Shown here: piece after piece, positions 1 to 52,035 of the stretch | Layout of the letters: the number at the start of each line of letters is the position of its first letter | How positions within the stretch are numbered: position 1 is the stretch's first letter | IMG/VR virus record: IMGVR_UViG_3300037297_000161 | Span: 1-52,035 of that record | Strand: one strand, 5' to 3' | From: a virus | Length of the DNA stretch: 52,035 bases | The notes under the pieces: generated by a model | Databases searched by the model: none | The model's input: only the letters and a program-made list of their open reading frames with translations | Told to the model about the DNA's origin: nothing | Program-made: the position numbers and the translations under genes

Positions 1-180
1 AAGCGACAGAGCAAGCGACAGAGCAAGCGACAGAGCAAGCGACAGAGCAAGCGACAGAGCAAGCGACAGAGCAAGCGACAGAGCAAGCGACAGAGCAAGC
101 GACAGAGCAAGCGACAGAGCAAGCGACAGAGCAAGCGACAGAGCAAGCGACCGAGCAAGCGACCGAGCAAGCGACAGATA
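1..180. repeat. Tandem array of 12-bp unit AAGCGACAGAGC: 12 perfect units, 2 units AAGCGACCGAGC, 1 decayed unit AAGCGACAGATA
   Basis: Read directly; strict period of 12; same unit as the array at the 3' end of the window. Confidence 0.97.
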
Positions 181-266
181 GCGTGGATCAAGAACTTGAA
201 ACTCTGATCTCGGATCCAGAAGCAGACACGGCGTTGCAGCAGCTGATTGGAGTAGGCCCGGAGTAG
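3..266 (+). CDS. C-terminal part of a wrap-around ORF: (Ala-Thr-Glu-Gln)n repeat followed by ATDSVDQELETLISDPEADTALQQLIGVGPE
   Basis: Frame 3 reads GCG ACA GAG CAA through the whole array and stays open to TAG 264-266, 3 nt before the terS ATG. The two variant units (ACA->ACC) are synonymous in this frame. The other two frames stop at 179-181 and 205-207. Confidence 0.4.
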   Translation, partial: ATEQATEQATEQATEQATEQATEQATEQATEQATEQATEQATEQATEQATEQATEQATDSVDQELETLISDPEADTALQQLIGVGPE

Positions 267-269
267 TGT

Positions 270-842
270 ATGCCGAGAGAGTCATCAAATCTGAGTGTTG
301 TACCGGGCCCGACCGATCGCCTGAAGGGCGAGCCTCTCAAGGCCTACCAAGCTTTCTTGGTCTACCGTGACATGGCCCCTACGGAGCGCTCGGCACGAGC
401 CGTTGCGAAACGAACCGGGAAACGCTCCCATCGTCGTTTGGAACAGTGGTCGAGCAAATGGCACTGGGTCGAGCGCGCTGCTGCATGGGATGCGCTGGTT
501 GATCAAACCTATCAGCAGGCCCGGCTTGATGACGTTGTGCGTTTGAAGTCTCGGCACCTGGAGCAAATCGAGGCGTTGCGACAGGTCTGCGTGCGCGAAG
601 TAGCTGCCTACCTTAGGCGCTCGAAAGAGGCGGACGTGAACGCGGAAGGCAAGCGCGGGGAGCCGCTGTTGAAACCGAATGAGCTCTTGCGCCTGTCGGA
701 GCAAGTGATCACAATGGGTCGACTGATTCTGGGTCAGCCTACTGAGCATACAGAAACCACGGAGGCGTATGACCCGAGCAATCTTTCGGACGACGACCTC
801 CGTACACTCGTGCGATTGCGCGCGAAAGCAAGAGGTGAATGA
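270..842 (+). CDS. terS: terminase small subunit (candidate)
   Basis: 190 aa located upstream of terL (two small ORFs intervene). Has an N-terminal HTH-like segment LKAYQAFLVYRDMAPTERSARAVAKRTGKRSHRRLEQWSSKWHW of the kind seen in small terminases. ATGA overlap with the next ORF. Confidence 0.6.
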   Translation: MPRESSNLSVVPGPTDRLKGEPLKAYQAFLVYRDMAPTERSARAVAKRTGKRSHRRLEQWSSKWHWVERAAAWDALVDQTYQQARLDDVVRLKSRHLEQIEALRQVCVREVAAYLRRSKEADVNAEGKRGEPLLKPNELLRLSEQVITMGRLILGQPTEHTETTEAYDPSNLSDDDLRTLVRLRAKARGE

Positions 843-1069
843 TGAAGTACTCGGTGAAATCGAGAAGGCACCTGAACGAAGAGATAGAGGCCATCAGTCG
901 AGGAGTCTTCGGGCGCTCAGGCTTCTGTAAGGATCAAGGCCTCTGTGGGCAGTGCCCGTGGGGTATGTTTGGTCACTGTGGAAAAGTGGTGGACCATTTG
1001 TCCGAGGATGAGCGCATCATTGCCTGCGGGTTCATGATGGCAATTGCCGAACTCGGCACGGACTACTAG
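839..1069 (+). CDS. hypothetical Cys-rich protein
   Basis: 76 aa; ATGA coupling to terS; CGQCPWGMFGHC motif; no family recognised. Confidence 0.5.
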   Translation: MMKYSVKSRRHLNEEIEAISRGVFGRSGFCKDQGLCGQCPWGMFGHCGKVVDHLSEDERIIACGFMMAIAELGTDY

Positions 1070-1071
1070 CC

Positions 1072-1365
1072 ATGAACGTCAAGCTGAGCTGGGTCGAGCG
1101 TTTCATCAATTGGTTCCCTGGTCACACACGGCTTTACATTCGCGGCGCACAAGGAAAACCACGGCATGAGATCGAGAGGCTGTGGCGAGAACTCTTTGGA
1201 GACCTGAAGCCGTTCCTGGCGGAATTGCGCGATGAAGCGTATCGAGAAGGGTATGAGGCAGGATACGTTGCGGCCAAATGTCATATACCTCGCTCCGAGG
1301 AGAACATGCGACCACCTTCTCTCCCGGTGCCGGGTGACGACGTTTCACGGAAGGCACAATTCTGA
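1072..1365 (+). CDS. hypothetical protein
   Basis: 97 aa; tightly packed between neighbours on the same strand; no motif recognised. Confidence 0.5.
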   Translation: MNVKLSWVERFINWFPGHTRLYIRGAQGKPRHEIERLWRELFGDLKPFLAELRDEAYREGYEAGYVAAKCHIPRSEENMRPPSLPVPGDDVSRKAQF

Positions 1366-1371
1366 GGTCCC

Positions 1372-2886
1372 GTGTCTGAGATTATCCCAGAGCAGATCCT
1401 CGAAGAGCGAGAGCTTGGCTCCCGGCACTTGCGCGATTTCATCCCACTCGCCTGGCACCAGGTCGAGCCTGCTCGATCATTCATGGCCAATTGGCACATT
1501 GATGCCATTTGTGAGCACCTTGAGGCATGTACTCGACGTCAGATCCGAAGGCTCGTGATCAACATTCCGCCTGGTTCGAGTAAGTCAATCGTGACCTCCG
1601 TACTATGGCCGGCCTGGTCTTGGACGCACACACCGAGCGAGCGCTGGATTACCGCCAGCTATGCAGATCGTATTGCCAGGCGTGATGCTCTCAAAGCCCG
1701 ACACTTGCTTGAGGGACCATGGTTCCGAGAGCGCTGGGGCTATCTCTGGACGCCGGACGCGGCGCGATGGACGCAGGCCGAGTACCGTAACGATCAAGGC
1801 GGGCTGCGATTCGCGACTACTGTGTCGGGAGCTGTCTGCGGAGAACACGCAGGTATCCAGCTCGTGGATGATCCTATCAAGCCCCTTGATGCGCGCGGTG
1901 ATCGTGTCGACACCACTGCGATAACCACCTGCGCAGAGTGGTGGGATGAGACCATGCCGACGCGCATGATCGATCCAGCCACCGGGGTGCGGGTCATCAT
2001 CATGCAACGGTTGCACGACGCAGATCTTTCTGCGCATGTACTTGAGAGAGGCGATTATGTGCACCTGAATCTACCTATGCGGCAAGAGCGGCGCTGTGTG
2101 ATTACTGTGCCTCACATGTGTTCTCAGCCGGAGAACGATCGCGGCGAACCTCTTGATGCAACCCCTTTGGGGTTCAAGGATACGCGGGCTGAAGGGGAGC
2201 TGTTGTGGCCGGAGCGATTCTCGGAAGAGACGTGCTTGGAGCGAAAGAATGAGCTCGGCTCCCGGGCCCATGCGGCACAGGATCAGCAGCGGCCCATGCC
2301 GAGTGGTGGCGGAATCTTCAAGCGTGACTGGGTGCAGTACTACAAGATCAGGCCGAAGCCTCCCGGCGGCGGTGAGATGATTCAGAGTTGGGACTGCACT
2401 TTCAAAGGGCTTACCGATTCAGATTACGTGGTTGGTCAGGTGTGGTTGCGCCACGATGGGTGCTACTATCTGGTGGATCAAGTTCGTGATCAGATGAGTT
2501 TCTCGGCTACTTGCCGGGCGGTGTGGGCGATCTCGGCCCGCTGGCCTAAGGCCGTGCGCAAGTTGATCGAAGATAAGGCCAATGGCTCGGCTGTCATCGA
2601 TGTCATGCAGAAACGAGTACCGGGGCTATTGCCGGTCAATCCGGAAGGCGGCAAGATCGCTCGGGCCAATGCAGTTGAGGCGATCTGGGAGTCGGGCAAT
2701 GTCTTTGTGCCTGATCCAGAGATTGCGCCCTGGGTGCACGATTTCATAGAGGAGCTGCTCAGTTTCAATGGGGACCCGGGTCGTCGGGATGACCAAGTCG
2801 ATGCTATGACTCAAGCGCTGGTGCATCTGTACCGTCGGTCGGTGGGCACATTGGTTCAGGCCATGCAAAATTCGGGGTTGCGCTAG
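1372..2886 (+). CDS. terL: terminase large subunit
   Basis: 504 aa (GTG start after GAGG). Walker A-like PPGSSKS, Walker B-like IQLVDDP, C-terminal nuclease-type acidic motif DDQVDAMTQAL. Lies upstream of the portal (two small ORFs intervene). Confidence 0.9.
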   Translation: MSEIIPEQILEERELGSRHLRDFIPLAWHQVEPARSFMANWHIDAICEHLEACTRRQIRRLVINIPPGSSKSIVTSVLWPAWSWTHTPSERWITASYADRIARRDALKARHLLEGPWFRERWGYLWTPDAARWTQAEYRNDQGGLRFATTVSGAVCGEHAGIQLVDDPIKPLDARGDRVDTTAITTCAEWWDETMPTRMIDPATGVRVIIMQRLHDADLSAHVLERGDYVHLNLPMRQERRCVITVPHMCSQPENDRGEPLDATPLGFKDTRAEGELLWPERFSEETCLERKNELGSRAHAAQDQQRPMPSGGGIFKRDWVQYYKIRPKPPGGGEMIQSWDCTFKGLTDSDYVVGQVWLRHDGCYYLVDQVRDQMSFSATCRAVWAISARWPKAVRKLIEDKANGSAVIDVMQKRVPGLLPVNPEGGKIARANAVEAIWESGNVFVPDPEIAPWVHDFIEELLSFNGDPGRRDDQVDAMTQALVHLYRRSVGTLVQAMQNSGLR

Positions 2887-2924
2887 CTTGTAGCCCGTGG
2901 TAACATGATCGAAGGAGGTGAACC

Positions 2925-3197
2925 ATGAAAGTTGATGAAGCCCATCGCATTCAGCGACAAGCAATTGAGAGTGACAGACAGAGCGATTGCAGAGAGCTGC
3001 TCTGCTTGTGCCGAGACCAGGTACGCTCTGCAGCGCTGCAGGGTGAGAGCTCCTGCAACGTGAGAGCGCACATGCTACGCAATTTGACTATGGCTCGTGC
3101 TTGTGTGCAATGGCTTTTGCGGGACGGGTTTGACGCTTTTCTTTGGGAGCCATCCGCAGAGTGCCCGTATCGATCTATTGAGATCAGCTGGGCCTAG
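2925..3197 (+). CDS. hypothetical protein, member of the I-S/R-W-terminal small protein family
   Basis: 90 aa; strong SD GAAGGAGGTGA. C-terminus LRDGFDAFLWEPSAECPYRSIEISWA resembles three - strand ORFs (29427, 33542, 33825). Confidence 0.6.
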   Translation: MKVDEAHRIQRQAIESDRQSDCRELLCLCRDQVRSAALQGESSCNVRAHMLRNLTMARACVQWLLRDGFDAFLWEPSAECPYRSIEISWA

Positions 3198-3235
3198 TCT
3201 TGTGTTCCCGCTGGCATGGTCGAAAGAGGTGAACC

Positions 3236-3418
3236 ATGGAAAATGCTCTTGCTAAGGCGTTGAATGAAATGGCCGATCTGTACGAGTACGGTCATCTCGA
3301 AGCAGCCACGAACCCGGCTCTGTTTATCCGGGCAATCGCTGAAGACATCCGGCAAATGCGAGAGGCGTTAGGCATAGACGGTATGACCGAACTGCCGGAA
3401 CCTCGCGACGGCATCTAG
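3236..3418 (+). CDS. hypothetical protein
   Basis: 60 aa; SD AGAGGTGA; its 38-nt upstream spacer is a near copy of the spacer before 2925. Confidence 0.55.
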   Translation: MENALAKALNEMADLYEYGHLEAATNPALFIRAIAEDIRQMREALGIDGMTELPEPRDGI

Positions 3419-3466
3419 CCTTGCGCTGAGCTGGCTCCCGGGCTATGCTGGCCAGGTGAGGCGCAC

Positions 3467-5023
3467 ATGTCAATACGACACCGTCTAGATTCGTGGGTCA
3501 ATGTCATCACCGGCCTTGGGAGTGCACTGCGCGACAAGCGCGAGTTCACTCGCTTCCTGCATCGGGCCCGGCTGACCGACACCGAGTTGGACAACCTGTA
3601 CCACGAAGAAGACATTGCAGCGCGCATTGCCGAAGCGCTGCCGGCGGAGGCCTTGCGCCGAGGCTACTATCTCAGCTCGGAAAATGACGATCCTGGACTT
3701 TCCAGCGCCCTTGCCGAGTACGAGAAGCCGCTCCATTTCCGGCGCGCGTTGAAGCAGGCCGCGATTTGGGCACGCGTCTTTGGCGGTGCCGTGATCTACA
3801 TGGGCCTCGAAGATGGACAGCCCGAGGATCAACCGCTGGCGGTGGAGCGTCTGCAAGGCATTCGGTTTTTGCAGGTCTTGGACCGTCGGTACATCTACCC
3901 GATTCAAGAATACAGCGATCAGCAACGGTACGGGGAGCCGGAGTTGTACCAAATTCAGCGTTCAACGCGTCCGTCGTTGGGATCTCAAGTGTCGTTCCAG
4001 CCCGGTGCTGTCATCCACGAGTCCAGGCTCTTGCGATTGGATGGTGCGCTTACCTCGCAGAGCCGCATGGATGCACAGCAGGGCTGGAGCGATTCTGTCC
4101 TCGAGCGCGTGCACGAGGTGATTCGCGACTTTGGATCGTCATGGCAAGCGGTCGGCCATCTCATGCAGGATGCCGCGCAGGGCGTCTATTCAATGCGAGG
4201 CCTCCAGGATGCCGTAGCCAGCGGCGAGACCGATGCCATTCTGTCACGCATTCAGCTTATTGAGGTAAGTCGTAGCGTGGCACGGGCCATCCTCCTGGAT
4301 GCAGAGGAGAAGTTTGAGCGTCAGGCGTACAACTTTCAGGGCATCCCGGATATACTGAAACTACTCATGATTCGTGTGGCGGCTGCCGCGAACATGCCCG
4401 TGATCATACTCATGCGCCAAAGTCCGAGCGGGCTGAATGCGACCGGGGATGCCGATATTCGGCTGTGGTACGATCAGGTGCAAGAGTATCAGGCCGATCA
4501 TCTCCATGATGTGATCCAGCGATTTTACGAGCTCGTGTTCGCGGCTCAGGATTTTGCAGGTCAGGAGCCGGATGAGTGGGATGTCCTGTTTGGTCGCCTG
4601 TGGCAGATGACCGATCTCGAGCAGGCGCAGCTGGAAAAGACCGTGGCGGAGAAAGACAAGATCTTGATTGACAGCGGGATGGTGCTGCCAGAAGAGCTGG
4701 CAGTCAGCCGTTTCAAAGCACGTGGGTTTTCGCTGGATACTCAGATCGATCTCGATGTACGGGCAGAGATACTCGAGGCCGAGCTGAAGCTCGCCAAAGA
4801 GAACGCCGGGAAAGAGCCAGAGCCGCCGTCTATGCCGCCGCAGCCGGGGCAGGACCAAAACAAGCCCCAGATCGCTGACGGCCGTGTCGACAAGATTGAG
4901 CATCGCGGTAGTAAATGGGTGGTGCTCTCCGCCGACGGGTCGAAGGTACTCGGGACCCATGACACGAAAGCGGAAGCCGAAAAGCAGCTGCGCGCCATTG
5001 AGGCTGCCAAGCACAGGCGATGA
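3467..5023 (+). CDS. portal protein
   Basis: 518 aa. Size and position (after terL, before the Mu-F-like gene) fit a portal, and by eye it resembles DUF1073-type portals. C-terminal ~44 aa form a separate KWVV..G..LG.H.TK.EAE.QLRAI module. Confidence 0.8.
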   Translation: MSIRHRLDSWVNVITGLGSALRDKREFTRFLHRARLTDTELDNLYHEEDIAARIAEALPAEALRRGYYLSSENDDPGLSSALAEYEKPLHFRRALKQAAIWARVFGGAVIYMGLEDGQPEDQPLAVERLQGIRFLQVLDRRYIYPIQEYSDQQRYGEPELYQIQRSTRPSLGSQVSFQPGAVIHESRLLRLDGALTSQSRMDAQQGWSDSVLERVHEVIRDFGSSWQAVGHLMQDAAQGVYSMRGLQDAVASGETDAILSRIQLIEVSRSVARAILLDAEEKFERQAYNFQGIPDILKLLMIRVAAAANMPVIILMRQSPSGLNATGDADIRLWYDQVQEYQADHLHDVIQRFYELVFAAQDFAGQEPDEWDVLFGRLWQMTDLEQAQLEKTVAEKDKILIDSGMVLPEELAVSRFKARGFSLDTQIDLDVRAEILEAELKLAKENAGKEPEPPSMPPQPGQDQNKPQIADGRVDKIEHRGSKWVVLSADGSKVLGTHDTKAEAEKQLRAIEAAKHRR

Positions 5024-5901
5024 GCCTCCTACAAGAAATCGCTTACCGTCGCGCCATAGCCCAGCTTTCTGGCCGACGTCCTCGCAGATGGAAGATTCCG
5101 GCCCCGAGGCTAAGCTCGGCCCCAAGGCTGGCCTATCAATCAGAGCTCACGGGCCGGCTGGCCACGATCGATGATCTCCTTCACGAGCTGATCTTGCCCG
5201 AGCTCGGGGCGTGGCGACGTGCAGCTGGACTTGAACGAGGTGTTCGTCTTGACGCGGTGGCGGATGATATCACGATGACCTTTTCTAGGTTCCGTGTGCT
5301 CTATGCGAACGCGCACCCGGTCACAGAGACAGAACAGACCTTGGCCAAGGTGACCGAAGCGGCGGACAAAAGCACAGCAGCCGCGTTCCGACTTCAGACA
5401 CAAGCGGCCTTGGGTATTGAGCTCATCAGCCCGACGAGCGGGCGGGCGCAGTTGATCGAGCGCTTTATCCAAGAGAATCTTGATCTGGTTCAGACCTTGG
5501 ACGATCAACGGTTTCTCCAGTTGACCGATGTTGTTCGGCGCGGTGTTTCGCAGGGGATCCGTGTCGAGTCGTTGCGCGATGAAATCTTGCACAGCCTTGA
5601 CGTGAGCAAAAGTAAAGCGGCTTTTCTGGCTCGAGATCAAACACTCAAACTGCAAGGACAGCTCACGCAACAACGGCAAGAAAGCGCGGGCATTCCGGGC
5701 TACACGTGGTCGACGTCCCGGGATGAGTTGGTCCGGCCCATGCACCGAGCGCTTGATAAGACTCTGCAACTCTGGAGTGATCCCCCGGTGGTAGCCATCT
5801 CGAAAGGTGTCGAGCGCCATGCCCATCCGGGCGGAGACTACAGCTGTCGCTGTGTTGCCGTGCCTCGGTTCGAGGAATTGTTGGCCGCATTAGGCGTGTG
5901 A
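5020..5901 (+). CDS. head morphogenesis protein, Mu gpF / SPP1 gp7-like
   Basis: 293 aa; YTWSTSRDELVRPMHRALD ... HPGGDYSCRCVAVP signature; ATGA overlap with portal. Confidence 0.85.
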   Translation: MSLLQEIAYRRAIAQLSGRRPRRWKIPAPRLSSAPRLAYQSELTGRLATIDDLLHELILPELGAWRRAAGLERGVRLDAVADDITMTFSRFRVLYANAHPVTETEQTLAKVTEAADKSTAAAFRLQTQAALGIELISPTSGRAQLIERFIQENLDLVQTLDDQRFLQLTDVVRRGVSQGIRVESLRDEILHSLDVSKSKAAFLARDQTLKLQGQLTQQRQESAGIPGYTWSTSRDELVRPMHRALDKTLQLWSDPPVVAISKGVERHAHPGGDYSCRCVAVPRFEELLAALGV

Positions 5902-6099
5902 TTTTTTGCTTGACGGCCGCGCGCTGTTCTGCCATGCTTATTTGGTTATTACGGTCACATGAAACAAACGATTCGTTCTGCCAGGAGGGTTCAGATGAAG
6001 TACACCTGAGACTGGCCCGGCAGGTCCGGGTGCCCGCTTGGGGGCTAATACGGCCGATGGTACCAAGCCACTGCGCATCGGCATTTTCAGAGGTGACCT

Positions 6100-6714
6100 A
6101 TGGAACGTTTGGTTTGCTTGATCTTGCTGTTCTGCAGTGGCTGCTTCGCTCCGCCGCCGTTGTGCGAGGGGCACTGCTCTTACTTCGACAACGTCTACGA
6201 TGACAAGTACGAGGTGGACATTCGTGTTCGTGACGGCGTGCGCATTGATGCGCCGGCCGATTACGACACGGCGCGGTTTTCGGAGTTGATCGACGCCATC
6301 GACGCATGCCTGGCCGACATCGGGGAGCTCACCGAGCAAGAGGCGATCGACGGCATGTGCAAGTACCAACGGTACGAGTACGAGCCTATCCGCCGCGATT
6401 GCTTTGAAGTGAAAGTGACCTCGGCGTGGCACTGGTCGCAGGATCAGAGGTATCAGCTCCTTTTCCAGGAGGAAGCTGACTTCGCGTCGTGCGCGGCGAA
6501 GGGCTTTGTCGACGAGACTGCGGGTTGTTTCTGGCGCGCGACCATTCAGGACGGCTACCGGCTGATCGGTCCTCCGGAGATGGACCTCATCGGATTGAAG
6601 CTGCTCGAGGTGGAGACCTCGTGCATGGCTCCGTACAATACGCCAAGATTGGTGGCCTGTGCTGCAATTTCGGACGGGTTCATGCCACGTGATCCACACC
6701 GAGGTGAGTTATGA
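6100..6714 (+). CDS. exported protein, possible lipoprotein
   Basis: 204 aa; N-terminus MERLVCLILLFCSG|C (signal peptide with lipobox-like SGC); strong SD AGAGGTGA; preceded by ~200 nt of non-coding DNA. Confidence 0.65.
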   Translation: MERLVCLILLFCSGCFAPPPLCEGHCSYFDNVYDDKYEVDIRVRDGVRIDAPADYDTARFSELIDAIDACLADIGELTEQEAIDGMCKYQRYEYEPIRRDCFEVKVTSAWHWSQDQRYQLLFQEEADFASCAAKGFVDETAGCFWRATIQDGYRLIGPPEMDLIGLKLLEVETSCMAPYNTPRLVACAAISDGFMPRDPHRGEL

Positions 6715-6926
6715 CGTCCATCTTGGACGTGGCCCTAGCGGCGTGGGAAGGGGCGGCAGACTATGAGTCCGCTGTCAAGGTGCTCAAAAAGCGCGTTCGT
6801 GCTGATCCGGATTTGTACCGGCAGTTGACGGCGTCATCCGTGGATTCGCTGTGCCGAGAGTTGATCCGTTCCATTATCATGCCGGGCGTCGTGATCCGAA
6901 TCCTACAAGAGCGAGACCCCACCTAG
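6711..6926 (+). CDS. hypothetical protein
   Basis: 71 aa; ATGA overlap with upstream gene. Confidence 0.5.
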   Translation: MTSILDVALAAWEGAADYESAVKVLKKRVRADPDLYRQLTASSVDSLCRELIRSIIMPGVVIRILQERDPT

Positions 6927-6932
6927 ACAGAC

Positions 6933-8159
6933 TTGCCTGATGTCGACTATTCTGTCGGCATGAAACTCGTAGCCCGTTTTGACTTCGCGCGCCTGGGCAA
7001 GGTGCAACGCACGCCTCAAGGCTTCCTGCGCATCCCGGCGACCCTTGGCCGTAGTGGAGTGCAGCTCTATCGCCGGGCCGACGGTACGACTGTACGTGAG
7101 CTGCGCCCCGATGATGAGGTCTTCTCGGAAGCGCACATGGCGTCGTTGGCCGGCGCTCCAGTCACGCGAGATCACCCCCCCGGATTCGTAGAGCCAGGGA
7201 ATTTCAAATTGCTTGCAATTGGCTGGGTAGGTGAAAAGATTGAGCGCAAGGATAGTCTACTCTCGGGCACGGTGACAATCGCCGACAAGGCCGCCATCGA
7301 GGACGTGCTCGCGGGCAAGCTGAAAGATTTCAGTCTCGGATACAAGGTCCGCATTGACGCGACCGCGGGCGAGGATCCTCAGTACGGGCCGTACGATCAA
7401 GTCCAACGTGGACTCGTCGCCAACCATGCCGCTCTCGGGCCGGCTGGATGGGGGCGCGCGGGGCCATCCGTCGGACTCCGGCTTGACGCAGGCGATGCCA
7501 TCCTAGACCCCACCTTGACACCTGAACCGGATGTCGACGATAGTGGCAAAGATACTCGAACTCGCGCCGATGGCGTGAAAGGATCGACCATGAAGATCAA
7601 GATCAACGGCGTGACCTTCGACGTGGACGATAAGGTCGCTGAAGCGCTGGCTCAGGATCAAGCGCGTGCGGATGCGCAGACCAAGGAGATGGACACGCTC
7701 CAGGGTCGATTCGATGCGCAAAGGGAGAAGCTTGCGGAGACAGAGAAGAAGCTCGCTGAAGCGACCGACACCAAGCGTTTCGATGCGGCGGTCGAAGCAC
7801 GTGTTGCTTTGATCGACAAGGCGCGCAAGGTCCTCGGAGCGGACGCTGAGATCAAGGGCACCCCTCGTGCGATCATGGAGCAGGCGCTCAAGCACGACAA
7901 GAAAGATCCGCCGACTTTCGAGGGCAAGAGTGACGACTATGTCGAGTCTCGTTTCGACGCGCTGATCGAAGATTTGCCCATGAAGCAGGCGAACCAGAGC
8001 AAGCGCCAGGCTCGTCAAGATGCGCGCGATGCGCAGAATCCGGGCACGCAGGCCTCAGAAACAGATCGATACGATTCCAAGGCGGCACGGAAGCGCATGA
8101 TCGAGGAGAACCGCAAGGCAGCGACCCTCCCCTTGACCGTCGCCCGAGACCTCAAGTAA
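6933..8159 (+). CDS. prohead protease/scaffold-like protein (DUF2213-like N-terminal half, coiled-coil C-terminal half)
   Basis: 408 aa. N-terminal half (APVTRDHP, FSLGY, ANHAALG) looks like DUF2213 proteins that accompany DUF1073 portals. C-terminal half is charged and helical like scaffolds. TTG start in the track; alternative ATG at 6960. Confidence 0.6.
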   Translation: MPDVDYSVGMKLVARFDFARLGKVQRTPQGFLRIPATLGRSGVQLYRRADGTTVRELRPDDEVFSEAHMASLAGAPVTRDHPPGFVEPGNFKLLAIGWVGEKIERKDSLLSGTVTIADKAAIEDVLAGKLKDFSLGYKVRIDATAGEDPQYGPYDQVQRGLVANHAALGPAGWGRAGPSVGLRLDAGDAILDPTLTPEPDVDDSGKDTRTRADGVKGSTMKIKINGVTFDVDDKVAEALAQDQARADAQTKEMDTLQGRFDAQREKLAETEKKLAEATDTKRFDAAVEARVALIDKARKVLGADAEIKGTPRAIMEQALKHDKKDPPTFEGKSDDYVESRFDALIEDLPMKQANQSKRQARQDARDAQNPGTQASETDRYDSKAARKRMIEENRKAATLPLTVARDLK

Positions 8160-8184
8160 TCTGGTCGAAGAGCAGGAGACACCA

Positions 8185-9015
8185 ATGCAGACCACTCACA
8201 ATGAGCTTCCGGGCGTTGCCATCGCTGGTATGTTCGCGGACGTGGGCCCGAAGGACATCATCACCCGGCTCAACTCGGCGAAGCAGCTTTTCTCTGTGGT
8301 CGTGACCACGGAGTACAACGCCGAGATCTTCACGGTCACGATCGACGGCACGGGCTATGCCTACACGGCAGATGGCTCGGCAACCAAGGCTGAAATCGCG
8401 GCGGGTGTCAAGGCGCTCATCGATGCCGGCTCCGATGATGTGACCACCACGCTGTTCACCACGAGCGAGGTGAACGACTCGTTCTACATCGAAAACAACA
8501 GTTTCGATGATGAGATCGCGGTTTCTGTCACGAACCCCGCCCATGGGGTTTTGACTCTCGCTGAACTCATCGACCACGAGGATGCGATCCAGTTCGGTGC
8601 CGTGGTCGTCAACGATGATCGCCAGACCGCCGATGCTTTGGATGGCGCGCTGTTGCAGTGTCGCTTGCCGCGGCTGGCTACCGATTTTTCGAGCCGCCAT
8701 GTCCTCGGTGTGGCCATGGCTGATGTCAACAAGGTGACCCGGTTGACTGCCCCTTACGGCGGCTACAGCGCCGGTGAGACCGTCCCGGTCGTGCGCAAGG
8801 GCAGGATCTGGATGTCGGTCGAAGATGTCGCGAGTGTCGCTGAGGGAGGCCTGGTGTACGTGCGCCATGTCGCCAGCGGTACGGAGCAACTCGGGGCCAT
8901 TCGAGCGGCCGATGATGGGTCAGACACTGAGGTGTTGGACGCGCAACAGGCCAAATTCACCGGCCAAAAGATCACCGCCAGCTCGTTGGCCGTGGTCGAG
9001 TGGAATCTGCCGTAA
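8185..9015 (+). CDS. capsid decoration/cement-like structural protein with an inserted domain
   Basis: 276 aa, between the scaffold-like and capsid genes. Terminal segments (GMFAD; GETVPVVRKGRIWMSVED..GGLVYV) resemble DUF2190-type decoration proteins. The central insert is shared with the sheath. Confidence 0.4.
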   Translation: MQTTHNELPGVAIAGMFADVGPKDIITRLNSAKQLFSVVVTTEYNAEIFTVTIDGTGYAYTADGSATKAEIAAGVKALIDAGSDDVTTTLFTTSEVNDSFYIENNSFDDEIAVSVTNPAHGVLTLAELIDHEDAIQFGAVVVNDDRQTADALDGALLQCRLPRLATDFSSRHVLGVAMADVNKVTRLTAPYGGYSAGETVPVVRKGRIWMSVEDVASVAEGGLVYVRHVASGTEQLGAIRAADDGSDTEVLDAQQAKFTGQKITASSLAVVEWNLP

Positions 9016-9067
9016 TTGGCGTGGTCAGGACTGAAAGGAATCTCGTTCAGACGAGTTAGGAGCTATC

Positions 9068-10039
9068 ATGGATCCCCGACTTCTCGCGTTGCTCGACACC
9101 CTCGGCATGGATGAGATCCGCCAGGATGCAAAGTACACCGCGGCGCTGGAGCAGCAACTGGAGTACGTCAAGGCGCAGACCTATGACATCAAGTACCCCG
9201 AGCTGCGCGCGCGCCGCTTCATTCCGCTCGATACCAGTGTTCCGCCCGGGGCCGAGACCGTTGCGTACCAGCAATGGGACGAGTTCGGCATGGCAAAGAT
9301 CTTGTCGAACTACGCTGAGGATCTCCCGCTGGTCACTGCGTTGGCCGAGAAGTTTTTCCAGGGCATCGAAAGTCTGGGTCAAGCCTACGACTACTCGATC
9401 CAAGATCTCGCTCGCAGTGCGATGAGCGGATCTCAGCTCGAAACCCGGAAGGCGACTGCGGCCCGTAAGTTTATCGAGCGGCGGATCGATGACATTGCGG
9501 CCGTCGGCTATCCCGCAGCCAAAATGAAGGGATTCGTCAACCATCCGAACGTCGCGATTGCCTCGGCAACCTCGGATGGCACTAGTGCACGCTGGGTCGG
9601 TGGACGAACACTCCCGAAGGCCCCCGAGGACATCAAAAAGGACATGGCCGACAGCCAGACCACGATCTGGGTCGACACCAAGCAGACCTTCGAGCCGGAC
9701 ACGATCGTGCTCCCGCCGACGGAGTTCGCGCACATCGCAAACACGGATAACCGCGACAACTCGGATAAGTCGATCCTGAACTCGTTCATGGATCGGAATC
9801 TGTCCATCACCAATGTGGACTACTGGCACAAGCTGGCCGAGGCGGATGCGGCCGGCACCGGTCCGCGCATGGTGACCTACAAGCGCTCAAGCGAGGTTCT
9901 CGAGCTGGTCATTCCGCGTGAGTTTGAGCAGCTGCCGCCTCAGGCGCGCATGCTTTCTTTCGTGGTTCCGTGTCATGCGAGGTGCGGCGGCGTGGTTGTC
10001 CGGTATCCGGTCGCCATGCTGTACACGGACGGGATCTAA
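9068..10039 (+). CDS. major capsid protein (DUF2184-like)
   Basis: 323 aa; position, size and strong SD AGGAG fit; by eye it resembles the capsid family that co-occurs with DUF1073/Mu-F/DUF2213; followed by hairpins. Confidence 0.75.
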   Translation: MDPRLLALLDTLGMDEIRQDAKYTAALEQQLEYVKAQTYDIKYPELRARRFIPLDTSVPPGAETVAYQQWDEFGMAKILSNYAEDLPLVTALAEKFFQGIESLGQAYDYSIQDLARSAMSGSQLETRKATAARKFIERRIDDIAAVGYPAAKMKGFVNHPNVAIASATSDGTSARWVGGRTLPKAPEDIKKDMADSQTTIWVDTKQTFEPDTIVLPPTEFAHIANTDNRDNSDKSILNSFMDRNLSITNVDYWHKLAEADAAGTGPRMVTYKRSSEVLELVIPREFEQLPPQARMLSFVVPCHARCGGVVVRYPVAMLYTDGI

Positions 10040-10091
10040 GCCTAGGTTCCACCTCTGCCTAGGCGAGGCCGACAACGGGTGGTTGGCCAGG

Positions 10092-10119
10092 CCCGGCGAG
10101 TGCTACTTGCCTCGCCGGG
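10092..10119 (+). terminator. GC-rich hairpin downstream of the capsid gene (attenuator/terminator candidate)
   Basis: CCCGGCGAG-10 nt-CTCGCCGGG (9-bp stem) followed by TCATTATC. A second 7-bp hairpin (GCCTAGG-11-CCTAGGC) lies at 10040-10064. There is no clean U-run. Confidence 0.35.
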
Positions 10120-10144
10120 TCATTATCACCCGAGAGGTACTCTC

Positions 10145-10645
10145 ATGCCGAAAATTTTTGTATGTCAAGCCCGTGCACTTCACTCTGCGGGAGTGCGTCT
10201 TGTTCCTGGTAAGGCCGGGAACGACGTCACCCAAGAGCAACTCGGCCACATGGAGTCGGACGAACAGTTCAAGCTCTGGTGTCGGCTCGGTTGGGTGGCG
10301 ATTCGTCGGGACAGTGTCGCGGAACCTGGCGACCCGGCACGCGAGGCCGAGGTCGAGGCGAAGATCGCGGAAGTCATAAAGGAGCGCGCGGCTGTAGTAG
10401 CTGCCGCTGAGCCGGGGGATTCGGTTGCGGATGGGCCTGCGGACGCGGATCCCCAGGTGCCGAGGGAGAGTGCTCCTGCTCTGGGACCGGAGTCGCTCAA
10501 GAGTGAAAACGTGATCAAGGCGCGTGAAATGATCGCGGCTTGTGACGATCTGGACCTGCTCTTGTCCTGGTTCGAGAACGACACCAGGCAAACAGTCCAA
10601 GACGCAGTTGAAAAGCGGTTGAACAAGCTGCAGGCTCAGGAGTAG
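10145..10645 (+). CDS. hypothetical head-region protein
   Basis: Track ORF 10079..10645 trimmed to ATG 10145 behind GAGAGG; 166 aa with an acidic Ala/Pro-rich middle. Confidence 0.55.
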   Translation: MPKIFVCQARALHSAGVRLVPGKAGNDVTQEQLGHMESDEQFKLWCRLGWVAIRRDSVAEPGDPAREAEVEAKIAEVIKERAAVVAAAEPGDSVADGPADADPQVPRESAPALGPESLKSENVIKAREMIAACDDLDLLLSWFENDTRQTVQDAVEKRLNKLQAQE

Positions 10646-10648
10646 TCA

Positions 10649-10942
10649 GTGGCCGCGGACGCATCGACCTTGGTGGCGCGCTACCCGGAGTTTCAGCCTG
10701 CGCTGGATCAGTATCCGGACATGGTCGATGCGTGTCTCGCGCAGGCCGAGGTTCAAATCGACCGCACGGTGTATCGAGACAAAGCTGATGCCGCTGTGCA
10801 TGCGCTGGCCGCGCATTTGCTGGCGCTGTGCCCCCTAGGCGGCGAGCCTGCACGGCTTGAGCCGGAATCCATGAACACAATCTATTGGGGGCAATACAAA
10901 GCCCTGCGCCAGAGCCTCCGATGCGGGATGCAGGTGATTTGA
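10649..10942 (+). CDS. head-tail connector protein (DUF4054-like)
   Basis: 97 aa; N-terminal ARYPEFQP motif and size typical of DUF4054; position after the capsid gene. Confidence 0.55.
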   Translation: MAADASTLVARYPEFQPALDQYPDMVDACLAQAEVQIDRTVYRDKADAAVHALAAHLLALCPLGGEPARLEPESMNTIYWGQYKALRQSLRCGMQVI

Positions 10943-11424
10943 TGGCGGCTCGCCAAAAAATCATTGACAAGGATCGCGGTTGGAAGCGCATCAAGGCGGA
11001 GATCGATCGCACTCGACGCAAACCTCATGTGCGCGTTGGGATCTTCGGTGCAAAAGCCGCTGCAGATCACGGAGGTACCCCGAACGTCGTCGTTGCAACT
11101 GCACATGAGCTAGGTACGTCTACGGTACCGGAGCGCTCGTACATCCGGGCTACGGTCGATCAGAAACGCACTCAGATCGCGGGGCTGGCCCGGCGCTTGG
11201 CGGCCGCAGTCGTTGCAGGACGGCTATCTCGAAAGCATGCCCTTGATCTCCTGGGGCAGTTCGTGCGCGGGGAAATGCAGCAGCGCATTTCAGATGGCAT
11301 TCCCCCACCTCTGAAACCGGAAACCATTGCGCGTAAAACGGTGCGAGGCAAGAAAGGCACCACGCCATTGATTCGCACAGGGCAACTCCGCTCTAGCATT
11401 GATTACCAGACCAAAAATACATGA
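10942..11424 (+). CDS. head-tail joining protein, HK97 gp10-like
   Basis: 160 aa from the ATG overlapping the upstream TGA (TGATG); alternative ATG at 10921; C-terminal TGQLRSSI motif as in the gp10 family. Confidence 0.55.
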   Translation: MAARQKIIDKDRGWKRIKAEIDRTRRKPHVRVGIFGAKAAADHGGTPNVVVATAHELGTSTVPERSYIRATVDQKRTQIAGLARRLAAAVVAGRLSRKHALDLLGQFVRGEMQQRISDGIPPPLKPETIARKTVRGKKGTTPLIRTGQLRSSIDYQTKNT

Positions 11425-11993
11425 CCCTCCCGTTGGCTACATATCGCCCCGCGATCAAGGCCTGGGTTGAAGCGCAGTCCGGTTGTACGGCACAATGGCG
11501 AGATGAGGATGGGCCGGTGCAGTACAAACCACGGATCCGCATGCACTTGCAGACCTCAAGCGCTCGCGGTGTCGATTGGCTGACGTGGATCCAGGACACA
11601 GATCTCGATCCGGGCGAGGATTATGTGCCGACGGTGCAAGGGCACCGCGCTCTGGTGCTTTCGCTGCGATGTGAGACTCGAGACCAGTCCGGGAACACCA
11701 CGGCCATGTACTATCTTGAGCGAGTGCGCTCGAGTATGAGAAAACCGAGCGTGCGCGCTGCTCTCTATGCGGCCGGATTGGTGATTGAGAATGCCGAGGC
11801 CGTCATGGACCTAGATGGACTGGTCGAGAACCGGCGCGAGTCATGGGCACACCTAGACGTGCACCTAGCTGGGGTGGTAAATGATAGAGATGAGGCGGAA
11901 GCTGACTCATACACGGATCATGCGACCGTCGCGGGAACGATGGAAACACCGGCAGGCGCTGACGCAGGCCCTGGAGAGGATGAGTACCCATGA
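11421..11993 (+). CDS. neck/tail-terminator-position protein
   Basis: 190 aa; ATGA overlaps on both sides; directly before the sheath gene; assigned by position only. Confidence 0.4.
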   Translation: MTLPLATYRPAIKAWVEAQSGCTAQWRDEDGPVQYKPRIRMHLQTSSARGVDWLTWIQDTDLDPGEDYVPTVQGHRALVLSLRCETRDQSGNTTAMYYLERVRSSMRKPSVRAALYAAGLVIENAEAVMDLDGLVENRRESWAHLDVHLAGVVNDRDEAEADSYTDHATVAGTMETPAGADAGPGEDEYP

Positions 11994-13570
11994 GCTTGGA
12001 TGATCTGGTCTCTGTCAGCATCACGGCAAACACCACAAGCCCTTCGCGTACCTCGTTCGGTACACCCGGCCTGTTGGCCTATGTGCCGACCTCGGTCTTT
12101 CCGGAGCGGTCCCGTGAGTACAATTCGTTGACCGGGATGATCTCGGATGGCTTCTTGGTCAGCGATCCCGCCTATCTGATGGCCACTGCACTTAAGGCCC
12201 AGAATCCGAGCGTCAAAAAGTGGAAGGTGCTGCGCAAGGCACTGCCCAGTGAGCAGACCATTCGCGTGACCCCAACGATCACGACCGAAGGGGAGGTGCT
12301 GAGCTTGACGGTGAACGGCACCGAAGTCACTTACACGATCCCGAGCGGCGCCACAATCAACTCGATCGCCACGGCATTGCAGGCGCTTTTCGCGGCGATC
12401 GTAGGCGTAACCGCGGTCGATAACACCGGCAGTGTGCAGCTCACCCCGAAGAATGTAGCTAGCGCCACGTTGACCGTCGACACGAATGGGGCGGGCACGT
12501 ACACCGTGACGATCGATGGCACGGACTACGCTTTCACGGCCACGGCCGAGACCAAGACCGAGATCCGGGATGCCCTGCAGGCCCTAATCCTGGTCGACTA
12601 TGCCGCAGCCGAATGCGTCGACAACAGCACCGATGCGCTGGACTTTGCGTTCGCATCCCATGCCGGGGCCGATCTGCGGGAGACCGCTACCGGCGGAACG
12701 ATGTCGCTCAGTGCCGAGGTCTCGGCCTATCGTCTTTTGAGTGTGGGCGGGGCTAGCCTCGGGCTGACCGTGAAAGACCAGACCCCCGACCCTGGCATCG
12801 CCACGGATTGGGCCGCCATCGTCGCCTATGACAATGACTTCTACGGTGTGGGCTTGGACAACCCGAGCGAAGCGGAAGTGCTGGCCCTGGCAGCTCAGGT
12901 CGAGACCACGAAGAAGATCTTCTGTTTTGGCACGATCGACACGGAGAACATGGACGCCGGCACGACCACGGATGTGTTTTCGGATCTCGAGGCGGCTGCC
13001 TATGTCAGGACGATTGGTATTCAGGCGCTGTACAATAGCCAGTATGTTGGCATGCGCTGGCTAGGTCAGATGCTCCCGTACGATCCCGGTTCGGCGACAT
13101 GGGCCTTCAAAACTCTTCGCGGGGCGACAGTGACGACTCTGAGTGCTGCGCAGGAGTCGGCGCTCGATGGCAAAACAGCCAACCACTACACCACCATCAA
13201 AGGGGTCGCCGTCACCCTCAAGGGCTACTCGAGCTCTGGGGAATTCGTTGACATCACGACCGGGGTGGACTGGTTCTCCGCGAGACTGCAGGAGCGGATC
13301 TATGGTTTGCTCGTGCAGAATGCCAAGATCTCCTACGCCGACGCCGGGCCGCTGTTCCGATCGGAGATCTTCGCGCAACTCAAGGAGGCGGAGCAGAAAG
13401 GGCTGGTGGCAGCCGACACCGAAGATACTCCCTGGGTGATCACGATCCCGGAAGTAGCCGACATCTCGACGGCGGACAAGGCCCTGCGCAACTTCCCTGA
13501 TGTGGAATTCTCGGCATATCTTGCCGGGGCCGTCCACACTGTAGCAATCACAGGCACCCTCAGCCTGTAG
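11990..13570 (+). CDS. tail sheath protein
   Basis: 526 aa; followed by the tube, chaperone and tape measure genes; DUF3383-like by eye; contains two copies of a ~65-aa insert. Confidence 0.75.
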   Translation: MSLDDLVSVSITANTTSPSRTSFGTPGLLAYVPTSVFPERSREYNSLTGMISDGFLVSDPAYLMATALKAQNPSVKKWKVLRKALPSEQTIRVTPTITTEGEVLSLTVNGTEVTYTIPSGATINSIATALQALFAAIVGVTAVDNTGSVQLTPKNVASATLTVDTNGAGTYTVTIDGTDYAFTATAETKTEIRDALQALILVDYAAAECVDNSTDALDFAFASHAGADLRETATGGTMSLSAEVSAYRLLSVGGASLGLTVKDQTPDPGIATDWAAIVAYDNDFYGVGLDNPSEAEVLALAAQVETTKKIFCFGTIDTENMDAGTTTDVFSDLEAAAYVRTIGIQALYNSQYVGMRWLGQMLPYDPGSATWAFKTLRGATVTTLSAAQESALDGKTANHYTTIKGVAVTLKGYSSSGEFVDITTGVDWFSARLQERIYGLLVQNAKISYADAGPLFRSEIFAQLKEAEQKGLVAADTEDTPWVITIPEVADISTADKALRNFPDVEFSAYLAGAVHTVAITGTLSL

Positions 13571-13584
13571 CAGGAGACACGACA

Positions 13585-14025
13585 ATGGCAGCCGGAGATC
13601 TTCGACTTTATGATCCGGATCAGGTCACGATTGTGGTGGCCGGCATCCCCTGCAAGGGCTGGGCGGACGGCGAATTCTGCCGCATCGAGTATGAGACAGA
13701 TGCGTTCTCTGATGTCTGCGGGACTGACGGGGAGGTCACACGCAGCAAGAGCAACGACGGCCGCGCTACAGTGACGTTGCGGCTCATGCAGACCAGCCCG
13801 ACCAATGCCTTGCTGAGCGCGCTGCATTCGAGTGATCTGAATGCACCGGGTGGCATCGGTGTCGGGCCGTTCCTCTTGATTGACGGCTCCGGGGCCACCA
13901 CGCATGCCGCCGAGAAATGTTGGATCGCGATGGCTCCGAATTCGGTCTGGGATCGGACGCCCACGGAACGTGAGTGGAAAATTCGCTGCGCCAAGCTGGT
14001 TGGCTTGGAGGGCGGCAACGCATAG
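13585..14025 (+). CDS. tail tube protein
   Basis: 146 aa directly after the sheath; DUF3277-like by eye. Confidence 0.7.
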   Translation: MAAGDLRLYDPDQVTIVVAGIPCKGWADGEFCRIEYETDAFSDVCGTDGEVTRSKSNDGRATVTLRLMQTSPTNALLSALHSSDLNAPGGIGVGPFLLIDGSGATTHAAEKCWIAMAPNSVWDRTPTEREWKIRCAKLVGLEGGNA

Positions 14026-14051
14026 CCGGCGCACAGCGCCAGAGGTGAATC

Positions 14052-14513
14052 ATGCTCGAATCAGAGACCGCTACGATCAACGGGCGCAAGTACGAAGTCA
14101 CGAAGCTGCCCTATAGCGCTGGGAAGGCGCTGTTGGTGCGCCTGTTCAAAGTGGCTGGCCCGACCTTGGTTCGCGTTGTGGCTGGGGTCCCGTCGGTGCA
14201 GGACAAAGAGCTTGGCGATCTTCAGGTGTCCGAAATCTTCCCAACGATGACAGCGGCCGTCGATCAGCTCGCCTCAGACCTCTCTGAGGAAGACCTGGAC
14301 GCCCTGGTGAGCACGTTCGGTGAGTACTCGTGGATCGTCGACGGCTCTCATAGGCACCAGCTCACAGCCGAGTACAGAGAGCTTCATTTCGCGGGCAACT
14401 ACCTGGAGTTGTTTCAGTGGCTGGCCTTTGCCCTGAGGGTCAACTATGCGGGTTTTTTCAAAGGGCCCGGGCTGGCCAGCATGCTCGCGCGCGCCCAGAC
14501 CCCGACGCCGTAA
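14052..14513 (+). CDS. tail assembly chaperone (G-like, short product)
   Basis: 153 aa between the tube and tape measure genes; contains a slippery heptamer near its 3' end. Confidence 0.7.
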   Translation: MLESETATINGRKYEVTKLPYSAGKALLVRLFKVAGPTLVRVVAGVPSVQDKELGDLQVSEIFPTMTAAVDQLASDLSEEDLDALVSTFGEYSWIVDGSHRHQLTAEYRELHFAGNYLELFQWLAFALRVNYAGFFKGPGLASMLARAQTPTP

Positions 14514-14701
14514 AAGTCCCTGAGTGGCTGGACTGGACGTTACACCGTGTGGCCAGCTCACAGCGGTACGCAAGCTCACTGCACGAGATCCAGACGTTAT
14601 GGTCCCTTGACGATGTGCTAGCGGCCAACGTAGTATTGGATCTGTATGACGAGTCCGAGCGGAGGGCCGCCCGGCAGATCAAGGAATCGAGCAAACGATG
14701 A
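14052..14701 (+). CDS. tail assembly chaperone frameshift fusion (GT-like, long product)
   Basis: Predicted product of the -1 shift at 14453-14459; the downstream frame has no SD/start of its own close to the overlap. Confidence 0.6.
14453..14459 (+). promoter_or_regulatory. -1 programmed ribosomal frameshift site T_TTT_TTC
   Basis: In the zero frame the codons are GGT TTT TTC. Slipping -1 joins the ORF to frame 14417..14701 (..FFQRARAGQ..PEWLDW..SLHEIQTLWSLDDVLAANVVLDLYDE..), which ends in an ATGA overlap with the tape measure start. Confidence 0.7.
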
Positions 14702-16473
14702 TCGTCCGAGAGCTGCTCACAGTCTTCAGTCTGGACTATGACGGCAAAGGGCAGGCGCAGGCCGAGCGCGGAATCAAAGGGTTGATCGCGAAGGCCACAT
14801 CATTACAGACTACCTTCACATCAGCTTTAGCTGCCACAGCGATTTCGGCACCATTCATCGGCTTGATCAAGATGGCCAGCGACGCACAGGAGAATCTGAA
14901 CCTTCTGCAAGTGGTTTTCAAGGACTCCGCCCAGGATGTTGTGGAATGGTCGAATCGAGTCTCAGGGGAAGTAGGCAGATCACGGTACACATTGCGCGGA
15001 TTGGCGGCTGAGTTCGGTGGCCTAGTAGGAGCGATGGTGGGCCCTGGGGAGCAAGCCGCCAAGATGAGCACAGGCCTTGCGGAATTGGCCATCAACCTTA
15101 CCAGCTTGCGGAATTTCACCGGGGGTGAGAAACGCGCCCTTGAGGTACTGCAATCCGCTATGGCGGGGGAGACCGAAGCGATCAAACGTTTCGGCCCGGA
15201 TCTGAGTGTGGCGGCGCAGGAGACCGAAGCGCTTCGGTTGGGATTTGCCGGCACCTACAAGGAGTTGACCAAGAGCCAAAAAGCCCAAATTCGCTACAAC
15301 CTCCTGGTCAAAGATCTCGCATTTGTCCAAGGTGATGCCGCCAACACGCTGAATCAGTTCGCAAACAGTTCACGTGCCTTTCGGGATCAGCTGAAAGACA
15401 TTGCCACCGAGTTGGGGCTTTTTCTGGTGCCTGCGGCTGAGGATTTGCTGAAGACAGCCCGGGGACTGTTGGGGCCAATTGCGGAAGGCGCGCGCTCCTT
15501 CAGGGCATTCGCAGCCGACACCAATCTTGCCAAAGCGGCTCTGATTGCTCTTGGGGTTGTGCTGGCAGCTGTACTGCTGCCGCCGCTGTTGGCGGCATTG
15601 CCGCTGATTGCAGGATTCGCTGCGCTGGTTCTGGTCATTGATGACGTGATCACATACATTCAGGGTGGCAATTCGGTCCTAGAGGAATTTGTTGGCTGGC
15701 TGCACGCGATCGATGCCGGGGAGATCGAGGATATCAATCCGGTGTTGAAGACCTTAGTGGGCTGGTTTTTCGTGGCCCTTGAGGCGGTCAAGAGTTTTGG
15801 CTCGAAGGTAGGAGAAGTATTTGGCCAGATCATCCAAGGAGACTTCTCGTGGTTCCAGAATGCCTGGGGGAATCTGGTCCAGTGGCTTGCTGACACGTGG
15901 CAGAATTTCAAGATGGACTGGACCCCGCACCTGAAGGCCGTCACGGACTTTCTGGCTGGCGTGTTGAAAGGGCTGTCGTCGTTCTTGCAGACCCCGCTCG
16001 GCAAGATCATGTTCACGTTGTTGGGGGCGTATGTCGGGAAAAAATTCGGCAACTTTGCAGGCGGCGGAGCCGGAAAGGCAATCGGTGAGTTTCTAGGCCG
16101 TCGACGTATACCGGGATCAAAGGCCATCGGAGGCCTGATTGGTGAGAAGCTGGGCGGAACGCTAGGGGGCTTGACCGGGATGCTGGCAGGAGGCATAGGC
16201 GGCAATTTGACGGCCGATACGTTGTCGAACGTGCTGTCTCAAGGTGCGGCATCACTGTCGGGTGGTGGGACTATGGCAGCCGCACCAGCCGCTCGGCAGG
16301 TGGCTGTCCACCAAGGCAACAAGACCTGGAATATGGAGATCTACCAGCAGCCTGGGGAGAACGCCGAAGACTTTGCAGCACGTGTGGCCGAGATTGTTGA
16401 AGCCAGAGATGAAGCTCGCGATCTCTCTCTGGCAAATGAGCTCGTTCAGGGCGGAATCCCGGAGCCGCAGTAA
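14698..16473 (+). CDS. tape measure protein
   Basis: 591 aa after the chaperone pair; hydrophobic core (ALIALGVVLAAVLLPPLLAALPLIAGFAALVLVI) and Gly-rich C-terminal third. Confidence 0.85.
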   Translation: MIVRELLTVFSLDYDGKGQAQAERGIKGLIAKATSLQTTFTSALAATAISAPFIGLIKMASDAQENLNLLQVVFKDSAQDVVEWSNRVSGEVGRSRYTLRGLAAEFGGLVGAMVGPGEQAAKMSTGLAELAINLTSLRNFTGGEKRALEVLQSAMAGETEAIKRFGPDLSVAAQETEALRLGFAGTYKELTKSQKAQIRYNLLVKDLAFVQGDAANTLNQFANSSRAFRDQLKDIATELGLFLVPAAEDLLKTARGLLGPIAEGARSFRAFAADTNLAKAALIALGVVLAAVLLPPLLAALPLIAGFAALVLVIDDVITYIQGGNSVLEEFVGWLHAIDAGEIEDINPVLKTLVGWFFVALEAVKSFGSKVGEVFGQIIQGDFSWFQNAWGNLVQWLADTWQNFKMDWTPHLKAVTDFLAGVLKGLSSFLQTPLGKIMFTLLGAYVGKKFGNFAGGGAGKAIGEFLGRRRIPGSKAIGGLIGEKLGGTLGGLTGMLAGGIGGNLTADTLSNVLSQGAASLSGGGTMAAAPAARQVAVHQGNKTWNMEIYQQPGENAEDFAARVAEIVEARDEARDLSLANELVQGGIPEPQ

Positions 16474-17036
16474 TGGCATTGACGGAGCTCATCTTCAAGA
16501 TCACTCCGGCCGAGATTGGCCTGGTGGCCTTGGACGCTTCGGTGGAAGAGGTGCACAGCGCGAGCGCAACAGTGACGCGACATCCGGTAGAGGCCGAGCA
16601 AGGCACGCAGACCGACGTGAGTGACAACGTGCAGATTGATCCCGTCACGATCCAAATCCAAGGGGTTGTGACCAACCACCCAGCTGAATGGCTTGGGACA
16701 TTCGACAATAGCGAGACCCGTGATGTGCAGGCCTACTTGGAGCTCTTGACTACGCTGCTCACGGGCACGTTGATCACAGTGACCACTACCTTGCTCGAGT
16801 ATGACGATATGGTGCTGGAGCGCCTGCAGGTCACCCGGAACAAAGAAAAAGGCAATGCGCTCTACCTGGACGCTACTGCTACGCAGGTGCGACTGGTCAC
16901 GCTTGAGGAATCTGCGGTCGAAGCAGGCCAGCGCCCCGTGAGCCAATCAACGCGCAACGGCGGAGCAAAGTCCGCTAAGCCCGCGGATGCCGCCACGAGC
17001 ACGAAATCTTCGCTGGGTTTCAAGGCGCTCTTTTGA
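16473..17036 (+). CDS. tail/baseplate structural protein (tube-baseplate adaptor position)
   Basis: 187 aa; TAATG overlap with the tape measure gene; assigned by position only. Confidence 0.4.
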   Translation: MALTELIFKITPAEIGLVALDASVEEVHSASATVTRHPVEAEQGTQTDVSDNVQIDPVTIQIQGVVTNHPAEWLGTFDNSETRDVQAYLELLTTLLTGTLITVTTTLLEYDDMVLERLQVTRNKEKGNALYLDATATQVRLVTLEESAVEAGQRPVSQSTRNGGAKSAKPADAATSTKSSLGFKALF

Positions 17037-17350
17037 TGATCTACACAATTCCGATAGATGTCACGCATCCGGCGATTGTGCAGGAGACGGCGCTCGACGG
17101 TGTCACGTATCGATTCACGTTCCGCTGGAATGCCCGGGATGGCTACTGGTACATGGGCTTGAGCACGATCGAGGATGTGGCGATCCTGCCGACACGCCGC
17201 TTGGTACCTGGAGCCAGACTCTTGCGCTACATGAGCGGCTCAGTGCGGCCGCCGGGCGAACTCATGCTACTTGGTACTCCTACACGAACAACTTTGGGCA
17301 CCGAGGCTCAGCTCGTGTATTTGGACGCCGATGAGGTTGCGTCGCTATGA
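17033..17350 (+). CDS. baseplate-region structural protein
   Basis: 105 aa; ATGA overlaps on both sides; assigned by position only. Confidence 0.4.
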   Translation: MMIYTIPIDVTHPAIVQETALDGVTYRFTFRWNARDGYWYMGLSTIEDVAILPTRRLVPGARLLRYMSGSVRPPGELMLLGTPTRTTLGTEAQLVYLDADEVASL

Positions 17351-18165
17351 CCCTGTTCGGGCGCAGGTGTTCGGTCCAGGTGGATCGACTTTTGATTGAG
17401 GGACTCACTGTCTCGTTCACGATCGAGATGGATGTCCGCAATTTCGGCAAGGCGGAGATCAAGATCTACAATTTGAACGCCGAACATAGGCACCAGCTCG
17501 AGAAAAGCGCAAGCGTTGATGTCGAGCTGTCAGCCGGCTATCTGGATCATCCACTAGAGCGCCTCTGTAAAACGACCCTCCGCGATGTCTACTCGGAATG
17601 GACCCAGCCGAATTGGGTAACCACACTGCGCACGGGTGACGGCGATAAGGCCAGCAAAATTCGAATCAGTCGCGCCTATAGTCCTGAGATCTCCATGGAG
17701 AAAGTCTGGAAAGATCTGCTTGACAAGCTGAAGGGCTCTATAGATATAGGTAATGCGGTCGAGGCCTTCAAGAAGGGCGGGTTCGCCAACGGGGTGAAAG
17801 AGCTGCTTCATGGGGGCAATGTGCACGGCCAGGTCATGGATGAGCTCCGCCGGATCGGGGCCGGAGCCGGCCTCGATGTTGGGATACAAGATGGGGCTTT
17901 GCTGGTGACTCCTGTTGGAGAGCCACTAGCGACCTCGGCTGTGGTCCTGTCGGCCAGCACGGGGCTCATCGGTTCACCGCAACCTGGAGCCAAGAAAGAA
18001 CTCAAATGCCGAGCCCTGATCCTGCCGGGCCTTCGACCGAAACGCAAAGTCGAGATCAAAAGTGAGCTCGTGACCGGGGTGTACGTCGTGCAAAAAGCAC
18101 GGTACACTGGCAACACAGCAGGCAATGATTGGTATGCGGACTTGACCTGCAAGGAAATCGAATGA
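17347..18165 (+). CDS. baseplate hub protein (XkdQ/gp27-like)
   Basis: 272 aa; N-terminus VDRLLIEGLTVSFTIEMDVRNFGKAEIKIYNLN..VELSAGY is the pattern seen in hub proteins; position before the spike. Confidence 0.55.
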   Translation: MTLFGRRCSVQVDRLLIEGLTVSFTIEMDVRNFGKAEIKIYNLNAEHRHQLEKSASVDVELSAGYLDHPLERLCKTTLRDVYSEWTQPNWVTTLRTGDGDKASKIRISRAYSPEISMEKVWKDLLDKLKGSIDIGNAVEAFKKGGFANGVKELLHGGNVHGQVMDELRRIGAGAGLDVGIQDGALLVTPVGEPLATSAVVLSASTGLIGSPQPGAKKELKCRALILPGLRPKRKVEIKSELVTGVYVVQKARYTGNTAGNDWYADLTCKEIE

Positions 18166-18851
18166 TCCCACGTGATGCAGAACTCTGGCGCTTGGTGCTT
18201 GACCATCGGCTGCTAGATGTGCATACGAGCATGCCGGCGCAGGTAGTCAGCTTCGACGCCGCAGCGCAGATTGTCACGGTACAGCCCTTGATCAAGCACG
18301 TTGTAATCGGAGTTGATGGCGAAGAGACCGTGGAGAGCTACCCGGAGATTCGCGGGGTGCCTGTGCTCTACCCGCGCGCGGGAGGTTTCGTCATCGCGTG
18401 GCCGCTCGCGGTCGAGGATCCGGTATTGCTCCTGGTCAGCGAGTGGTCGATTGACAACTACCTCGAAAAGGGCCGGGAGGATCACCCGATCGATGTGCGT
18501 CGGCACGGGCTATCGGGGGCCATGGCCTTACCCGTCGGTCCATATCAGGCAAGCTCGACAATCTCGGAGATCGTCGACGGACTAATCTTAGGGCATGACT
18601 CCGGGGCTGTGATCCGTATCGCGGATGATGGCACTGTACGGATCGGGGCTACGGCCGGAGCCGTGCAAGCCGTCGCTCTAGCGGCTGATGTGAAAGATCG
18701 CCTCGATACCATCCAGAGCACGTTTGATGCACATATCCACACGACCACGGCCACAGTAGGGACCGGCCCTCCCGGAGTGATCTCGCCCCCGACATCTTCG
18801 ATCGGCGCCCTGGCTGAGGTAGGATCCTCGAAGGTCGAGGTAGAGGAATGA
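18162..18851 (+). CDS. baseplate central spike (gpV / Mu gp45 / Gp138-like)
   Basis: Track ORF trimmed to ATG 18162 (ATGA overlap); 229 aa; OB-fold-type N-terminus (MPAQVVSFDAAAQIVTVQP..GVPVLYPRAGGF). Confidence 0.6.
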   Translation: MIPRDAELWRLVLDHRLLDVHTSMPAQVVSFDAAAQIVTVQPLIKHVVIGVDGEETVESYPEIRGVPVLYPRAGGFVIAWPLAVEDPVLLLVSEWSIDNYLEKGREDHPIDVRRHGLSGAMALPVGPYQASSTISEIVDGLILGHDSGAVIRIADDGTVRIGATAGAVQAVALAADVKDRLDTIQSTFDAHIHTTTATVGTGPPGVISPPTSSIGALAEVGSSKVEVEE

Positions 18852-19234
18852 CCACTCTCAAGCTGGACAGCACTGGAGATCTGGCCATCGAGAATGGCAC
18901 ACTCATCCTGCTCGATGATCCTGTGGCTGAAACAGCTCAACGTTTGCAAATCAAGTTCAAGTTCTTCCTTGGGGAGTGGGAGCTCGATCGCCGGGTCGGG
19001 ATGCCGCTGCTTGAAAAGGTATTGGTCAAAGCACCGAACTTGAGCACACTGAGACGACTTTATCGCGAGGTCATCATCACCGATCCGGCGGTCGACACAC
19101 TGGTGTCGCTTGAGTTTGATCTTGATCGTGCTACGCGCATGCTATCGATGTCATTCGAGGCGACCTTGACGGACGGCAGTGATCTGGTATTTGAGGATTT
19201 CATTCTCCTAGAGAACGTAGGGGCTACACCATGA
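18848..19234 (+). CDS. baseplate wedge protein, gp25/GpW-like
   Basis: 128 aa between the spike and J-like genes; FFLGEWELDRRVGMPL motif. Confidence 0.6.
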   Translation: MTTLKLDSTGDLAIENGTLILLDDPVAETAQRLQIKFKFFLGEWELDRRVGMPLLEKVLVKAPNLSTLRRLYREVIITDPAVDTLVSLEFDLDRATRMLSMSFEATLTDGSDLVFEDFILLENVGATP

Positions 19235-20403
19235 CCACGTACGGAGTCACAGCAGCCGGATTCATCGATAAGCCGATCGAAGACATACTGGACGAGATCG
19301 AGACCGCGCAGAAGTCTGCCTTCGGAGACGAGTTTGATGTCTCTTCTCAAAGTCCGGCCGGGCAGCTCAATGGAATTATGTCTTTGCATCTGCGGGAGCT
19401 ATGGGAGGTAGCAGCCGCCCTCTACGCTGCGTGGGATCCGGACACCAACGACGGCTTGATCCAGGCGCAGATAGCGGCCTTGTCTGGCACGCTCAGGCGG
19501 GCAGCCACACATAGCACTGTGACTGCAACGGTCAATCTGGATGCCGGCAAAACCCTGGCAGCCGGGGCTGTCGCATCGGTCAGCGGAGCGCCGGACCGAC
19601 GATTTATCACGCTCGCCGATGCGACCAATGCTGGCGGGGGGCCGGCCGATGTCTCGGTTGAGATGCAGGCAGAGGACACTGGTCCGATTGCAGCCAGTGC
19701 CGGAACGCTGACCGAGATCGAAACACCTCAGACCGGCTGGAATTCGATCACGAACGCGGCCGATGCCGTTCTCGGGGAAGAGGAAGAAACCGCGGAAGAG
19801 CTGCGCATCCGTCGCGAGGTGGAGCTACGACGAGCCGGGGCCGCAGCGGTTGATGCCATCCAGGCAGATGTAGCTGCGGTCGAGGATGTTACCGGAGCAA
19901 CGGTGTTCGAAAATACGGACGACGTTACCGATGGGGATGGCGTGCCCCCGCACGCGATTGAGGTCGTGGTACTCGGCGGCGCAGCGGATGATATCGCCCA
20001 GGCTATCTGGGACTCGAGAGCCGCCGGTATCAAGGTCCACGGCGCAACCTCTGGAACAGCCACGGACATAGATGGGGATGACCATACGGTGGCGTTCACG
20101 CGACCGACCGAAGTGCCATTGTATGCCAATGTTGAAGTGACCGTGGACGATGATTACCCGGCCGACGGCGACACGCAGATCAAAGAGGCCCTGGCGGCAT
20201 GGGCACAAGCTCTGGCCGTGGGCGAGGACGTGATCTGGTCATCCTTGTTCGTGCTTGTCTTCGGGATCTCCGGGGTTGTCGATGTGACGACGCTGGAAAT
20301 CCATGACGCAGATCCGCCGACCGGGCACACCAGCAATATCTCAATCGGCGCGCGGGAGCTGGCGACATTGGATACGGCCAATGTGGACGTGACAAGTACG
20401 TGA
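19231..20403 (+). CDS. baseplate J-like protein
   Basis: 390 aa; N-terminal pattern typical of the Baseplate_J family; gene order W-J-I. Confidence 0.8.
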   Translation: MTTYGVTAAGFIDKPIEDILDEIETAQKSAFGDEFDVSSQSPAGQLNGIMSLHLRELWEVAAALYAAWDPDTNDGLIQAQIAALSGTLRRAATHSTVTATVNLDAGKTLAAGAVASVSGAPDRRFITLADATNAGGGPADVSVEMQAEDTGPIAASAGTLTEIETPQTGWNSITNAADAVLGEEEETAEELRIRREVELRRAGAAAVDAIQADVAAVEDVTGATVFENTDDVTDGDGVPPHAIEVVVLGGAADDIAQAIWDSRAAGIKVHGATSGTATDIDGDDHTVAFTRPTEVPLYANVEVTVDDDYPADGDTQIKEALAAWAQALAVGEDVIWSSLFVLVFGISGVVDVTTLEIHDADPPTGHTSNISIGARELATLDTANVDVTST

Positions 20404-20410
20404 GGCTCAA

Positions 20411-21442
20411 ATGGCACTGACTCGGACCACCACGCATGTTGCCGACGGGCAAGCGCAACTCATCTCGCAGTTCGTGCGCAAACCGAACTTCCGCGCACTG
20501 CTGGGCACTTACTTGCAACAGGTGCAGGAGCTGGAGGATGTTTTCTTCCAGTTACTTGGGATCCCGACGGCCATCGAGGCCCAGGAAGGGGCTCAGCTCG
20601 ACCTCATCGGCAAGATTGTCGGGCAAGAGCGAGACGGCCGCAGCGATACGGTATATCGACGCGGCATTTTAGCCCGACTTGCGATCAATCGCGCTTCAGG
20701 CCTCTACGACGAATTCCTTACGGTGCTTGCCTTAGTTGCGCCTGGTGAAATCTCAGAGATAGAGGAATTCTACCCGGCCGGGCTTGTCATCCGGTTGCTT
20801 GATGCATTTTCCGGTGATGGCCCGTACTCGGCGTTGCTGTTGGGCCAGGTACGAGTGGCAGGGGTTCACGGGACGCTAGAGTACTCAGCTGAGGCGGCCG
20901 AGGATTTGTTTGTATTCTCCGCCAGCGACTCCGAAGAATTATCTGAACAAGGGTTTGCCTCTGACGCGACATCTGGAGAGGCCATCACGAATGGGGACTT
21001 TTCGGCCTGGACAGCCGACGATCCAGATGATTGGACCGCATTCGAAACTTGGTCTGACGGCATCACAGAGGTCGGGTCTGGTGAAGGTCCGGCCGGGGCA
21101 GGTTCTGGCTCGGTGTGCATCAATCGAGGTGCGACCGCACCGTACGGCCTCTGTTACATCAGCCAAGCGGTCTCGGGCTTGGGGGCTGGCGCGTCATATG
21201 CGGTTCGTTTCACGATCAGTCGTCTGGTCGGATCGGATCTGCGTGTCCAGGATTCGCTCGGGCTTTTCAATCAAACCTTCAGCGCCGCGGGCACCTATCG
21301 AATTTTGTGCACGCCTAGTGCAGGTGCGTTGACGATCTATTTCGCGACCGTGAACACAACTACTCTGCATGAAATCACCATCGATTCCGTTTCCCTTGCA
21401 CCGACGACCGGTGGCGTGTTTGCCGCCGTAGAGGAGATGTGA
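20411..21442 (+). CDS. baseplate wedge/fibre-connector protein (gpI/DUF2612-like N-terminus) with C-terminal beta-sandwich
   Basis: 343 aa; position after J; C-terminal ITNGDFSAWTADDPDDWT segment resembles carbohydrate-binding jelly-rolls. Confidence 0.5.
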   Translation: MALTRTTTHVADGQAQLISQFVRKPNFRALLGTYLQQVQELEDVFFQLLGIPTAIEAQEGAQLDLIGKIVGQERDGRSDTVYRRGILARLAINRASGLYDEFLTVLALVAPGEISEIEEFYPAGLVIRLLDAFSGDGPYSALLLGQVRVAGVHGTLEYSAEAAEDLFVFSASDSEELSEQGFASDATSGEAITNGDFSAWTADDPDDWTAFETWSDGITEVGSGEGPAGAGSGSVCINRGATAPYGLCYISQAVSGLGAGASYAVRFTISRLVGSDLRVQDSLGLFNQTFSAAGTYRILCTPSAGALTIYFATVNTTTLHEITIDSVSLAPTTGGVFAAVEEM

Positions 21443-21444
21443 TC

Positions 21445-22503
21445 ATGACCTTGACGCCGATTCCGTACTGGGCAACTGATGTCGATCGCACTGTAGAGCC
21501 CAGCGCTGGCGAAAAAGCAACTGGTTGGCAGGCCGGCTATGCCCCGCCGGCCCGCAAAATGAATTGGATTTTGAATCAGTTGGCTGAGGCGATGCGCTCC
21601 CAACTGGTCCTCAATCTCGCAAATCTGAGCGCGCGAGACTCCGGAGGCGGCGCCACGAATACGTACTTTGGGCTGGCGCATGACGGCTCTGGGCTGTGGT
21701 GCGCAGTCGGGGCCAACGGAGAGATTCAGACGTCGCCTTGGGGGATTACTTGGACGGCGCGCACGGCCGCTGGGGGATATTCAAGCACGTTCAATGCGGC
21801 GGCCCATGATGGCTCTGGGCTGTGGTGCATCGTCGGCGCAAGCGGCGAGATCCAGACTTCACCGGACGGAAATACTTGGACAGCCCGGACCGCCGCAGGT
21901 GCCTATGCAGGTACCTTTCAAGGGATTGCACATGATGGATCCAGCCTCTGGTGCGCTGTGGGCTCGTCTGGCGAAATCCAGACGTCACCCGACGGAATTA
22001 CCTGGACAGCTCGAACAGCGGCGGGCGCCTATTCTGGAACGTTTTACGCCGTCGCACACAATGGAGGCGGCCTCTGGTGCGCGGTCGGATCTGGAGGCGA
22101 AATCCAAACCTCCCCGGATGGCATCACCTGGACGGCCCGCACTGCAGCCGGTGGTTATTCGGACGCCTTCAAATCGATCACCTATGGCGCTTCACAGTGG
22201 TGTATTGCAGGCCATGCGCATGCGCTGCAGACATCGCCTGACGGTATTACCTGGACAGCACAAACCACTGCCACTGGATTTCTGGGGGCGTCGGATGATT
22301 TCGAAAGCGTTGACTACGATGGCGCACAAGTCTGGTGCATTGTCGGATCGTCCAAAGAGCTCCAAGTCTCAGTAGACGATTGTGTGACATGGACAAGATA
22401 CCCGCTGGATGCATCGACGGGGCTGAATGAGATCCGCTACGGAATCAATAGTTGGATAGTGACGGGCGCGAGTGGCGAGCTGTTTCAGTCTTTGCGGATC
22501 TGA
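21445..22503 (+). CDS. tail fibre / receptor-binding protein with seven-blade Asp-box (BNR-like) beta-propeller
   Basis: Start moved to ATG 21445 (8 nt after GAGGAG). N-terminal ~70 aa resemble fibre attachment regions. These are followed by seven ~42-aa repeats, each with W..VG..GEIQTSPDGITWT (S-x-D-x-G-x-T-W). Confidence 0.65.
   Translation: MTLTPIPYWATDVDRTVEPSAGEKATGWQAGYAPPARKMNWILNQLAEAMRSQLVLNLANLSARDSGGGATNTYFGLAHDGSGLWCAVGANGEIQTSPWGITWTARTAAGGYSSTFNAAAHDGSGLWCIVGASGEIQTSPDGNTWTARTAAGAYAGTFQGIAHDGSSLWCAVGSSGEIQTSPDGITWTARTAAGAYSGTFYAVAHNGGGLWCAVGSGGEIQTSPDGITWTARTAAGGYSDAFKSITYGASQWCIAGHAHALQTSPDGITWTAQTTATGFLGASDDFESVDYDGAQVWCIVGSSKELQVSVDDCVTWTRYPLDASTGLNEIRYGINSWIVTGASGELFQSLRI
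21667..22500 (+). repeat. Seven in-frame ~126-bp coding repeats (propeller blades)
   Basis: Blade starts at about aa 77, 118, 160, 202, 243, 288 and 329 of the track ORF. Confidence 0.85.
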
Positions 22504-23037
22504 TTACGGCACGGTCTGCACTTGATCGCGCGCCCGCCACTCCACTGATGCATAGCCGTACACGGTCTGGAACACACCGGGTGTTGTATGAGTCCGCTCC
22601 AGCTCAGCGAAGTCCGGTTGACACAGATCAGGTCTGACCCGGAGCAAGATATGTCGATCCCAGAAGTGCAACAGCTCATGAATCAAGGATGCCATCTGCG
22701 CTGCGGCTGGCCGATCCGCGGTGATGTAGATCTCCGCATCCTCTGCGGCCATGCAGGCCGGACAAGCCCTTCGGCAGAGATCGCGCACGTCCGCCTCGGG
22801 GGCAAGAATCACGTATAGATCTTGAGCGGTAGCGAGCTGTGCGGGATCGAACTGAAGCTCGAAGGTTTGCCTATACTCTGCGGCTGTGATTCTCACTGCA
22901 GTTCGGACGGTCTCGCTGCTCAGAGACGCCCTTAGTGCGCCATCGCGGATGCACATCCCGGCTACTGTTCGATCACAGAGGCGCTCAAGGCGTCCGCCAC
23001 AGCCGCTCAGGAAGGTCAAGAAAAGCAAGGCTCTCAT
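22504..23037 (-). CDS. lipoprotein with HExxH zinc-metallopeptidase motif
   Basis: 177 aa; canonical lipobox LTFLSG|C; LIHELLHFW motif; SD AGAGGTGA; the only - strand gene inside the late arm. Confidence 0.7.
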   Translation of the reverse strand: MRALLFLTFLSGCGGRLERLCDRTVAGMCIRDGALRASLSSETVRTAVRITAAEYRQTFELQFDPAQLATAQDLYVILAPEADVRDLCRRACPACMAAEDAEIYITADRPAAAQMASLIHELLHFWDRHILLRVRPDLCQPDFAELERTHTTPGVFQTVYGYASVEWRARDQVQTVP

Positions 23038-23154
23038 GGTTTCACCTCTATTGATAGCATGCCAGAATGTCTATAGATGGTCAAGGACAATCGACAACAG
23101 CTAGACAGACGCCTGAAGGCCCTGTACAGTAGGCTGGACTGTCTTGGAGGTACT

Positions 23155-23607
23155 ATGCGCGCTTTGGTTTGGCTCTGGCTTCTGTGTCCTGCCCTTGTCT
23201 TCGGGCAATCGAAATCCGTTGCAATCTCCAGTGGGGTGGCGGATGAGGATCTGGCGGATACCCCGACCACGGACGGAATCAACATGCAGGCCAGCCAGGT
23301 CAGCAACCAGCTCAGCCTGACGTTGACCATCACACCCGGCACCACCACGCGCGTGGACGTGACTTGCTACGACTCTGACGATGGCTCGGCCTATGCGCAA
23401 ATACCGCTGTGCGATGCTGAGTCCCCGTCAGGCTGTGTCCCGGATGTGCGGCGCTTTACCTTGGCCAGCTATACCGCGAATGCATCCGGTGATTACGTCA
23501 TCTCGAGCAAATGGCCCGCCGTCAAGAAATGGATCAAATGCTCCGTGGACGACCCGGATGACGGCAACGGCACGATCTTGATCACTGGCAGCCGGAGTTG
23601 GCAATGA
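23155..23607 (+). CDS. secreted beta-rich protein
   Basis: Track ORF trimmed to ATG 23155 behind GGAGG; signal peptide MRALVWLWLLCPALVFG|Q; 150 aa. Confidence 0.65.
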   Translation: MRALVWLWLLCPALVFGQSKSVAISSGVADEDLADTPTTDGINMQASQVSNQLSLTLTITPGTTTRVDVTCYDSDDGSAYAQIPLCDAESPSGCVPDVRRFTLASYTANASGDYVISSKWPAVKKWIKCSVDDPDDGNGTILITGSRSWQ

Positions 23608-24968
23608 TCACGCTCTGCATCGCGCTAGCACTAGGGGCCCCGATCTCCGATCGTTCTCGAGGTGGCGGCGGAGGTCATCCGTCGGACACGCAGCTGTCGC
23701 TTGACGCTGACGTGCAGCTGACCATGGGTGATTCTGACGACATCACTCTGCACTACGATAGCGCCGATACTCGGTTCGAGCTGTCGAATGCAACAGGCCT
23801 TGCGCTGCGCATCGATGATGGGTCAGCAGCTCTTGTGCCCGGTGCTCAAATGCATTTGGAAGATGATGTCCTAGCGTCTTTCGGCAACACCGCTGCTGCA
23901 CCCGATGTTTGGGCCGATGATAACGGCACCTATTTTTGCCTGACCTCGACGTCCGTGGACGGGGGCGGGACTGACGGGGATCTCTTTTGCTATACGCTCG
24001 GTGGAAATGCGCTGCAGGTCGGCGTAGACGCGCTGACATTCGCGGCCGCAACCGACCTCGACCTGCTGGATAATGACTCATCCGCGCTGTCCTTTGACGC
24101 CGCAGACAAGGCAGGTTTGCTAAATATCGACACAACGGATGGGGCCGAAGGCATCGGCACCTCCGGCTGGTTTTCACTCGGTGCCGGGACGGTGCTGTCC
24201 TCTGCGGTCGACGGACATCTGACATTCACTGACAGCACTGGGACACAGACGTTCACGCTGCAGACCAATGCGGATGGCAGACTTCATTTGTCCGGTGCTC
24301 TCCATGCCGACCTAGGGATCGTCCTGGCAGATAATCGGACTATCACATTCGGCATCGGCGCCGATGCAGGGATCTTCCACGACGTGGATCAAACTCCGGA
24401 TACAGTGACCGTTGCTCCAGGTACAGAAAGCAATACTATACTCATCAGGGAATACTACTCGGGCGGCGTCGATTTCGCCCATCCGTTAAAGGCCGATCCA
24501 ACCATCACCATGCATGCGACCGGGAATACCGATAAGACCACATTTAATGAAATCGACTGGCACAGAGTGGCGCTCGGTGGTGGGGGTGGCGGTTATGGAT
24601 GTTTGAACCAAACGTTCGCCTACGACGATCTTGTTGATGGTGGTGGAGCATCCGGGACTCTTGCTCTGGATGAGGGAATGCCGGATGGCGCAGTTGTGCA
24701 ACAGACCGTTCTGCACTCACTCACCGGTTTCACCGGAGATACGTCTGCCGTGATCACCGTCGGCGATGGGACCGATGTCGATCGGTACAACACAGGTACG
24801 CCCAGCGTATTCACGACCAATGCCTCGGGTGTTGCTATGGGAGCACCGTCAGGGACTGTTTGGCATGACGACGCCGCAACCGTGACCGTCACCATTACGA
24901 GCAACGGGGACTACAGCAGCGTGAGCGCAGGTCAGGCTACCATCTTGATTTGCTACTGGACGCCGTAG
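23604..24968 (+). CDS. fibre-like beta-rich protein with hydrophobic N-terminus
   Basis: Start set to ATG 23604 (ATGA overlap). N-terminus MITLCIALALGAP followed by a Gly run. D/T/G-rich repeats related to those of the 684-aa protein. Confidence 0.6.
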   Translation: MITLCIALALGAPISDRSRGGGGGHPSDTQLSLDADVQLTMGDSDDITLHYDSADTRFELSNATGLALRIDDGSAALVPGAQMHLEDDVLASFGNTAAAPDVWADDNGTYFCLTSTSVDGGGTDGDLFCYTLGGNALQVGVDALTFAAATDLDLLDNDSSALSFDAADKAGLLNIDTTDGAEGIGTSGWFSLGAGTVLSSAVDGHLTFTDSTGTQTFTLQTNADGRLHLSGALHADLGIVLADNRTITFGIGADAGIFHDVDQTPDTVTVAPGTESNTILIREYYSGGVDFAHPLKADPTITMHATGNTDKTTFNEIDWHRVALGGGGGGYGCLNQTFAYDDLVDGGGASGTLALDEGMPDGAVVQQTVLHSLTGFTGDTSAVITVGDGTDVDRYNTGTPSVFTTNASGVAMGAPSGTVWHDDAATVTVTITSNGDYSSVSAGQATILICYWTP

Positions 24969-24985
24969 TGAACGGGAGAGATATT

Positions 24986-25534
24986 ATGACGAAAGTAGGT
25001 GTCTTGCTGATTTTGCTGGCTGCAGCTCCAGCCTATGCAGCGATTGGTGACGTGATCTGGATCAGTGTGCGCGAGGATGGTCCTGATCTGAGCGGTGCTC
25101 AAAAAGCAGCTCTTGCTGCTCTCATCAACAGCGATTGGGGCGCAGGCACGGCTGGAGGGCTCAACAGCGAAACGTGCCATCAGACATTGAAACCAGTACT
25201 TAAATGGACATGCACGGTTGCTGCGGAGATCACTCTTACCGATGAGCAGTATCTCATCAAGCGCGTGGCTGGAGAGATTCAACCTGGTCAATCGACAACG
25301 GTTGTCACTGACTCTCGTGATGTAGTCGCAGACTACTCGTCCTGGGCACTCGATGTCTTCGGGGTACCACTGTCAGAGATCTACGTGTGGCGCGTGTGGC
25401 GAGATGCAGAGACCTCTACGGTCGTGCACACCGCCTATTGGCCAATCCGGGTTGGCACTTTGTCCGAATTCCGCGCGGCAGATAGCACACAGCCCCGCCA
25501 GGTCCTGAGGATCGTCGGGAGGGTAACGGAGTAG
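24986..25534 (+). CDS. secreted protein
   Basis: Track ORF trimmed to ATG 24986 behind GGGAGAG; signal peptide MTKVGVLLILLAAAPAYA|A; 182 aa. Confidence 0.6.
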   Translation: MTKVGVLLILLAAAPAYAAIGDVIWISVREDGPDLSGAQKAALAALINSDWGAGTAGGLNSETCHQTLKPVLKWTCTVAAEITLTDEQYLIKRVAGEIQPGQSTTVVTDSRDVVADYSSWALDVFGVPLSEIYVWRVWRDAETSTVVHTAYWPIRVGTLSEFRAADSTQPRQVLRIVGRVTE

Positions 25535-25539
25535 GCGCA

Positions 25540-25779
25540 ATGACGGATTTTGAGACCTTGTTGTTGCAGCGTCTAGAGCAGATCGATCGCAAAATTGGCG
25601 CCCTTGATGACAAACTCGAGCAGGGCCTCACGCGCGCGTACTCCAAAATTGCCATCAACACGGCTCAGGTCGAGCGGCTCGATGAGCGCAGCAAACGCGG
25701 GCGATGGGCGCTATACGTGGTCGGAAGCGTAGTCGGCCTTGCAGGCGCCTTGTACGCATTCTTGGACCAACTTTCGTGA
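25540..25779 (+). CDS. lysis-associated membrane protein, XhlA-like topology
   Basis: 79 aa; N-terminal coiled coil (LLQRLEQIDRKIGALDDKLEQ) plus a single C-terminal TM segment (WALYVVGSVVGLAGALYAF). Confidence 0.4.
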   Translation: MTDFETLLLQRLEQIDRKIGALDDKLEQGLTRAYSKIAINTAQVERLDERSKRGRWALYVVGSVVGLAGALYAFLDQLS

Positions 25780-25801
25780 TGATCTACTCGGAGGCAACGC
25801 C

Positions 25802-26035
25802 ATGAAGCAATTCACCCTCGATCTCCTCTCGCCGGGGCGCCGCAAAACGGTGGTGCTCGGGGCACTCATGCTCTTGACCGAAGTAGTCGGGGCCGCGGGC
25901 CTGTTCACCGGCGCGCTGACCGCTGAACTGTTCGTAGATTTGAGCAAGTACAATCTCCTCTACGGAGGGGGCCTGCTCGGCGGCACGAATTTTCTTGAGC
26001 ACGTGACCAAGATGCACAAAGGCCCTGAGGCATGA
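25802..26035 (+). CDS. holin candidate
   Basis: Track ORF trimmed to ATG 25802 behind GGAGG; 77 aa with one clear and one weaker hydrophobic segment; sits in the lysis cassette. Confidence 0.4.
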   Translation: MKQFTLDLLSPGRRKTVVLGALMLLTEVVGAAGLFTGALTAELFVDLSKYNLLYGGGLLGGTNFLEHVTKMHKGPEA

Positions 26036-26343
26036 CGCGCTGGATCTGGATTGCACTCGGGCTTCTCGGGGCCGTCGGCACGGTTAGCGGCATGATCTGC
26101 GCTCGACAATCCGAGTCTAACGACAACAAACGCCAACGGATTGAGGCGCAGATAGGCCGCTCCCGGGCCGAGGCTCAAGTACAACGACTCGAGATTCAAG
26201 AAGAAGCCCGAACGACCGCACAAGTACAAAAAACGAAGCTCGAGATCCGAGCTCGGAAAGTGCCAGAGGTGACTCATGATCGTGCTGCTGATCTCGCTGC
26301 TGTCGCAAATGCTCTCAACACCGCCCTCGGAATCAGCGAATAG
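26032..26343 (+). CDS. membrane-anchored coiled-coil protein (i-spanin-like)
   Basis: 103 aa; N-terminal TM segment WIWIALGLLGAVGTVSGMI followed by a charged helical region. Confidence 0.4.
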   Translation: MTRWIWIALGLLGAVGTVSGMICARQSESNDNKRQRIEAQIGRSRAEAQVQRLEIQEEARTTAQVQKTKLEIRARKVPEVTHDRAADLAAVANALNTALGISE

Positions 26344-26719
26344 CTATTTCGACGCCGATTGCTGGACCGTCACGCTCCCAGGTCAGGCGCCCGAGAATGC
26401 AGAATCCGGAGCACATCTCAAGCTCATTCGGCCGACCTCGGAAGGCCTCTTGGTGCCGCTCGCGACCGGACGTGAAATCCTCTGGCGCTTGAAGTGCCTC
26501 GAGCTCTGGCCTCAGATGGCGCAAATCAAACTCAACGAGCAACGAGCTCTGGCCGATTTTGATTTCGAGGTCGAACGGCGTCTGGTGCTTGAGCTTCAGA
26601 CCGAGGCTTTGAAGCCGCCACCCAAGCCTTCACTTTGGGATCGTTTCGGCTGGCATGCCGTAACTTTCGGCATTGGCATGCTGGCCGGTGGTGCGATACT
26701 CTACCTGCTTGTACACTAG
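26276..26719 (+). CDS. membrane protein with N-terminal signal-like and C-terminal TM segments (spanin-like topology, no lipobox)
   Basis: 147 aa; SD AGAGGTGA before ATG 26276; overlaps the preceding gene by 68 nt in another frame; C-terminal HAVTFGIGMLAGGAILYLLV. Confidence 0.45.
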   Translation: MIVLLISLLSQMLSTPPSESANSYFDADCWTVTLPGQAPENAESGAHLKLIRPTSEGLLVPLATGREILWRLKCLELWPQMAQIKLNEQRALADFDFEVERRLVLELQTEALKPPPKPSLWDRFGWHAVTFGIGMLAGGAILYLLVH

Positions 26720-26729
26720 GAGGTGCCAC

Positions 26730-27170
26730 ATGTTCGTTTTTGGAGCGCGCTCTCTGCGCAAACTTGATAAAGTCCATCCCAAGCTGATCCTGGGTCTCAG
26801 CCGAGGTCTGCTCTACACACCGTACGATTTCGCCATAGACAATGGTCTGAGGACGATGGTTGAGCAGTACGAGTATTTGGCGGCCGGAAAATCCTGGACC
26901 CTCAAATCCAAGCATCTGGTCCAGCCCGACGGCTACTGTCATGCGGTCGATATCCGTGCAGTCGGTGACCTGAACGGCGACGGCCATGTCGATCACACCG
27001 ACCGGTCACGGACATGGGATCGGAAGATCTACACCGCCATCTGGGCGCAGGCGCTCTTCAAGGCCTTTGGGGAGCTCCGGATCGCGGTGCGCTGGGGCGG
27101 GGACTGGGATTGTGACGGTGACACCGGCGACACGAAGCACTTCGATGGCCCTCACATCGAGCTGATCTAG
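26730..27170 (+). CDS. endolysin, peptidase M15 (VanY / L-Ala-D-Glu peptidase-like)
   Basis: Track ORF trimmed to ATG 26730 behind AGGAGGTG; zinc-site motifs SKHLVQPDGYCHAVD and FDGPHIEL. Confidence 0.8.
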   Translation: MFVFGARSLRKLDKVHPKLILGLSRGLLYTPYDFAIDNGLRTMVEQYEYLAAGKSWTLKSKHLVQPDGYCHAVDIRAVGDLNGDGHVDHTDRSRTWDRKIYTAIWAQALFKAFGELRIAVRWGGDWDCDGDTGDTKHFDGPHIELI

Positions 27171-27234
27171 ACACTGACCTGCCCATCTTGTACATTGATC
27201 GGGACTGGGCCTTACCTCACACGGAGAGACACCG

Positions 27235-29289
27235 ATGCGTTATCTTGTCTTTGTTCTTGCCTGCTTGCTGACTTCTACGGCCCTTGCCGAGACCCAAACC
27301 GTCAAACAGGCCCGGCTGCGTAATGCGCTGCGGGCGACCGGGATGGCCGGCACATACGCGAATCAGTGCCTGGCCGGATTCGCGAATGTTTACTACTACG
27401 ACACCTATGTCGAGCTCGCGGCCGCGACCCCGACCGAGGGGGTGTTCGGGTGGGCCATCGACACCGATGCCATGTATTACTACACCGGCTCAGCCTGGAC
27501 GGCGCTGCTCAGTGCCTCGAGCGCGGGGCTGCTGGGCACCAACGGGGGCACCATTGGCAATGAAACCAACAACGTATGGACCGTAGCTGAGAACGGCGAA
27601 GATTTCACTGTCACCTTCGCGGCCAATTCTGCCACGTTCGCGAGCGGAACCGGCTCCTTGTTCACATTCACGCCAGCAACCACATTCTCTGGAGACGTGA
27701 GCTTCGGCGGAGGCGCAGGGGCTTTGAATCTGTCAGGATCCGGGGACTCAACGATGCTCGTCGCCGACGCGGACGCGACCGCTTGGTGTGCCGGCGCCAC
27801 CGGAGCCCTGGATCTGGTTTGCTTGGATACGACCGACGCAAGTCCGGCACTCGATATCAAAGGAGTGACAACTCAGGTCGCCTTGCATGTGGATGTTGGG
27901 ACAGCGCAATTTGACGAAGGCTTCACCAGCACCGGGGATATCGTTCTCAATGGCGGGGCGGGCGGACTCAACATGTCGGGATCCGGTGACTCGACGATGC
28001 TCGTGGCCGATGCGGACGCAACTGCCTGGTGTGCGGGTGCAACCGGTGCACTGGATCTGATCTGCTTGGATACGACCGACGCAAGTCCGGCGCTGGACAT
28101 CAAAGGCGTAACGACTCAAGTCGCCTTGCACGTGGATGTTGGCACCGTGCTGATTGATGAAGATCTCGCCGTGGGCGGCGGGGCCGGGGCTCTCAATGTA
28201 AGCTCAAGTGGAGATGCGTCCATGCTTGTAGCCGATGCGGACTCGACCGCGTTCTGTACAGGCGCCACCGGAGCCCTGGATATCTTATGCATCGACAGCA
28301 CAGATGCCAGCCCGGGGGTGGTTGTCAAAGGGCTCGCCAATCAGACATCGTTTGCTGTCTCGGCAGGAGACGCCACGTTCGCCGAGGATGTGACAATCGG
28401 CGACGGCACGGCGGCTACTGATTTCAGTCTGACTTTCAACGGCGAGGACAGTGATGGCGTTTGCACGTGGATGGAGGACGAAGCTCTGTTCGACTTCGAC
28501 CACGGCCTGCAAATCGACGGCTCAAGCACGATCGGTGATGGCACCGCGGCCACTGACTTCAGTCTGACTTTCAACGGCGAGGACAGTGATGGCGTTTGTA
28601 CGTGGATGGAGGACGAAGCTCTGTTCGACTTCGACCACGGCCTGCAAGTCGATGGCTCAAGCACAATCGGTGATGGCACCGCGGCCGCTGACTACACTCT
28701 GACTTTCAATGGAGAGGACAACGACGGTACGATTACGTACATGGAGGATGAGGACCGCTTCGACTTTGACAACGATGTCGTGGTGGGCAATGATCTGACC
28801 GTCACGGCAGATGTCACGGTCGCGACCTTGGATGCCGCGGTCCCTGCTATAGCGCTGCACGAGATTCGGTTCTGCGGCAATGGGCCAAACGGTAACACGA
28901 CTGTCTACAATGGTCCCATCCTCGAGACCGACATGGACACAGACATGACCTTCGGGGCGGCGGGCTGTGATGCGAACGACAGCACGACAGAAACAAATGT
29001 CGACGATGCGCCGATCCCATTCGCGTACAAGCCAGTGGCAATGGCGTGTCTTCTCGCCGCCGGGGGAACGGACGATACAGTGACGTTCCAGTTGCGCGAG
29101 GACCAATCGGACGTGACGGGCCTCACGTGCAACGTGGTCATGGACGGGGCGAATGCACAGCAGTGCGTCGTGAGGCTAGCGGCCCCCGAAACGGTGGCCG
29201 CCGGAAGTCTGATTGACGTGTCAATGGTCGCTACCGACGACAACCTCAGCGCCATTGATGCCGAGTGCCGGGTCTTCGTGACGTTCTGA
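27235..29289 (+). CDS. exported fibre/adhesin-like repeat protein
   Basis: 684 aa; textbook signal peptide MRYLVFVLACLLTSTALA|E; three ~80-aa repeats followed by three 45-aa repeats; last gene of the + strand arm. Confidence 0.7.
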   Translation: MRYLVFVLACLLTSTALAETQTVKQARLRNALRATGMAGTYANQCLAGFANVYYYDTYVELAAATPTEGVFGWAIDTDAMYYYTGSAWTALLSASSAGLLGTNGGTIGNETNNVWTVAENGEDFTVTFAANSATFASGTGSLFTFTPATTFSGDVSFGGGAGALNLSGSGDSTMLVADADATAWCAGATGALDLVCLDTTDASPALDIKGVTTQVALHVDVGTAQFDEGFTSTGDIVLNGGAGGLNMSGSGDSTMLVADADATAWCAGATGALDLICLDTTDASPALDIKGVTTQVALHVDVGTVLIDEDLAVGGGAGALNVSSSGDASMLVADADSTAFCTGATGALDILCIDSTDASPGVVVKGLANQTSFAVSAGDATFAEDVTIGDGTAATDFSLTFNGEDSDGVCTWMEDEALFDFDHGLQIDGSSTIGDGTAATDFSLTFNGEDSDGVCTWMEDEALFDFDHGLQVDGSSTIGDGTAAADYTLTFNGEDNDGTITYMEDEDRFDFDNDVVVGNDLTVTADVTVATLDAAVPAIALHEIRFCGNGPNGNTTVYNGPILETDMDTDMTFGAAGCDANDSTTETNVDDAPIPFAYKPVAMACLLAAGGTDDTVTFQLREDQSDVTGLTCNVVMDGANAQQCVVRLAAPETVAAGSLIDVSMVATDDNLSAIDAECRVFVTF
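27706..28398 (+). repeat. Three in-frame ~240-bp coding repeats (GGGAGALNLSGSGDSTMLVADADATAWCAGATGALDL..)
   Basis: Copies 1 and 2 are almost identical at the protein level but differ at many synonymous third positions; copy 3 is more diverged. Confidence 0.9.
28393..28797 (+). repeat. Three in-frame 135-bp coding repeats (TIGDGTAATDFSLTFNGEDSDGVCTWMEDEALFDFDHGLQ.DGSS)
   Basis: Copies 1 and 2 are nearly identical at the DNA level; copy 3 is diverged. Confidence 0.9.
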
Positions 29290-29433
29290 TCGTGCCTGTA
29301 CCCACTCCTCTTCCTCTCGATCCACGATCTCGCTGAAGTGTACATCACATAGGTCCCGGCCGCGGAACGTGACCGTAGCTAGCCGGCGGCAGCGCGGGGC
29401 CTGACAGACGCACGGTTGAGAGGGGTTCAGCAT
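29221..29433 (-). CDS. small Cys-rich (zinc-ribbon-like) protein
   Basis: 70 aa; CVCQAPRC..LCDVH; its 3' end overlaps the 3' end of the convergent 684-aa gene by 69 nt. Confidence 0.45.
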   Translation of the reverse strand: MLNPSQPCVCQAPRCRRLATVTFRGRDLCDVHFSEIVDREEEEWVQARSERHEDPALGINGAEVVVGSDH

Positions 29434-29705
29434 GCCTCATCCCAGCGAATGAAGAGACCGAAGTGGCTGTCACCGTAGCTGTGCCTCGACAAGATCAGAC
29501 AATATCCGTCCCGCTCCATGGCCGCCCAGGCTTGTCTCAGTTGCGCCCCGTACCGTTCAGAATTTGGTACCACCACAGTGCAGGACATCTTGCCTTCAGC
29601 GGCTGCGCTCACGATAGCGTCCTGCCATGTGCGCCAGAACTCGTTTTCGGCTGGATCACCAGACAAGAAATCCAGTGCGGTCGCGCGTGCTTCTCTTGCG
29701 TTCAT
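29427..29705 (-). CDS. hypothetical protein, I-S/R-W family member
   Basis: 92 aa; SD GAGGTGA; C-terminus MERDGYCLILSRHSYGDSHFGLFIRWDEAC. Confidence 0.6.
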   Translation of the reverse strand: MNAREARATALDFLSGDPAENEFWRTWQDAIVSAAAEGKMSCTVVVPNSERYGAQLRQAWAAMERDGYCLILSRHSYGDSHFGLFIRWDEAC

Positions 29706-29713
29706 GATTCACC

Positions 29714-30064
29714 TCACGCCGAAAAGGCGCGGCTTCCATTACACCGGTCTCGCTTGCTGCGGGCGACTTGATTTCGCTCGCTGCGCCACTGGGAGGCCTC
29801 CTGCATGCTCGTCCAGTACTGCTGCGGGACGCGCGCCTTGCAAAAAGGTACCCACCGTCCGGCTGCATCATTCACGAGTCCAGCGCGCAGCTTGGCCGAT
29901 ACCAACTGACGCTTGCATCGACAGGAACCCTTCGGCTTGTCTGTTTTTCGTCCACCGCGAATCACTGCCATGGTGTCTCCGTGGGCAAGCTCGTCAGGCG
30001 CGGCATGCCCAGGCCGCACGACCGGGCGGACCCGGTTTCGCTTCAGTCGGTCACCGAGCGCCAA
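29714..30064 (-). CDS. hypothetical basic protein
   Basis: 116 aa ORF on the operon strand; start uncertain (internal ATG gives MAVIRGG..); Arg/Lys-rich composition, so weak. Confidence 0.35.
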   Translation of the reverse strand: MALGDRLKRNRVRPVVRPGHAAPDELAHGDTMAVIRGGRKTDKPKGSCRCKRQLVSAKLRAGLVNDAAGRWVPFCKARVPQQYWTSMQEASQWRSERNQVARSKRDRCNGSRAFSA

Positions 30065-30255
30065 ACCACTCGATAGCGGACAACGACAGTGCCCAGATAC
30101 GAGCAGCAGTCACAGACGCCGCCGAGCTCATTGATGTGCCCGATCAGCTCCTGGCAGCCGTGGTCGTCTTCAATCAAGACACCGGCCGCAGCTAGGTCGG
30201 CTTTCTCAAAATCTTCGAAGGTGCCTTCGAAGGGGATCCATTCCGTTTGGTTCAT
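30043..30255 (-). CDS. hypothetical protein
   Basis: 70 aa; SD AGGAGAG inside a 24-nt element repeated before the next gene upstream. Confidence 0.55.
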   Translation of the reverse strand: MNQTEWIPFEGTFEDFEKADLAAAGVLIEDDHGCQELIGHINELGGVCDCCSYLGTVVVRYRVVWRSVTD

Positions 30256-30644
30256 TTGATCTCTCCTGTTGATGGTAGTGCCGAGACAGCGCCAGACAGG
30301 CTAGGACCGGCCGCGCTCTCTCGAGGCTGCCGCTCATCGCTCCCGGCGAGTGCTGCCAGAGCCTCACGCAATTGGTCCTCGTATGCCGCGAGAGCCTCGA
30401 TGTCGTCGGATGCCCATGCGGCTGGGTCGTCGCCGACCAGGCAGGCGTCGCAGTTGCACGGGATGGATCCGGCGCCCACGCTCAGTAGACGGCGGTTGCC
30501 GAGACGACGATCATTGACGTCGACGTCGTGGTAGGTCTCGATCTGGCCATCACTGTTGAGCTCAACTCGGTAATACCCGGGCTGGTGGCTCATGACCGAG
30601 ATCTCGCCGATGAGTGCGTAGATGATGAGTGGGTCGATGTCCAC
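30252..30644 (-). CDS. hypothetical protein
   Basis: Track ORF 30252..30842 trimmed to GTG 30644, 6 nt after AGGAG; the discarded N-terminal extension is Arg/Gly-rich junk-like sequence. Confidence 0.5.
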   Translation of the reverse strand: MDIDPLIIYALIGEISVMSHQPGYYRVELNSDGQIETYHDVDVNDRRLGNRRLLSVGAGSIPCNCDACLVGDDPAAWASDDIEALAAYEDQLREALAALAGSDERQPRESAAGPSLSGAVSALPSTGEIK

Positions 30645-30679
30645 GGTGATCTCCTGTTGATGGCAGTGCTGGCTCGGGA

Positions 30680-31201
30680 CTACTGCTCCGCGGCCCAGGC
30701 GTCGCGATACATGCGGGCAACCTCGGCCCGGGCGCTCTCCTGGTCGTGCTCGCAGATGGCATCCTCGATCGCCTGCGTTAATGCGTCGTCGTCGTTTTGA
30801 TCCGCCGGATCCGAGATGATGGCGTCGAGCGCCACCTCGCACACCGCGACCGCCCCAAGGTCTCCAGCCCTGAAGGCTTCCTTGGCGAATTGGCAGATCT
30901 GCTCGTCGGTGATGGTCTCTCCGGTCAAGGTCTCGCGCCAGTCAGATGCCTGCTCCATGCGCTGGGAGTCGAAATCCGCATTGGCATCCACGCGCAGCTG
31001 CTCGTAGCGAGCTGCCTCCGCCTCGCTGATGACTCGGGCACACTCGGCGCGGGCCTCAGTGACTGTGCTTCTATCTGGCAGACAGCTATTGATTCCGAGG
31101 GCCCGGAGGCAGAGGGCTACCTGCTCGAAATCTCCCCTTTCGGCTGCCGCCCGCTTGAGCTGCTCGATCTGGGTGTCAGTGATGTTGACGATTGTGGTCA
31201 T
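30680..31201 (-). CDS. hypothetical protein with internal duplication (ITD.QI..(8-9)..GD...VA.C..AL twice)
   Basis: Track ORF trimmed to ATG 31201 (ATGA overlap); 173 aa; acidic. Confidence 0.55.
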   Translation of the reverse strand: MTTIVNITDTQIEQLKRAAAERGDFEQVALCLRALGINSCLPDRSTVTEARAECARVISEAEAARYEQLRVDANADFDSQRMEQASDWRETLTGETITDEQICQFAKEAFRAGDLGAVAVCEVALDAIISDPADQNDDDALTQAIEDAICEHDQESARAEVARMYRDAWAAEQ

Positions 31202-31344
31202 CTTGGTCTCTTGTTGGTCTTGATGGGTGCGATCTTGCCGGTCTCCAGGGCCACCGCGTAGTCGAGCAGCGCGATCCGCTCCTCGAGCGTGGCGGCCGTG
31301 CGGGCGGCGCGGCGGGCCTGCTTGGCTTGCTGTGTGGTTGTCAT
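31198..31344 (-). CDS. small basic protein (48 aa), not in the ORF track
   Basis: MTTTQQAKQARRAARTAATLEERIALLDYAVALETGKIAPIKTNKRPR; ATGA overlaps at both ends fill the gap between the flanking genes exactly. Confidence 0.5.
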   Translation of the reverse strand: MTTTQQAKQARRAARTAATLEERIALLDYAVALETGKIAPIKTNKRPR

Positions 31345-31724
31345 GAGATCTTGCTCGCGACCATCGGGTCAAGAGGATGACCGTACACATCGTAGGACCG
31401 GCTGTAGTCGCCCAGATCTTCCAGCTCGGCGACCTTCTCATCGCGCGTCATCTCGCGAGCGGCGGCTTGCTCGCGCTCGTGATGCGTGGCCATGTCCTGC
31501 ACGCGGGCATCCAGGAGCTTCGCTTTCTGGGCCTCGGTCAGCTGCTTGCCCTTCGGCTTCCGGACCAAGCGCTTACCCTTCGCCGCCATCTCGTGTCCGG
31601 ACTCGTCTGTCACGACGCCATCCCAGATGCGCTTGCGGGCCGACGCCACATTCAGCCCCTCTATCCGCGTCCCATCAGCCAGTGTCAGCGTGTAGGTCAT
31701 CGTCTTCCCTTTGTTTGCGTTCAT
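31341..31724 (-). CDS. hypothetical protein, first gene behind regulatory cassette A
   Basis: 127 aa from ATG 31724 (same ATGAAC start as the gene behind cassette B); alternative ATG 31700 behind AAGGGAAG. Confidence 0.55.
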   Translation of the reverse strand: MNANKGKTMTYTLTLADGTRIEGLNVASARKRIWDGVVTDESGHEMAAKGKRLVRKPKGKQLTEAQKAKLLDARVQDMATHHEREQAAAREMTRDEKVAELEDLGDYSRSYDVYGHPLDPMVASKIS

Positions 31725-31914
31725 GACCTCTTACCATAGCACCAGCCGTGCCAATTCTGTCCGTAGCGATTACAGCCACATAGGACGATCACCTCGCAAA
31801 TCTTGCATGCCGCTTGAGCCCAGACCGCGCAAAGTTTGCATACCGGTAATAAAATCAACAGGTTCGCACCGCGTCAATGCAAATATTGCGGACTTTGCCC
31901 GATCTACCTGAAAT
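31722..31914 (-). promoter_or_regulatory. Regulatory cassette A: three TGCAA-N3-TTGC dyads plus TTGGCACGGCTGGTGCT (-24/-12-like, 31753-31738)
   Basis: Its reverse complement aligns over its whole length with 50274-50455 (roughly 80-85 percent by hand alignment, with one 10-nt and one 1-nt indel). Confidence 0.6.
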
Positions 31915-31926
31915 TACTCAGGAATA

Positions 31927-32175
31927 TCAAAGGCCCTGGCGCGCCCTGAGCGCCTCCATGACATGCGAGATGGCTCGAGATAGCTGGAGATGCGAGCTGG
32001 CCGCTGAGCTCCGCACCAGAGCCTCTGGTGCAGTCTCATAGGCTATCTCTAGCTCGCGGCGCGCGTGGTACAGCAACGCCAACGCGCGTTGTAGGTCGGC
32101 GACCGATAGCGCCTCAGTGTCTCCCTCAAGGATTTGTAGCGCCGCAGCGAGATCGTCAGATAGGGTGTCCGTCAT
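31927..32175 (-). CDS. hypothetical protein
   Basis: Track ORF trimmed to ATG 32175 (ATGA overlap, GGAG 7 nt upstream); 82 aa; last gene of the long - strand arm. Confidence 0.5.
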   Translation of the reverse strand: MTDTLSDDLAAALQILEGDTEALSVADLQRALALLYHARRELEIAYETAPEALVRSSAASSHLQLSRAISHVMEALRARQGL

Positions 32176-33065
32176 CGTCGACTCCGCGCGATCGGGCGAT
32201 TGTACACGCGCACGCCCGGGATCTCGCACAATCCTTTCAGGGTCTGGACGACCTTGCCGATCTTGGTCATGTCCGGAGACAGGTACTCGCGCGGGATCAC
32301 CGTCGCATCGAGGATCTCGAAGACCCAGTGATCAATGTACGTATCCTGGGTGCCCGGATCTACCGCAGCGGCCTGCAGAACCGTGTCCCGGATGGCGGTG
32401 GCACCCTGCTCAGCTGCGACCAGTGCTTGCTCCGCGGCGTGCACATCACCGGCCTGTTCGGCATGTGCCGCCTCTTGAACCAGGCGCTGCTGCCCCTCGG
32501 CTGCGAGTTGCGCCTCTTGCAGCAGACGTTGTTGCTCCTCGGCCACGCGCTGCCGATAGATATTCAAGGCGGCCGACCATTCGGCGTCAAGCTCCTTGAG
32601 AGGAGTGATTGTCGAGCGGAACCACCCGTTGACTGCCTTCAGGGCCTGGTTCAACGGACCAGTAGCCTCCTTCCGCTTGGCGTCCCAGGCTTTCGCCGCT
32701 TCTCTAGCCCGGCGCCGTTCATCTTCGGCAAACCGCGCTTCCTCAGGTGTCGTCAGCTCCAGAGTCTTGACCTCGGCGAGCTCGGAGACCGTGCGTTCGC
32801 GCACGATCTCGAGCTCGGCCATCTGTGCTGCCGAAATCATTTCTCCGGCGCCGAGCGTGACCGCGGGCGGTGTCTTGGCAGGGGAGTCGTACGACGACGT
32901 CTCCAGCACGACCCCACAGGCCTCGGCGCCTCGCGTAACCTCGGCGCTGTGCTTCGCACACCACCACAGGACATTGCCATCCGGCTGCGTGTGCAGACTG
33001 GTTGGGGATTGCGTGCAGCGAGTGGCGCAGCATTTTCCAGGGTCCAGGTTCTTGCGCAGTTTCAT
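32172..33065 (-). CDS. coiled-coil protein with N-terminal zinc-ribbon-like segment (Gp157-like C-terminus?)
   Basis: 297 aa; SD AGAGGTGA; long Glu/Ala/Gln helix; C-terminal WVFEILDATVIPREYLSPD..IPGVRVY resembles Sipho_Gp157-type proteins (from memory). Confidence 0.35.
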   Translation of the reverse strand: MKLRKNLDPGKCCATRCTQSPTSLHTQPDGNVLWWCAKHSAEVTRGAEACGVVLETSSYDSPAKTPPAVTLGAGEMISAAQMAELEIVRERTVSELAEVKTLELTTPEEARFAEDERRRAREAAKAWDAKRKEATGPLNQALKAVNGWFRSTITPLKELDAEWSAALNIYRQRVAEEQQRLLQEAQLAAEGQQRLVQEAAHAEQAGDVHAAEQALVAAEQGATAIRDTVLQAAAVDPGTQDTYIDHWVFEILDATVIPREYLSPDMTKIGKVVQTLKGLCEIPGVRVYNRPIARSRR

Positions 33066-33068
33066 GGT

Positions 33069-33548
33069 TCACCTCTTCGAGTTACGCCGCGCCAGTAATT
33101 GCGCGGCCAGGACATCCTCACCGTAGAGCAACAGCCCGAGTGCATCCATCGCGTCGTGCGGTACTTGCGCGACAAAGCCTGTCCGTTGCCTGAGACGAGT
33201 ATGATGGAGCGGCTTTGGTACTTGACCTTTCCAGGTGCTCGGGAGCACCTCCATAACATTGTACGTTGAGACAAGGGCTTCGAGGTTGCCAGCCAGGAGC
33301 GCGAGACGGACCAGATCGTTCGGATCGCCTTTTTGCCGTCGACCTTGGTAGACCTGCGGGACTTCAATCACCAAGAGATCGAAGCACAGGTCCGGGATCT
33401 CGCGCATGACCTCGCGCGCCTTGTCTCGGATGCCGCGCTGCAACGGGCGCACGAATGTTACTACTGGATCGCCTTCAGGGTTGTTCCAAGCGAGGCCGGT
33501 GCAGTTCAGCCCTGGATCAATACCGATGATATGCACGTCAGTCACCAC
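33069..33548 (-). CDS. RuvC-like Holliday junction resolvase
   Basis: 159 aa; IIGIDPGLNCTGLAW, VIEVPQVY, DPNDLVRLALLAG catalytic-acid motifs. Confidence 0.8.
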   Translation of the reverse strand: MVTDVHIIGIDPGLNCTGLAWNNPEGDPVVTFVRPLQRGIRDKAREVMREIPDLCFDLLVIEVPQVYQGRRQKGDPNDLVRLALLAGNLEALVSTYNVMEVLPSTWKGQVPKPLHHTRLRQRTGFVAQVPHDAMDALGLLLYGEDVLAAQLLARRNSKR

Positions 33549-33796
33549 GAGATCAGCATCGGAATTGAGGCGCCACGATCGGAAACTGCTTGCAAAGGTC
33601 TCACTTTGTAGCCTGCCATCGCTAGTTGATCGACAAGCATATGGTCTTGCGACATAGAGGCAACCACCGAAAATTTCCCGTCGAGTGCAGAACGGACTAG
33701 CGCCTGGTAAACCAGAGCACGCATAGCCGAATCAGCGCGCTCTCTTAGTTCAGATGCTGAATGCAATTGTTTTTCATCGAGACAGGTTGCGGCCAT
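33542..33796 (-). CDS. hypothetical protein, I-S/R-W family member
   Basis: 84 aa; SD AGGAGGG; C-terminus AMAGYKVRPLQAVSDRGASIPMLISW. Confidence 0.6.
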   Translation of the reverse strand: MAATCLDEKQLHSASELRERADSAMRALVYQALVRSALDGKFSVVASMSQDHMLVDQLAMAGYKVRPLQAVSDRGASIPMLISW

Positions 33797-33824
33797 GTTA
33801 CCCTCCTGCAGCCGGAAAAATCGG

Positions 33825-34031
33825 TCACCACGAGATCCGGATACGTGTCAGCCCTAGGGGCTGCACGTCATAGCCGGCAGTTAGGAGTTCTTTGATCACT
33901 GGATGCCCATCCGCTATCTCGACGACGACATAGCCTTGTGCCTTATGCTCATCGATAGCCACAAGAGCAACTTCTCTCTGCACCTGTTCCGTGCGGGCAC
34001 GCATCTCTTCTACAGGAATAATTTCTCGCAT
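33825..34031 (-). CDS. hypothetical protein, I-S/R-W family member
   Basis: Track ORF trimmed to ATG 34031; 68 aa; C-terminus LTAGYDVQPLGLTRIRISW. Confidence 0.6.
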   Translation of the reverse strand: MREIIPVEEMRARTEQVQREVALVAIDEHKAQGYVVVEIADGHPVIKELLTAGYDVQPLGLTRIRISW

Positions 34032-36019
34032 GTTGATTTCCTTTCGTAGTGCCAAACTTTGTAGACGCCGTCTTCAAGGATCGCGTGAGCTTTCTTGGAC
34101 CAGCAATCCATGACAACCGGTTTCGCATGTACAGGCACATCGCGAGTGTATGTATTATACGCCGTCACGAGCGTACTCTGAGTTTCGTGCGCCGCATCAG
34201 ATGCTTGCGCTAACGGGGCCTCAATGATCACCTCATCATGGATCTCGTTGACCAATCGACAGCCATAGAGGGCCGTCCCGGGCAGATAACATTTCCTGGC
34301 CAACTCCCACAGCGCCGCCTTGAGCGCGTCCGCCGCCATACCCTGGAAAAAGGAATTTGCGGCTGCACAAAACGTGACCTGACCACGCCATCGCTTGGAA
34401 TCGAAATGCTCGATCGTCGCGTAGTCTCGATCACCAACCAACCGCTTAACCCAGTCTAGGTAATCTCCGGCAATGTCTGGATATTCCTCGCACCACGAAG
34501 CATGCAGAGCACGGGCCTCATCCAGTGTGAGGATGACTCGATACATACCTTTGGCATAGCGGCGCAATCCGTTAGGGCCCATACCGCCCGGCAGACCGAA
34601 GTTAGCCGGCTTCGCGCGTTTCCTGAGTCCTTCAGCTGCCAGGTCTTCGGCCTTGATCCTGACTTCGAGCTCTTCATAGCTGCAGCGGGCGAGACGTGCG
34701 CCGAATTTCGTGTGAGGATCGATGCCGGCGTTCAGAGTGTCGGCCAAAGTAGACCTGCCAAACAGATTGATGCAGCATTGTGCAAGTGTATGCAACTCAG
34801 CACGGTCGACGTCGCACGCGATATAGACCCAGCCAGATCTGGGCACAAAACACTCGCGCGAGCCTTCGATCGTGCGGACGTTCTGGACATTCGGGTTGGA
34901 GCTGCTTGTGCGCCCTGACTTGAGCAGCACTTCATAGCGTGTATGAATAGGAGCATCAATCCCTTGTTCGATCGCCTTGACGAACCCCGACAGAAGATTG
35001 TCCATTTTTGCGTACTCGGTGTACTTCTCCAGCGTCGGATCGTCTGCGTCAGCACAGGCCTCCTTGTCCGTCGAGATGAATTTGGGATCACGCCATGGTC
35101 CGCCGTTGTATTGGGTCTCAATTCCCTTCGGCGAGAGCTTCAACAGCTTCCACGGGTCCTGTCCTGACTCCGCGCGCTGCTCCGCATCTCGGAGCATGGA
35201 TTCTTTCGTGGCTTTGATGTTGCGGGAGATGCCAACTATGTGCTTCTCCTTGCCACGTCCTCGGTACTTGTGCTTCAGCAGGCCGGCCTGCAGTAATTCT
35301 GATTGCAGACGATCGATCGTACTCTCCGCCATCGCACGTAGGCGCGCGCAGCCCTCACGGCTGGATCGCAAACCCCACGCCGACATGAGCCGGAGCACGA
35401 AATCAGCTCGGCACTGTCGATACTGATCCGCAAGGACGCAAAGACGATCTATGGCCTCAAGCTCTCGCTCCTGTACGTTGTACATGGCCAGTGTGATCAC
35501 AGCATCATTGGCGCTGTACTCGAGGGCCTCCTGCGGCCAGTGGTCCAAAGGCAAATGGGACAACTCCCAGTACCGCAGGCGCCAAGTATCCTCCTTCGCG
35601 ACATACCGATCCAGCAGGCGCCAGGCCAGATCTTGCATACCGTACTTGCCGTGCGCGTCGTAGCCTTCCGCGATGTCGATCAGTTTCTGGCGAGTCGCGA
35701 CGTCGGTGATCCGATCATTCTCATACGCATCGAAGACAAAGGGAAGCAGTGCCGGCCGCGCCTCGCAAGCCACAGCAAGATCGAAAGGCGTGTTCAGCCC
35801 TGCGATCTTGCCGTCGCCTTCGAGATGTTGTTGCAGCAGGTCAAGTGCTGGCTCGACGGAGTAGACAGCACCCTCACCGAGCGGGCACGGGACTATGACC
35901 CCCGTGCCCGCAGGCGCAACAATGCCCTCGCCTTGAAACCGCGCCGCCGACATGCATACAGGCGGAGGTACCTGCAGGCCAGGCTCGATCAACGCGGTTT
36001 CAAAGTCGATGGCTAGCAT
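34010..36019 (-). CDS. DNA polymerase, family A, with 3'-5' exonuclease domain
   Basis: Track ORF trimmed to ATG 36019. Exo motifs AIDFET, NTPFDL, YSANDAV. Pol motifs DVDRAELHTLA, RKRAKPANFGLPGGMG, NEIHDEV. No 5' nuclease domain. Confidence 0.92.
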   Translation of the reverse strand: MLAIDFETALIEPGLQVPPPVCMSAARFQGEGIVAPAGTGVIVPCPLGEGAVYSVEPALDLLQQHLEGDGKIAGLNTPFDLAVACEARPALLPFVFDAYENDRITDVATRQKLIDIAEGYDAHGKYGMQDLAWRLLDRYVAKEDTWRLRYWELSHLPLDHWPQEALEYSANDAVITLAMYNVQERELEAIDRLCVLADQYRQCRADFVLRLMSAWGLRSSREGCARLRAMAESTIDRLQSELLQAGLLKHKYRGRGKEKHIVGISRNIKATKESMLRDAEQRAESGQDPWKLLKLSPKGIETQYNGGPWRDPKFISTDKEACADADDPTLEKYTEYAKMDNLLSGFVKAIEQGIDAPIHTRYEVLLKSGRTSSSNPNVQNVRTIEGSRECFVPRSGWVYIACDVDRAELHTLAQCCINLFGRSTLADTLNAGIDPHTKFGARLARCSYEELEVRIKAEDLAAEGLRKRAKPANFGLPGGMGPNGLRRYAKGMYRVILTLDEARALHASWCEEYPDIAGDYLDWVKRLVGDRDYATIEHFDSKRWRGQVTFCAAANSFFQGMAADALKAALWELARKCYLPGTALYGCRLVNEIHDEVIIEAPLAQASDAAHETQSTLVTAYNTYTRDVPVHAKPVVMDCWSKKAHAILEDGVYKVWHYERKSTCEKLFL

Positions 36020-36030
36020 CTGATCGACTC

Positions 36031-36618
36031 TCAGAATGCGATCTCGTCGTCGGAGACGGCCGGGGTCCGAGTACTCCGAGATGCCGAGGTCGCCTCGATG
36101 ATTGGGCCCCATGTGTGACGGGTCCGTCCCTTGCTGCCGGGTCGGCTCTTCGGGCCCGGGGGCACATGCACACAGTTGAGCCGGATCAACAGCCCGTCAC
36201 AGGGCTGCGTCGGTCCTACGATCTCCTCGAGTGCCTGCTCCCAGAATCGGTTGTTGGCGATGCTTTGGGCCAGCGCGTGGTTACCACCGGCCTGGGCCAG
36301 ATCATCGGCAGCCACCGGCTCCACGTACGTGTCTGGATCATCGATCGAAAGCACGGCCGCCGCGAATGCCTTCATGTCCGCGAGCTGGTAGTGCGGAAAT
36401 TCTTGATCGCGTGTCAGGACGTATGACGGCTTACTGCCCGGGCCTCGTGTCGCGCAATCACTTTCAACAACCTCCGTTTCCACGATGAACGTCGGCCCCT
36501 TCCTCGTTGTCTTGTAGTCGATCTTGCCGAGGCGCACGACGTAGTTTCCAGGCTCGAAATAGATCCCGCCCTTGTTGACCTGCACATCGGCCAGTCCTGC
36601 GAATCGTCCACGTTCCAT
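36031..36618 (-). CDS. single-stranded DNA-binding protein candidate
   Basis: 195 aa directly upstream of the polymerase; ends in an acidic tail with terminal aromatic residue ..VSDDEIAF, as in SSB and T7 gp2.5 tails. Confidence 0.45.
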   Translation of the reverse strand: MERGRFAGLADVQVNKGGIYFEPGNYVVRLGKIDYKTTRKGPTFIVETEVVESDCATRGPGSKPSYVLTRDQEFPHYQLADMKAFAAAVLSIDDPDTYVEPVAADDLAQAGGNHALAQSIANNRFWEQALEEIVGPTQPCDGLLIRLNCVHVPPGPKSRPGSKGRTRHTWGPIIEATSASRSTRTPAVSDDEIAF

Positions 36619-36706
36619 GTTCTTGCTCCTGTGATGAGGCGGTGCCTCGTTGTTATGCTGTCCAGCGCATGTGCTTTTGCCATGCGCGTATCAAAAGTGT
36701 CTCCTG

Positions 36707-36871
36707 TCAACCCTCTTTCACCCATTGCCCTACCAGAAATACAAAACCCACGGCTGAGGCAAAAAGCACGCCATAGCCCGGCCATGTGTCGATGGTGTGC
36801 GCCAGCGCTCCGCAGAAAAACGGCACGCCTACAAAGACAAAGAACAAAAACCAGGCCAGCAATGTTTTCAT
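36707..36871 (-). CDS. small two-TM membrane protein (54 aa), not in the ORF track
   Basis: MKTLLAWFLFFVFVGVPFFCGALAHTIDTWPGYGVLFASAVGFVFLVGQWVKEG; SD AGGAGGTG 3 nt after the helicase stop codon. Confidence 0.6.
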   Translation of the reverse strand: MKTLLAWFLFFVFVGVPFFCGALAHTIDTWPGYGVLFASAVGFVFLVGQWVKEG

Positions 36872-36874
36872 AAG

Positions 36875-38845
36875 TCACCTCCTAAACGCGCTCGGATCAA
36901 ACCGCGCAAACCGCGGAAGACCCGACGCTTTGATCTCCTGATCTGTAAATCTATCATCTTCGCCCTCAAAAAAGCGAGCATTATTTTTACACCAAAGCGG
37001 ATTTCCGGCGGCGTGTAGTGCTTGGACTTCCGCCTCGCTCAGCACGTCGACATCGGCGAAGTTGAGTTTTTGTGCCTGCTGCATCGTACGCTCTACGTAC
37101 TCTGCATCGCGCCTGGCCTGCCGGAACACGTCCCATTGCTCATAGCAGCACAAGAGCACGTCGGCTGTCACCTCATCAGCCTGCTGCCCATCCCTGTGCG
37201 TACGGCCTAAGAGTTGCTCCCATACATCACCTCCTGGCGGAGAGCTGACGATCAGGTTAGCGCCGAAGTGCTGCAGGTTGCGACCCTCGCTGTTCGCCTT
37301 GATTGAGGCAATGCAAGTTTCTTTCTCACCCTCAATCATCTTGCCATCGCAGAGTCCCTTGCTACCGTAGTACGGCAGACCCGCAATGTCAGAGAGGCGT
37401 TTGGCGAATGCAGTTTCATAGCACCAGATGATTCCGGTATTGCTCTCGGCCCAGCGCACAACCCACTGTAGGCATGCATCATCAATCCATTCCGCCACCG
37501 TTGTTGGCTTGTAGCTAGGCTTGATCGCGCGCCAATCGGCCAGTGCTTCCTCAGCCCACGGGATCCGGCCGGCGTCGATTGCGCGAGTAGCGATCAACGG
37601 AGATTCGAGATCACGAAAATCGCGCAGGATCTGACGGAGTGTGGCTGCCCAGATCTTGCGCAAGGTGAGCCACTCGCGCGGAGGGAGCGGATCCCACCTG
37701 TAATAAAACCCCTGGATGAGCTCACGCGCGTGTCGCCATAAATCTGCCGGTGACTCAACAGGATGCCCATCCGGAAGCTCCCAGGAACCCCGGAGCTGTG
37801 CGAATGCATCTACTACGGTTCGACCAGGCTCGAAGCCGTGCCCTGTGATTTGCAGGGTCATGGCACCATCGAATATGTCATCCGTGCCGACCACACCAGG
37901 CGCTGTCAAAAGGCGCCGGGAGTACGCCTGTCGAACCACCTGCAACGACTTGCTCTTCGTAGGTTCCACAGCCAGCTCCGCAAGTTCTTGATCATTGCAC
38001 AGTCGCAACAGAGCCCCTGGAAGAAGGCGACCAGTAGGCGCCACTTTCTCATCTAGTGCATCCGCCCACTCAGCCGCCTCACTATGCGATCGCGGTAGCG
38101 GCTGCAGCTGATCAGGAACAGCCCACATGGTCCGATGATGGTACTCGAGGATTGATCGTTTGGTCATTGTGCCTGACATGTCGATGTAGCCGGCATCCGG
38201 GTTTGTCTTGGTCAAGTATTTGTGCATCCGGATTGTGCACGCCGCGCGCGGGTTTTTGAACTTTTGGCTCTCATCCGAAACAACCAGATCAGGCCTGAAG
38301 GCATTCAACTCCGCGATGCCTCGATCACGAGCCAGGAGCTCGTACGAGATCAAGTGCAGTCGGGCCGGTGCCCGCCAGTGCCGTTTGAGCATTGCAAAAT
38401 CGCGCAAGGTCTTCTGCTGCAGTTTAGCCGGCGTGACAATCAAGGCCTTCTTGGCCTCGACCACCGAGGGCGCCAAGAAGGAGACGAGCGTCTTACCGCC
38501 TCCGACGCGAATGTTGGCGATCATGCCACCATAGTCGTGGATGCATTGCAGTGCTGCGATCTGCACCGGGCGCAAGTGCATGGCGCCGGTCCCACCGCAG
38601 GCACACGCCTCACGCGCTCGCTGACACTCCGCGCAGTGCCGCTGGATCACTTCGTGACCGCATCGGGGTCGGCAACCGTAGCGGGGCGGCAGGGCGTAGA
38701 GTGACTCGAGGAATTCCCCGATCCCTTGGATCTGTGGATCATCCTGCCATCGATACGCAGGGAGAGCCAAAATGCGATCAAGCTCGGCTGAATCCTTCAC
38801 TCCACCGCGGTGGAAGAGGGAGGTCAATTTGCCGGGCAGCGGCAT
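36875..38845 (-). CDS. SF2 helicase (SNF2/DEAD-like) with N-terminal zinc-finger region
   Basis: Track ORF trimmed to ATG 38845; GGGKT (motif I), VVSDESQ (motif II), QLLGRTHRDGQ (motif VI); Cys cluster CRPRCGHEVIQRHCAECQ. Confidence 0.85.
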   Translation of the reverse strand: MPLPGKLTSLFHRGGVKDSAELDRILALPAYRWQDDPQIQGIGEFLESLYALPPRYGCRPRCGHEVIQRHCAECQRAREACACGGTGAMHLRPVQIAALQCIHDYGGMIANIRVGGGKTLVSFLAPSVVEAKKALIVTPAKLQQKTLRDFAMLKRHWRAPARLHLISYELLARDRGIAELNAFRPDLVVSDESQKFKNPRAACTIRMHKYLTKTNPDAGYIDMSGTMTKRSILEYHHRTMWAVPDQLQPLPRSHSEAAEWADALDEKVAPTGRLLPGALLRLCNDQELAELAVEPTKSKSLQVVRQAYSRRLLTAPGVVGTDDIFDGAMTLQITGHGFEPGRTVVDAFAQLRGSWELPDGHPVESPADLWRHARELIQGFYYRWDPLPPREWLTLRKIWAATLRQILRDFRDLESPLIATRAIDAGRIPWAEEALADWRAIKPSYKPTTVAEWIDDACLQWVVRWAESNTGIIWCYETAFAKRLSDIAGLPYYGSKGLCDGKMIEGEKETCIASIKANSEGRNLQHFGANLIVSSPPGGDVWEQLLGRTHRDGQQADEVTADVLLCCYEQWDVFRQARRDAEYVERTMQQAQKLNFADVDVLSEAEVQALHAAGNPLWCKNNARFFEGEDDRFTDQEIKASGLPRFARFDPSAFRR

Positions 38846-38847
38846 GG

Positions 38848-39048
38848 CTATGCTCTCTGTACCCAACAAAAGCCGGAACCCTGGCATGCATTGCACGGGA
38901 CGTATGCCTGCCGTCCGTGATGCCAGCTCATGCCATACCCGCAGCAACAAGGGCAAGTGATCTCAGCAAATGGCATATCCACTGTATGAGGATGGCCCCG
39001 CAGCCAGGCCACAACTTCCGCGGCAGTGTGCAGAGAATCATCTTTCAT
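38848..39048 (-). CDS. DnaJ-type zinc-finger mini-protein
   Basis: Track ORF trimmed to ATG 39048 (ATGA overlap); 66 aa; two CxxCxGxG units (CPCCCGYG, CNACQGSG). Confidence 0.55.
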   Translation of the reverse strand: MKDDSLHTAAEVVAWLRGHPHTVDMPFAEITCPCCCGYGMSWHHGRQAYVPCNACQGSGFCWVQRA

Positions 39049-39254
39049 CTCACCGATGCCTGTTCCTGGTAGTACGGTGTCCCGTCGATCGCTCGGCGTA
39101 AGATCCCGGTGGTGAACCACTCGCGATGCGGTCCATTGAAATTGTATCCATCTGGTTCCCAGCCCCAATGAGGGAATTTATAACACGGCGGCAACGGCTC
39201 CTCTACAAGCACAATCCTCACATCGCCATTCGTGAAGAAGAAAGGGGCAGGCAC
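39045..39254 (-). CDS. hypothetical protein
   Basis: Start set to GTG 39254, overlapping the upstream TAG (TAGTG), with GGAG 5 nt upstream; 69 aa. Confidence 0.45.
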   Translation of the reverse strand: MPAPFFFTNGDVRIVLVEEPLPPCYKFPHWGWEPDGYNFNGPHREWFTTGILRRAIDGTPYYQEQASVR

Positions 39255-39493
39255 TAGGGCTCCAACAGTCGAACAGCACGAAGCCGCACGCGTCGTTTGC
39301 GTGGGCCGCATCTGGCTCCCACTACGAACTCGGCGGTTCGAGCCGCACCGTCACTCCGCCCTGAGATGCGGACGGTCTCGCCCGGACGAAACATCGCCCC
39401 GGCGAGCGGCTCAACCACTAGGACATCCCCGCGGCGTTGGATGATAGCGGCGCTCCGCCCGTCAGCGGTTGCTAGCATTTTGTAGGAGGTCAT
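39254..39493 (-). CDS. hypothetical protein
   Basis: Track ORF trimmed to ATG 39493 (ATGA overlap with the methyltransferase-like gene); 79 aa. Confidence 0.45.
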   Translation of the reverse strand: MTSYKMLATADGRSAAIIQRRGDVLVVEPLAGAMFRPGETVRISGRSDGAARTAEFVVGARCGPRKRRVRLRAVRLLEP

Positions 39494-40071
39494 TTTTCCC
39501 ACACCTGCGCATGGCCGTGCTTGGCCAATCGGTTCCGGAAGGCGGAATCAGCAGCCCAGCGGCCGTCAAGCACTAGTGTACTCGGGAAGGTAGCGCCTCC
39601 GGAGTGTTTGTATTTCTCGCCTTTGCGTTTGGCCTCGGCTCGGAGAAACGCGATCTCCTCTTTCGACCGGATGAATTTAACCCGCTGCCGAAGTGCTATC
39701 GTCGTGCACGGAAACTCCGGGGCCGGCAAGGCCCGGAAGTGATCCTGCTTGAAGACCAGGAAACCGCCATGAGCCCCTCGAAAGATCGCGTCCTGCCACA
39801 CGCGCCAGAACCATTCGACTCGGGTGCGCGGTCCTGGCGGATTGCACCACAGCACCGAGTCCGAAGATACAGGCACCTGCGGCGGGCACGGATCTGCCTC
39901 AGACCAATAGCGCATGGCCCGCACAATCTCCTGGTGCTCCTCGCATGAGGCAAGATCATGTGTGAAAGGGCCGTACAGATCCCGGACAATCTGCAGCACA
40001 TGGTCTGGTGTGCCCCAGTTGTCAGAGTACATGCCTCGAGCGCGTGAGGTGTGATCTGAGGGCCGGGTCAT
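39490..40071 (-). CDS. DNA methyltransferase-like protein (phage Dam-type fold) with atypical NPPG motif
   Basis: Track ORF trimmed to ATG 40071 (ATGA overlap); DNWGTPDHV..FTHDLAS and LWCNPPGP motifs resemble the phage N6-adenine methyltransferase family, but the aromatic residue of (D/N)PP(Y/F/W) is Gly. Confidence 0.5.
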   Translation of the reverse strand: MTRPSDHTSRARGMYSDNWGTPDHVLQIVRDLYGPFTHDLASCEEHQEIVRAMRYWSEADPCPPQVPVSSDSVLWCNPPGPRTRVEWFWRVWQDAIFRGAHGGFLVFKQDHFRALPAPEFPCTTIALRQRVKFIRSKEEIAFLRAEAKRKGEKYKHSGGATFPSTLVLDGRWAADSAFRNRLAKHGHAQVWEK

Positions 40072-40568
40072 AGCGGCAACCAATGCGCAAAAGGGCCTGG
40101 AGGATCGGGAGGGTCCTCCCATTCGTCCGAGGTCACCCCTCGCAACTCCATTTCCAAGAGCATGAGCGCTGACCAGGCCATGTGGGCCAGATGCGGCAGA
40201 CGGCTGCCTTCATTCCGCCGCGCCTCAGGGAGCTCGTCACCATCACGGACAAAGCCGAGCCGCCGCAGCTGAAGATGCCGCCACAACGCATCTTCGTAGT
40301 AGTGCATGCCGTCGGCTCGCGCTGACTGCCAGTTGTTGGGCCCGTGTTTGCCCTCGCCGTACATACTGACTTGATGTACGGCGGTTAGTGCGCGTCGGAA
40401 CGGCTCCGATTTCTTCGAAGCCGCAGCGATCTTGGAATCGACCTCTGGCTTGGGCTCGATCTCAGGTGCATCCTCACACGGCTCCCAGCTATGGTGGCCT
40501 TGATCATTGCAGCCCGGCGGGCACACGCCTCGGCGGTATCTACATGTCTCACATGCGCGCACGGTCAT
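40068..40568 (-). CDS. MazG/MazZ-like dNTP pyrophosphohydrolase (dATP/dGTP diphosphohydrolase N-terminal-domain family) with Cys-rich N-terminus
   Basis: Track ORF trimmed to ATG 40568 behind GAGAGAG; GEGKHGPNNW .. DALWRHL .. SRLPHLAHMAWSALMLLE matches the KYGxxNW / RHL / SGLxHLAHA signature. Confidence 0.65.
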   Translation of the reverse strand: MTVRACETCRYRRGVCPPGCNDQGHHSWEPCEDAPEIEPKPEVDSKIAAASKKSEPFRRALTAVHQVSMYGEGKHGPNNWQSARADGMHYYEDALWRHLQLRRLGFVRDGDELPEARRNEGSRLPHLAHMAWSALMLLEMELRGVTSDEWEDPPDPPGPFAHWLPL

Positions 40569-40723
40569 GGTGCTCTCTCGCTTTCCTCGACAACGGCCCC
40601 GGTCGGACCAGAGCACAACACCCCGAACGCGCCCGCGAGAGCAGCGATCACGGCCAAATAGATGGCCCCTCCGATCACAGCTTTCCCAAGGGGCGTCAAT
40701 ACAGAATGCCACGTGCGTCTCAT
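40565..40723 (-). CDS. small single-TM membrane protein (52 aa), not in the ORF track
   Basis: MRRTWHSVLTPLGKAVIGGAIYLAVIAALAGAFGVLCSGPTGAVVEESERAP; SD GAGGTG 4 nt upstream; ATGA overlap with the next gene. Confidence 0.55.
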   Translation of the reverse strand: MRRTWHSVLTPLGKAVIGGAIYLAVIAALAGAFGVLCSGPTGAVVEESERAP

Positions 40724-40743
40724 CTGTCACCTCTGGTTTCGGA

Positions 40744-42270
40744 CTAGAACCCTCGCACGATCAGATCGGCACACCGCAACAGCACATCCAGGCAATCGCG
40801 CACGACCGGATCTGCACTGTGCGCCACGAGCGCCCTTTTCGGCGGATCAGACACCAAGTGCAGTGCCAGCGCCTGAGCCATCAAAGCGCCATTGCCGCCG
40901 TATAGATCCGGAATCAGCCGGTAATCGTGGCTGTACTCATCCTTGAGCCCAGCCAGCACCGGGGATACATAGAAGGCGAATTCGATCCACGGTCGATTGG
41001 GCACGCAATCGATGTAGAGCTCGAACCCGGGAATGCGATTCGCCGCGGCCGGCCCCTGCGTGGGGACAGAGGCCGGCGCGGCCGGTGCTGCTGCGGAGGT
41101 GGACGCAGGAGTCACCGCAGGAGCTGCGACAGGCGTTGCGGGCGCCTGCGCAGCAGTTTGATCCTTCTTGGCATCGACACAGGTAGCCCCCTGCACAGGC
41201 GCCTGTGCAGGGGCTGCCGGAGCCGCAGCCGCGCAAGCTGCGGCATTTTTTGCTTTCAGGGCTGCCAGCCGCTCCAGCGGCCCGGCGCTCTCAGGCGGAT
41301 TCAACCCGACCGCTGGAGCAGCCGACGGCGCAGGGTCGACAGAGGCGACAGGCGCCGCAGCTCCTTCAGCTCCGGCAGCCGGAGCTGGTGTCTGGGTCTG
41401 AGCAGCCGCGGCCCGGGCCGCGGCCATACGTTCTTTCAACGGGCTAGTCATAGCGAATAGACTCCTAAGTTGTGCTCCAGCGGAGCGATCACAGATCGAC
41501 TCGTACGGACAGCCCCCGTACTTACCACACGAGGCATAATTCGCCTCCAGGGTGTTCGGGTGCGGGGCTGTGTGTCGCAGTTCTTTGAGCTCGCGCGCCT
41601 CACTCACAATACGTTGCCAGGGCTCAGCGATGGTGTCAATGGAAAATTCACACTCGGTCAAAATCGATCGCGGCCTGTTGGTGCGATAGTAGATCCAGCG
41701 ATCGGTGGCTCTCGAGCACCCGAAGCGCTGCATGCCAGCCACCGCATAGATGATTCCTTGAGGATCTTGCTGTAGATCCTCGGGCGTGAGGGCGTACTGC
41801 AGATTGCTCGTGGTCTTGTGATCCCCTACGATTACCGTATCATCTTGCTGATACAAGAAATCGATGAATCCACGGATCAATAGATCATCATCGATTGGGA
41901 TCGTGAACTCTTGCTCGCACCGGGCAATCCCAGGTGCAGGTAGATGCACAATCCCTGGGAGCACGATCGCTACAATTTGATCATGGCTCCAGCGATAGGT
42001 TTTTTGCGGGGTACGGATCTCCAGGGCCTGGCCTGGCCCTTTTGGCAGCCAGCCGGTCCTGAGGTAGCGCTCGAGCACTTTATGGATACCAGTACCAAGC
42101 TGCGCCTGACGGCCGGGCGGATCAGCTTTCTTGAGAATATATTTGAATGCCCATTTGCGCAGACAGTCGCGCACGAGTTTGATCTGGCTCGGAGAGACTT
42201 TAACAAGCCCTTGCACCGGAACGGTTAGACTGGGCGGATCTCCCCACTTGCGGCCTTTTCCCCAGGTCAT
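40744..42270 (-). CDS. PD-(D/E)XK Cas4/RecB-like nuclease fused through an Ala/Pro-rich linker to an unknown C-terminal domain
   Basis: Track ORF trimmed to ATG 42270 (ATGA overlap); motifs GIHKVLE, EQEF, IDFLYQ..VGDHKT, QGIIY, and four Cys (RDC .. CGKYGGCPYESIC); ~140-aa A/P/T/Q linker; ~100-aa C-terminal domain. Confidence 0.75.
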   Translation of the reverse strand: MTWGKGRKWGDPPSLTVPVQGLVKVSPSQIKLVRDCLRKWAFKYILKKADPPGRQAQLGTGIHKVLERYLRTGWLPKGPGQALEIRTPQKTYRWSHDQIVAIVLPGIVHLPAPGIARCEQEFTIPIDDDLLIRGFIDFLYQQDDTVIVGDHKTTSNLQYALTPEDLQQDPQGIIYAVAGMQRFGCSRATDRWIYYRTNRPRSILTECEFSIDTIAEPWQRIVSEARELKELRHTAPHPNTLEANYASCGKYGGCPYESICDRSAGAQLRSLFAMTSPLKERMAAARAAAAQTQTPAPAAGAEGAAAPVASVDPAPSAAPAVGLNPPESAGPLERLAALKAKNAAACAAAAPAAPAQAPVQGATCVDAKKDQTAAQAPATPVAAPAVTPASTSAAAPAAPASVPTQGPAAANRIPGFELYIDCVPNRPWIEFAFYVSPVLAGLKDEYSHDYRLIPDLYGGNGALMAQALALHLVSDPPKRALVAHSADPVVRDCLDVLLRCADLIVRGF

Positions 42271-42572
42271 CGGCGCGCCTTTTTGGTGATCTGATCCAGT
42301 GCTCGCCAATTCTGAGAGTACAGGACTCCTACCAAATGGCACATGAGCTCCTCATGCGATCGTACCGACGTCAGCAGATGGATTGCCGCGTGCATGGCCT
42401 CATGAGCCAGAGTAGACCGCAGCATCTCCGGCGACAGGCCAGCACTTACAACGATCTTCTGAGCCTCGATGTCGTACCAGCCCCAAGCGCTTCGATCCAG
42501 CATGCTCCGGCGTGACACCTCATACACAGGCACTGTCACACCAGCAAATTGAAGCTCTCCGAGTCGGCGCAT
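42267..42572 (-). CDS. small HExxH protein (minimal zincin-like)
   Basis: 101 aa; QKIVVSAGLSPEMLRSTLAHEAMHAAIH, the same local pattern as the lipoprotein at 22504-23037. Confidence 0.45.
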   Translation of the reverse strand: MRRLGELQFAGVTVPVYEVSRRSMLDRSAWGWYDIEAQKIVVSAGLSPEMLRSTLAHEAMHAAIHLLTSVRSHEELMCHLVGVLYSQNWRALDQITKKARR

Positions 42573-43754
42573 CTACTTGACCACTTGCGCCGGGCGGATC
42601 GCCGGGCTATTGACGGGCACCACGCGGCTGCTGCCGATAATGCCACACTCGCGATCCCATACATCAGCGCGCAACTCATGGTAATCCCAATGCCATGTAC
42701 TCAGCCACGCGCTGTTTGGGGTAGCCGACCGTACAGCCTCGACCACACAGCCAGGTTTGATGATGTACCGCTCCCTGTGTTGGTGCCCAGTGTAGATCTG
42801 GCGATAGTACGTGTCGCCCCAGTCCTTGGCGTAGTGAGCTGACAGCATGCCAGGGATATTCTCGGGCTTACCTTGATCTCCGTGCGCCGCTCCGATGAGA
42901 CAACGGCCATAACGCACGGCCTGGATCGCGGAGGGATCAATGGACACGTTTACACGTGGCTCATCCCGGTACACGGCATAGAGAGCCGCCGCCAGCATTG
43001 CCCCTGCGCCTCGATCATGGTTGCCGGCCAGGCAATAGACATAGACCTCTTCATGCTTCTGGAGCAATCGATCCACAAAGTACAAGAACATGCGGATCCC
43101 TACCTTGCAGAGCTTCGGCCACCGTCCATCCTCATCCTGTGGCGTTCCTTTGGTGGTGCTCATATCCGGGCCGTCCACGTTGAAGTAGTCGCCAAGATTG
43201 ACCACGGCTGCTTTTTTTGTTCGTGGCGTGCTCTGGACAAGACGATCGAACATGTCCGTATACCGGGCCTCAGCGATACTCAGGTCGAACGATTCACCGG
43301 TCTCGGTGGCCCAGGCCAACATGCCGATGTGCGCATCCGCGATCTTGTACCAAGTGAAGCGGTCCTCGAACAGCCCAACGGGTTTGTGCAATGGAGCCAG
43401 GCGTCGCGCTGATGTATCTGTGATCTCTTCGAGTGCTTCCCGCAGGAGCTCGAATTGTTGTTGTCGGTCCGCAGATGTTTTGACCCACGTTAACACGACC
43501 TCACCGTCCGCATTGAGGCAGGTCGAGACACCACGAAGGTGGTACCCAGACGGAGCAGCATCGGAGTGTAACGACGGCTCTGCCCGAGCTACTCGCCGAG
43601 CTAGCCCGCGCAGTGTCTTCCCTATGACATCACGGCTGACCTGCAGAGCACTCTCGGCCGCTCTGATCGATCCGTGCTTCATCACCGCAGCGAGGTACTC
43701 TTTCTGTCTCTCGGTAGCGTACTTGAGGTAGAGAGGATTGGTGTAGTCCATCAA
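42573..43754 (-). CDS. metallophosphoesterase with N-terminal HTH domain
   Basis: 393 aa; calcineurin-like motifs DAHIG, GDYFN, GNHD, GHQH; N-terminal ERQKEYLAAVMKHGSIRAAESALQVSRDVIGKTLRGLARRV resembles LuxR/sigma region 4 HTH. Confidence 0.7.
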   Translation of the reverse strand: MMDYTNPLYLKYATERQKEYLAAVMKHGSIRAAESALQVSRDVIGKTLRGLARRVARAEPSLHSDAAPSGYHLRGVSTCLNADGEVVLTWVKTSADRQQQFELLREALEEITDTSARRLAPLHKPVGLFEDRFTWYKIADAHIGMLAWATETGESFDLSIAEARYTDMFDRLVQSTPRTKKAAVVNLGDYFNVDGPDMSTTKGTPQDEDGRWPKLCKVGIRMFLYFVDRLLQKHEEVYVYCLAGNHDRGAGAMLAAALYAVYRDEPRVNVSIDPSAIQAVRYGRCLIGAAHGDQGKPENIPGMLSAHYAKDWGDTYYRQIYTGHQHRERYIIKPGCVVEAVRSATPNSAWLSTWHWDYHELRADVWDRECGIIGSSRVVPVNSPAIRPAQVVK

Positions 43755-44141
43755 CTACCTCTCAAAACGTGACCGGTACTGCTGCAGCCACATCATCGCA
43801 CCCGCCAGCGAAGACTCCACATGAACTCGTGGATCAAAGTAGAACGGCGAATCTGGGAAGCTCTTACCGTCTGGCCACCTTTCACCAACCAGCAGAACAT
43901 GCTTGCCGAGTCCGAGAGCGTAACCCATCTCGGTATGAGCCCCAAGACGACCGGGTAGAATCAGCATAAGCAAGTCCGCCTCCCGCACCCCGCGCAAATC
44001 TCGCTCCGAGATCCAGGCTGGATCCGAGTCTTCATCCTCATCAGTCCAATCGCAGGTGATCTCCCATCCCGGTGGAAGCATCGAAACAGCTCGCCGGAAT
44101 TCATCGCGGTTGTACCAGCTAGTGGCGATATAGATCTTCAT
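43755..44141 (-). CDS. nucleoside 2-deoxyribosyltransferase-like protein
   Basis: Track ORF trimmed to ATG 44141 (ATGA overlap); MKIYIATSW .. GAHTEMGYALGLGKHVLLV pattern of the NDT/Rcl superfamily. Confidence 0.6.
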   Translation of the reverse strand: MKIYIATSWYNRDEFRRAVSMLPPGWEITCDWTDEDEDSDPAWISERDLRGVREADLLMLILPGRLGAHTEMGYALGLGKHVLLVGERWPDGKSFPDSPFYFDPRVHVESSLAGAMMWLQQYRSRFER

Positions 44142-44536
44142 GCGGCTCCATCCTCTCGGCCCATGTAGTAAGCCTGGTTGAGCAGTTCGTACAGATCCGA
44201 TATGTCGAGCAATGTCTGACTCGCGGTGATCTCTTGCAGGCAAGCCAGCACTTTTGCGGACAACAAATCACATGCCCGTCGCACCAGCTCTTCAAGCCGG
44301 GATTTCTCGAGCCCAGAAATCCTCTTCGCGTCGTACTCGCGCGCCCGGCCCAAGGCATAGCACAGGCCAAAATACGGTACCACAACGCGCCCGTCAACAC
44401 ACACGTTGCCGCCGGTGTGAAAAAGAATGGCCCGCTGAATCTCCTGGTGCACGGCGCGCATAAAAGCCTCACGCACACGCAGCAGCGCCAGATCCTCGGC
44501 CGCGGTGGTGTACTGTTCGCCGTTGATTTCAGACAT
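44138..44536 (-). CDS. hypothetical protein
   Basis: Track ORF trimmed to ATG 44536; 132 aa; start uncertain (weak SD). Confidence 0.45.
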   Translation of the reverse strand: MSEINGEQYTTAAEDLALLRVREAFMRAVHQEIQRAILFHTGGNVCVDGRVVVPYFGLCYALGRAREYDAKRISGLEKSRLEELVRRACDLLSAKVLACLQEITASQTLLDISDLYELLNQAYYMGREDGAA

Positions 44537-44756
44537 CGGTGCCCCATCGCGCATGTGTGGACGGAGGCAGACGCCGCAACGCGCGCGTCTCTCGCTCAAG
44601 AGCACAGAGGGGGCACTCGTAGTCACCGTACCAGATAGCGCACTCCTCACACCAATACGGCGTGAGCTCCCGACGATGCTGGCGCCGAGCGCGCAGCCAC
44701 ACCGTCACAAACATTAACACCCACGCCCACAGCAAGATCAAGAAAAAGACAAGCAC
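44529..44756 (-). CDS. small membrane-anchored zinc-ribbon protein
   Basis: 75 aa; N-terminal TM segment LVFFLILLWAWVLMFVTVWL followed by CEEC..CPLC. Confidence 0.5.
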   Translation of the reverse strand: MLVFFLILLWAWVLMFVTVWLRARRQHRRELTPYWCEECAIWYGDYECPLCALERETRALRRLPPSTHARWGTDV

Positions 44757-44770
44757 GACCCGCCTCCTGC

Positions 44771-45175
44771 TCAGTTACGTCGAGGCGCCCACGAGTCAAA
44801 GAGCTCCTGCGCGATACGATCGCCCCTGCTAAGGCGATCCGTCGTCGCATAGTACCGAGCCTTGGACACAGGATCAATGCGATCCACCAAGCGCAACTTA
44901 CCGTCCGGTTCAGCCCGCTTGATGAGACGCAGCCCTCGCATCGGGTACTTTCGGATGTACCCGACGTCAGCGAGATAAAAACGATAAATGTCCCCGGCCA
45001 CGGTCTTTGCCACAACAATGCTGCGTCCGAACTCCTGTTGTTCGATGCTCGTCACCTTGGCCCGACGCCAATTGCCTGTCGCGCCGCGATCTTGGACACC
45101 TCCGGCGTTCCACCTCGAGTTGAATCCGTCCGGGGCGAGCTCGAACTCAATCACGTCGCCGGTCTGGAGGATCAT
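44771..45175 (-). CDS. hypothetical protein
   Basis: 134 aa; ATGA overlap with the upstream gene. Confidence 0.5.
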   Translation of the reverse strand: MILQTGDVIEFELAPDGFNSRWNAGGVQDRGATGNWRRAKVTSIEQQEFGRSIVVAKTVAGDIYRFYLADVGYIRKYPMRGLRLIKRAEPDGKLRLVDRIDPVSKARYYATTDRLSRGDRIAQELFDSWAPRRN

Positions 45176-45561
45176 TGGGTTCCCTCGTTCAGTTTCTTGC
45201 AGAGAGCCTCGAGCTCGGCGCGGCAGGCCTCGAACAGCTTCTTGACCAAAGCTTCGATCTCTGTGTCCCTGTCACGAATGGATACATTGCCGCTCAGTGT
45301 TTCAACGATGAAGGGCCTTGACTCCGGCGCTGCTTCGACCAACTCAAGGTAACCCGGCTCGCCGTAGCGAGCTCGCGGATCATCTGGCTGCGGCCACAGC
45401 CACCCGGCTACCCGGAAGGTATGGTTCGCTGACCTCATATCGACGATGCCTACTTCCCAGTGCCCGTTGCTGCCTTTCCCGCGTATGTGATCAAAATTCC
45501 ATAGCGGCCTGTTATCAGTGCTGTACCACCTGACCTTGTCACCGACTCTGAACTGTCTCAT
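45172..45561 (-). CDS. hypothetical protein
   Basis: 129 aa; preceded by the CACAAGAGGTGGATC-ATG initiation unit. Confidence 0.55.
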   Translation of the reverse strand: MRQFRVGDKVRWYSTDNRPLWNFDHIRGKGSNGHWEVGIVDMRSANHTFRVAGWLWPQPDDPRARYGEPGYLELVEAAPESRPFIVETLSGNVSIRDRDTEIEALVKKLFEACRAELEALCKKLNEGTQ

Positions 45562-45583
45562 GATCCACCTCTTGTGATTCCCC

Positions 45584-46375
45584 TCACAACGCCCCGCACT
45601 CGAGCGCCACGAAGCACTCGGCGAGGATCCACTCGTCGGGGGAAAATGGTCTCATACAAGAATATGGATCTTCCCGAGATTCATCTTGAAAGAGATCCCA
45701 TGGGCAATCGCGACAACGATGCCCAACAGGTTCACATGGAAGAACCCAACCCGACAGGTTAGACATTTCTTCACGCACAGCCTCACGTACTTCATCGCTG
45801 TACGCCCGTTCTGGCATGTTCGTCATTTGATCCACCTCTGTGACAGGTGCCGCCGGAACCATCCAGACGCTTGCGGATGCCGGCCGCCGGGGATCATGGA
45901 GAGCATCTATGTATCCAGCATACACGGCTTCTCGCCCCACGTACAGACCCGGCACAAACATCCGCATGCCGCTCTGGTCATTCCGCAGCTCCAACCGCCA
46001 TTGTGTGTGTTCAGGATATGCGATCAGCGACTGCAGCGCCTCTTTGACCGTGGCACCAACTGCAATCAGATCTAGTCGCCCAGGACATACACATCGGACC
46101 ATGACCGGAGCACCTGGAGGGTCGCGTCGGATGATGTCAAGGGCCCCTAGCGCCAATGCTTGTTCTCGGATCGCGGCATCAATGCTCGCAAGATCCTCCG
46201 CGGGCGCTTCTGCTGATCTCTGGTCAGTCATTTGATCCACCTCTTGTGCATGATGACCTAACCGGCCATCGGTGTCAACCGTTTTCTTGTGCTCGCCAAA
46301 GGTCTGATCCCAGCGCCGCTGCAGCTCACGCCCGGGCACCTGTGCCGGGCGGCGCTTCGATCCTTTTCCGTTCAT
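45584..46375 (-). CDS. hypothetical protein with two additional in-frame SD-ATG initiation units (46231, 45826)
   Basis: Track ORF trimmed to ATG 46375 (ATGA overlap); 263 aa. The internal starts would give 215-aa and 80-aa products. N-terminus MNGKGSKRRPAQVPGRELQRRWDQTFG resembles a common small phage protein. Confidence 0.55.
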   Translation of the reverse strand: MNGKGSKRRPAQVPGRELQRRWDQTFGEHKKTVDTDGRLGHHAQEVDQMTDQRSAEAPAEDLASIDAAIREQALALGALDIIRRDPPGAPVMVRCVCPGRLDLIAVGATVKEALQSLIAYPEHTQWRLELRNDQSGMRMFVPGLYVGREAVYAGYIDALHDPRRPASASVWMVPAAPVTEVDQMTNMPERAYSDEVREAVREEMSNLSGWVLPCEPVGHRCRDCPWDLFQDESREDPYSCMRPFSPDEWILAECFVALECGAL

Positions 46376-46629
46376 GGTGCTACCTCGTGAGCGCACTCCG
46401 AGCACCGTTTCCGACCTCCTGTCCAGGCATTATACGTAGGGTTCGGATCTCCAGGAAGCACCTCGATGTATGGGGGTATTGGCGCGGACTCGGACGGGCT
46501 AGTGTGCTTGCGGCTCTCTGTGTACAGACAGTGACCACACTCAAGCCACAGGAGCGCCGCAAAGCCGTAGGACGCTCGCATCGACCAGTCAATTTCCACC
46601 GCCAACACTTTCCGTAACGGACCCTTCAT
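46372..46629 (-). CDS. small zinc-finger protein
   Basis: Track ORF trimmed to ATG 46629 behind GAGAGGTGAGAG; 85 aa; CGHC .. CSEC. Confidence 0.5.
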   Translation of the reverse strand: MKGPLRKVLAVEIDWSMRASYGFAALLWLECGHCLYTESRKHTSPSESAPIPPYIEVLPGDPNPTYNAWTGGRKRCSECAHEVAP

Positions 46630-46633
46630 TCTC

Positions 46634-49057
46634 TCACCTCTCGTACTGTCGACACATGGCCTCGACTTGCTGCAACGCCCGATCCAGATCTGCGACAAGG
46701 CCATGGAGTTCATTTGCGGCCTTGAGCTGCTCCAGATCGATCACATACGCATCGACGCGCCCACGCTTCAGGTGTAGTTTCTGTCGTTTCTTCCCGACGG
46801 CCAATGACGCGATCGCTTTGCCGATCATGTTAGGGCTCGGCTTCCGGTAATCTGCCAGGTACGCGCTCCATTCACGAAATACAGCTTTGCCGTTGACGCG
46901 TAGCTCTCCGCGGGTAACCTCGATAGGTGCATGCTTGGCTACCACTACGCCCGGCTCGGCCAGAAAACTCAAGAGCCAGTGCAGCACATCACGCGCCGTT
47001 CCGGTATGACTCGACAGCGCGGCTCGAAGGGCCCCTTCCTCCTGCCGCACAGCAAAGCGTCGACCCGGATTGCGCACCTTCCAGTGCTCCGACAACCAGA
47101 GCACGTGTTGCGCCAGGTGTCGTTTATCGAGCCACTCTCTCTGGATCTCCGGCTGCGGATGCTTTCCGAGCTCCTCCGCGCCAGCATTCATGTCGATGTA
47201 CACTAACCGTTCGGCGAACGCGTCTCGATCGTCCGGGCCCATGTCCTCGTTGGTCTCCAGCACATCGACCGAGTTGGCCGCCACAATCAATCGGAGGAAC
47301 CCGTGGAGCTCTACTCGAGTACGGTACTTTTCATTCAACTCGCGCACCCGCTCGGTGAGGAACCGGCGCAGGAACGTCGTACCTTCTTTGCGGTACTGCG
47401 GGGCGGCTTTTTCATCCATGAGCACAATAGGGCAAGCGCACAGCGTCTTAGCGTTGAACTCATGGAAAGCGGCCTCGGCAGGGGCCGGTCCATGGGCATA
47501 GATCTGAGCAATACCATTCGCAAGTAGAGTTTTACCGGTGCCTCCTTTACCAATCATCACAAGCGCAGGGAGCATGAGATCATGGTGCGGCATCTGAGAG
47601 ACCATGTCGATGAGGAAATCCCCACAGCACTCGAGCCACCGCTGGATCTCCGGATGCTCCGCTGGTTCAACTCGTGCCTCACCTACCTGCATGAGGATCG
47701 TTCTGCGCAGGGGATCCCACCCACCTTGCGGTCGTGTCAGATCGTAGACGACGGCATCGATGACTGTGCCATAATCATACACGAACTGTGCTGAATTTTT
47801 CTTCTGGAGATGAGGTCCGTTTTTGCCTTCAATCTCGAAGTTATCCTCGACGTGCCGCCCAAATACCGCCAGGCGATTACGTGCCGCGGGCAAGATATTC
47901 CCGATCTGCACAGGGCTCGGATCATACGTACCATTTGGCCTCAGGAAGTACACGTCCTTGTTGAGGATGGCGCAAGCATGCTGCCACCACTGCGGCCCAT
48001 AGACCTCGGCAAGATGCGCGATCTCTTCTTCCGTGATCGTTGTGGTTCGTTGCCCTTGCGTAAGTTGCTCCGCCTTGGCGTCCGCTTGCTCTTGCGCCCA
48101 GGCCTCGGCATAGTCTTGACAACGCGCGATCATCCCCGAGAGCTCTTCGAGGTCATACTTACTATCCGGACTCACGAGATCCCAGCCCGGCGTCGCCTCG
48201 ATGAACACTTTGGCGATATCATCTGAAGATGCATTCGGCCACGTGCGGCCGATGATGGTCGCCAGATCGTACAGCGCTTGGTTCCGCTTACCTTCCCCTA
48301 CCGGAATGCTCTGCTGGCCTGTGAGGATGGCTTTGGCAATCGCGCCGCTGTTCTGTGTGCGCTGATAGCGTGAATTTACCCACCGGGAGGCCTGCTGCAG
48401 GATGGCTGTGCGATTTGGGGCCACGCCGTCACGCACTTTGCGCACCGGCGCTACCCAGGATCGCGACACAGCCCCAAGGTCTTGCCCAAAGGCTATGAGC
48501 TCGTCCGTGCACAGCGGCTCTCCCTCATTCAACCACCGAGCCGCAGATTGGCTATGTGAGGTCGGCGCGCTGGGGAGGTAGTACCCTCGCGAGGGAGGTT
48601 CCGCTGTGCACGGATCGATCTTTCCTTGACAGAGCTCCTGCATGGCTCGCCAGACCATCGGCCACTCGTCAGGGGCGTACTCGTCCGTCAGCTCGAAAAT
48701 GAGCCGGTAGCAGCCCAGCTCGTGCTTCCTGGGCGTGAGATGGCTGTGGCTCGTGTGGATGATGCAGCTCGTACCCTTCAGCTCGGCCCACAGGGCCTCA
48801 GCTGCGGCCGGCTCAAGCTCGTCTACATCCGCCACGAAAATGCGCGACATGCGGGCGATATAATGAGCTGCCCGGTACCTTTCCGTCCACTCTGCAACGG
48901 GTACGATCAGATCATGGGCGGTTTTGTCGTCGTTGATTGAAAAGCTGGCATCGATCTGAGCAAAAAGCGCACGCATGTCGGGCACACTGCAATCGTGCAG
49001 AATATAAGGGAAATTGACGCTGTCGTTGATCGTAAACCGGATTGGGTCTGTCATCAT
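46634..49057 (-). CDS. primase-helicase (AEP/PrimPol-like N-terminus, D5/P4-type SF3 helicase C-terminus)
   Basis: Track ORF trimmed to ATG 49057; FVADVDE and IIHTSHSH primase-type motifs; Walker A GKGGTGKT, Walker B IVLMDE. Confidence 0.8.
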   Translation of the reverse strand: MMTDPIRFTINDSVNFPYILHDCSVPDMRALFAQIDASFSINDDKTAHDLIVPVAEWTERYRAAHYIARMSRIFVADVDELEPAAAEALWAELKGTSCIIHTSHSHLTPRKHELGCYRLIFELTDEYAPDEWPMVWRAMQELCQGKIDPCTAEPPSRGYYLPSAPTSHSQSAARWLNEGEPLCTDELIAFGQDLGAVSRSWVAPVRKVRDGVAPNRTAILQQASRWVNSRYQRTQNSGAIAKAILTGQQSIPVGEGKRNQALYDLATIIGRTWPNASSDDIAKVFIEATPGWDLVSPDSKYDLEELSGMIARCQDYAEAWAQEQADAKAEQLTQGQRTTTITEEEIAHLAEVYGPQWWQHACAILNKDVYFLRPNGTYDPSPVQIGNILPAARNRLAVFGRHVEDNFEIEGKNGPHLQKKNSAQFVYDYGTVIDAVVYDLTRPQGGWDPLRRTILMQVGEARVEPAEHPEIQRWLECCGDFLIDMVSQMPHHDLMLPALVMIGKGGTGKTLLANGIAQIYAHGPAPAEAAFHEFNAKTLCACPIVLMDEKAAPQYRKEGTTFLRRFLTERVRELNEKYRTRVELHGFLRLIVAANSVDVLETNEDMGPDDRDAFAERLVYIDMNAGAEELGKHPQPEIQREWLDKRHLAQHVLWLSEHWKVRNPGRRFAVRQEEGALRAALSSHTGTARDVLHWLLSFLAEPGVVVAKHAPIEVTRGELRVNGKAVFREWSAYLADYRKPSPNMIGKAIASLAVGKKRQKLHLKRGRVDAYVIDLEQLKAANELHGLVADLDRALQQVEAMCRQYER

Positions 49058-49134
49058 GAATGCCTCACATAGCTGAGGATCACGGTACACGGCCCGGGGC
49101 TCGAGTGCAAGGCCAGGGTCCAATGATTTTGACC

Positions 49135-49158
49135 GTCTGGATGTCTGGACGTCCAGAC
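49135..49158. promoter_or_regulatory. GTCTGGA-T-GTCTGGAC|GTCCAGAC: 16-bp perfect palindrome with an extra direct half-site
   Basis: Lies in the 103-nt gap between the RHH-like gene stop (49161) and the primase-helicase start (49057). Confidence 0.4.
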
Positions 49159-49160
49159 GT

Positions 49161-49385
49161 CTACAGGTGCTCGCCCTTGAGCATGCGCCCGAACAGAGCA
49201 ACGGGCTTGGTCAGACCTCCGCACAGCTGCTCAGCAGCAGCCCGGTCCGGACATTGGCCCTCGAGATGCAGCACGACCAGAGATGTGAGGATGTGCCAGT
49301 CAGACCACCCGATACGTCGGACACTTTTGATCCGACTGATGGCCTGGTGCAGCTCCTCCGGCATTTCGAATTGTCCTTTTCTCAT
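49161..49385 (-). CDS. ribbon-helix-helix-like regulator candidate, first gene of the leftward arm
   Basis: Track ORF trimmed to ATG 49385 behind AAGGAG; 74 aa; MRKGQFEMPEELHQAISRIK fits a beta-strand plus helix RHH start. Confidence 0.4.
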   Translation of the reverse strand: MRKGQFEMPEELHQAISRIKSVRRIGWSDWHILTSLVVLHLEGQCPDRAAAEQLCGGLTKPVALFGRMLKGEHL

Positions 49386-49408
49386 ATGAATGATCTCCTT
49401 TATATCAC

Positions 49409-49436
49409 ATAGTATCGTGCTGGTGCCTGCTGTCAA
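49409..49436 (-). promoter_or_regulatory. sigma70-like promoter TTGACA-16 nt-TACTAT for the leftward arm
   Basis: Read on the - strand: gggcTTGACAgcaggcaccagcacgaTACTATgtgatataAAGGAGatcattcatATG. Confidence 0.55.
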
Positions 49437-49487
49437 GCCCGGCACGTCCGTAAAACTCGGCAGGTTCTACCGCGAATTCGCGCTACT

Positions 49488-49516
49488 TTCGCACCGAGGC
49501 TGCGAAGAATTTTTTT
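49488..49516 (+). terminator. hairpin plus T-run (TTCGCA-7 nt-TGCGAA-GAA-TTTTTTT)
   Basis: 6-bp stem only; oriented for + strand RNA although no + strand gene lies upstream; preceded by the palindrome CGCGAATTCGCG (49471-49482). Confidence 0.3.
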
Positions 49517-49551
49517 CAACGATTACGGGCCGCTCTCTCCTATTTCGCATA

Positions 49552-49579
49552 TTAGCATTAAATTTAAAAATAATATAAT
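49552..49579 (+). promoter_or_regulatory. sigma70-like promoter TTAGCA-16 nt-TATAAT
   Basis: Perfect -10 hexamer in the AT-rich core; would give a ~260-nt leader before the 49846 gene. Confidence 0.4.
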
Positions 49580-49797
49580 AGGTACGTGATCATATGCTAT
49601 GGGAGAGAGGGAGCAAGAGGGGGAGAGACGGTCGACCTGCTGCGAACGGGCGAAATTGGCAATAGTTCAATGTTTCTGCCAGACTATGGTGCTAACCTAT
49701 ATGCTAATCGCTGAGAAAAATTAAGACAGTTTAATGTTTTCGCGGTGTTACAATGAAAAGCTAGATGCGAGGTGGCGGCAGGCCAGAGCCAAAATGC

Positions 49798-49825
49798 TTG
49801 ACATTGCCTTGTCGTCTGGTACCAT
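49798..49825 (+). promoter_or_regulatory. sigma70-like promoter TTGACA-16 nt-TACCAT for the 49846 gene
   Basis: Same geometry as the leftward promoter; followed by AGGAGGTGATCT-ATG. Confidence 0.5.
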
Positions 49826-49845
49826 GCCCGGAAAGGAGGTGATCT

Positions 49846-50205
49846 ATGCGGTGGCCGTGGATGATCGAAGGCGTTCGTAAAAGGTTAAAGATCTCAGAGA
49901 GATACAGGTCAACTTGGGGATGTAGACGTCAAGGCCTGTACAAAAAAGATTTTGCGATCCTGGGAGAGGCTGTGCTCATGTACGTGCTCAACCAGTCTTT
50001 CGATTCCGATACCTTGCATGCGGCAAGTCCGTTGGCGGCTGATATCTACCAACGCCTGCTTGCTGGGGAACAGGTACTCGAGCCCACGGCTATGGAGAAG
50101 GCTTTGGCAGAAGAACTCGAAGCCATCGGCGAAGCACAGCGACAGGCTCAGCATGAGAAGGTGCTCAGGATCTTCGGCGGACGCTCAGGCTCCGGAGGGC
50201 AATGA
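49846..50205 (+). CDS. hypothetical protein (regulator by position)
   Basis: 119 aa; very strong SD AAAGGAGGTGATC; sits alone between the early control region and cassette B. Confidence 0.6.
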   Translation: MRWPWMIEGVRKRLKISERYRSTWGCRRQGLYKKDFAILGEAVLMYVLNQSFDSDTLHAASPLAADIYQRLLAGEQVLEPTAMEKALAEELEAIGEAQRQAQHEKVLRIFGGRSGSGGQ

Positions 50206-50224
50206 TCGGAACGCCCCATGGAAG

Positions 50225-50253
50225 TTGAGAATGATTATCATAATCATTCTCAA
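50225..50253. promoter_or_regulatory. 29-bp perfect palindrome TTGAGAATGATTAT-C-ATAATCATTCTCAA
   Basis: 20 nt after the stop of the 49846 gene and 20 nt before cassette B; no clean U-run follows. Confidence 0.5.
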
Positions 50254-50273
50254 GATTGAATATTTCAGGAACG

Positions 50274-50455
50274 ATTTCAAGTAGATCGGGCAAAACCTGC
50301 AATATTTGCGATGACGCGGCGCGAACCTGTTGATTTCATTACAGGTCTGCAAACTTTGCAGAGTGATCCGTGCAGAACTTGCGAGGCGATCTTCTTAACT
50401 AGCTGGAATCGTTACAGATTGAGTTGGCACAGCTTGTGCTATGGTATAGGGTATG
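50274..50455 (+). promoter_or_regulatory. Regulatory cassette B: three TGCAA-N3-TTGC dyads plus TTGGCACAGCTTGTGCT (-24/-12-like, 50424-50440)
   Basis: Aligns with the reverse complement of 31722-31914 down to the shared ATGAAC start codon. Confidence 0.6.
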
Positions 50456-50857
50456 AACAACACAACAAGACAGATTGACTGGACGACGGCGGACGGTGCC
50501 ACGGTAACAGTCACGATCAAGATCGTCACCTCGGAGACCATCAAGGCTGACGGGCAGTGCATGGTGGTTGACACATGCAAGTGGTCTGAGACCGTCCGCC
50601 GCGATGGCAACTACATGGGCAGCGATATCCAGCGCATGTCCCCGGCGCAGGTCGGGTTGATCGTGTGCACAGGACACTGCGGTCGACAGCCCATACCGGC
50701 CGATGTCATGGATCAGATCGATATCTACCGCGCCGAGCTCCGGGCCACTGCGCTCTGGACGGATCATGTGGCCAAGATCAATCAGCATCACTGCAAATGC
50801 GATGAGTACGACGCGTCCATCAGCCGCATCGTCAAGATCAACAGTGGCACCTACTAG
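50453..50857 (+). CDS. hypothetical protein, first gene behind cassette B
   Basis: 134 aa; no real SD (consistent with a leaderless start); Cys/His-rich (CTGHCG, HHCKCDEY). Confidence 0.55.
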   Translation: MNNTTRQIDWTTADGATVTVTIKIVTSETIKADGQCMVVDTCKWSETVRRDGNYMGSDIQRMSPAQVGLIVCTGHCGRQPIPADVMDQIDIYRAELRATALWTDHVAKINQHHCKCDEYDASISRIVKINSGTY

Positions 50858-50873
50858 CCGCTTGGGGGCTTAC

Positions 50874-51086
50874 ATGACTCAGCCTGTTGACGCCTGTGTT
50901 CGTTTGATTCTCTTCCGCGTGACTTGCACGTGTTGCGGGGCTGAGTACACTGCCGCAGATTGGGCAGGCCTCAACGACATCGGGGTCCAAGAGGTCCCGG
51001 GCGTGGCGCTCGAGCTGCGCAACTGCCCCTGTGGCACCACGCTCTCATACCTGCTCGCGGACACCGGCTACGGGATGGTGCTGTGA
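50874..51086 (+). CDS. small zinc-ribbon protein
   Basis: Track ORF trimmed to ATG 50874; 70 aa; CTCC .. CPC. Confidence 0.5.
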   Translation: MTQPVDACVRLILFRVTCTCCGAEYTAADWAGLNDIGVQEVPGVALELRNCPCGTTLSYLLADTGYGMVL

Positions 51087-51286
51087 TGTACGTGCGACCT
51101 ATCCGGATGTACTTCGATGATTCCCGCGGTGAGCGCACAATGCTCGTGCATGTCTCGAAAAAATCTCGATGGCAACACACGGCCCAAGCCGTGACACGCT
51201 TGGCAAAGTGCCAACGCTGGGAGGTGGCTGGTCCGGGAATGACGTTGTTGCCAGGCGAATTTTACCCGACGTGGCTTGTGGATTGA
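51086..51286 (+). CDS. hypothetical protein
   Basis: Track ORF trimmed to ATG 51086 (TGATG overlap); 66 aa. Confidence 0.45.
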   Translation: MYVRPIRMYFDDSRGERTMLVHVSKKSRWQHTAQAVTRLAKCQRWEVAGPGMTLLPGEFYPTWLVD

Positions 51287-51328
51287 CAATCGTGCTCGAG
51301 TAGGGCACGCTGCTGGAAGAGGTGACAC

Positions 51329-51532
51329 ATGTGGCGACAGCGAATGAGATCTGCACGGTTCCGGGCCAAACGAAAAGGCCACTCGATCGAGGATATCCGG
51401 GACTACTACACAGCAGTTGAGAATCGGAAGGCGATCGCGCGAGGTCTGATGGACCCATCTGATATGCTGCGACATCAAGCGGTAGCATGGATGGGGTATG
51501 ATTTTGAATTACGAGTTCTGCGAGTGAAGTGA
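51329..51532 (+). CDS. hypothetical basic protein
   Basis: 67 aa. Confidence 0.45.
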   Translation: MWRQRMRSARFRAKRKGHSIEDIRDYYTAVENRKAIARGLMDPSDMLRHQAVAWMGYDFELRVLRVK

Positions 51533-51538
51533 GCATGC

Positions 51539-51796
51539 ATGACCCAATACTCTCCGATCGGCCAACGGATTCACGCCGCAGAGCACCACATCGCCCATCT
51601 GCATCGACAGCAACAGATCGAGGCCGAGTATTTGGCCTTGGCTCTACCGCCGACGAAATACGAGACGCTTACGATCGAGACGTGGAGATTACCTATCACT
51701 GGTACTGCCCCGAATTCTGTGGTGTCAGTATGTCACCCCCAGGACCTGATTGACCTCCTGTGGCGACGCGCCGTATCGGCGATCAAGTTTTGGTGA
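51539..51796 (+). CDS. hypothetical protein
   Basis: 85 aa; preferred over the overlapping 51529..51753 frame on amino-acid composition. Confidence 0.45.
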   Translation: MTQYSPIGQRIHAAEHHIAHLHRQQQIEAEYLALALPPTKYETLTIETWRLPITGTAPNSVVSVCHPQDLIDLLWRRAVSAIKFW

Positions 51797-51883
51797 CGTG
51801 TGAGAGGGTGCGACCGTAAGGGTCAATCGATCCGGTGATCAAAACCTCTTGACAGCCGGATTGATCTTTGGCAGGCTGAGCAA

Positions 51884-52035
51884 GTGAACACGAAGCGCCC
51901 GAACCTGAAAGAACGAGCGAAGCAAGCGACAGAGCAAGCGACAGAGCAAGCGACAGAGCAAGCGACAGAGCAAGCGACAGAGCAAGCGACAGAGCAAGCG
52001 ACAGAGCAAGCGACAGAGCAAGCGACAGAGCAAGC
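51884..52035 (+). CDS. N-terminal part of the wrap-around (ATEQ)n ORF (VNTKRPNLKERAKQ + ATEQ repeats)
   Basis: Frame open from 51839; the only plausible start is GTG 51884 with a weak SD (GCTGAG); same reading frame as 3..266 when the 112-nt terminal overlap is collapsed. Confidence 0.35.
   Translation, partial: MNTKRPNLKERAKQATEQATEQATEQATEQATEQATEQATEQATEQATEQ
51924..52035. repeat. Tandem array, 9 perfect 12-bp units plus 4 nt; identical to nt 1-112 (direct terminal repeat of the contig)
   Basis: Read directly. Confidence 0.97.

Follow-up and report, generated by a model that had tools for sequence, protein, structure and literature searches.

Two inverted, outward-facing cassettes with the features of enhancer-dependent sigma-54 promoters bracket the early module of an uncultured phage

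The phage genome analyzed here (hereafter the window, the whole stretch of 52,035 nt) contains two inverted copies of an intergenic cassette, named A1 (50274..50455, + strand) and A2 (31722..31914, - strand), which bracket the early/replication genes and face outward. Judging from their motifs and geometry, both cassettes are likely to be enhancer-dependent sigma-54 promoters, served by the host sigma-54 RNA polymerase and a host NtrC-family activator. Sigma-54 dependence in vivo, a host-encoded activator, joint regulation of the two operons, and their timing are what we infer from these features; the proposed co-regulation follows from the promoter and activator sites that the two copies share.

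Genome organization

The window represents an essentially complete phage genome of ~51.9 kb of JGI metagenome origin, and an identical copy occurs in a Logan assembly. Megablast revealed no DNA match of the window to any phage record and no close cultured relative. The closest cultured-phage proteins showed ≤42% identity for TerL (among the 30 best TerL matches) and ≤28% for PolA, and the protein search with the primase was without match. Genes for TerS (270-842), TerL (1372-2886), and the portal protein (3467-5023) were assigned by PHROG matches on the + strand. TerS opens the + arm of packaging, structural, and lysis genes, which extends to 29289 in the ORF map and includes an endolysin among its ORFs. 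The early/replication arm (31927 to approximately 49445, - strand) encodes, according to Pfam, a DUF5906 primase/helicase, a PD-(D/E)XK nuclease, a MazZ-like protein, a Dam-like methylase, a helicase, and PolA. Sigma-70-like promoters in the divergent region at 49.4-49.8 kb (49436-49409(-), 49552-49579(+), and 49798-49825(+)) serve the early arm, and A1 precedes TerS, TerL, portal, and the structural arm: the unit behind A1 begins with the genes at 50453..51796 (+ strand), runs on over the junction through TerS, TerL, and portal, and reaches its end at 29289 after the structural and lysis genes.

The original prediction had placed the meeting point of two converging transcription units at 29.2-29.3 kb, which is where the gene arms end. 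The - arm terminates at 29221 and the opposing 684-aa ORF on the + strand at 29289, so that the last ORFs (684 aa, +; 70 aa, -) overlap by 69 nt. No terminator-like structure was found at 29221-29289, and converging transcription at this point would collide within coding sequence.

Several other features of the genome were observed. A single 12-nt tandem array (AAGCGACAGAGC) spans both window ends (1-265 and 51886-52035). It is coding: the ORF with the start GTGAAC at ~51886 specifies (QATE)n and stops shortly ahead of TerS. A sigma-70-like TTGACA lies at ~51850. An analogous gene with a different repeat occupies the same place in a relative (L026). In the early arm, the regions 39490-40730 and 43755-44650 encode a MazZ-like dATP/dGTP diphosphohydrolase domain, the Dam-like methylase, and a nucleoside 2-deoxyribosyltransferase-like protein, which may constitute a module for DNA base modification. 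No gene resembling PurZ was seen. Five relatives found through PolA (L169, L171, L174, L176, and L178) share the MazZ-like domain, some of these together with the Dam-like gene. In addition, distal structural genes (21661-22164 and 27709-28797) contain in-frame internal DNA repeats (126 nt x4, ~211-243 nt x3, and 135 nt x3), typical of repeat-domain tail fibre or receptor-binding proteins.

The cassette pair

A2 had been proposed to be a second, inverted copy of 50274-50455 with ~80-85% identity, one 10-nt indel, and one 1-nt indel. Alignment by MAFFT (31700-31930(-) versus 50255-50480(+)) bore this out, giving a mean column identity of 84% and one 10-nt gap, with the 1-nt indel directly before the ATG (GGTCATG versus GGTATG). 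The inverted-repeat search recovered the pair as two segments, I1 (31829-31914 / 50274-50359, 86 nt, 88%) and I2 (31732-31807 / 50371-50446, 76 nt, 78%), which make it the top inverted repeat of the genome by far (runner-up, 41 nt at 73%). The early arm bracketed in this way measures 18.4 kb. Both cassettes end exactly at a start codon, each facing a gene array, and A2 comprises a complete putative enhancer-promoter unit from the start of similarity to the ATG. The gene layout around A2 was also as expected, with the stop codon of the upstream ORF at 31927 (13 nt from the cassette) and eight small genes from 31724 to 29221 in the source gene calls.

Hairpins within the cassettes do not fold more stably than shuffled sequence (z -0.97 and +0.86), and hence the cassette has no built-in terminator. 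Two sequences cannot support covariation for a conserved RNA structure, and Rfam and tRNA scans gave no match. Searching viral contigs with an exact 16-mer of the cassette produced 25 matches, all of them chance hits over only 16-21 nt. Upstream of A1, a perfect palindrome with a 13-bp stem (TTGAGAATGATTAT-C-ATAATCATTCTCAA, 50225-50253) lies between the cassette and a small early ORF (49846-50205, 119 aa, function not assigned). It has no T-tract and no counterpart at A2, folds modestly better than shuffles (z -1.8), and could be an operator or a weak terminator.

Promoter elements and predicted start sites

The -24/-12 match reported earlier at 31753-31738 is real, with one mismatch; the 17-mer given for it (TTGGCACGGCTGGTGCT, 31738..31754, - strand) begins one base earlier, at 31754. 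The elements read TGGCACGGCTGGTGCT at 31753-31738(-) and TGGCACAGCTTGTGCT at 50425-50440(+), and only one other site in the window comes as close (one mismatch at most) to TGGCAC-N5-TTGCW. Each copy has the form TTGGCAC-N5-GTGCT, in which G in place of the first T of TTGC is the sole mismatch, and the GG(-24)-GC(-12) spacing is exactly 10 bp within the sigma-54 consensus. The -24 region of A2 (TGGCACG) is nearer to consensus than that of A1. The extended core TTGGCAC-N5-GTGCTATGG occurs in the window at the two cassettes only. A1, A2, and the cassette of a relative (L171, see below) share TGGCAC and TGC without change, and likewise the ATGG that follows the -12 GC. Two properties count against a sigma-54 reading: the -12 element is GTGCT rather than TTGCW, and TGCTATGG, whose invariance goes well past the known need of sigma-54, doubles as an extended -10 (TGnTATGGT).

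Setting the C of GC as -12 places the predicted +1 at 31727 in A2, 50451 in A1, and 9767 in L171, in each case 2-3 nt before a conserved ATGAAC. The value for A2 agrees with the new 5' end that the original prediction expected at about 31727; the predicted start (G at 31727) and ATGAAC (ATG 31724-31722) of A2 fall within 31722..31727 (- strand), and the corresponding ATG of A1 is at 50453. The transcripts are thus predicted to be near-leaderless. Another in-frame ATG with a Shine-Dalgarno sequence follows 8-9 codons later in A2 and in L171. In A2 this ATG (31700-31698) is associated with the Shine-Dalgarno-like AAGGGAAG and is where the Logan gene call starts (119 aa, P0001). There is no alternative in-frame start in A1, and therefore at least the A1 gene would need leaderless-type initiation. 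This geometry either weakens the model or is an additional peculiarity of the system.

Upstream dyads

Each copy carries three TGCAA-N3-TTGCR dyads, in line with the claim that the two regions share the same set. The window contains 19 matches to TGCAAANTTTGCR on both strands against 6.4 expected, a number reached in none of 100 shuffles, and 11 of the 19 fall in the two cassettes. In A2, dyad 1 (CGCAATATTTGCA, 31878..31890), dyad 2 (TGCAAACTTTGCG, 31828..31840), and dyad 3 (TGCAAGATTTGCG, 31795..31807) are centred at ~-157, ~-107, and ~-74 from the predicted +1, respectively. The dyads of A1 are located at 50298-50310, 50348-50360, and 50371-50383, upstream of its -24/-12 element (50424-50440), and their centres are at ~-147, -97, and -74. 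Dyads 1 and 2 are 50 bp apart in both copies, and dyads 2 and 3 are separated by 33 bp in A2 and by 23 bp in A1. Dyad 3 lies ~50 bp from the -24 GG in both copies, and all distances other than that between dyads 2 and 3 are equal. Both copies therefore have the layout of upstream activator sequences of NtrC-family proteins, that is, at least two dyads ~70-200 bp upstream with whole-turn phasing. Dyad 2, which has no mismatch to TGCAAANTTTGCR and is kept in A1 and L171 (TGCAAAGATTGCG), is the best-conserved putative activator site.

Counterparts in bacterial genomes

Because the phage has almost no relatives, the architecture was sought elsewhere. The pattern TGCAANNNTTGC-N8-38-TGCANNNNTTGC-N30-60-TGGCAC-N6-TGC (26 fixed bases, 961 gap combinations) was run against both strands of 596 Gb and returned 48 matches (18 bacterial genome loci and 30 metagenome loci), compared with ~0.25 expected by chance according to our own estimate. 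A match of the two-dyad pattern in the viral collection was on the same contig as one of the 48. Among 34 dereplicated loci, the positions left free by the pattern follow the consensus: each palindrome is completed by its A in 23/34 and 27/34, TTGC has its T in 22/34, GC is followed by A/T in 30/34, and TGGCAC by a purine in 28/34. The bacterial loci thus fit the sigma-54 consensus. At nine loci, the dyads are immediately downstream of an ORF with a GAFTGA motif. Three of these nine ORFs were scanned with Pfam and NCBIfam, and all of them contain Response_reg, Sigma54_activat, and HTH_8 domains, which makes them NtrC-family response regulators and the dyads a site type used by identified bacterial enhancer-binding proteins (bEBPs). 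The activator subfamily is left unnamed, since the adjoining bEBPs are below every NCBIfam equivalog cut-off (AtoC, NtrC, PEP-CTERM regulator, and ZraR).

Dyad spacing at the 34 loci clusters at 21-23 and 31-33 bp. The phage values, 23 bp in A1 and 33 bp in A2, match these two classes, so that the 10-nt indel corresponds to one helical turn; the proximal gap of 42 bp in the phage is also inside the bacterial range. The cargo of the look-alike promoters includes ZraP-like periplasmic proteins, T_hemolysin, a glutamate symporter, cytochrome b561, and P-II. The presence of the same dyads at bacterial promoters beside bEBP genes indicates that they are a widely used bEBP site type and that the phage cassette reproduces a bacterial design. 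The earlier reading of the -24/-12 element as a promoter is strengthened by this common layout, as well as by the invariance of its two motifs in L171.

Search for an activator gene

No GAFTGA motif was found in a plausible ORF in any frame of the window (a single GAFSGA match adjoins a stop codon), and neither an RpoN box nor an HTH_8-like (Fis-type HTH) motif was present in any frame. There was no AAA+ candidate outside the primase/helicase, and Pfam and PHROG scans of the non-structural proteins detected no Sigma54_activat domain, sigma factor, transcription regulator, or DNA-binding domain. The window thus encodes no bEBP, sigma-54, or HTH_8 protein. Moreover, the genes directly upstream of the three cassettes (A1, A2, and L171) are mutually unrelated. 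Sigma-54 holoenzyme cannot open promoters without a bEBP, an activated ATPase. If the cassettes are sigma-54 promoters, the activator must then come from the host, and a host NtrC-family activator probably controls both of them.

Conservation in phage relatives

The PolA search revealed a family of uncultured relatives. Two of them, L171 and L172 (PolA 66% and helicase ~77% identical), are syntenic with the window as far as the homolog of a 297-aa gene, and they have a cassette in the equivalent intergenic gap (TGGCACGGGGCATGCTATGGATAGGGGCATGAACGCA). In this cassette, dyad 2 precedes the -24 by 71 bp, a distance also found in A1, and is itself preceded at 51 bp by a degenerate dyad 1 (CGCGAGTTTTGCG). 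All three cassettes agree in TGGCAC, TGCTATGG, ATGAAC, and dyad 2, whereas the TGGCAC-to-TGC spacer has only one invariant base of six and the flanks have diverged; the L171 cassette is overall too dissimilar to be detected by blastn. The gene behind it has no homolog in the window, and the A2 operon is not conserved in L171, which suggests that the cassette keeps its place at the edge of the early module and that the genes behind it are exchanged. In L169 (PolA 69%), the first bases of the cassette are present at the contig end. Two observations in this family were counted against the sigma-54 reading. In L171, dyad 2 alone is clearly kept, with TGTCA-N7-TGACA at the position of dyad 3, and within 10 kb of PolA, relatives with PolA ≤64% are without the small-gene operon or at least without the cassette. 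The loci of PolA relatives sourced from NCBI are also without the cassette.

Within L171 (9574-9756), TGTCA-N7-TGACA is a perfect dyad, and a similar GGACA-N7-TGTCC is located farther upstream; an 8-bp inverted repeat (GCATGCCC/GGGCATGC) encloses the -24 element in its loop.

Searches by other routes were also carried out. The contigs of the TerL relatives L026 and L049 end before the position at which an A1 equivalent would be expected, and a look-alike in L026 (GTGCTACGGT...GTGAAC) proved to be part of the repeat-bearing gene before TerS and no cassette. The primase and the 297-aa protein, used as anchors, identified nothing in viral contigs, in which the promoter-core pattern also had no match. 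A looser single-dyad pattern gave nine matches in viral contigs, mostly in coding sequence, with those in L160 and L164 appearing intergenic. L164 (IMGVR_UViG_3300037198_000150, GC 68%) has TGCAATCTTTGCA, then TTGGCACGCGTCATGCT, then tgtaagacaggtcATG at 2249-2345, with a near-leaderless layout as in A2, a similar GTAAGA..GGTCATG stretch, and no detectable protein similarity to the window.

The operon behind A2

The eight small genes behind A2 (29221..31724, - strand) received no family assignment, as Pfam and PHROG gave no match for their products except for one marginal PHROG hit of the 70-aa ORF (E 0.0098). No transmembrane helices were predicted in these proteins. The possibility that they form a lysis cassette was rejected, given that transmembrane helices and lysis domains are lacking and that an endolysin is among the + arm ORFs. 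No paralogy was found between the first genes behind A1 and A2. The homolog search with the first gene behind each cassette detected one diverged homolog only, in L107, an unrelated phage without the cassette. This 63-kb phage, also present in the source metagenome 3300042731, has different neighbouring genes and encodes at 10001-10450 a homolog of the first A2 gene with 48% identity, preceded by an ordinary-looking upstream region. The L107 homolog suggests that the A2 genes are mobile accessory genes. As the L171 cassette drives a different cargo, the A2 set looks like an exchangeable accessory module.

Proposed mechanism and alternatives

In the mechanism that we favour, host RNA polymerase with sigma-54 would occupy TTGGCAC-N5-GTGCT as a closed complex, and an NtrC-family enhancer-binding protein (an AAA+ ATPase with a C-terminal Fis-type HTH) would bind the TGCAA-N3-TTGCR dyads, assemble on one helix face, and use ATP to drive promoter opening. 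Transcription would then start 2-3 nt ahead of the conserved ATGAAC. A1 would fire rightward into the packaging, structural, and lysis genes, and A2 leftward into the exchangeable accessory operon. Since the activator would be host-encoded, a single input could switch on both outward-facing units around the sigma-70-driven early module.

An alternative, to which we give a low probability, is that the core is a sigma-70 extended -10 (TGcTATGGT) without a -35, driven by a phage-encoded dimeric activator that binds the dyads, and that the resemblance to -24/-12 is incidental. Classical phage late activators provide the model for such an arrangement. The invariance of TGCTATGG in A1, A2, and L171 would be explained in this way, because TG-n-TATGGT fits and TGCTATGGT is an extended -10 motif; the A of ATGAAC lies 8-9 nt past the hexamer, which would yield a truly leaderless mRNA, and the small early ORF just upstream of A1 could be taken as a candidate gene. 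However, TGGCAC has precisely the spacing of a sigma-54 element and is unchanged in three cassettes with diverged flanks. By our own estimate, this would cost the extended -10 reading ~1 in 4096, compared with ~1 in 16 for a -10 look-alike under sigma-54. Moreover, the hexamer of L171 is TATGGA, without the critical final T, and the same dyads occur in bacteria together with sigma-54 promoters and bEBP genes. The scanned phage proteins contain no DNA-binding domain, and unrelated genes precede the three cassettes. The invariance of TGGCAC at exact spacing, the TATGGA of L171, and the bacterial tie between dyads and sigma-54 place the extended -10 reading below sigma-54.

It is similarly improbable that A2 is a decayed duplicate with little promoter activity and that 31724-29221 owes most of its expression to read-through from the early arm. 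The stop codon at 31927 is only 13 nt from the cassette, and with no convincing terminator between the early arm and A2 (the hairpins behave like shuffled sequence), read-through could also express the small genes. Decay is hard to reconcile with A2 itself, in which all functional motifs are intact, the -24 is closer to consensus than in A1, and the indel is exactly 10 nt, so that phasing is kept. A syntenic cassette is also kept in L171 and begins in L169, despite 25-35% divergence of the neighbouring DNA and a change of cargo. That the repeats are instead DNA-level elements (recombination or inversion sites, replication-origin iterons, or packaging signals), as inverted copies around an 18.4-kb arm and repeated dyads that can be iterons might suggest, is very improbable, given that the copies end at a start codon and face a gene array, that motifs and geometry match sigma-54 enhancer-promoters, that L171 keeps the promoter motifs and not overall identity, and that no recombinase gene was found in the window.

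On the favoured sigma-54 reading, a wider and distinctly tentative proposal is that the packaging, virion, lysis, and accessory genes (~33 of 52 kb) are wired to one host two-component sigma-54 activator, so that the step from replication to particle formation becomes conditional on a host signal, with the cassette being portable and carrying a different cargo in each relative. If this were true, the signal would perhaps be one that is set off by infection, for example the envelope or metal stress sensed by ZraSR-type systems, and the arrangement would amount to a repressor-free decision switch. Morphogenesis genes controlled by sigma-54 in a phage without its own ATPase would mean that the late programme is placed under a host signalling pathway. 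As the putative activator sites are explicit, duplicated, and matched to sites adjoining bEBP genes, the identity of the licensing host regulator and its signal are directly testable.

Comparison with known systems

Bacterial sigma-54 promoters with NtrC-family regulators include glnAp2 with NtrC, zraP with ZraR, and atoD with AtoC. The phage cassettes resemble bacterial NtrC-family promoters in the -24 GG and -12 GC, in the paired 13-bp dyads of the TGCA type 70-160 bp upstream, and in whole-turn spacing. They differ in that they reside in a phage genome in two copies with no cognate activator or sensor kinase gene nearby, have three sites with the nearest at ~-74, carry GTGCT at -12, and have a predicted leader of 2-3 nt. 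LuxO-type sites (TTGCA-N3-TGCAA) are also 13-bp dyads with TGCA half-sites that are bound by an NtrC-family HTH upstream of sigma-54 promoters. The TGCA cores are 9 bp apart in the phage dyad (TGCAA-N3-TTGCA) and 7 bp apart in the LuxO site, and this resemblance is a lead only.

Our full-text literature search found no phage example of sigma-54 use besides Pseudomonas phage YuA. To our knowledge, the activator acting on YuA has never been identified. According to the passage of PMC10914365 that cites Ceyssens 2008, host sigma-54 drives promoters in the YuA region for particle formation (structural genes) and lysis. In the YuA record (NC_010116), three promoters in the structural region are annotated as '-24/-12 consensus'. 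YuA (Yuavirus) and the window phage are alike in being siphophages of virulent type with PolA and without their own RNA polymerase or activator. They show no detectable relation, with YuA absent from the 30 best TerL matches (≤42%), and neither kinship to YuA or M6 nor a shared promoter sequence was found, which leaves the resemblance functional only. In the annotated promoter fragments of YuA, TGCAA-N3-TTGCA dyads are absent and the coding strand shows no more than weak -24/-12 matches, whereas the window phage has duplicated cassettes with a full set of putative activator sites at both borders of its early module.

A further case may be a 51.2-kb phage contig with no detectable similarity to the window (L157, IMGVR_UViG_3300027863_000050, identical to L144). 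At 2200-2890, ~4.5 kb upstream of its large terminase gene, it contains three GCAAAATTTGC dyads and nine TGGYAY-N5-TTGCW sites within ~600 bp (0.03 expected), seven of them on one strand. Such an array would be an extreme cluster of sigma-54 promoters or else a sink for sigma-54, and use of this strategy by uncultured phages may be commoner than published work indicates. Enhancer-dependent sigma-54 promoters as such are known; the unusual features of the candidate promoters described here are the outward-facing duplicates that serve as bookends, the explicit putative activator sites with no phage activator, the exchangeable cargo, and the predicted near-leaderless geometry.

Follow-up and report, generated by a model that had tools for sequence, protein, structure and literature searches.

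Which promoter drives the gene string that leads into the terminase genes of this phage, and what switches it on? The window analysed here is a 52,035-nt stretch, positions 1 to 52,035 of IMG/VR record IMGVR_UViG_3300037297_000161, and it carries no tRNAs. Relatives of its TerL were numerous in IMG/VR, GTDB genomes and JGI metagenomes; a query for relatives with the primase gave no match. The best TerL relative, L259 (69% identity), shares the gene order, and its early and regulatory region is different. The nearest isolate by TerL was Aeromonas phage vB_AsaM-56 (41.7%), and the nearest genomic relatives were Myxococcaceae prophages and a Cellvibrionaceae MAG contig.

Two regulatory cassettes stand in the window, each abutting the first ATG of a gene string.

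50274-50455, plus strand: cassette B, the full regulatory region including the first ATG; 81% identical to the reverse complement of 31722-31914 and non-coding by independent gene calls.
31722-31914, minus strand: cassette A, the full regulatory region including the first ATG, defined from the sequence and its alignment to B.
50453-50857, plus strand: first gene behind B, an ORFan of 134 aa with the same start in an independent gene call and no Shine-Dalgarno sequence before its ATG.
31341-31724, minus strand: first gene behind A, an ORFan of 127 aa whose first ATG (31724) lies at +4; no Pfam or PHROG family match.

The initial annotation had described cassette B as a diverged reverse-complement copy of 31722-31914, with both copies terminating in ATGAAC. 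MAFFT alignment of cassette A (31914-31722, minus strand) with cassette B (plus strand) confirmed both points: the cassettes are inverted copies with 81% column identity and one 10-nt indel, and their ATGs lie at 50453-50455 (B) and 31724-31722 (A). The repeat arms measure 86 nt at 88% identity (31829-31914/50274-50359) and 76 nt at 78% (31732-31807/50371-50446). The string behind cassette B runs rightward into terS, terL, portal, protease and sheath; behind cassette A lie six small ORFans, with which the leftward arm ends. A search of 5.8 billion proteins with the 134-aa product returned only itself, and Pfam and PHROG gave no match. The 127-aa product has no homology to the B gene product or to the gene product of L350, the contig with the nearest cassette (see below). 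The A gene also offers an in-frame second ATG at 31700, 24 nt downstream of the first, after a Shine-Dalgarno-like AAAGGGAAG.

At the 3′ edge of each non-coding stretch, facing into the gene string, lies a -24/-12 element.

50424-50440, plus strand: -24/-12 element B, TTGGCACAGCTTGTGCT (GG at 50426-50427, GC at 50438-50439); exact match to TGGCAC-N6-TGCW, 17.0 bits, rank 2 in the genome.
31738-31754, minus strand: -24/-12 element A, TTGGCACGGCTGGTGCT (GC at 31740-31739); exact match to TGGCAC-N6-TGCW, 17.7 bits, rank 1 in the genome.
50451, plus strand: predicted transcription start of B, 12 nt past the C of GC and 2 nt ahead of the AUG, as the customary geometry of sigma-54 promoters would imply.

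The coordinates on each strand bear out the exact GG-N10-GC spacing first reported for both copies, as well as the gap from the motif end to the A of the ATG, which is 13 nt in B and 14 nt in A. The corresponding +1 of A is inferred at about 31727 on the minus strand. The two elements are identical at 15 of 17 positions, and both mismatches fall at low-information positions; the sole strong position that departs from consensus is a G for T at -15.

How exceptional are these sites? The exact motif TGGCAC-N6-TGCW matches twice in the 52-kb genome, in A and in B only. We also scored the whole genome with a sigma-54 position weight matrix (PWM), an approximate one modelled on the compilation of Barrios et al. 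1999. Out of a possible maximum of 21.7 bits, A reached 17.7 and B 17.0, and the next site reached 12.6. A and B are thus the clear outliers that the initial annotation had asked such a scan to reveal. Among 200 shuffled genomes, 4 attained 17.7 bits anywhere and 16 attained 17.0 (2-8%), and 3.5 Mb of other phage loci held about 5 non-redundant sites of comparable quality; a site this good somewhere in a genome is therefore not very rare. A correctly oriented site directly before a gene string is much less likely to arise by chance than a site anywhere.

Upstream of the elements we found an array of 13-bp dyads with the core GCAA-N3-TTGC (no strand is assigned to these features or to the repeat listed last).

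50298-50310: dyad B1, TGCAATATTTGCG, centre -147; 11-nt core identical in A.
50348-50360: dyad B2, TGCAAACTTTGCA, perfect, centre -97; core identical in A, position matching the second dyad of other phage groups.
50371-50383: dyad B3, TGCAGAACTTGCG, centre -74, the proximal dyad.
50404-50416: weak fourth dyad, TGGAATCGTTACA, centre about -41 to -42; two mismatches to consensus, 10 of 13 positions kept in A, significance uncertain.
31878-31890: dyad A1, CGCAATATTTGCA on the minus strand, centre -157, from the motif scan.
31828-31840: dyad A2, TGCAAACTTTGCG on the minus strand, centre -107, from the motif scan and the alignment.
31795-31807: dyad A3, TGCAAGATTTGCG on the minus strand, centre -74, from the motif scan.
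50323-50346: inverted repeat ACCTGT-N10-ACAGGT between dyads B1 and B2, read from the sequence.

Three dyads at about -74, -97 and -147 had been proposed for B, and with +1 at 50451 their centres indeed fall at 50377, 50354 and 50304. In A the centres are -74, -107 and -157. The steps between dyads are accordingly 23 and 50 bp in B and 33 and 50 bp in A. A2 stands 10 bp, or one helical turn, farther out than B2 because of the 10-nt insertion, an indel that preserves the helical phase. Enhancer-binding-protein sites typically lie 70-150 bp from the start, and the arrays of A and B fit this placement. Outside the cassettes, TGCAA-N3-TTGCA with at most one mismatch occurs at three sites in the genome, all of them coding. 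Between A and B, 45 of 50 positions agree in the dyad cores plus the -24/-12 block, versus 100 of 132 in the remaining cassette (one-sided Fisher p = 0.023). Between the two outer dyads, 20 of 22 positions in 50316-50337 are kept between the copies, and the minus strand of the 50323-50346 repeat carries AATCAACAGGTTC, an imperfect match to the IHF consensus WATCAANNNNTTR. The repeat is a possible DNA-bending site between B1 and B2; its assignment to IHF is putative and rests only on likeness to the consensus.

Dyads are able to form hairpins, and two diverged, opposite copies heading gene strings recall putL and putR of HK022. The cassette might act at the RNA level, as a structured leader or an antitermination element of the put kind, transcribed from upstream and heading two operons. 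The folding energies were no better than those of shuffles (z = -0.21 and -0.29), the predicted structures of A and B differ, compensatory change was seen in 1 of 44 consensus pairs, and Rfam gave no match. A structured RNA element was rejected on these grounds. Moreover, what is conserved are palindromes in the DNA, and in other contigs (L340, L346 and L350) these serve divergent promoters as well. We find an RNA role scarcely credible.

A second alternative concerns the polymerase. An extended -10 promoter of the sigma-70 type (TGcTATGGT) would need no -35; a phage or host activator would act at the dyads, including the weak one, TGGCAC-N5-GTGCTA would be an operator, the likeness to sigma-54 would be coincidental, and a leaderless transcript would begin with the A of the ATG or with a neighbouring nucleotide. 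There is material for such a promoter. TGCTATGGT is a fair extended -10 (TGn plus a hexamer with A2 and T6), identical in A and B, and the hexamer is followed, 8 nt on in B and 9 nt on in A, by the A of the ATG. At 50404-50416 the weak dyad has the position expected of a class II activator site. An imperfect dyad, TGGCAC-N5-GTGCTA, is another possible reading of the -24/-12 block; in it the G at -15 completes a GCAC/GTGC pairing. Late promoters of phages as a rule lack a -35 and depend on an activator. A standard sigma-70 scan found no -35/-10 pair in either cassette, whereas three near-consensus sigma-70 promoters stand in the phage's early region. The main new evidence comes from comparison with other phages.

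We queried IMG/VR for a dyad pair followed by a -24/-12 element (GCAA-N3-TTGC, N8-38, GCAR-N3-TTGC, N30-50, TGGCAY-N6-TGC). The query returned 13 loci, of which 12 were real, and a control query with N8 instead of N6 in the -24/-12 spacing returned 0 IMG/VR loci. The layout of dyads and -24/-12 element was found in at least 10-11 other viral contig groups, some of them only distantly related to each other (module-bearing contigs L339-L351, L365, L368, L378 and L401), with the dyads at fixed positions near -75, -96 and -117. It was absent from 4.4 Mb of unrelated fetched loci, also at relaxed thresholds. As far as we could find, this recurrent module of uncultivated phage contigs has not been described before. 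The initial annotation had proposed looking for the cassette in related phages; the same layout is present in at least 10 other groups, but L259, the closest relative by TerL, does not have it.

A scan of IMG/VR with the dyad pair alone, in which no promoter was demanded, gave 13 arrays outside long ORFs. Eight of the 13 had a sigma-54 PWM match of at least 14 bits at the right distance, versus 0.3% of control windows, among them CTGGCACGGCGATTGCA, CTGGCACGGTATCTGCT, CTGGCACGGGCTTTGCT and GTGGCACGCGTCTTGCT. In 7 of 8 groups the proximal dyad had its centre between -74 and -77, where the allowed range was -62 to -82 (P = 6e-5). Further dyads followed at about 21-bp steps, and shifts, where present, were of about 10 bp. 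Promoter positions left free by the query followed YTGGCACGr-N3-TTGCW (17 promoters). A and B meet the definition of the module (at least two dyads at no more than one mismatch, the proximal one at -74 to -77, PWM of at least 14 bits).

Other searches found nothing of the kind. The 97 matches to an exact scan of IMG/VR for TGGCAC-N6-TGCTATGGT were all consistent with chance and none showed cassette similarity. GenBank phages had no DNA match to the cassette, to 25 kb of the genome or to the cassettes of the class, and BLAST of the cassettes against plasmids gave chance matches only, including one next to an Azospirillum gene for an IS21-type transposase.

The nearest cassette, in L350, combines dyads of the TGCAA type with two divergent promoters, TTGGCACAAGSCGTGCAAC, both of which have an ATG at +3. 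It shares with the window the TGCAA flavour of the dyads, GTGC at -15 to -12, the ATG at +3 and the leader ATGAACGCAA..ACAAAGG. TTGGCAC-N5-GTGC is invariant in A, B and both L350 promoters, and the flanks differ. At the position of TATGGT, L350 carries AACGTA (TGCAACGTA), yet TTGGCAC-N5-GTGC is kept. This weakens the extended -10 reading: TATGGT, the alternative raised in the initial annotation, is present in both copies in the window, but its absence from L350 means that it is not the conserved feature. Across the 17 class promoters we likewise saw no consistent -10 hexamer after TGC. A sigma-70 promoter also leaves unexplained why a full YTGGCACG-N4-TTGCW stands at a fixed distance after the dyads in unrelated phages, and why all matches are lost on a 2-nt change of spacing. 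We therefore consider it unlikely. The off-consensus G at -15 is kept in all four promoters, so a constraint besides sigma-54 may act there.

The window and the rest of the class differ in several respects. Two to five GCAA-N3-TTGC dyads before YTGGCACG-N4-TTGCW, with no activator gene nearby, are common to both, but the third dyad of the window lies 30-40 bp farther out (-147/-157 versus -117), so that its array is wider than the approximately 21-bp steps of the other members. Most other members, unlike the window, have GGCAA/TTGCC half-sites and a normal leader with a Shine-Dalgarno sequence. In several other phages the module drives replication genes, whereas in the window it stands on the packaging and structural side. 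The GC content of the module-bearing phages spans 36 to 58%. A GP88-like protein is frequent cargo in four module groups and is absent from the window.

Could the dyads instead be iterons of a replication origin, bound by a phage initiator beside an AT-rich stretch, with the -24/-12-like sequence incidental or serving transcriptional activation of the origin? An array of three or more dyads spaced by about 21 bp looks like a set of iterons, and groups g1 and g2 have replication genes immediately behind the module and an A/T-rich stretch after the dyads. The window, however, carries the cassette twice in inverted orientation, each time right up to the first ATG of a gene string, and neither copy has an AT-rich unwinding stretch. 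Nor would an origin be expected to keep a fixed distance from a full sigma-54 consensus or to give the outcome of the spacing control, and we regard this explanation as very improbable.

Known sigma-54 systems offer close parallels. Like A and B, bacterial sigma-54 promoters have a GG-N10-GC core (E. coli glnAp2, TTGGCACAGATTTCGCT; pspA, TTGGCACGCAAATTGTAT), and they require an AAA+ activator that is not encoded beside every target. The glnAp2/NtrC type also shares several upstream dyads on one helix face and the lack of a -35/-10 pair. The NtrC site is TGCACC-N5-GGTGCA, unlike the 13-bp dyad of A and B, and compared with glnAp2 the sites of the phage module are closer and very fixed (-75, -96, -117). 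A and B further differ from glnAp2 in lying in a phage genome, in a transcript predicted to be almost leaderless and in an activator that is unidentified. Vibrio LuxO sites are TTGCA-N3-TGCAA. They are sigma-54 activator sites built, like the dyad of the window, from the pentamers TGCAA and TTGCA, but their half-sites are everted and those of the window inverted, which makes a different palindrome. No known activator site matching GCAA-N3-TTGC could be confirmed: the dyad is absent from the E. coli pspA and rtcB upstream control regions, and a literature search for the motif returned only archaeal Lrp-type sites of 5-3-5 form or primers.

The predicted transcript, too, has precedents. The cI mRNA made from PRM of lambda is a leaderless phage mRNA, and in cassette B, as in cI, the ATG lies within a few nucleotides of the predicted 5′ end without a Shine-Dalgarno sequence. 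Here the promoter is predicted to be of the sigma-54 and not the sigma-70 type, with a predicted 5′ extension of 2-3 nt. In cassette A and at the left L350 promoter, a downstream ATG behind a Shine-Dalgarno sequence is available as well.

Among phages, sigma-54-like promoters active in a promoter trap are on record for Pseudomonas phage YuA (Ceyssens et al. 2008, cited in PMC10914365), and its GenBank record NC_010116 annotates promoters with a “-24/-12 consensus sequence”. Like the window, YuA has such promoters in its structural gene region and no activator gene of its own. The best scores of the YuA fragments on our matrix were 5.3, -0.5 and 2.2 bits, versus 17-17.7 for the window; the fragments have no GCAA-N3-TTGC dyads and no sequence relationship to the window. 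YuA was ruled out as a direct relative on the weak scores and the missing dyads.

We consider it likely that A and B are enhancer-dependent sigma-54 promoters. The sequence anatomy, its uniqueness in the genome, its recurrence with fixed geometry in other phages and the lack of a phage activator gene are observed; the use of sigma-54 is inferred from sequence alone, without experiment and without a known host. Recurrence and the spacing control support the core of the initial annotation, that a -24/-12 promoter is paired with dyads for an enhancer-binding protein that the phage does not encode. In the mechanism we envisage, host RNA polymerase with sigma-54 (RpoN) would bind TTGGCAC-N5-GTGCT as a closed complex, and dimers of an AAA+ enhancer-binding protein would occupy the three GCAA-N3-TTGC dyads on about one helix face. 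The dimers would assemble into an active ring, presumably a hexamer, the roughly 50 bp between the dyads and the promoter would bend, and ATP would be used to open the promoter. Transcription would then start 2-3 nt before the ATG, and the mRNA of the leading gene in either string would have almost no leader.

Where would the activator come from? The claim that the genome has no ORF for an AAA+ activator of the GAFTGA type held in every search: Pfam and PHROG scans of about 40 ORFs, a six-frame motif search and tblastn with PspF found none. The one PspF tblastn match, to a 393-aa ORF, was weak and spurious; this ORF is an Mre11-type exonuclease. Nor did we find a phage-encoded sigma factor or RNA polymerase, or an activator gene in any locus of the class. 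With no such ATPase encoded by the phage, the activator probably comes from the host; its identity and origin remain inferences. Expression of the operons behind A and B would then hinge on a host signal or on the condition of the infected cell.

A further point against the sigma-54 reading is that a host activator alone offers no clear source of temporal control. A phage-encoded dyad binder, if true, would supply an early-to-late switch. Sigma-54 holoenzyme would still read the -24/-12 element, but a phage protein without an AAA+ domain (a 119-aa ORFan or another small ORFan) would bind the dyads and either bring in a host activator deficient in DNA binding or open the complex by a novel route; or else an unknown phage factor would read the whole element. 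The 119-aa candidate is an early ORFan (49846-50205) directly upstream of cassette B, predicted to be strongly expressed. Neither the complete phage genome nor the class loci hold a canonical activator, and such genes are very rare in IMG/VR (13 contigs, 0 with dyads). The 36-58% range of GC content is easier to explain if the binder travels with the phage, and 5-3-5 dyads are also typical of small Lrp-type proteins (PMC2715240). Nevertheless, the module-bearing contigs have no protein family in common, and the 119-aa protein has no homologue anywhere and no confident fold in its predicted structure (pLDDT 53). Known sigma-54 activation always depends on an AAA+ protein (PMC4641369, PMC7175178), and three in-phase dimer sites suit the assembly of a hexamer. 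We judge this family of explanations quite unlikely as a whole, and its specific form, in which a phage non-AAA+ protein such as the 119-aa ORFan binds the dyads and activates sigma-54 holoenzyme directly or through a host activator devoid of DNA binding, rather improbable. Were the 119-aa type of protein to act directly, it would be a natural route to the sigma-54 open complex without a conventional DNA-bound enhancer-binding protein.

When would an enhancer-dependent sigma-54 promoter at cassette B act? Its place before terS, terL and the structural genes is consistent with a late promoter; both that role and the timing are inferred. Counting against a late role are the lack of the cassette in L259 and the replication genes that the module drives in other phages.

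Accounts of gene expression in phages usually combine sigma-70 promoters with phage activators, antiterminators, sigma factors or RNA polymerases. Sigma-54 promoters need an activator that hydrolyses ATP and normally answers a specific signal. If our reading is true, the packaging and virion-assembly string of this phage and a second operon are wired to a host signalling protein, and more than ten other uncultivated phage groups wire operons of their own in a similar way. A near-leaderless mRNA from a sigma-54 promoter may be possible, with both the start and leaderless translation so far predicted. The cassettes are small enough for reporter-fusion work, and the tight definition of the module (dyads at -75/-96/-117 plus a canonical -24/-12) makes it searchable in bacterial genomes for the activator and perhaps for the hosts. 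Such wiring, if true, would give a phage a direct means to sense the physiological state of its host.

Cassettes A and B are non-coding regions in a complete, circularly assembled phage genome (~52 kb, 58% G+C) for which we found nothing similar among GenBank phages and no family match in Rfam. The main features are as follows.

270-842 (terS) to 29289, rightward: packaging, head, contractile tail and fibre genes
~49400 to 31927, leftward: replication/recombination genes
49409-49825, between the two arms: early control region with three near-consensus sigma-70 promoters
Within 49409-49825, leftward: sigma-70 promoter TTGACA-16-TACTAT
Within 49409-49825, rightward: sigma-70 promoter TTAGCA-16-TATAAT
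Within 49409-49825, rightward, last of the three: sigma-70 promoter TTGACA-16-TACCAT with extended -10 TG
50274-50455, plus strand: cassette B
31914-31722, minus strand: cassette A

The leftward arm encodes a DUF5906 primase/helicase-like protein, a PD-(D/E)XK nuclease, an Mre11-type exonuclease, a helicase, a family A DNA polymerase and a RuvC-like resolvase. A 220-aa protein (40068-40730, minus strand) carries an N-terminal dATP/dGTP diphosphohydrolase domain (PF18909, MazZ-like), an enzyme type known from phages whose genomes contain 2-aminoadenine; the ORFs that were scanned included no PurZ-like gene. Internal coding repeats occur in a 354-aa ORF (21439-22503; four 126-nt units, 21661-22164) and in a 684-aa fibre-like ORF (27235-29289; 243/225-nt and 135-nt repeats, 27709-28797). 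The 12-nt tandem repeat GCAAGCGACAGA spans both ends of the sequence (1-175 and 51925-52035) and is translated as (EQAT)n within an ORF running from ~51885 (GTG start) to 264-266; because the circular junction of the assembly lies inside this repeat, its true copy number is uncertain.

The near-consensus promoters of the early region indicate that the housekeeping promoter type of the host is conventional. This region also contains a purine-rich stretch (49600-49640) and TTGGCA and CTATGGT words (49657-49693) that echo the cassette core. Its last promoter serves a 119-aa ORFan (49846-50205) with a strong ribosome-binding site, and cassette B comes next. Between the ORFan's stop codon and cassette B lies a perfect 14+1+14 palindrome, TTGAGAATGATTATcATAATCATTCTCAA (50225-50253), which cassette A lacks. 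Its agreement with the Fur-box consensus GATAATGATAATCATTATC is 17 of 19 positions, a level not reached in 100 shuffles; it may act as an iron-responsive operator, as some other operator or as a hairpin terminating the early transcript.

The initial annotation described cassette B as a diverged inverted copy of cassette A, and the alignment bears this out (81% identity, one 10-nt indel). Each cassette ends in ATGAAC, which opens the first ORF of a gene string; for cassette B, an independent gene call placed the start codon identically. The elements TTGGCACAGCTTGTGCT (B) and TTGGCACGGCTGGTGCT (A) do have the GG-N10-GC spacing of sigma-54 promoters, and these are the only two exact TGGCAC-N6-TGCW sites in the whole genome. 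The three GCAA-N3-TTGC dyads reported upstream are present as well, centred at -147, -97 and -74 in B and at -157, -107 and -74 in A relative to the predicted starts, so that the indel places the outer two dyads of A one helical turn further from the start. Dyad cores and promoter block are conserved between the copies at 45/50 positions, against 100/132 in the remaining cassette (p = 0.023).

We carried out the genome-wide matrix scan that had been proposed as a check, using an approximate sigma-54 matrix based on the consensus of Barrios et al. 1999. Cassettes A and B scored 17.7 and 17.0 bits, respectively, and the next site 12.6. Among shuffled genomes, 2-8% contained a site of cassette-level score, and other phage DNA had about one per 700 kb; the score by itself is thus only suggestive. 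Placement adds weight: both elements are correctly oriented, at the edge of a rare non-coding stretch and immediately before an operon.

The closest known counterpart is L350 (IMGVR_UViG_3300028595_000129, 885-1312), a locus on a Mu-type phage contig whose TerL is 48% identical to BcepMu/phiE255-type terminases. A divergent pair of sigma-54-like promoters, TTGGCACAAGCCGTGCAAC and TTGGCACAAGGCGTGCAAC, flanks five TGCAA-N3-TTGCA dyads, of the same TGCAA type as ours, and each has an ATG at +3. The left leader, ATGAACGCAACGAACAAAGGAG...ATG, resembles the cassette A leader ATGAACGCAAACAAAGGGAAGACGATG; since the proteins that follow are unrelated, the likeness belongs to the control region. All four promoters (A, B and the two of L350) share TTGGCAC-N5-GTGC without change. 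An ATG at +3 or +4 of the predicted start in all four also supports the proposal of a nearly leaderless transcript. Cassette A and the left L350 promoter have a further in-frame downstream ATG with a Shine-Dalgarno sequence, and either codon is possible.

L350 also provides the main evidence against the extended -10 sigma-70 promoter that the initial annotation had offered as its alternative: where our cassettes have TATGGT, L350 has AACGTA, which is not a -10 hexamer, yet TTGGCAC-N5-GTGC is kept. A structured RNA is not favoured either, as folding energies were the same as those of shuffles (z = -0.21 and -0.29), the predicted folds of the two cassettes differ, and only 1 of 44 consensus pairs showed a compensatory change. 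A replication origin with an iteron array would account for dyads at two-turn steps but not for their fixed distance to a full sigma-54 consensus, nor for a pair of copies in inverted orientation, each directly at the start of an operon. One caveat is that TGGCAC-N5-GTGCTA also forms an imperfect dyad, with a G at -15 that A, B and L350 all conserve; the -24/-12 block may also be read by something other than sigma-54.

We searched IMG/VR for two GCAA-N3-TTGC dyads followed, after a 30-50 nt gap, by TGGCAY-N6-TGC, a query that left the proximal dyad free between -62 and -82 and the dyad steps between 19 and 49 bp. Thirteen loci were found, versus well under one expected by chance; 12 are genuine non-coding regions, and the remaining one, from a giant-virus bin, is a coding repeat. 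Replacing N6 by N8 gave zero matches in IMG/VR, and a relaxed search of 4.4 Mb of unrelated fetched loci gave none. The loci form at least seven groups (G+C 41 to 58%) and lie among phage genes (terminase, portal, primase, DNA polymerase). Groups g1 and g2 have many proteins in common; among the other groups, no shared protein was detected at E below 1e-3 in the fetched loci. In 7 of 8 groups the centre of the proximal dyad falls between -74 and -77 (P = 6e-5), which the query did not impose, and further dyads follow at ~21-bp steps, near -96 and -117. For the plus-strand promoters of loci L346 and L349 the array as a whole sits ~10 bp closer, one helical turn. Cassette B matches this geometry at -74 and -97. 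Recurrence of the same predicted architecture in other phages is the decisive comparative result. Three loci (L340 10539-10710, L346 6109-6269, L349 ~700-900) contain divergent sigma-54-like promoter pairs around one central array of three GGCAA-N3-TTGCC dyads, each promoter at the standard distance.

The reverse scan required only two GGCAA-N3-TTGCC dyads, with no constraint on the promoter, and returned 62 loci, 49 within long ORFs and 13 outside. Eight of these 13 had a sigma-54 matrix hit of at least 14 bits at the right distance, compared with 0.3% of control windows. Four promoters were new (CTGGCACGGCGATTGCA, CTGGCACGGTATCTGCT, CTGGCACGGGCTTTGCT, GTGGCACGCGTCTTGCT), with dyads again near -75, -95 and -115. 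Across 17 class promoters, positions not fixed by the query followed the sigma-54 consensus: -27 was Y in 14, -20 R in all 17 (G in 11), -19 R in 13, -15 T in 9 and G in 5, and -11 W in 16. The coding matches that we inspected were EAKIAALEAKVAA-type coiled coils. At L352 (4498-5847) and ~25 similar IMG/VR loci, GAGGCAAAGATTGCCGCT-type codons specify this coiled coil, in the L352 type the N-terminus of a 449-aa head-module protein adjoining portal and protease genes. Most tandem GGCAA-N3-TTGCC matches in IMG/VR are coding, a pitfall for motif searches.

Sigma-54 promoters require an AAA+ enhancer-binding protein (PMC4641369, PMC7175178). The initial annotation had seen none in this phage, and none emerged here: Pfam and PHROG scans of ~40 ORFs revealed no Sigma54_activat domain, sigma factor or RNA polymerase, and a six-frame GAFTGA-type search and PspF tblastn were negative in this genome and at every class locus. 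Canonical activator genes are very rare in IMG/VR (13 contigs with a back-translated ELFGHExGAFTGA pattern, none with the dyads), and no protein family is common to all module-bearing contigs. A host protein is the most economical reading; three in-phase dimer sites would fit its assembly into a hexamer. The dyad does not occur in the E. coli PspF or RtcR target regions, NtrC and LuxO sites differ from it in spacing or half-site order, and literature text searches returned the 5-3-5 form only for archaeal Lrp-type proteins. It is still possible that the dyads are bound by a phage-encoded non-AAA+ protein, the obvious candidate being the 119-aa early ORFan, which has no homologues and no fold predicted with confidence.

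Apart from those in a second assembly of this phage, the proteins on either side of cassette B have no homologues. Judged by TerL, the nearest relative is L259 (69% identity), which shares gene order from primase to tail sheath; its control region is different and lacks the cassette, which is thus not an old, fixed feature of the lineage. Cassettes A and B arose through duplication within this lineage.

Cassette B lies ~1.85 kb upstream of terS. Five small ORFs and a repeat protein follow it on the same strand, and after them terS, terL, portal, protease and sheath. Behind cassette A, where the leftward arm ends, are six small ORFans. Such a location would suit a late or middle promoter, but transcripts could also read through from the early promoters. 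In four groups (g1, g2, g3 and g10) the gene directly downstream of the module encodes a cysteine-rich protein (…TCPG…C.GCYA..G.Y…), which we take to resemble the GP88 family.

L341, 7385-8032: GP88-like cysteine-rich protein
L344, 13110-13844: GP88-like cysteine-rich protein
L349, 11-685: GP88-like cysteine-rich protein
L378, 6868-7047: GP88-like cysteine-rich protein

In g1 and g2, primase and polymerase genes follow on the same strand, so the module is not a late-gene device as such.

The mechanism would be that of glnAp2-type promoters, ordinary enhancer-dependent sigma-54 promoters. What is unusual is a phage genome without a phage activator, the predicted nearly leaderless transcript, and a rigid dyad geometry recurring in at least 11 groups of phage contigs. 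Pseudomonas phage YuA is reported to use sigma-54-like promoters (PMC10914365); we found no other phage precedent in open-access text. The YuA record (NC_010116) annotates three "-24/-12 consensus sequence" promoters with high promoter-trap activity.

NC_010116, 38392-38570: YuA annotated promoter
NC_010116, 40888-41035: YuA annotated promoter
NC_010116, 47152-47312: YuA annotated promoter

Unlike our cassettes, these match the approximate matrix poorly (5.3, -0.5 and 2.2 bits) and lack dyads. GGCAA-N6-TTGCC-like repeats on Azospirillum lipoferum 4B plasmid AZO_p1 (L424, 4001-4035) adjoin an IS21-type istA/istB pair and are probably the end of an insertion sequence; they were rejected as a counterpart because their spacing differs. 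No prior description of the dyad and sigma-54 module was found in open-access text.

Taken together, these results make it probable that the cassettes are sigma-54-type enhancer-dependent promoters. The main reading of the initial annotation thus gains support from an architecture that recurs in other phages, evidence that is comparative and without experimental proof. The module hypothesis is directly testable. The promoter type is textbook, but many phage biologists would be surprised by a widespread phage module that puts major operons under an ATP-dependent activator, unidentified and probably of the host.

Follow-up and report, generated by a model that had tools for sequence, protein, structure and literature searches.

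Of the phenomena described so far, the one closest to the array reported here is found in Borg extrachromosomal elements, as perfect tandem repeats that lie in frame within genes and encode aaTR proteins. Borg repeats are arranged head-to-tail, are perfect or carry single SNPs, consist of A-enriched and T-poor units, and have partial units at their flanks (PMC9879509). Genic Borg repeats have units that are a multiple of three nucleotides long, which leaves the ORF intact (PMC9879509). Among perfect repeats, all of the genic ones have such a unit length, as against 14–38% of the intergenic ones (PMC9879509). The repeats are lineage-specific and evidently recent, and they frequently terminate contigs (PMC9879509). 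The aaTR proteins include proteins of fewer than 100 aa that are 50–96% repeat, which the authors flag as possibly de novo or mispredicted, and 62.8% of aaTR proteins contain at least one IDR, disorder being common and not obligatory (PMC9879509).

We analysed a viral sequence of 52,035 nt, the whole of IMG/VR record IMGVR_UViG_3300037297_000161 (the window). Both the start and the end of the window lie inside one 12-bp tandem array with the unit AAGCGACAGAGC, as found by TRF and by direct reading. In one frame every unit reads Ala-Thr-Glu-Gln (ATEQ). Like the Borg repeats, the array is nearly perfect in DNA, has a unit length divisible by three, is A-rich and T-free, has partial units at its flanks, and ends contigs. 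It differs from them in belonging to a ~52-kb tailed phage and not to an archaeal Borg, and in being a single short-unit perfect array where Borgs carry dozens. In addition, the core of its product is predicted to be helical, so that the disorder trait of Borg aaTR proteins is not shared, a prediction of single-sequence AlphaFold2 that is weak evidence. Our preferred reading, held with moderate confidence, is that the array is a recently expanded in-frame VNTR within a small lineage-specific gene upstream of terS.

Repeated elements by or within terS are also known as recognition sites of TerS, namely the R sites of lambda cosB, the pacL and pacR boxes of SPP1, and the pac hexamers of P1. These known sites are few (3–7), imperfect, spaced and non-tandem, and in lambda and SPP1 the cos and pac sites lie just upstream of terS. 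The array resembles them in being made of direct repeats immediately upstream of the small terminase gene, but it differs in having at least 15 perfect, contiguous, T-free units, in its coding-like frame, and in its absence from relatives. The literature was searched for pac sites made of tandem repeats 5′ of terS, with no relevant result.

This location is one argument for the array being a VNTR that does not code and forms part of the packaging-operon leader, either as neutral slippage DNA or as a DNA element such as an array of TerS sites, across which the ORF would be fortuitous. We regard such an origin as unlikely, though it is the main rival of the coding reading. Relatives with a homologous terS are without the array, hence it is no conserved packaging feature, and at least 15 identical units indicate recent expansion over maintained binding sites.

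The array and the two ends of the window

The left-hand part of the array occupies positions 1–178 (+ strand; 14.8 copies, 98% matches by TRF and pattern search), and the right-hand part occupies positions 51921–52035, up to the window end (+ strand; 9.6 copies, 100% matches). The unit has the composition A5 G4 C3 T0, and the array is 59% G+C. Matches to the unit number 23 in the 52-kb window, where 0.5 are expected, and all of them fall within the array; the confinement of the unit to this one place in the genome also speaks against a non-coding element. The sole variants are A-to-C changes at 152 and 164, in two neighbouring units, and these identical adjacent variants are most simply explained by one mutation that was then duplicated. 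At its flanks the array has partial units, AGCAA ahead of the first complete copy and the degenerate GCGACAGATAGC (ATDS) behind the last. The array thus has the properties by which the tandem repeats of Borgs are defined (PMC9879509): units placed head-to-tail, perfect or with single SNPs, over at least 50 nt and in at least 3 copies.

Several other DNA- or RNA-level roles were considered for the array. Iteron-type replication origins consist of a few spaced, imperfect repeats beside an AT-rich stretch and the gene of a replication initiator. They do not agree with an array that is contiguous, perfect, T-free and G+C-rich and that has no adjacent AT-rich region; it also counts against such an origin that the array follows small + strand genes and heads the packaging operon on that strand. 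A regulatory RNA structure was rejected, the unit being T-free and the fold energy of the array RNA (−35.7 kcal/mol) being no different from that of shuffles (−32.6 ± 5.2). A local GATC cluster of the P1-pac type was likewise rejected, GATC being frequent genome-wide and its local density unexceptional. The window contains 543 GATC sites (10.4 per kb), ~2.8 times a back-of-envelope expectation from base composition (~193).

The two window ends can be overlapped exactly by 4, 16, and so on up to 112 nt (4 + 12k nt), and up to 112 nt of positions 1–178 may be the same DNA as positions 51924–52035. The copy number of at least 15 is a lower bound, neither of the assemblies that contain the array measuring its length. 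The second of these is an independent assembly of the same phage from SRR12668987 (Logan), which is 100% identical over 10.6 kb and is broken at the array on both sides. One Logan contig (L083) corresponds to window positions 181–10842 at 100% identity and includes the tail sequence that follows the array. Another (L084) ends at window position 51950, 30 nt into the array, as expected of a k=31 graph. L083 would be expected to begin ~60 nt inside the array but begins at 181, 3 nt past it, so that SRR12668987 may contain a second haplotype at the 3′ array boundary or a gap in coverage. The array is thus real, and short reads cannot be assembled across it; both the assembly breaks and the presence of the array at the two window ends follow from its tandem structure.

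The adjacency of the two window ends is supported by synteny. A conserved 85-aa gene lies at 51539–51796 on the + strand, with tblastn matches in the relatives L001 (40% identity, 3e-10) and L003 (39% identity, 3e-8), and in both relatives the homologue and terS share a strand, with terS ~2 kb downstream.

These data bear on the possibility that the array is real while its length, the phase of its junction or the adjacency of the ends is false, such that there would be no ORF of this kind. An artefact of this type could account for the array at both contig ends, for a literal join that is out of frame (see below), for the many exact overlap lengths, and for a second assembly that breaks here, with a right-hand contig that begins at 181, as might result from heterogeneity or from low coverage. 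Against it, both ends share the unit and each exact overlap gives the same frame, synteny in the relatives puts the 85-aa gene on the strand of terS and upstream of it, and both flanks are matched at 100% identity by the two Logan contigs. We judge such an artefact to be very improbable. More generally, where a contig is circularised on a tandem repeat the junction is arbitrary, so that the gene calls at such ends, the genome length and any completeness flag of the 'direct terminal repeat' type need confirmation by long reads; here, the literal join breaks the frame.

Reading frame and codon usage across the junction

The initial annotation had described a wrap-around ORF that starts at GTG 51884, translates the array as (ATEQ)n, continues through a 31-codon tail, and ends at TAG 264–266, ahead of the terS ATG at 270. 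The array and each of these elements are at the positions claimed, and the other two + strand frames, as had been stated, stop soon past the array, at 178–180 and 205–207. Taken literally, the wrap-around does not hold: the joined ends, ...GAGCAAGC + AAGCGACAG..., carry a surplus of 4 nt, and the frame is lost. The naive circular join reads (ATEQ)9-A-(SDRA)n and ends at TAG 178–180. Every exact overlap (4 + 12k nt) restores the ATEQ frame from GTG 51884 to TAG 264–266, with a product of 101 aa for the 112-nt overlap and of 137 aa for the 4-nt overlap. The ORF is therefore continuous only if the window ends are overlapped by 4 + 12k nt, and treating them as a terminal overlap is reasonable.

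The ATEQ frame opens at 51839, behind a TGA at 51836–51838, and the first start codon within it is GTG 51884. The putative start and 14 N-terminal non-repeat codons, encoding the basic segment VNTKRPNLKERAKQ, occupy positions 51884–51925 (+ strand). On the other side of the array, positions 171–266 (+ strand) translate into the degenerate last unit (ATDS) and the acidic 31-codon tail, ATDSVDQELETLISDPEADTALQQLIGVGPE, which is closed by TAG 264–266.

The small terminase gene, terS, lies at 270–842 on the + strand (phrog_6299, 2e-24), with terL downstream of it (1372–2886) and the portal gene downstream of terL (3467–5023). The array ends 91 nt ahead of the terS ATG. The ATEQ ORF stops 3 nt before this ATG, and the GGAG site of terS is located within the last codons of the tail. 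The terS homologues P0002–P0007 begin at a position equivalent to ATG 270, and a 190-aa TerS from ATG 270, which has the GGAG site, is favoured by these homologues and the Logan gene call. A JGI-derived terS protein has just 134 aa (from TTG 438).

The ATEQ ORF and terS share one frame and are parted by TAG-TGT alone (GAG TAG TGT ATG, 264–272), so read-through of the TAG would fuse the repeat protein to TerS. An in-phase junction would also put the 85-aa gene in the same frame, with two TGA stops in between. Recoding or suppression of TAG was rejected, with no tRNA genes present and TAG ending 19 of the 56 long ORFs.

The array is open in all six frames, and openness within it therefore carries no information; an ORF across it is easily obtained, as a non-coding origin of the array would have it. 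The synonymy of the two variant units had been put forward as what selection on a peptide repeat would leave. The variants are indeed synonymous in the ATEQ frame, but this is not specific to that frame, the A-to-C change being synonymous in three of the six (ATEQ, SDRA through AGA to CGA, and minus-strand ACSV), and the two variants count as a single event. The argument for selection is accordingly nearly empty.

To score coding potential, we built codon tables from 21 confident window genes (9,740 codons) and scored 31-codon windows by log2 of in-frame over off-frame usage; the test of the ORF rests on its 45 non-repeat codons. In the ATEQ frame the tail scores 9.83 bits. Windows of real genes in the correct frame score 8.4 ± 5.3 bits, and 39% of them reach 9.83, while random open frames of the same composition (first-order Markov) score −4.1 ± 4.9 bits, with 0.14–0.25% reaching that value. 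Open windows in the four wrong frames of real genes have means of −5.2 to −10.0 (0–1% reach 9.83), and those in the direct antisense frame have a mean of 1.5 (4.8% reach 9.83). The likelihood ratio of the tail against random open frames is ~40 (38–43 by kernel density). The scores of the tail in the six frames (9.8, −21.7, −30.4, 3.7, −21.2 and −3.4) form a pattern that resembles real genes. Of the six frames, the ATEQ frame also gives the highest score for the 14 codons of the N-terminus, at 3.96 bits, and for the repeat unit, at ~+1.7 bits per unit. No other frame combines a start codon with extensions to either side of the array, and the unit length of 12 nt is divisible by three.

Coding is thus favoured by the codon usage of the flanks, by the unit length, by the start codon together with both extensions, and by the ATEQ arrays present in other viral ORFs (see below). 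A translated (ATEQ)n protein packed against terS, as first proposed, is the best-supported reading, on grounds other than those originally given, and we consider translation of the whole ATEQ ORF reasonably probable. For a fortuitous ORF over non-coding DNA, it can be said that a 31-codon open frame occurs in 35–40% of random sequences of the same composition. Against it, the flanks are coding-like in exactly the frame compatible with the array, to which the likelihood ratio of the tail bears witness, and the unit length is divisible by three, which is true of 14–38% of intergenic Borg perfect repeats (PMC9879509).

The start signal had been called weak, and it is: GTG 51884 is preceded by the weak Shine-Dalgarno-like sequence ggcaggctGAGcaaGTG, unlike many window genes, which have GGAG or GAGG. 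This weakness counts in favour of a non-coding array. An imperfect 17-nt inverted repeat, ATCGATCCGGTGATCAA / TTGACAGCCGGATTGAT, identified by a repeat search, forms a predicted stable hairpin at 51826–51865 (+ strand), in the 87-nt gap before GTG 51884. The RNA of 51797–51900 folds with −39.4 kcal/mol (z = −3.2). No T-run follows the hairpin, which is therefore not a typical terminator, and a structured hairpin just 5′ of the ORF is a further point for a leader that is not translated. A promoter scan yielded no passing site near the ORF, which is a point against coding; the nearest promoter-like sites on the + strand are at 49552 and 49798, and the + strand block seems to begin near 49552–49825.

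Translation could also be confined to the tail, as a 27-aa micro-ORF from the in-frame GTG 183–185, with the array as an untranslated leader. The tail holds the strongest coding signal, and with a start at GTG 183 the stop codon and the coupling to terS would be unchanged. No Shine-Dalgarno-like sequence is found ahead of GTG 183 (gacagatagcGTG), the N-terminal flank and the unit likewise score best in the ATEQ frame, and a 27-aa product is a priori less likely than a continuous ORF that is open anyway. We therefore hold such a micro-ORF to be improbable.

On the minus strand, an ORF that reads the array as (LALS)n has an ATG, extends without a stop from past position 300 across the array to ~51790, and is formally the longer one. 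Each of its three parts has a negative codon score (−3.4, −1.3 per 4 units, and −6.3). The ORF runs antisense to the start of terS, the neighbouring genes are all on the + strand, and the A-to-C variant would change L to R. On its negative codon scores the (LALS)n ORF was rejected, and we give next to no credence to its being a real gene.

Relatives of the locus and ATEQ runs in other proteins

The nearest relatives of the phage are L001 and L002, whose terS products are 50% identical to that of the window, and L003 and L026, whose terL products are 69% and 63% identical. A tandem array upstream of terS is absent from L001, L002, L003 and L026, as well as from more distant loci. Specifically, neither an array upstream of terS nor a homologue of the tail was present in loci L001–L082, retrieved via terS and terL, or in the prophage-like MAG loci L088–L103. 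Patterns of terS found no close relative in IMG/VR or in JGI metagenome contigs, and the array DNA, searched as a 24-mer and a 36-mer, was absent from the same collections.

Relatives with 33–50% identical terS carry other sequences in the slot before terS, and the slot immediately 5′ of terS appears to be a variable region. In the nearest relatives it is taken up by small Cys-rich ORFs that are unrelated to the ATEQ ORF. In L001, an unrelated Cys-rich ORF of 73 aa, not called by the gene caller, lies directly before terS (9740–9958). In L003, the ORF directly before terS is an unrelated Cys-rich one of 173 aa (1901–2422). With respect to the rapid evolution of Borg-type repeats, the array is absent from all relatives found, and the start of L083 at 181 hints at heterogeneity. 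On these comparisons, the ORF and its array are lineage-specific and recent; that relatives are without either of them also weighs against coding.

A different short repeat was seen elsewhere in L003, where nine copies of the 7-bp AACCAGA (905–964) lie at the 5′ end of a 229-aa ORF (902–1591), which we took as ParB-like from reading its sequence. This tract may be slippage-prone, and its 7-nt unit is not frame-preserving.

A database search with the 31-aa tail, which had been proposed as a check on the ORF, gave 0 matches by phmmer against 1.84 billion representative proteins. A word-indexed search of 5.8 billion proteins returned repeat-to-repeat matches only and nothing specific, tblastn against isolated phages found no match to the product, and Pfam and NCBIfam gave only sub-threshold low-complexity noise (e.g. 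FlgT_N and TolA). A match to phrog_23568 (6e-8), a family with no assigned function, spans residues 37–74 only, that is, the repeat, and was treated as a low-complexity match. By exact look-up, the partial products of window positions 3–263, 51884–52033 and 183–263 are absent from a collection of 15 billion proteins. One related gene call was found, a 27-aa fragment at a contig edge in Logan. The orphan status of the product and the absence of its three partial forms from the protein collection are what a fortuitous ORF in a non-coding VNTR would also give.

The initial annotation knew of no described phage protein family built from ATEQ repeats. The peptide repeat itself is not new, runs of (A/V)TEQ being a recurrent low-complexity module in many unrelated proteins. 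A 549-aa phage ORF (L087) opens with MADTQ(ATEQ)4, and a 675-aa giant-virus ORF (L086) likewise begins with an exact ATEQ run. The units of these ORFs use other codons (GCA ACC GAG CAR; ACC GAR CAA GCR), and their unit-to-unit differences are synonymous. The two ORFs show that genuine genes can contain such 12-bp arrays and have them translated in the ATEQ frame. Runs of the (A/V/P)TEQ type are also carried by N-terminal extensions of ribosomal protein S17 (P0012 and P0016) and by other proteins with no assigned function, and the N-terminal (P/A)xEQ runs of P0008 and P0020 match PF04886, the PT disordered repeat of Pfam (for P0020 as a precomputed result). Such occurrences also show the ATEQ motif to be a common low-complexity module and no new family.

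The phage ORF is set apart from these proteins by its proportions. The other (A/V/P)TEQ proteins have 4–10 units that are imperfect in DNA and joined to a larger globular protein, whereas the phage ORF encodes a tiny orphan of which 55–67% is repeat, with units that are nearly perfect in DNA. One further viral contig, L085 (IMGVR_UViG_3300000970_000018), ends in a 12-bp array with the unit ACACGGCAGGCC (3013–3139; 10 copies, 87% identity). The L085 array encodes (QATx)n at the C-terminal end of a P0011-related ORF, and its fourth residue varies non-synonymously among R, W, D and E.

Predicted product and possible relation to the terminase

In the reading that we prefer, the gene would lie between the conserved 85-aa gene and terS, heading a + strand late block of packaging and structural genes, and would run from GTG 51884 through at least ~15 units to TAG 264–266. 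The last codons of the ORF carry the ribosome-binding site of terS, and translation of terS is therefore probably coupled to that of the ATEQ ORF. The array most likely arose by replication slippage or unequal recombination, and would have grown from a local seed of the form ...ERAKQ-ATEQ-ATDS...

The predicted product consists of a basic N-terminus, the (ATEQ)n core and an acidic tail, with a pI of ~4 and a net charge of −18 to −27. AlphaFold2, run on the single sequence of an 87-aa fragment, places a helix at residues 2–69 with a mean pLDDT of 91, and of 90–96 in the repeat. The product is thus predicted to form one long α-helix with a Glu at every fourth residue, with the proviso that high-confidence single-sequence AlphaFold2 helices on A/E/Q-rich repeats are weak evidence. 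By inspection of the sequence, no signal peptide or membrane segment is evident in the product.

With a 12-nt unit, gain or loss of units alters the length of the helix and never the frame. The frame being kept at any copy number, the gene would encode a length-variable protein and would not act as an on/off (phase-variation) switch. The (ATEQ)n product is an ordinary kind of repeat-made protein, and our guess at its role is that it serves as an accessory or a decoy, being acidic, helical, dispensable and produced alongside the terminase.

A more specific role, in which the VNTR-encoded (ATEQ)n helix would be a functional, length-tunable partner of the terminase and the number of repeats would tune DNA packaging, seems to us a long shot. 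Such a partner might be a separate, strongly acidic protein, similar to a DNA mimic, whose translation is coupled to that of terS. Alternatively, rare read-through of the TAG might add an N-terminal arm of variable length to a TerS isoform, which is conceivable given that the ATEQ ORF and terS are in the same frame with only TAG-TGT between them. In a third form, the same 12-bp units might double as binding sites for TerS.

If translated, the ORF would be a clean case of a phage gene made mostly of a recent in-frame tandem repeat. It would then possibly represent de novo protein material made by slippage and co-expressed with the packaging motor, and it would extend the Borg phenomenon to an ordinary tailed phage.

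Two longer tandem repeats are present elsewhere in the window. A 126-nt unit is repeated in ~2 copies at 75% identity at 21805–22139, within a + strand ORF (21439–22503), and a 135-nt unit is repeated in 2.4 copies at 92% identity at 28393–28720, within another + strand ORF (27235–29289). In both of these large ORFs the repeats probably correspond to domains that recur within a tail or fibre protein.
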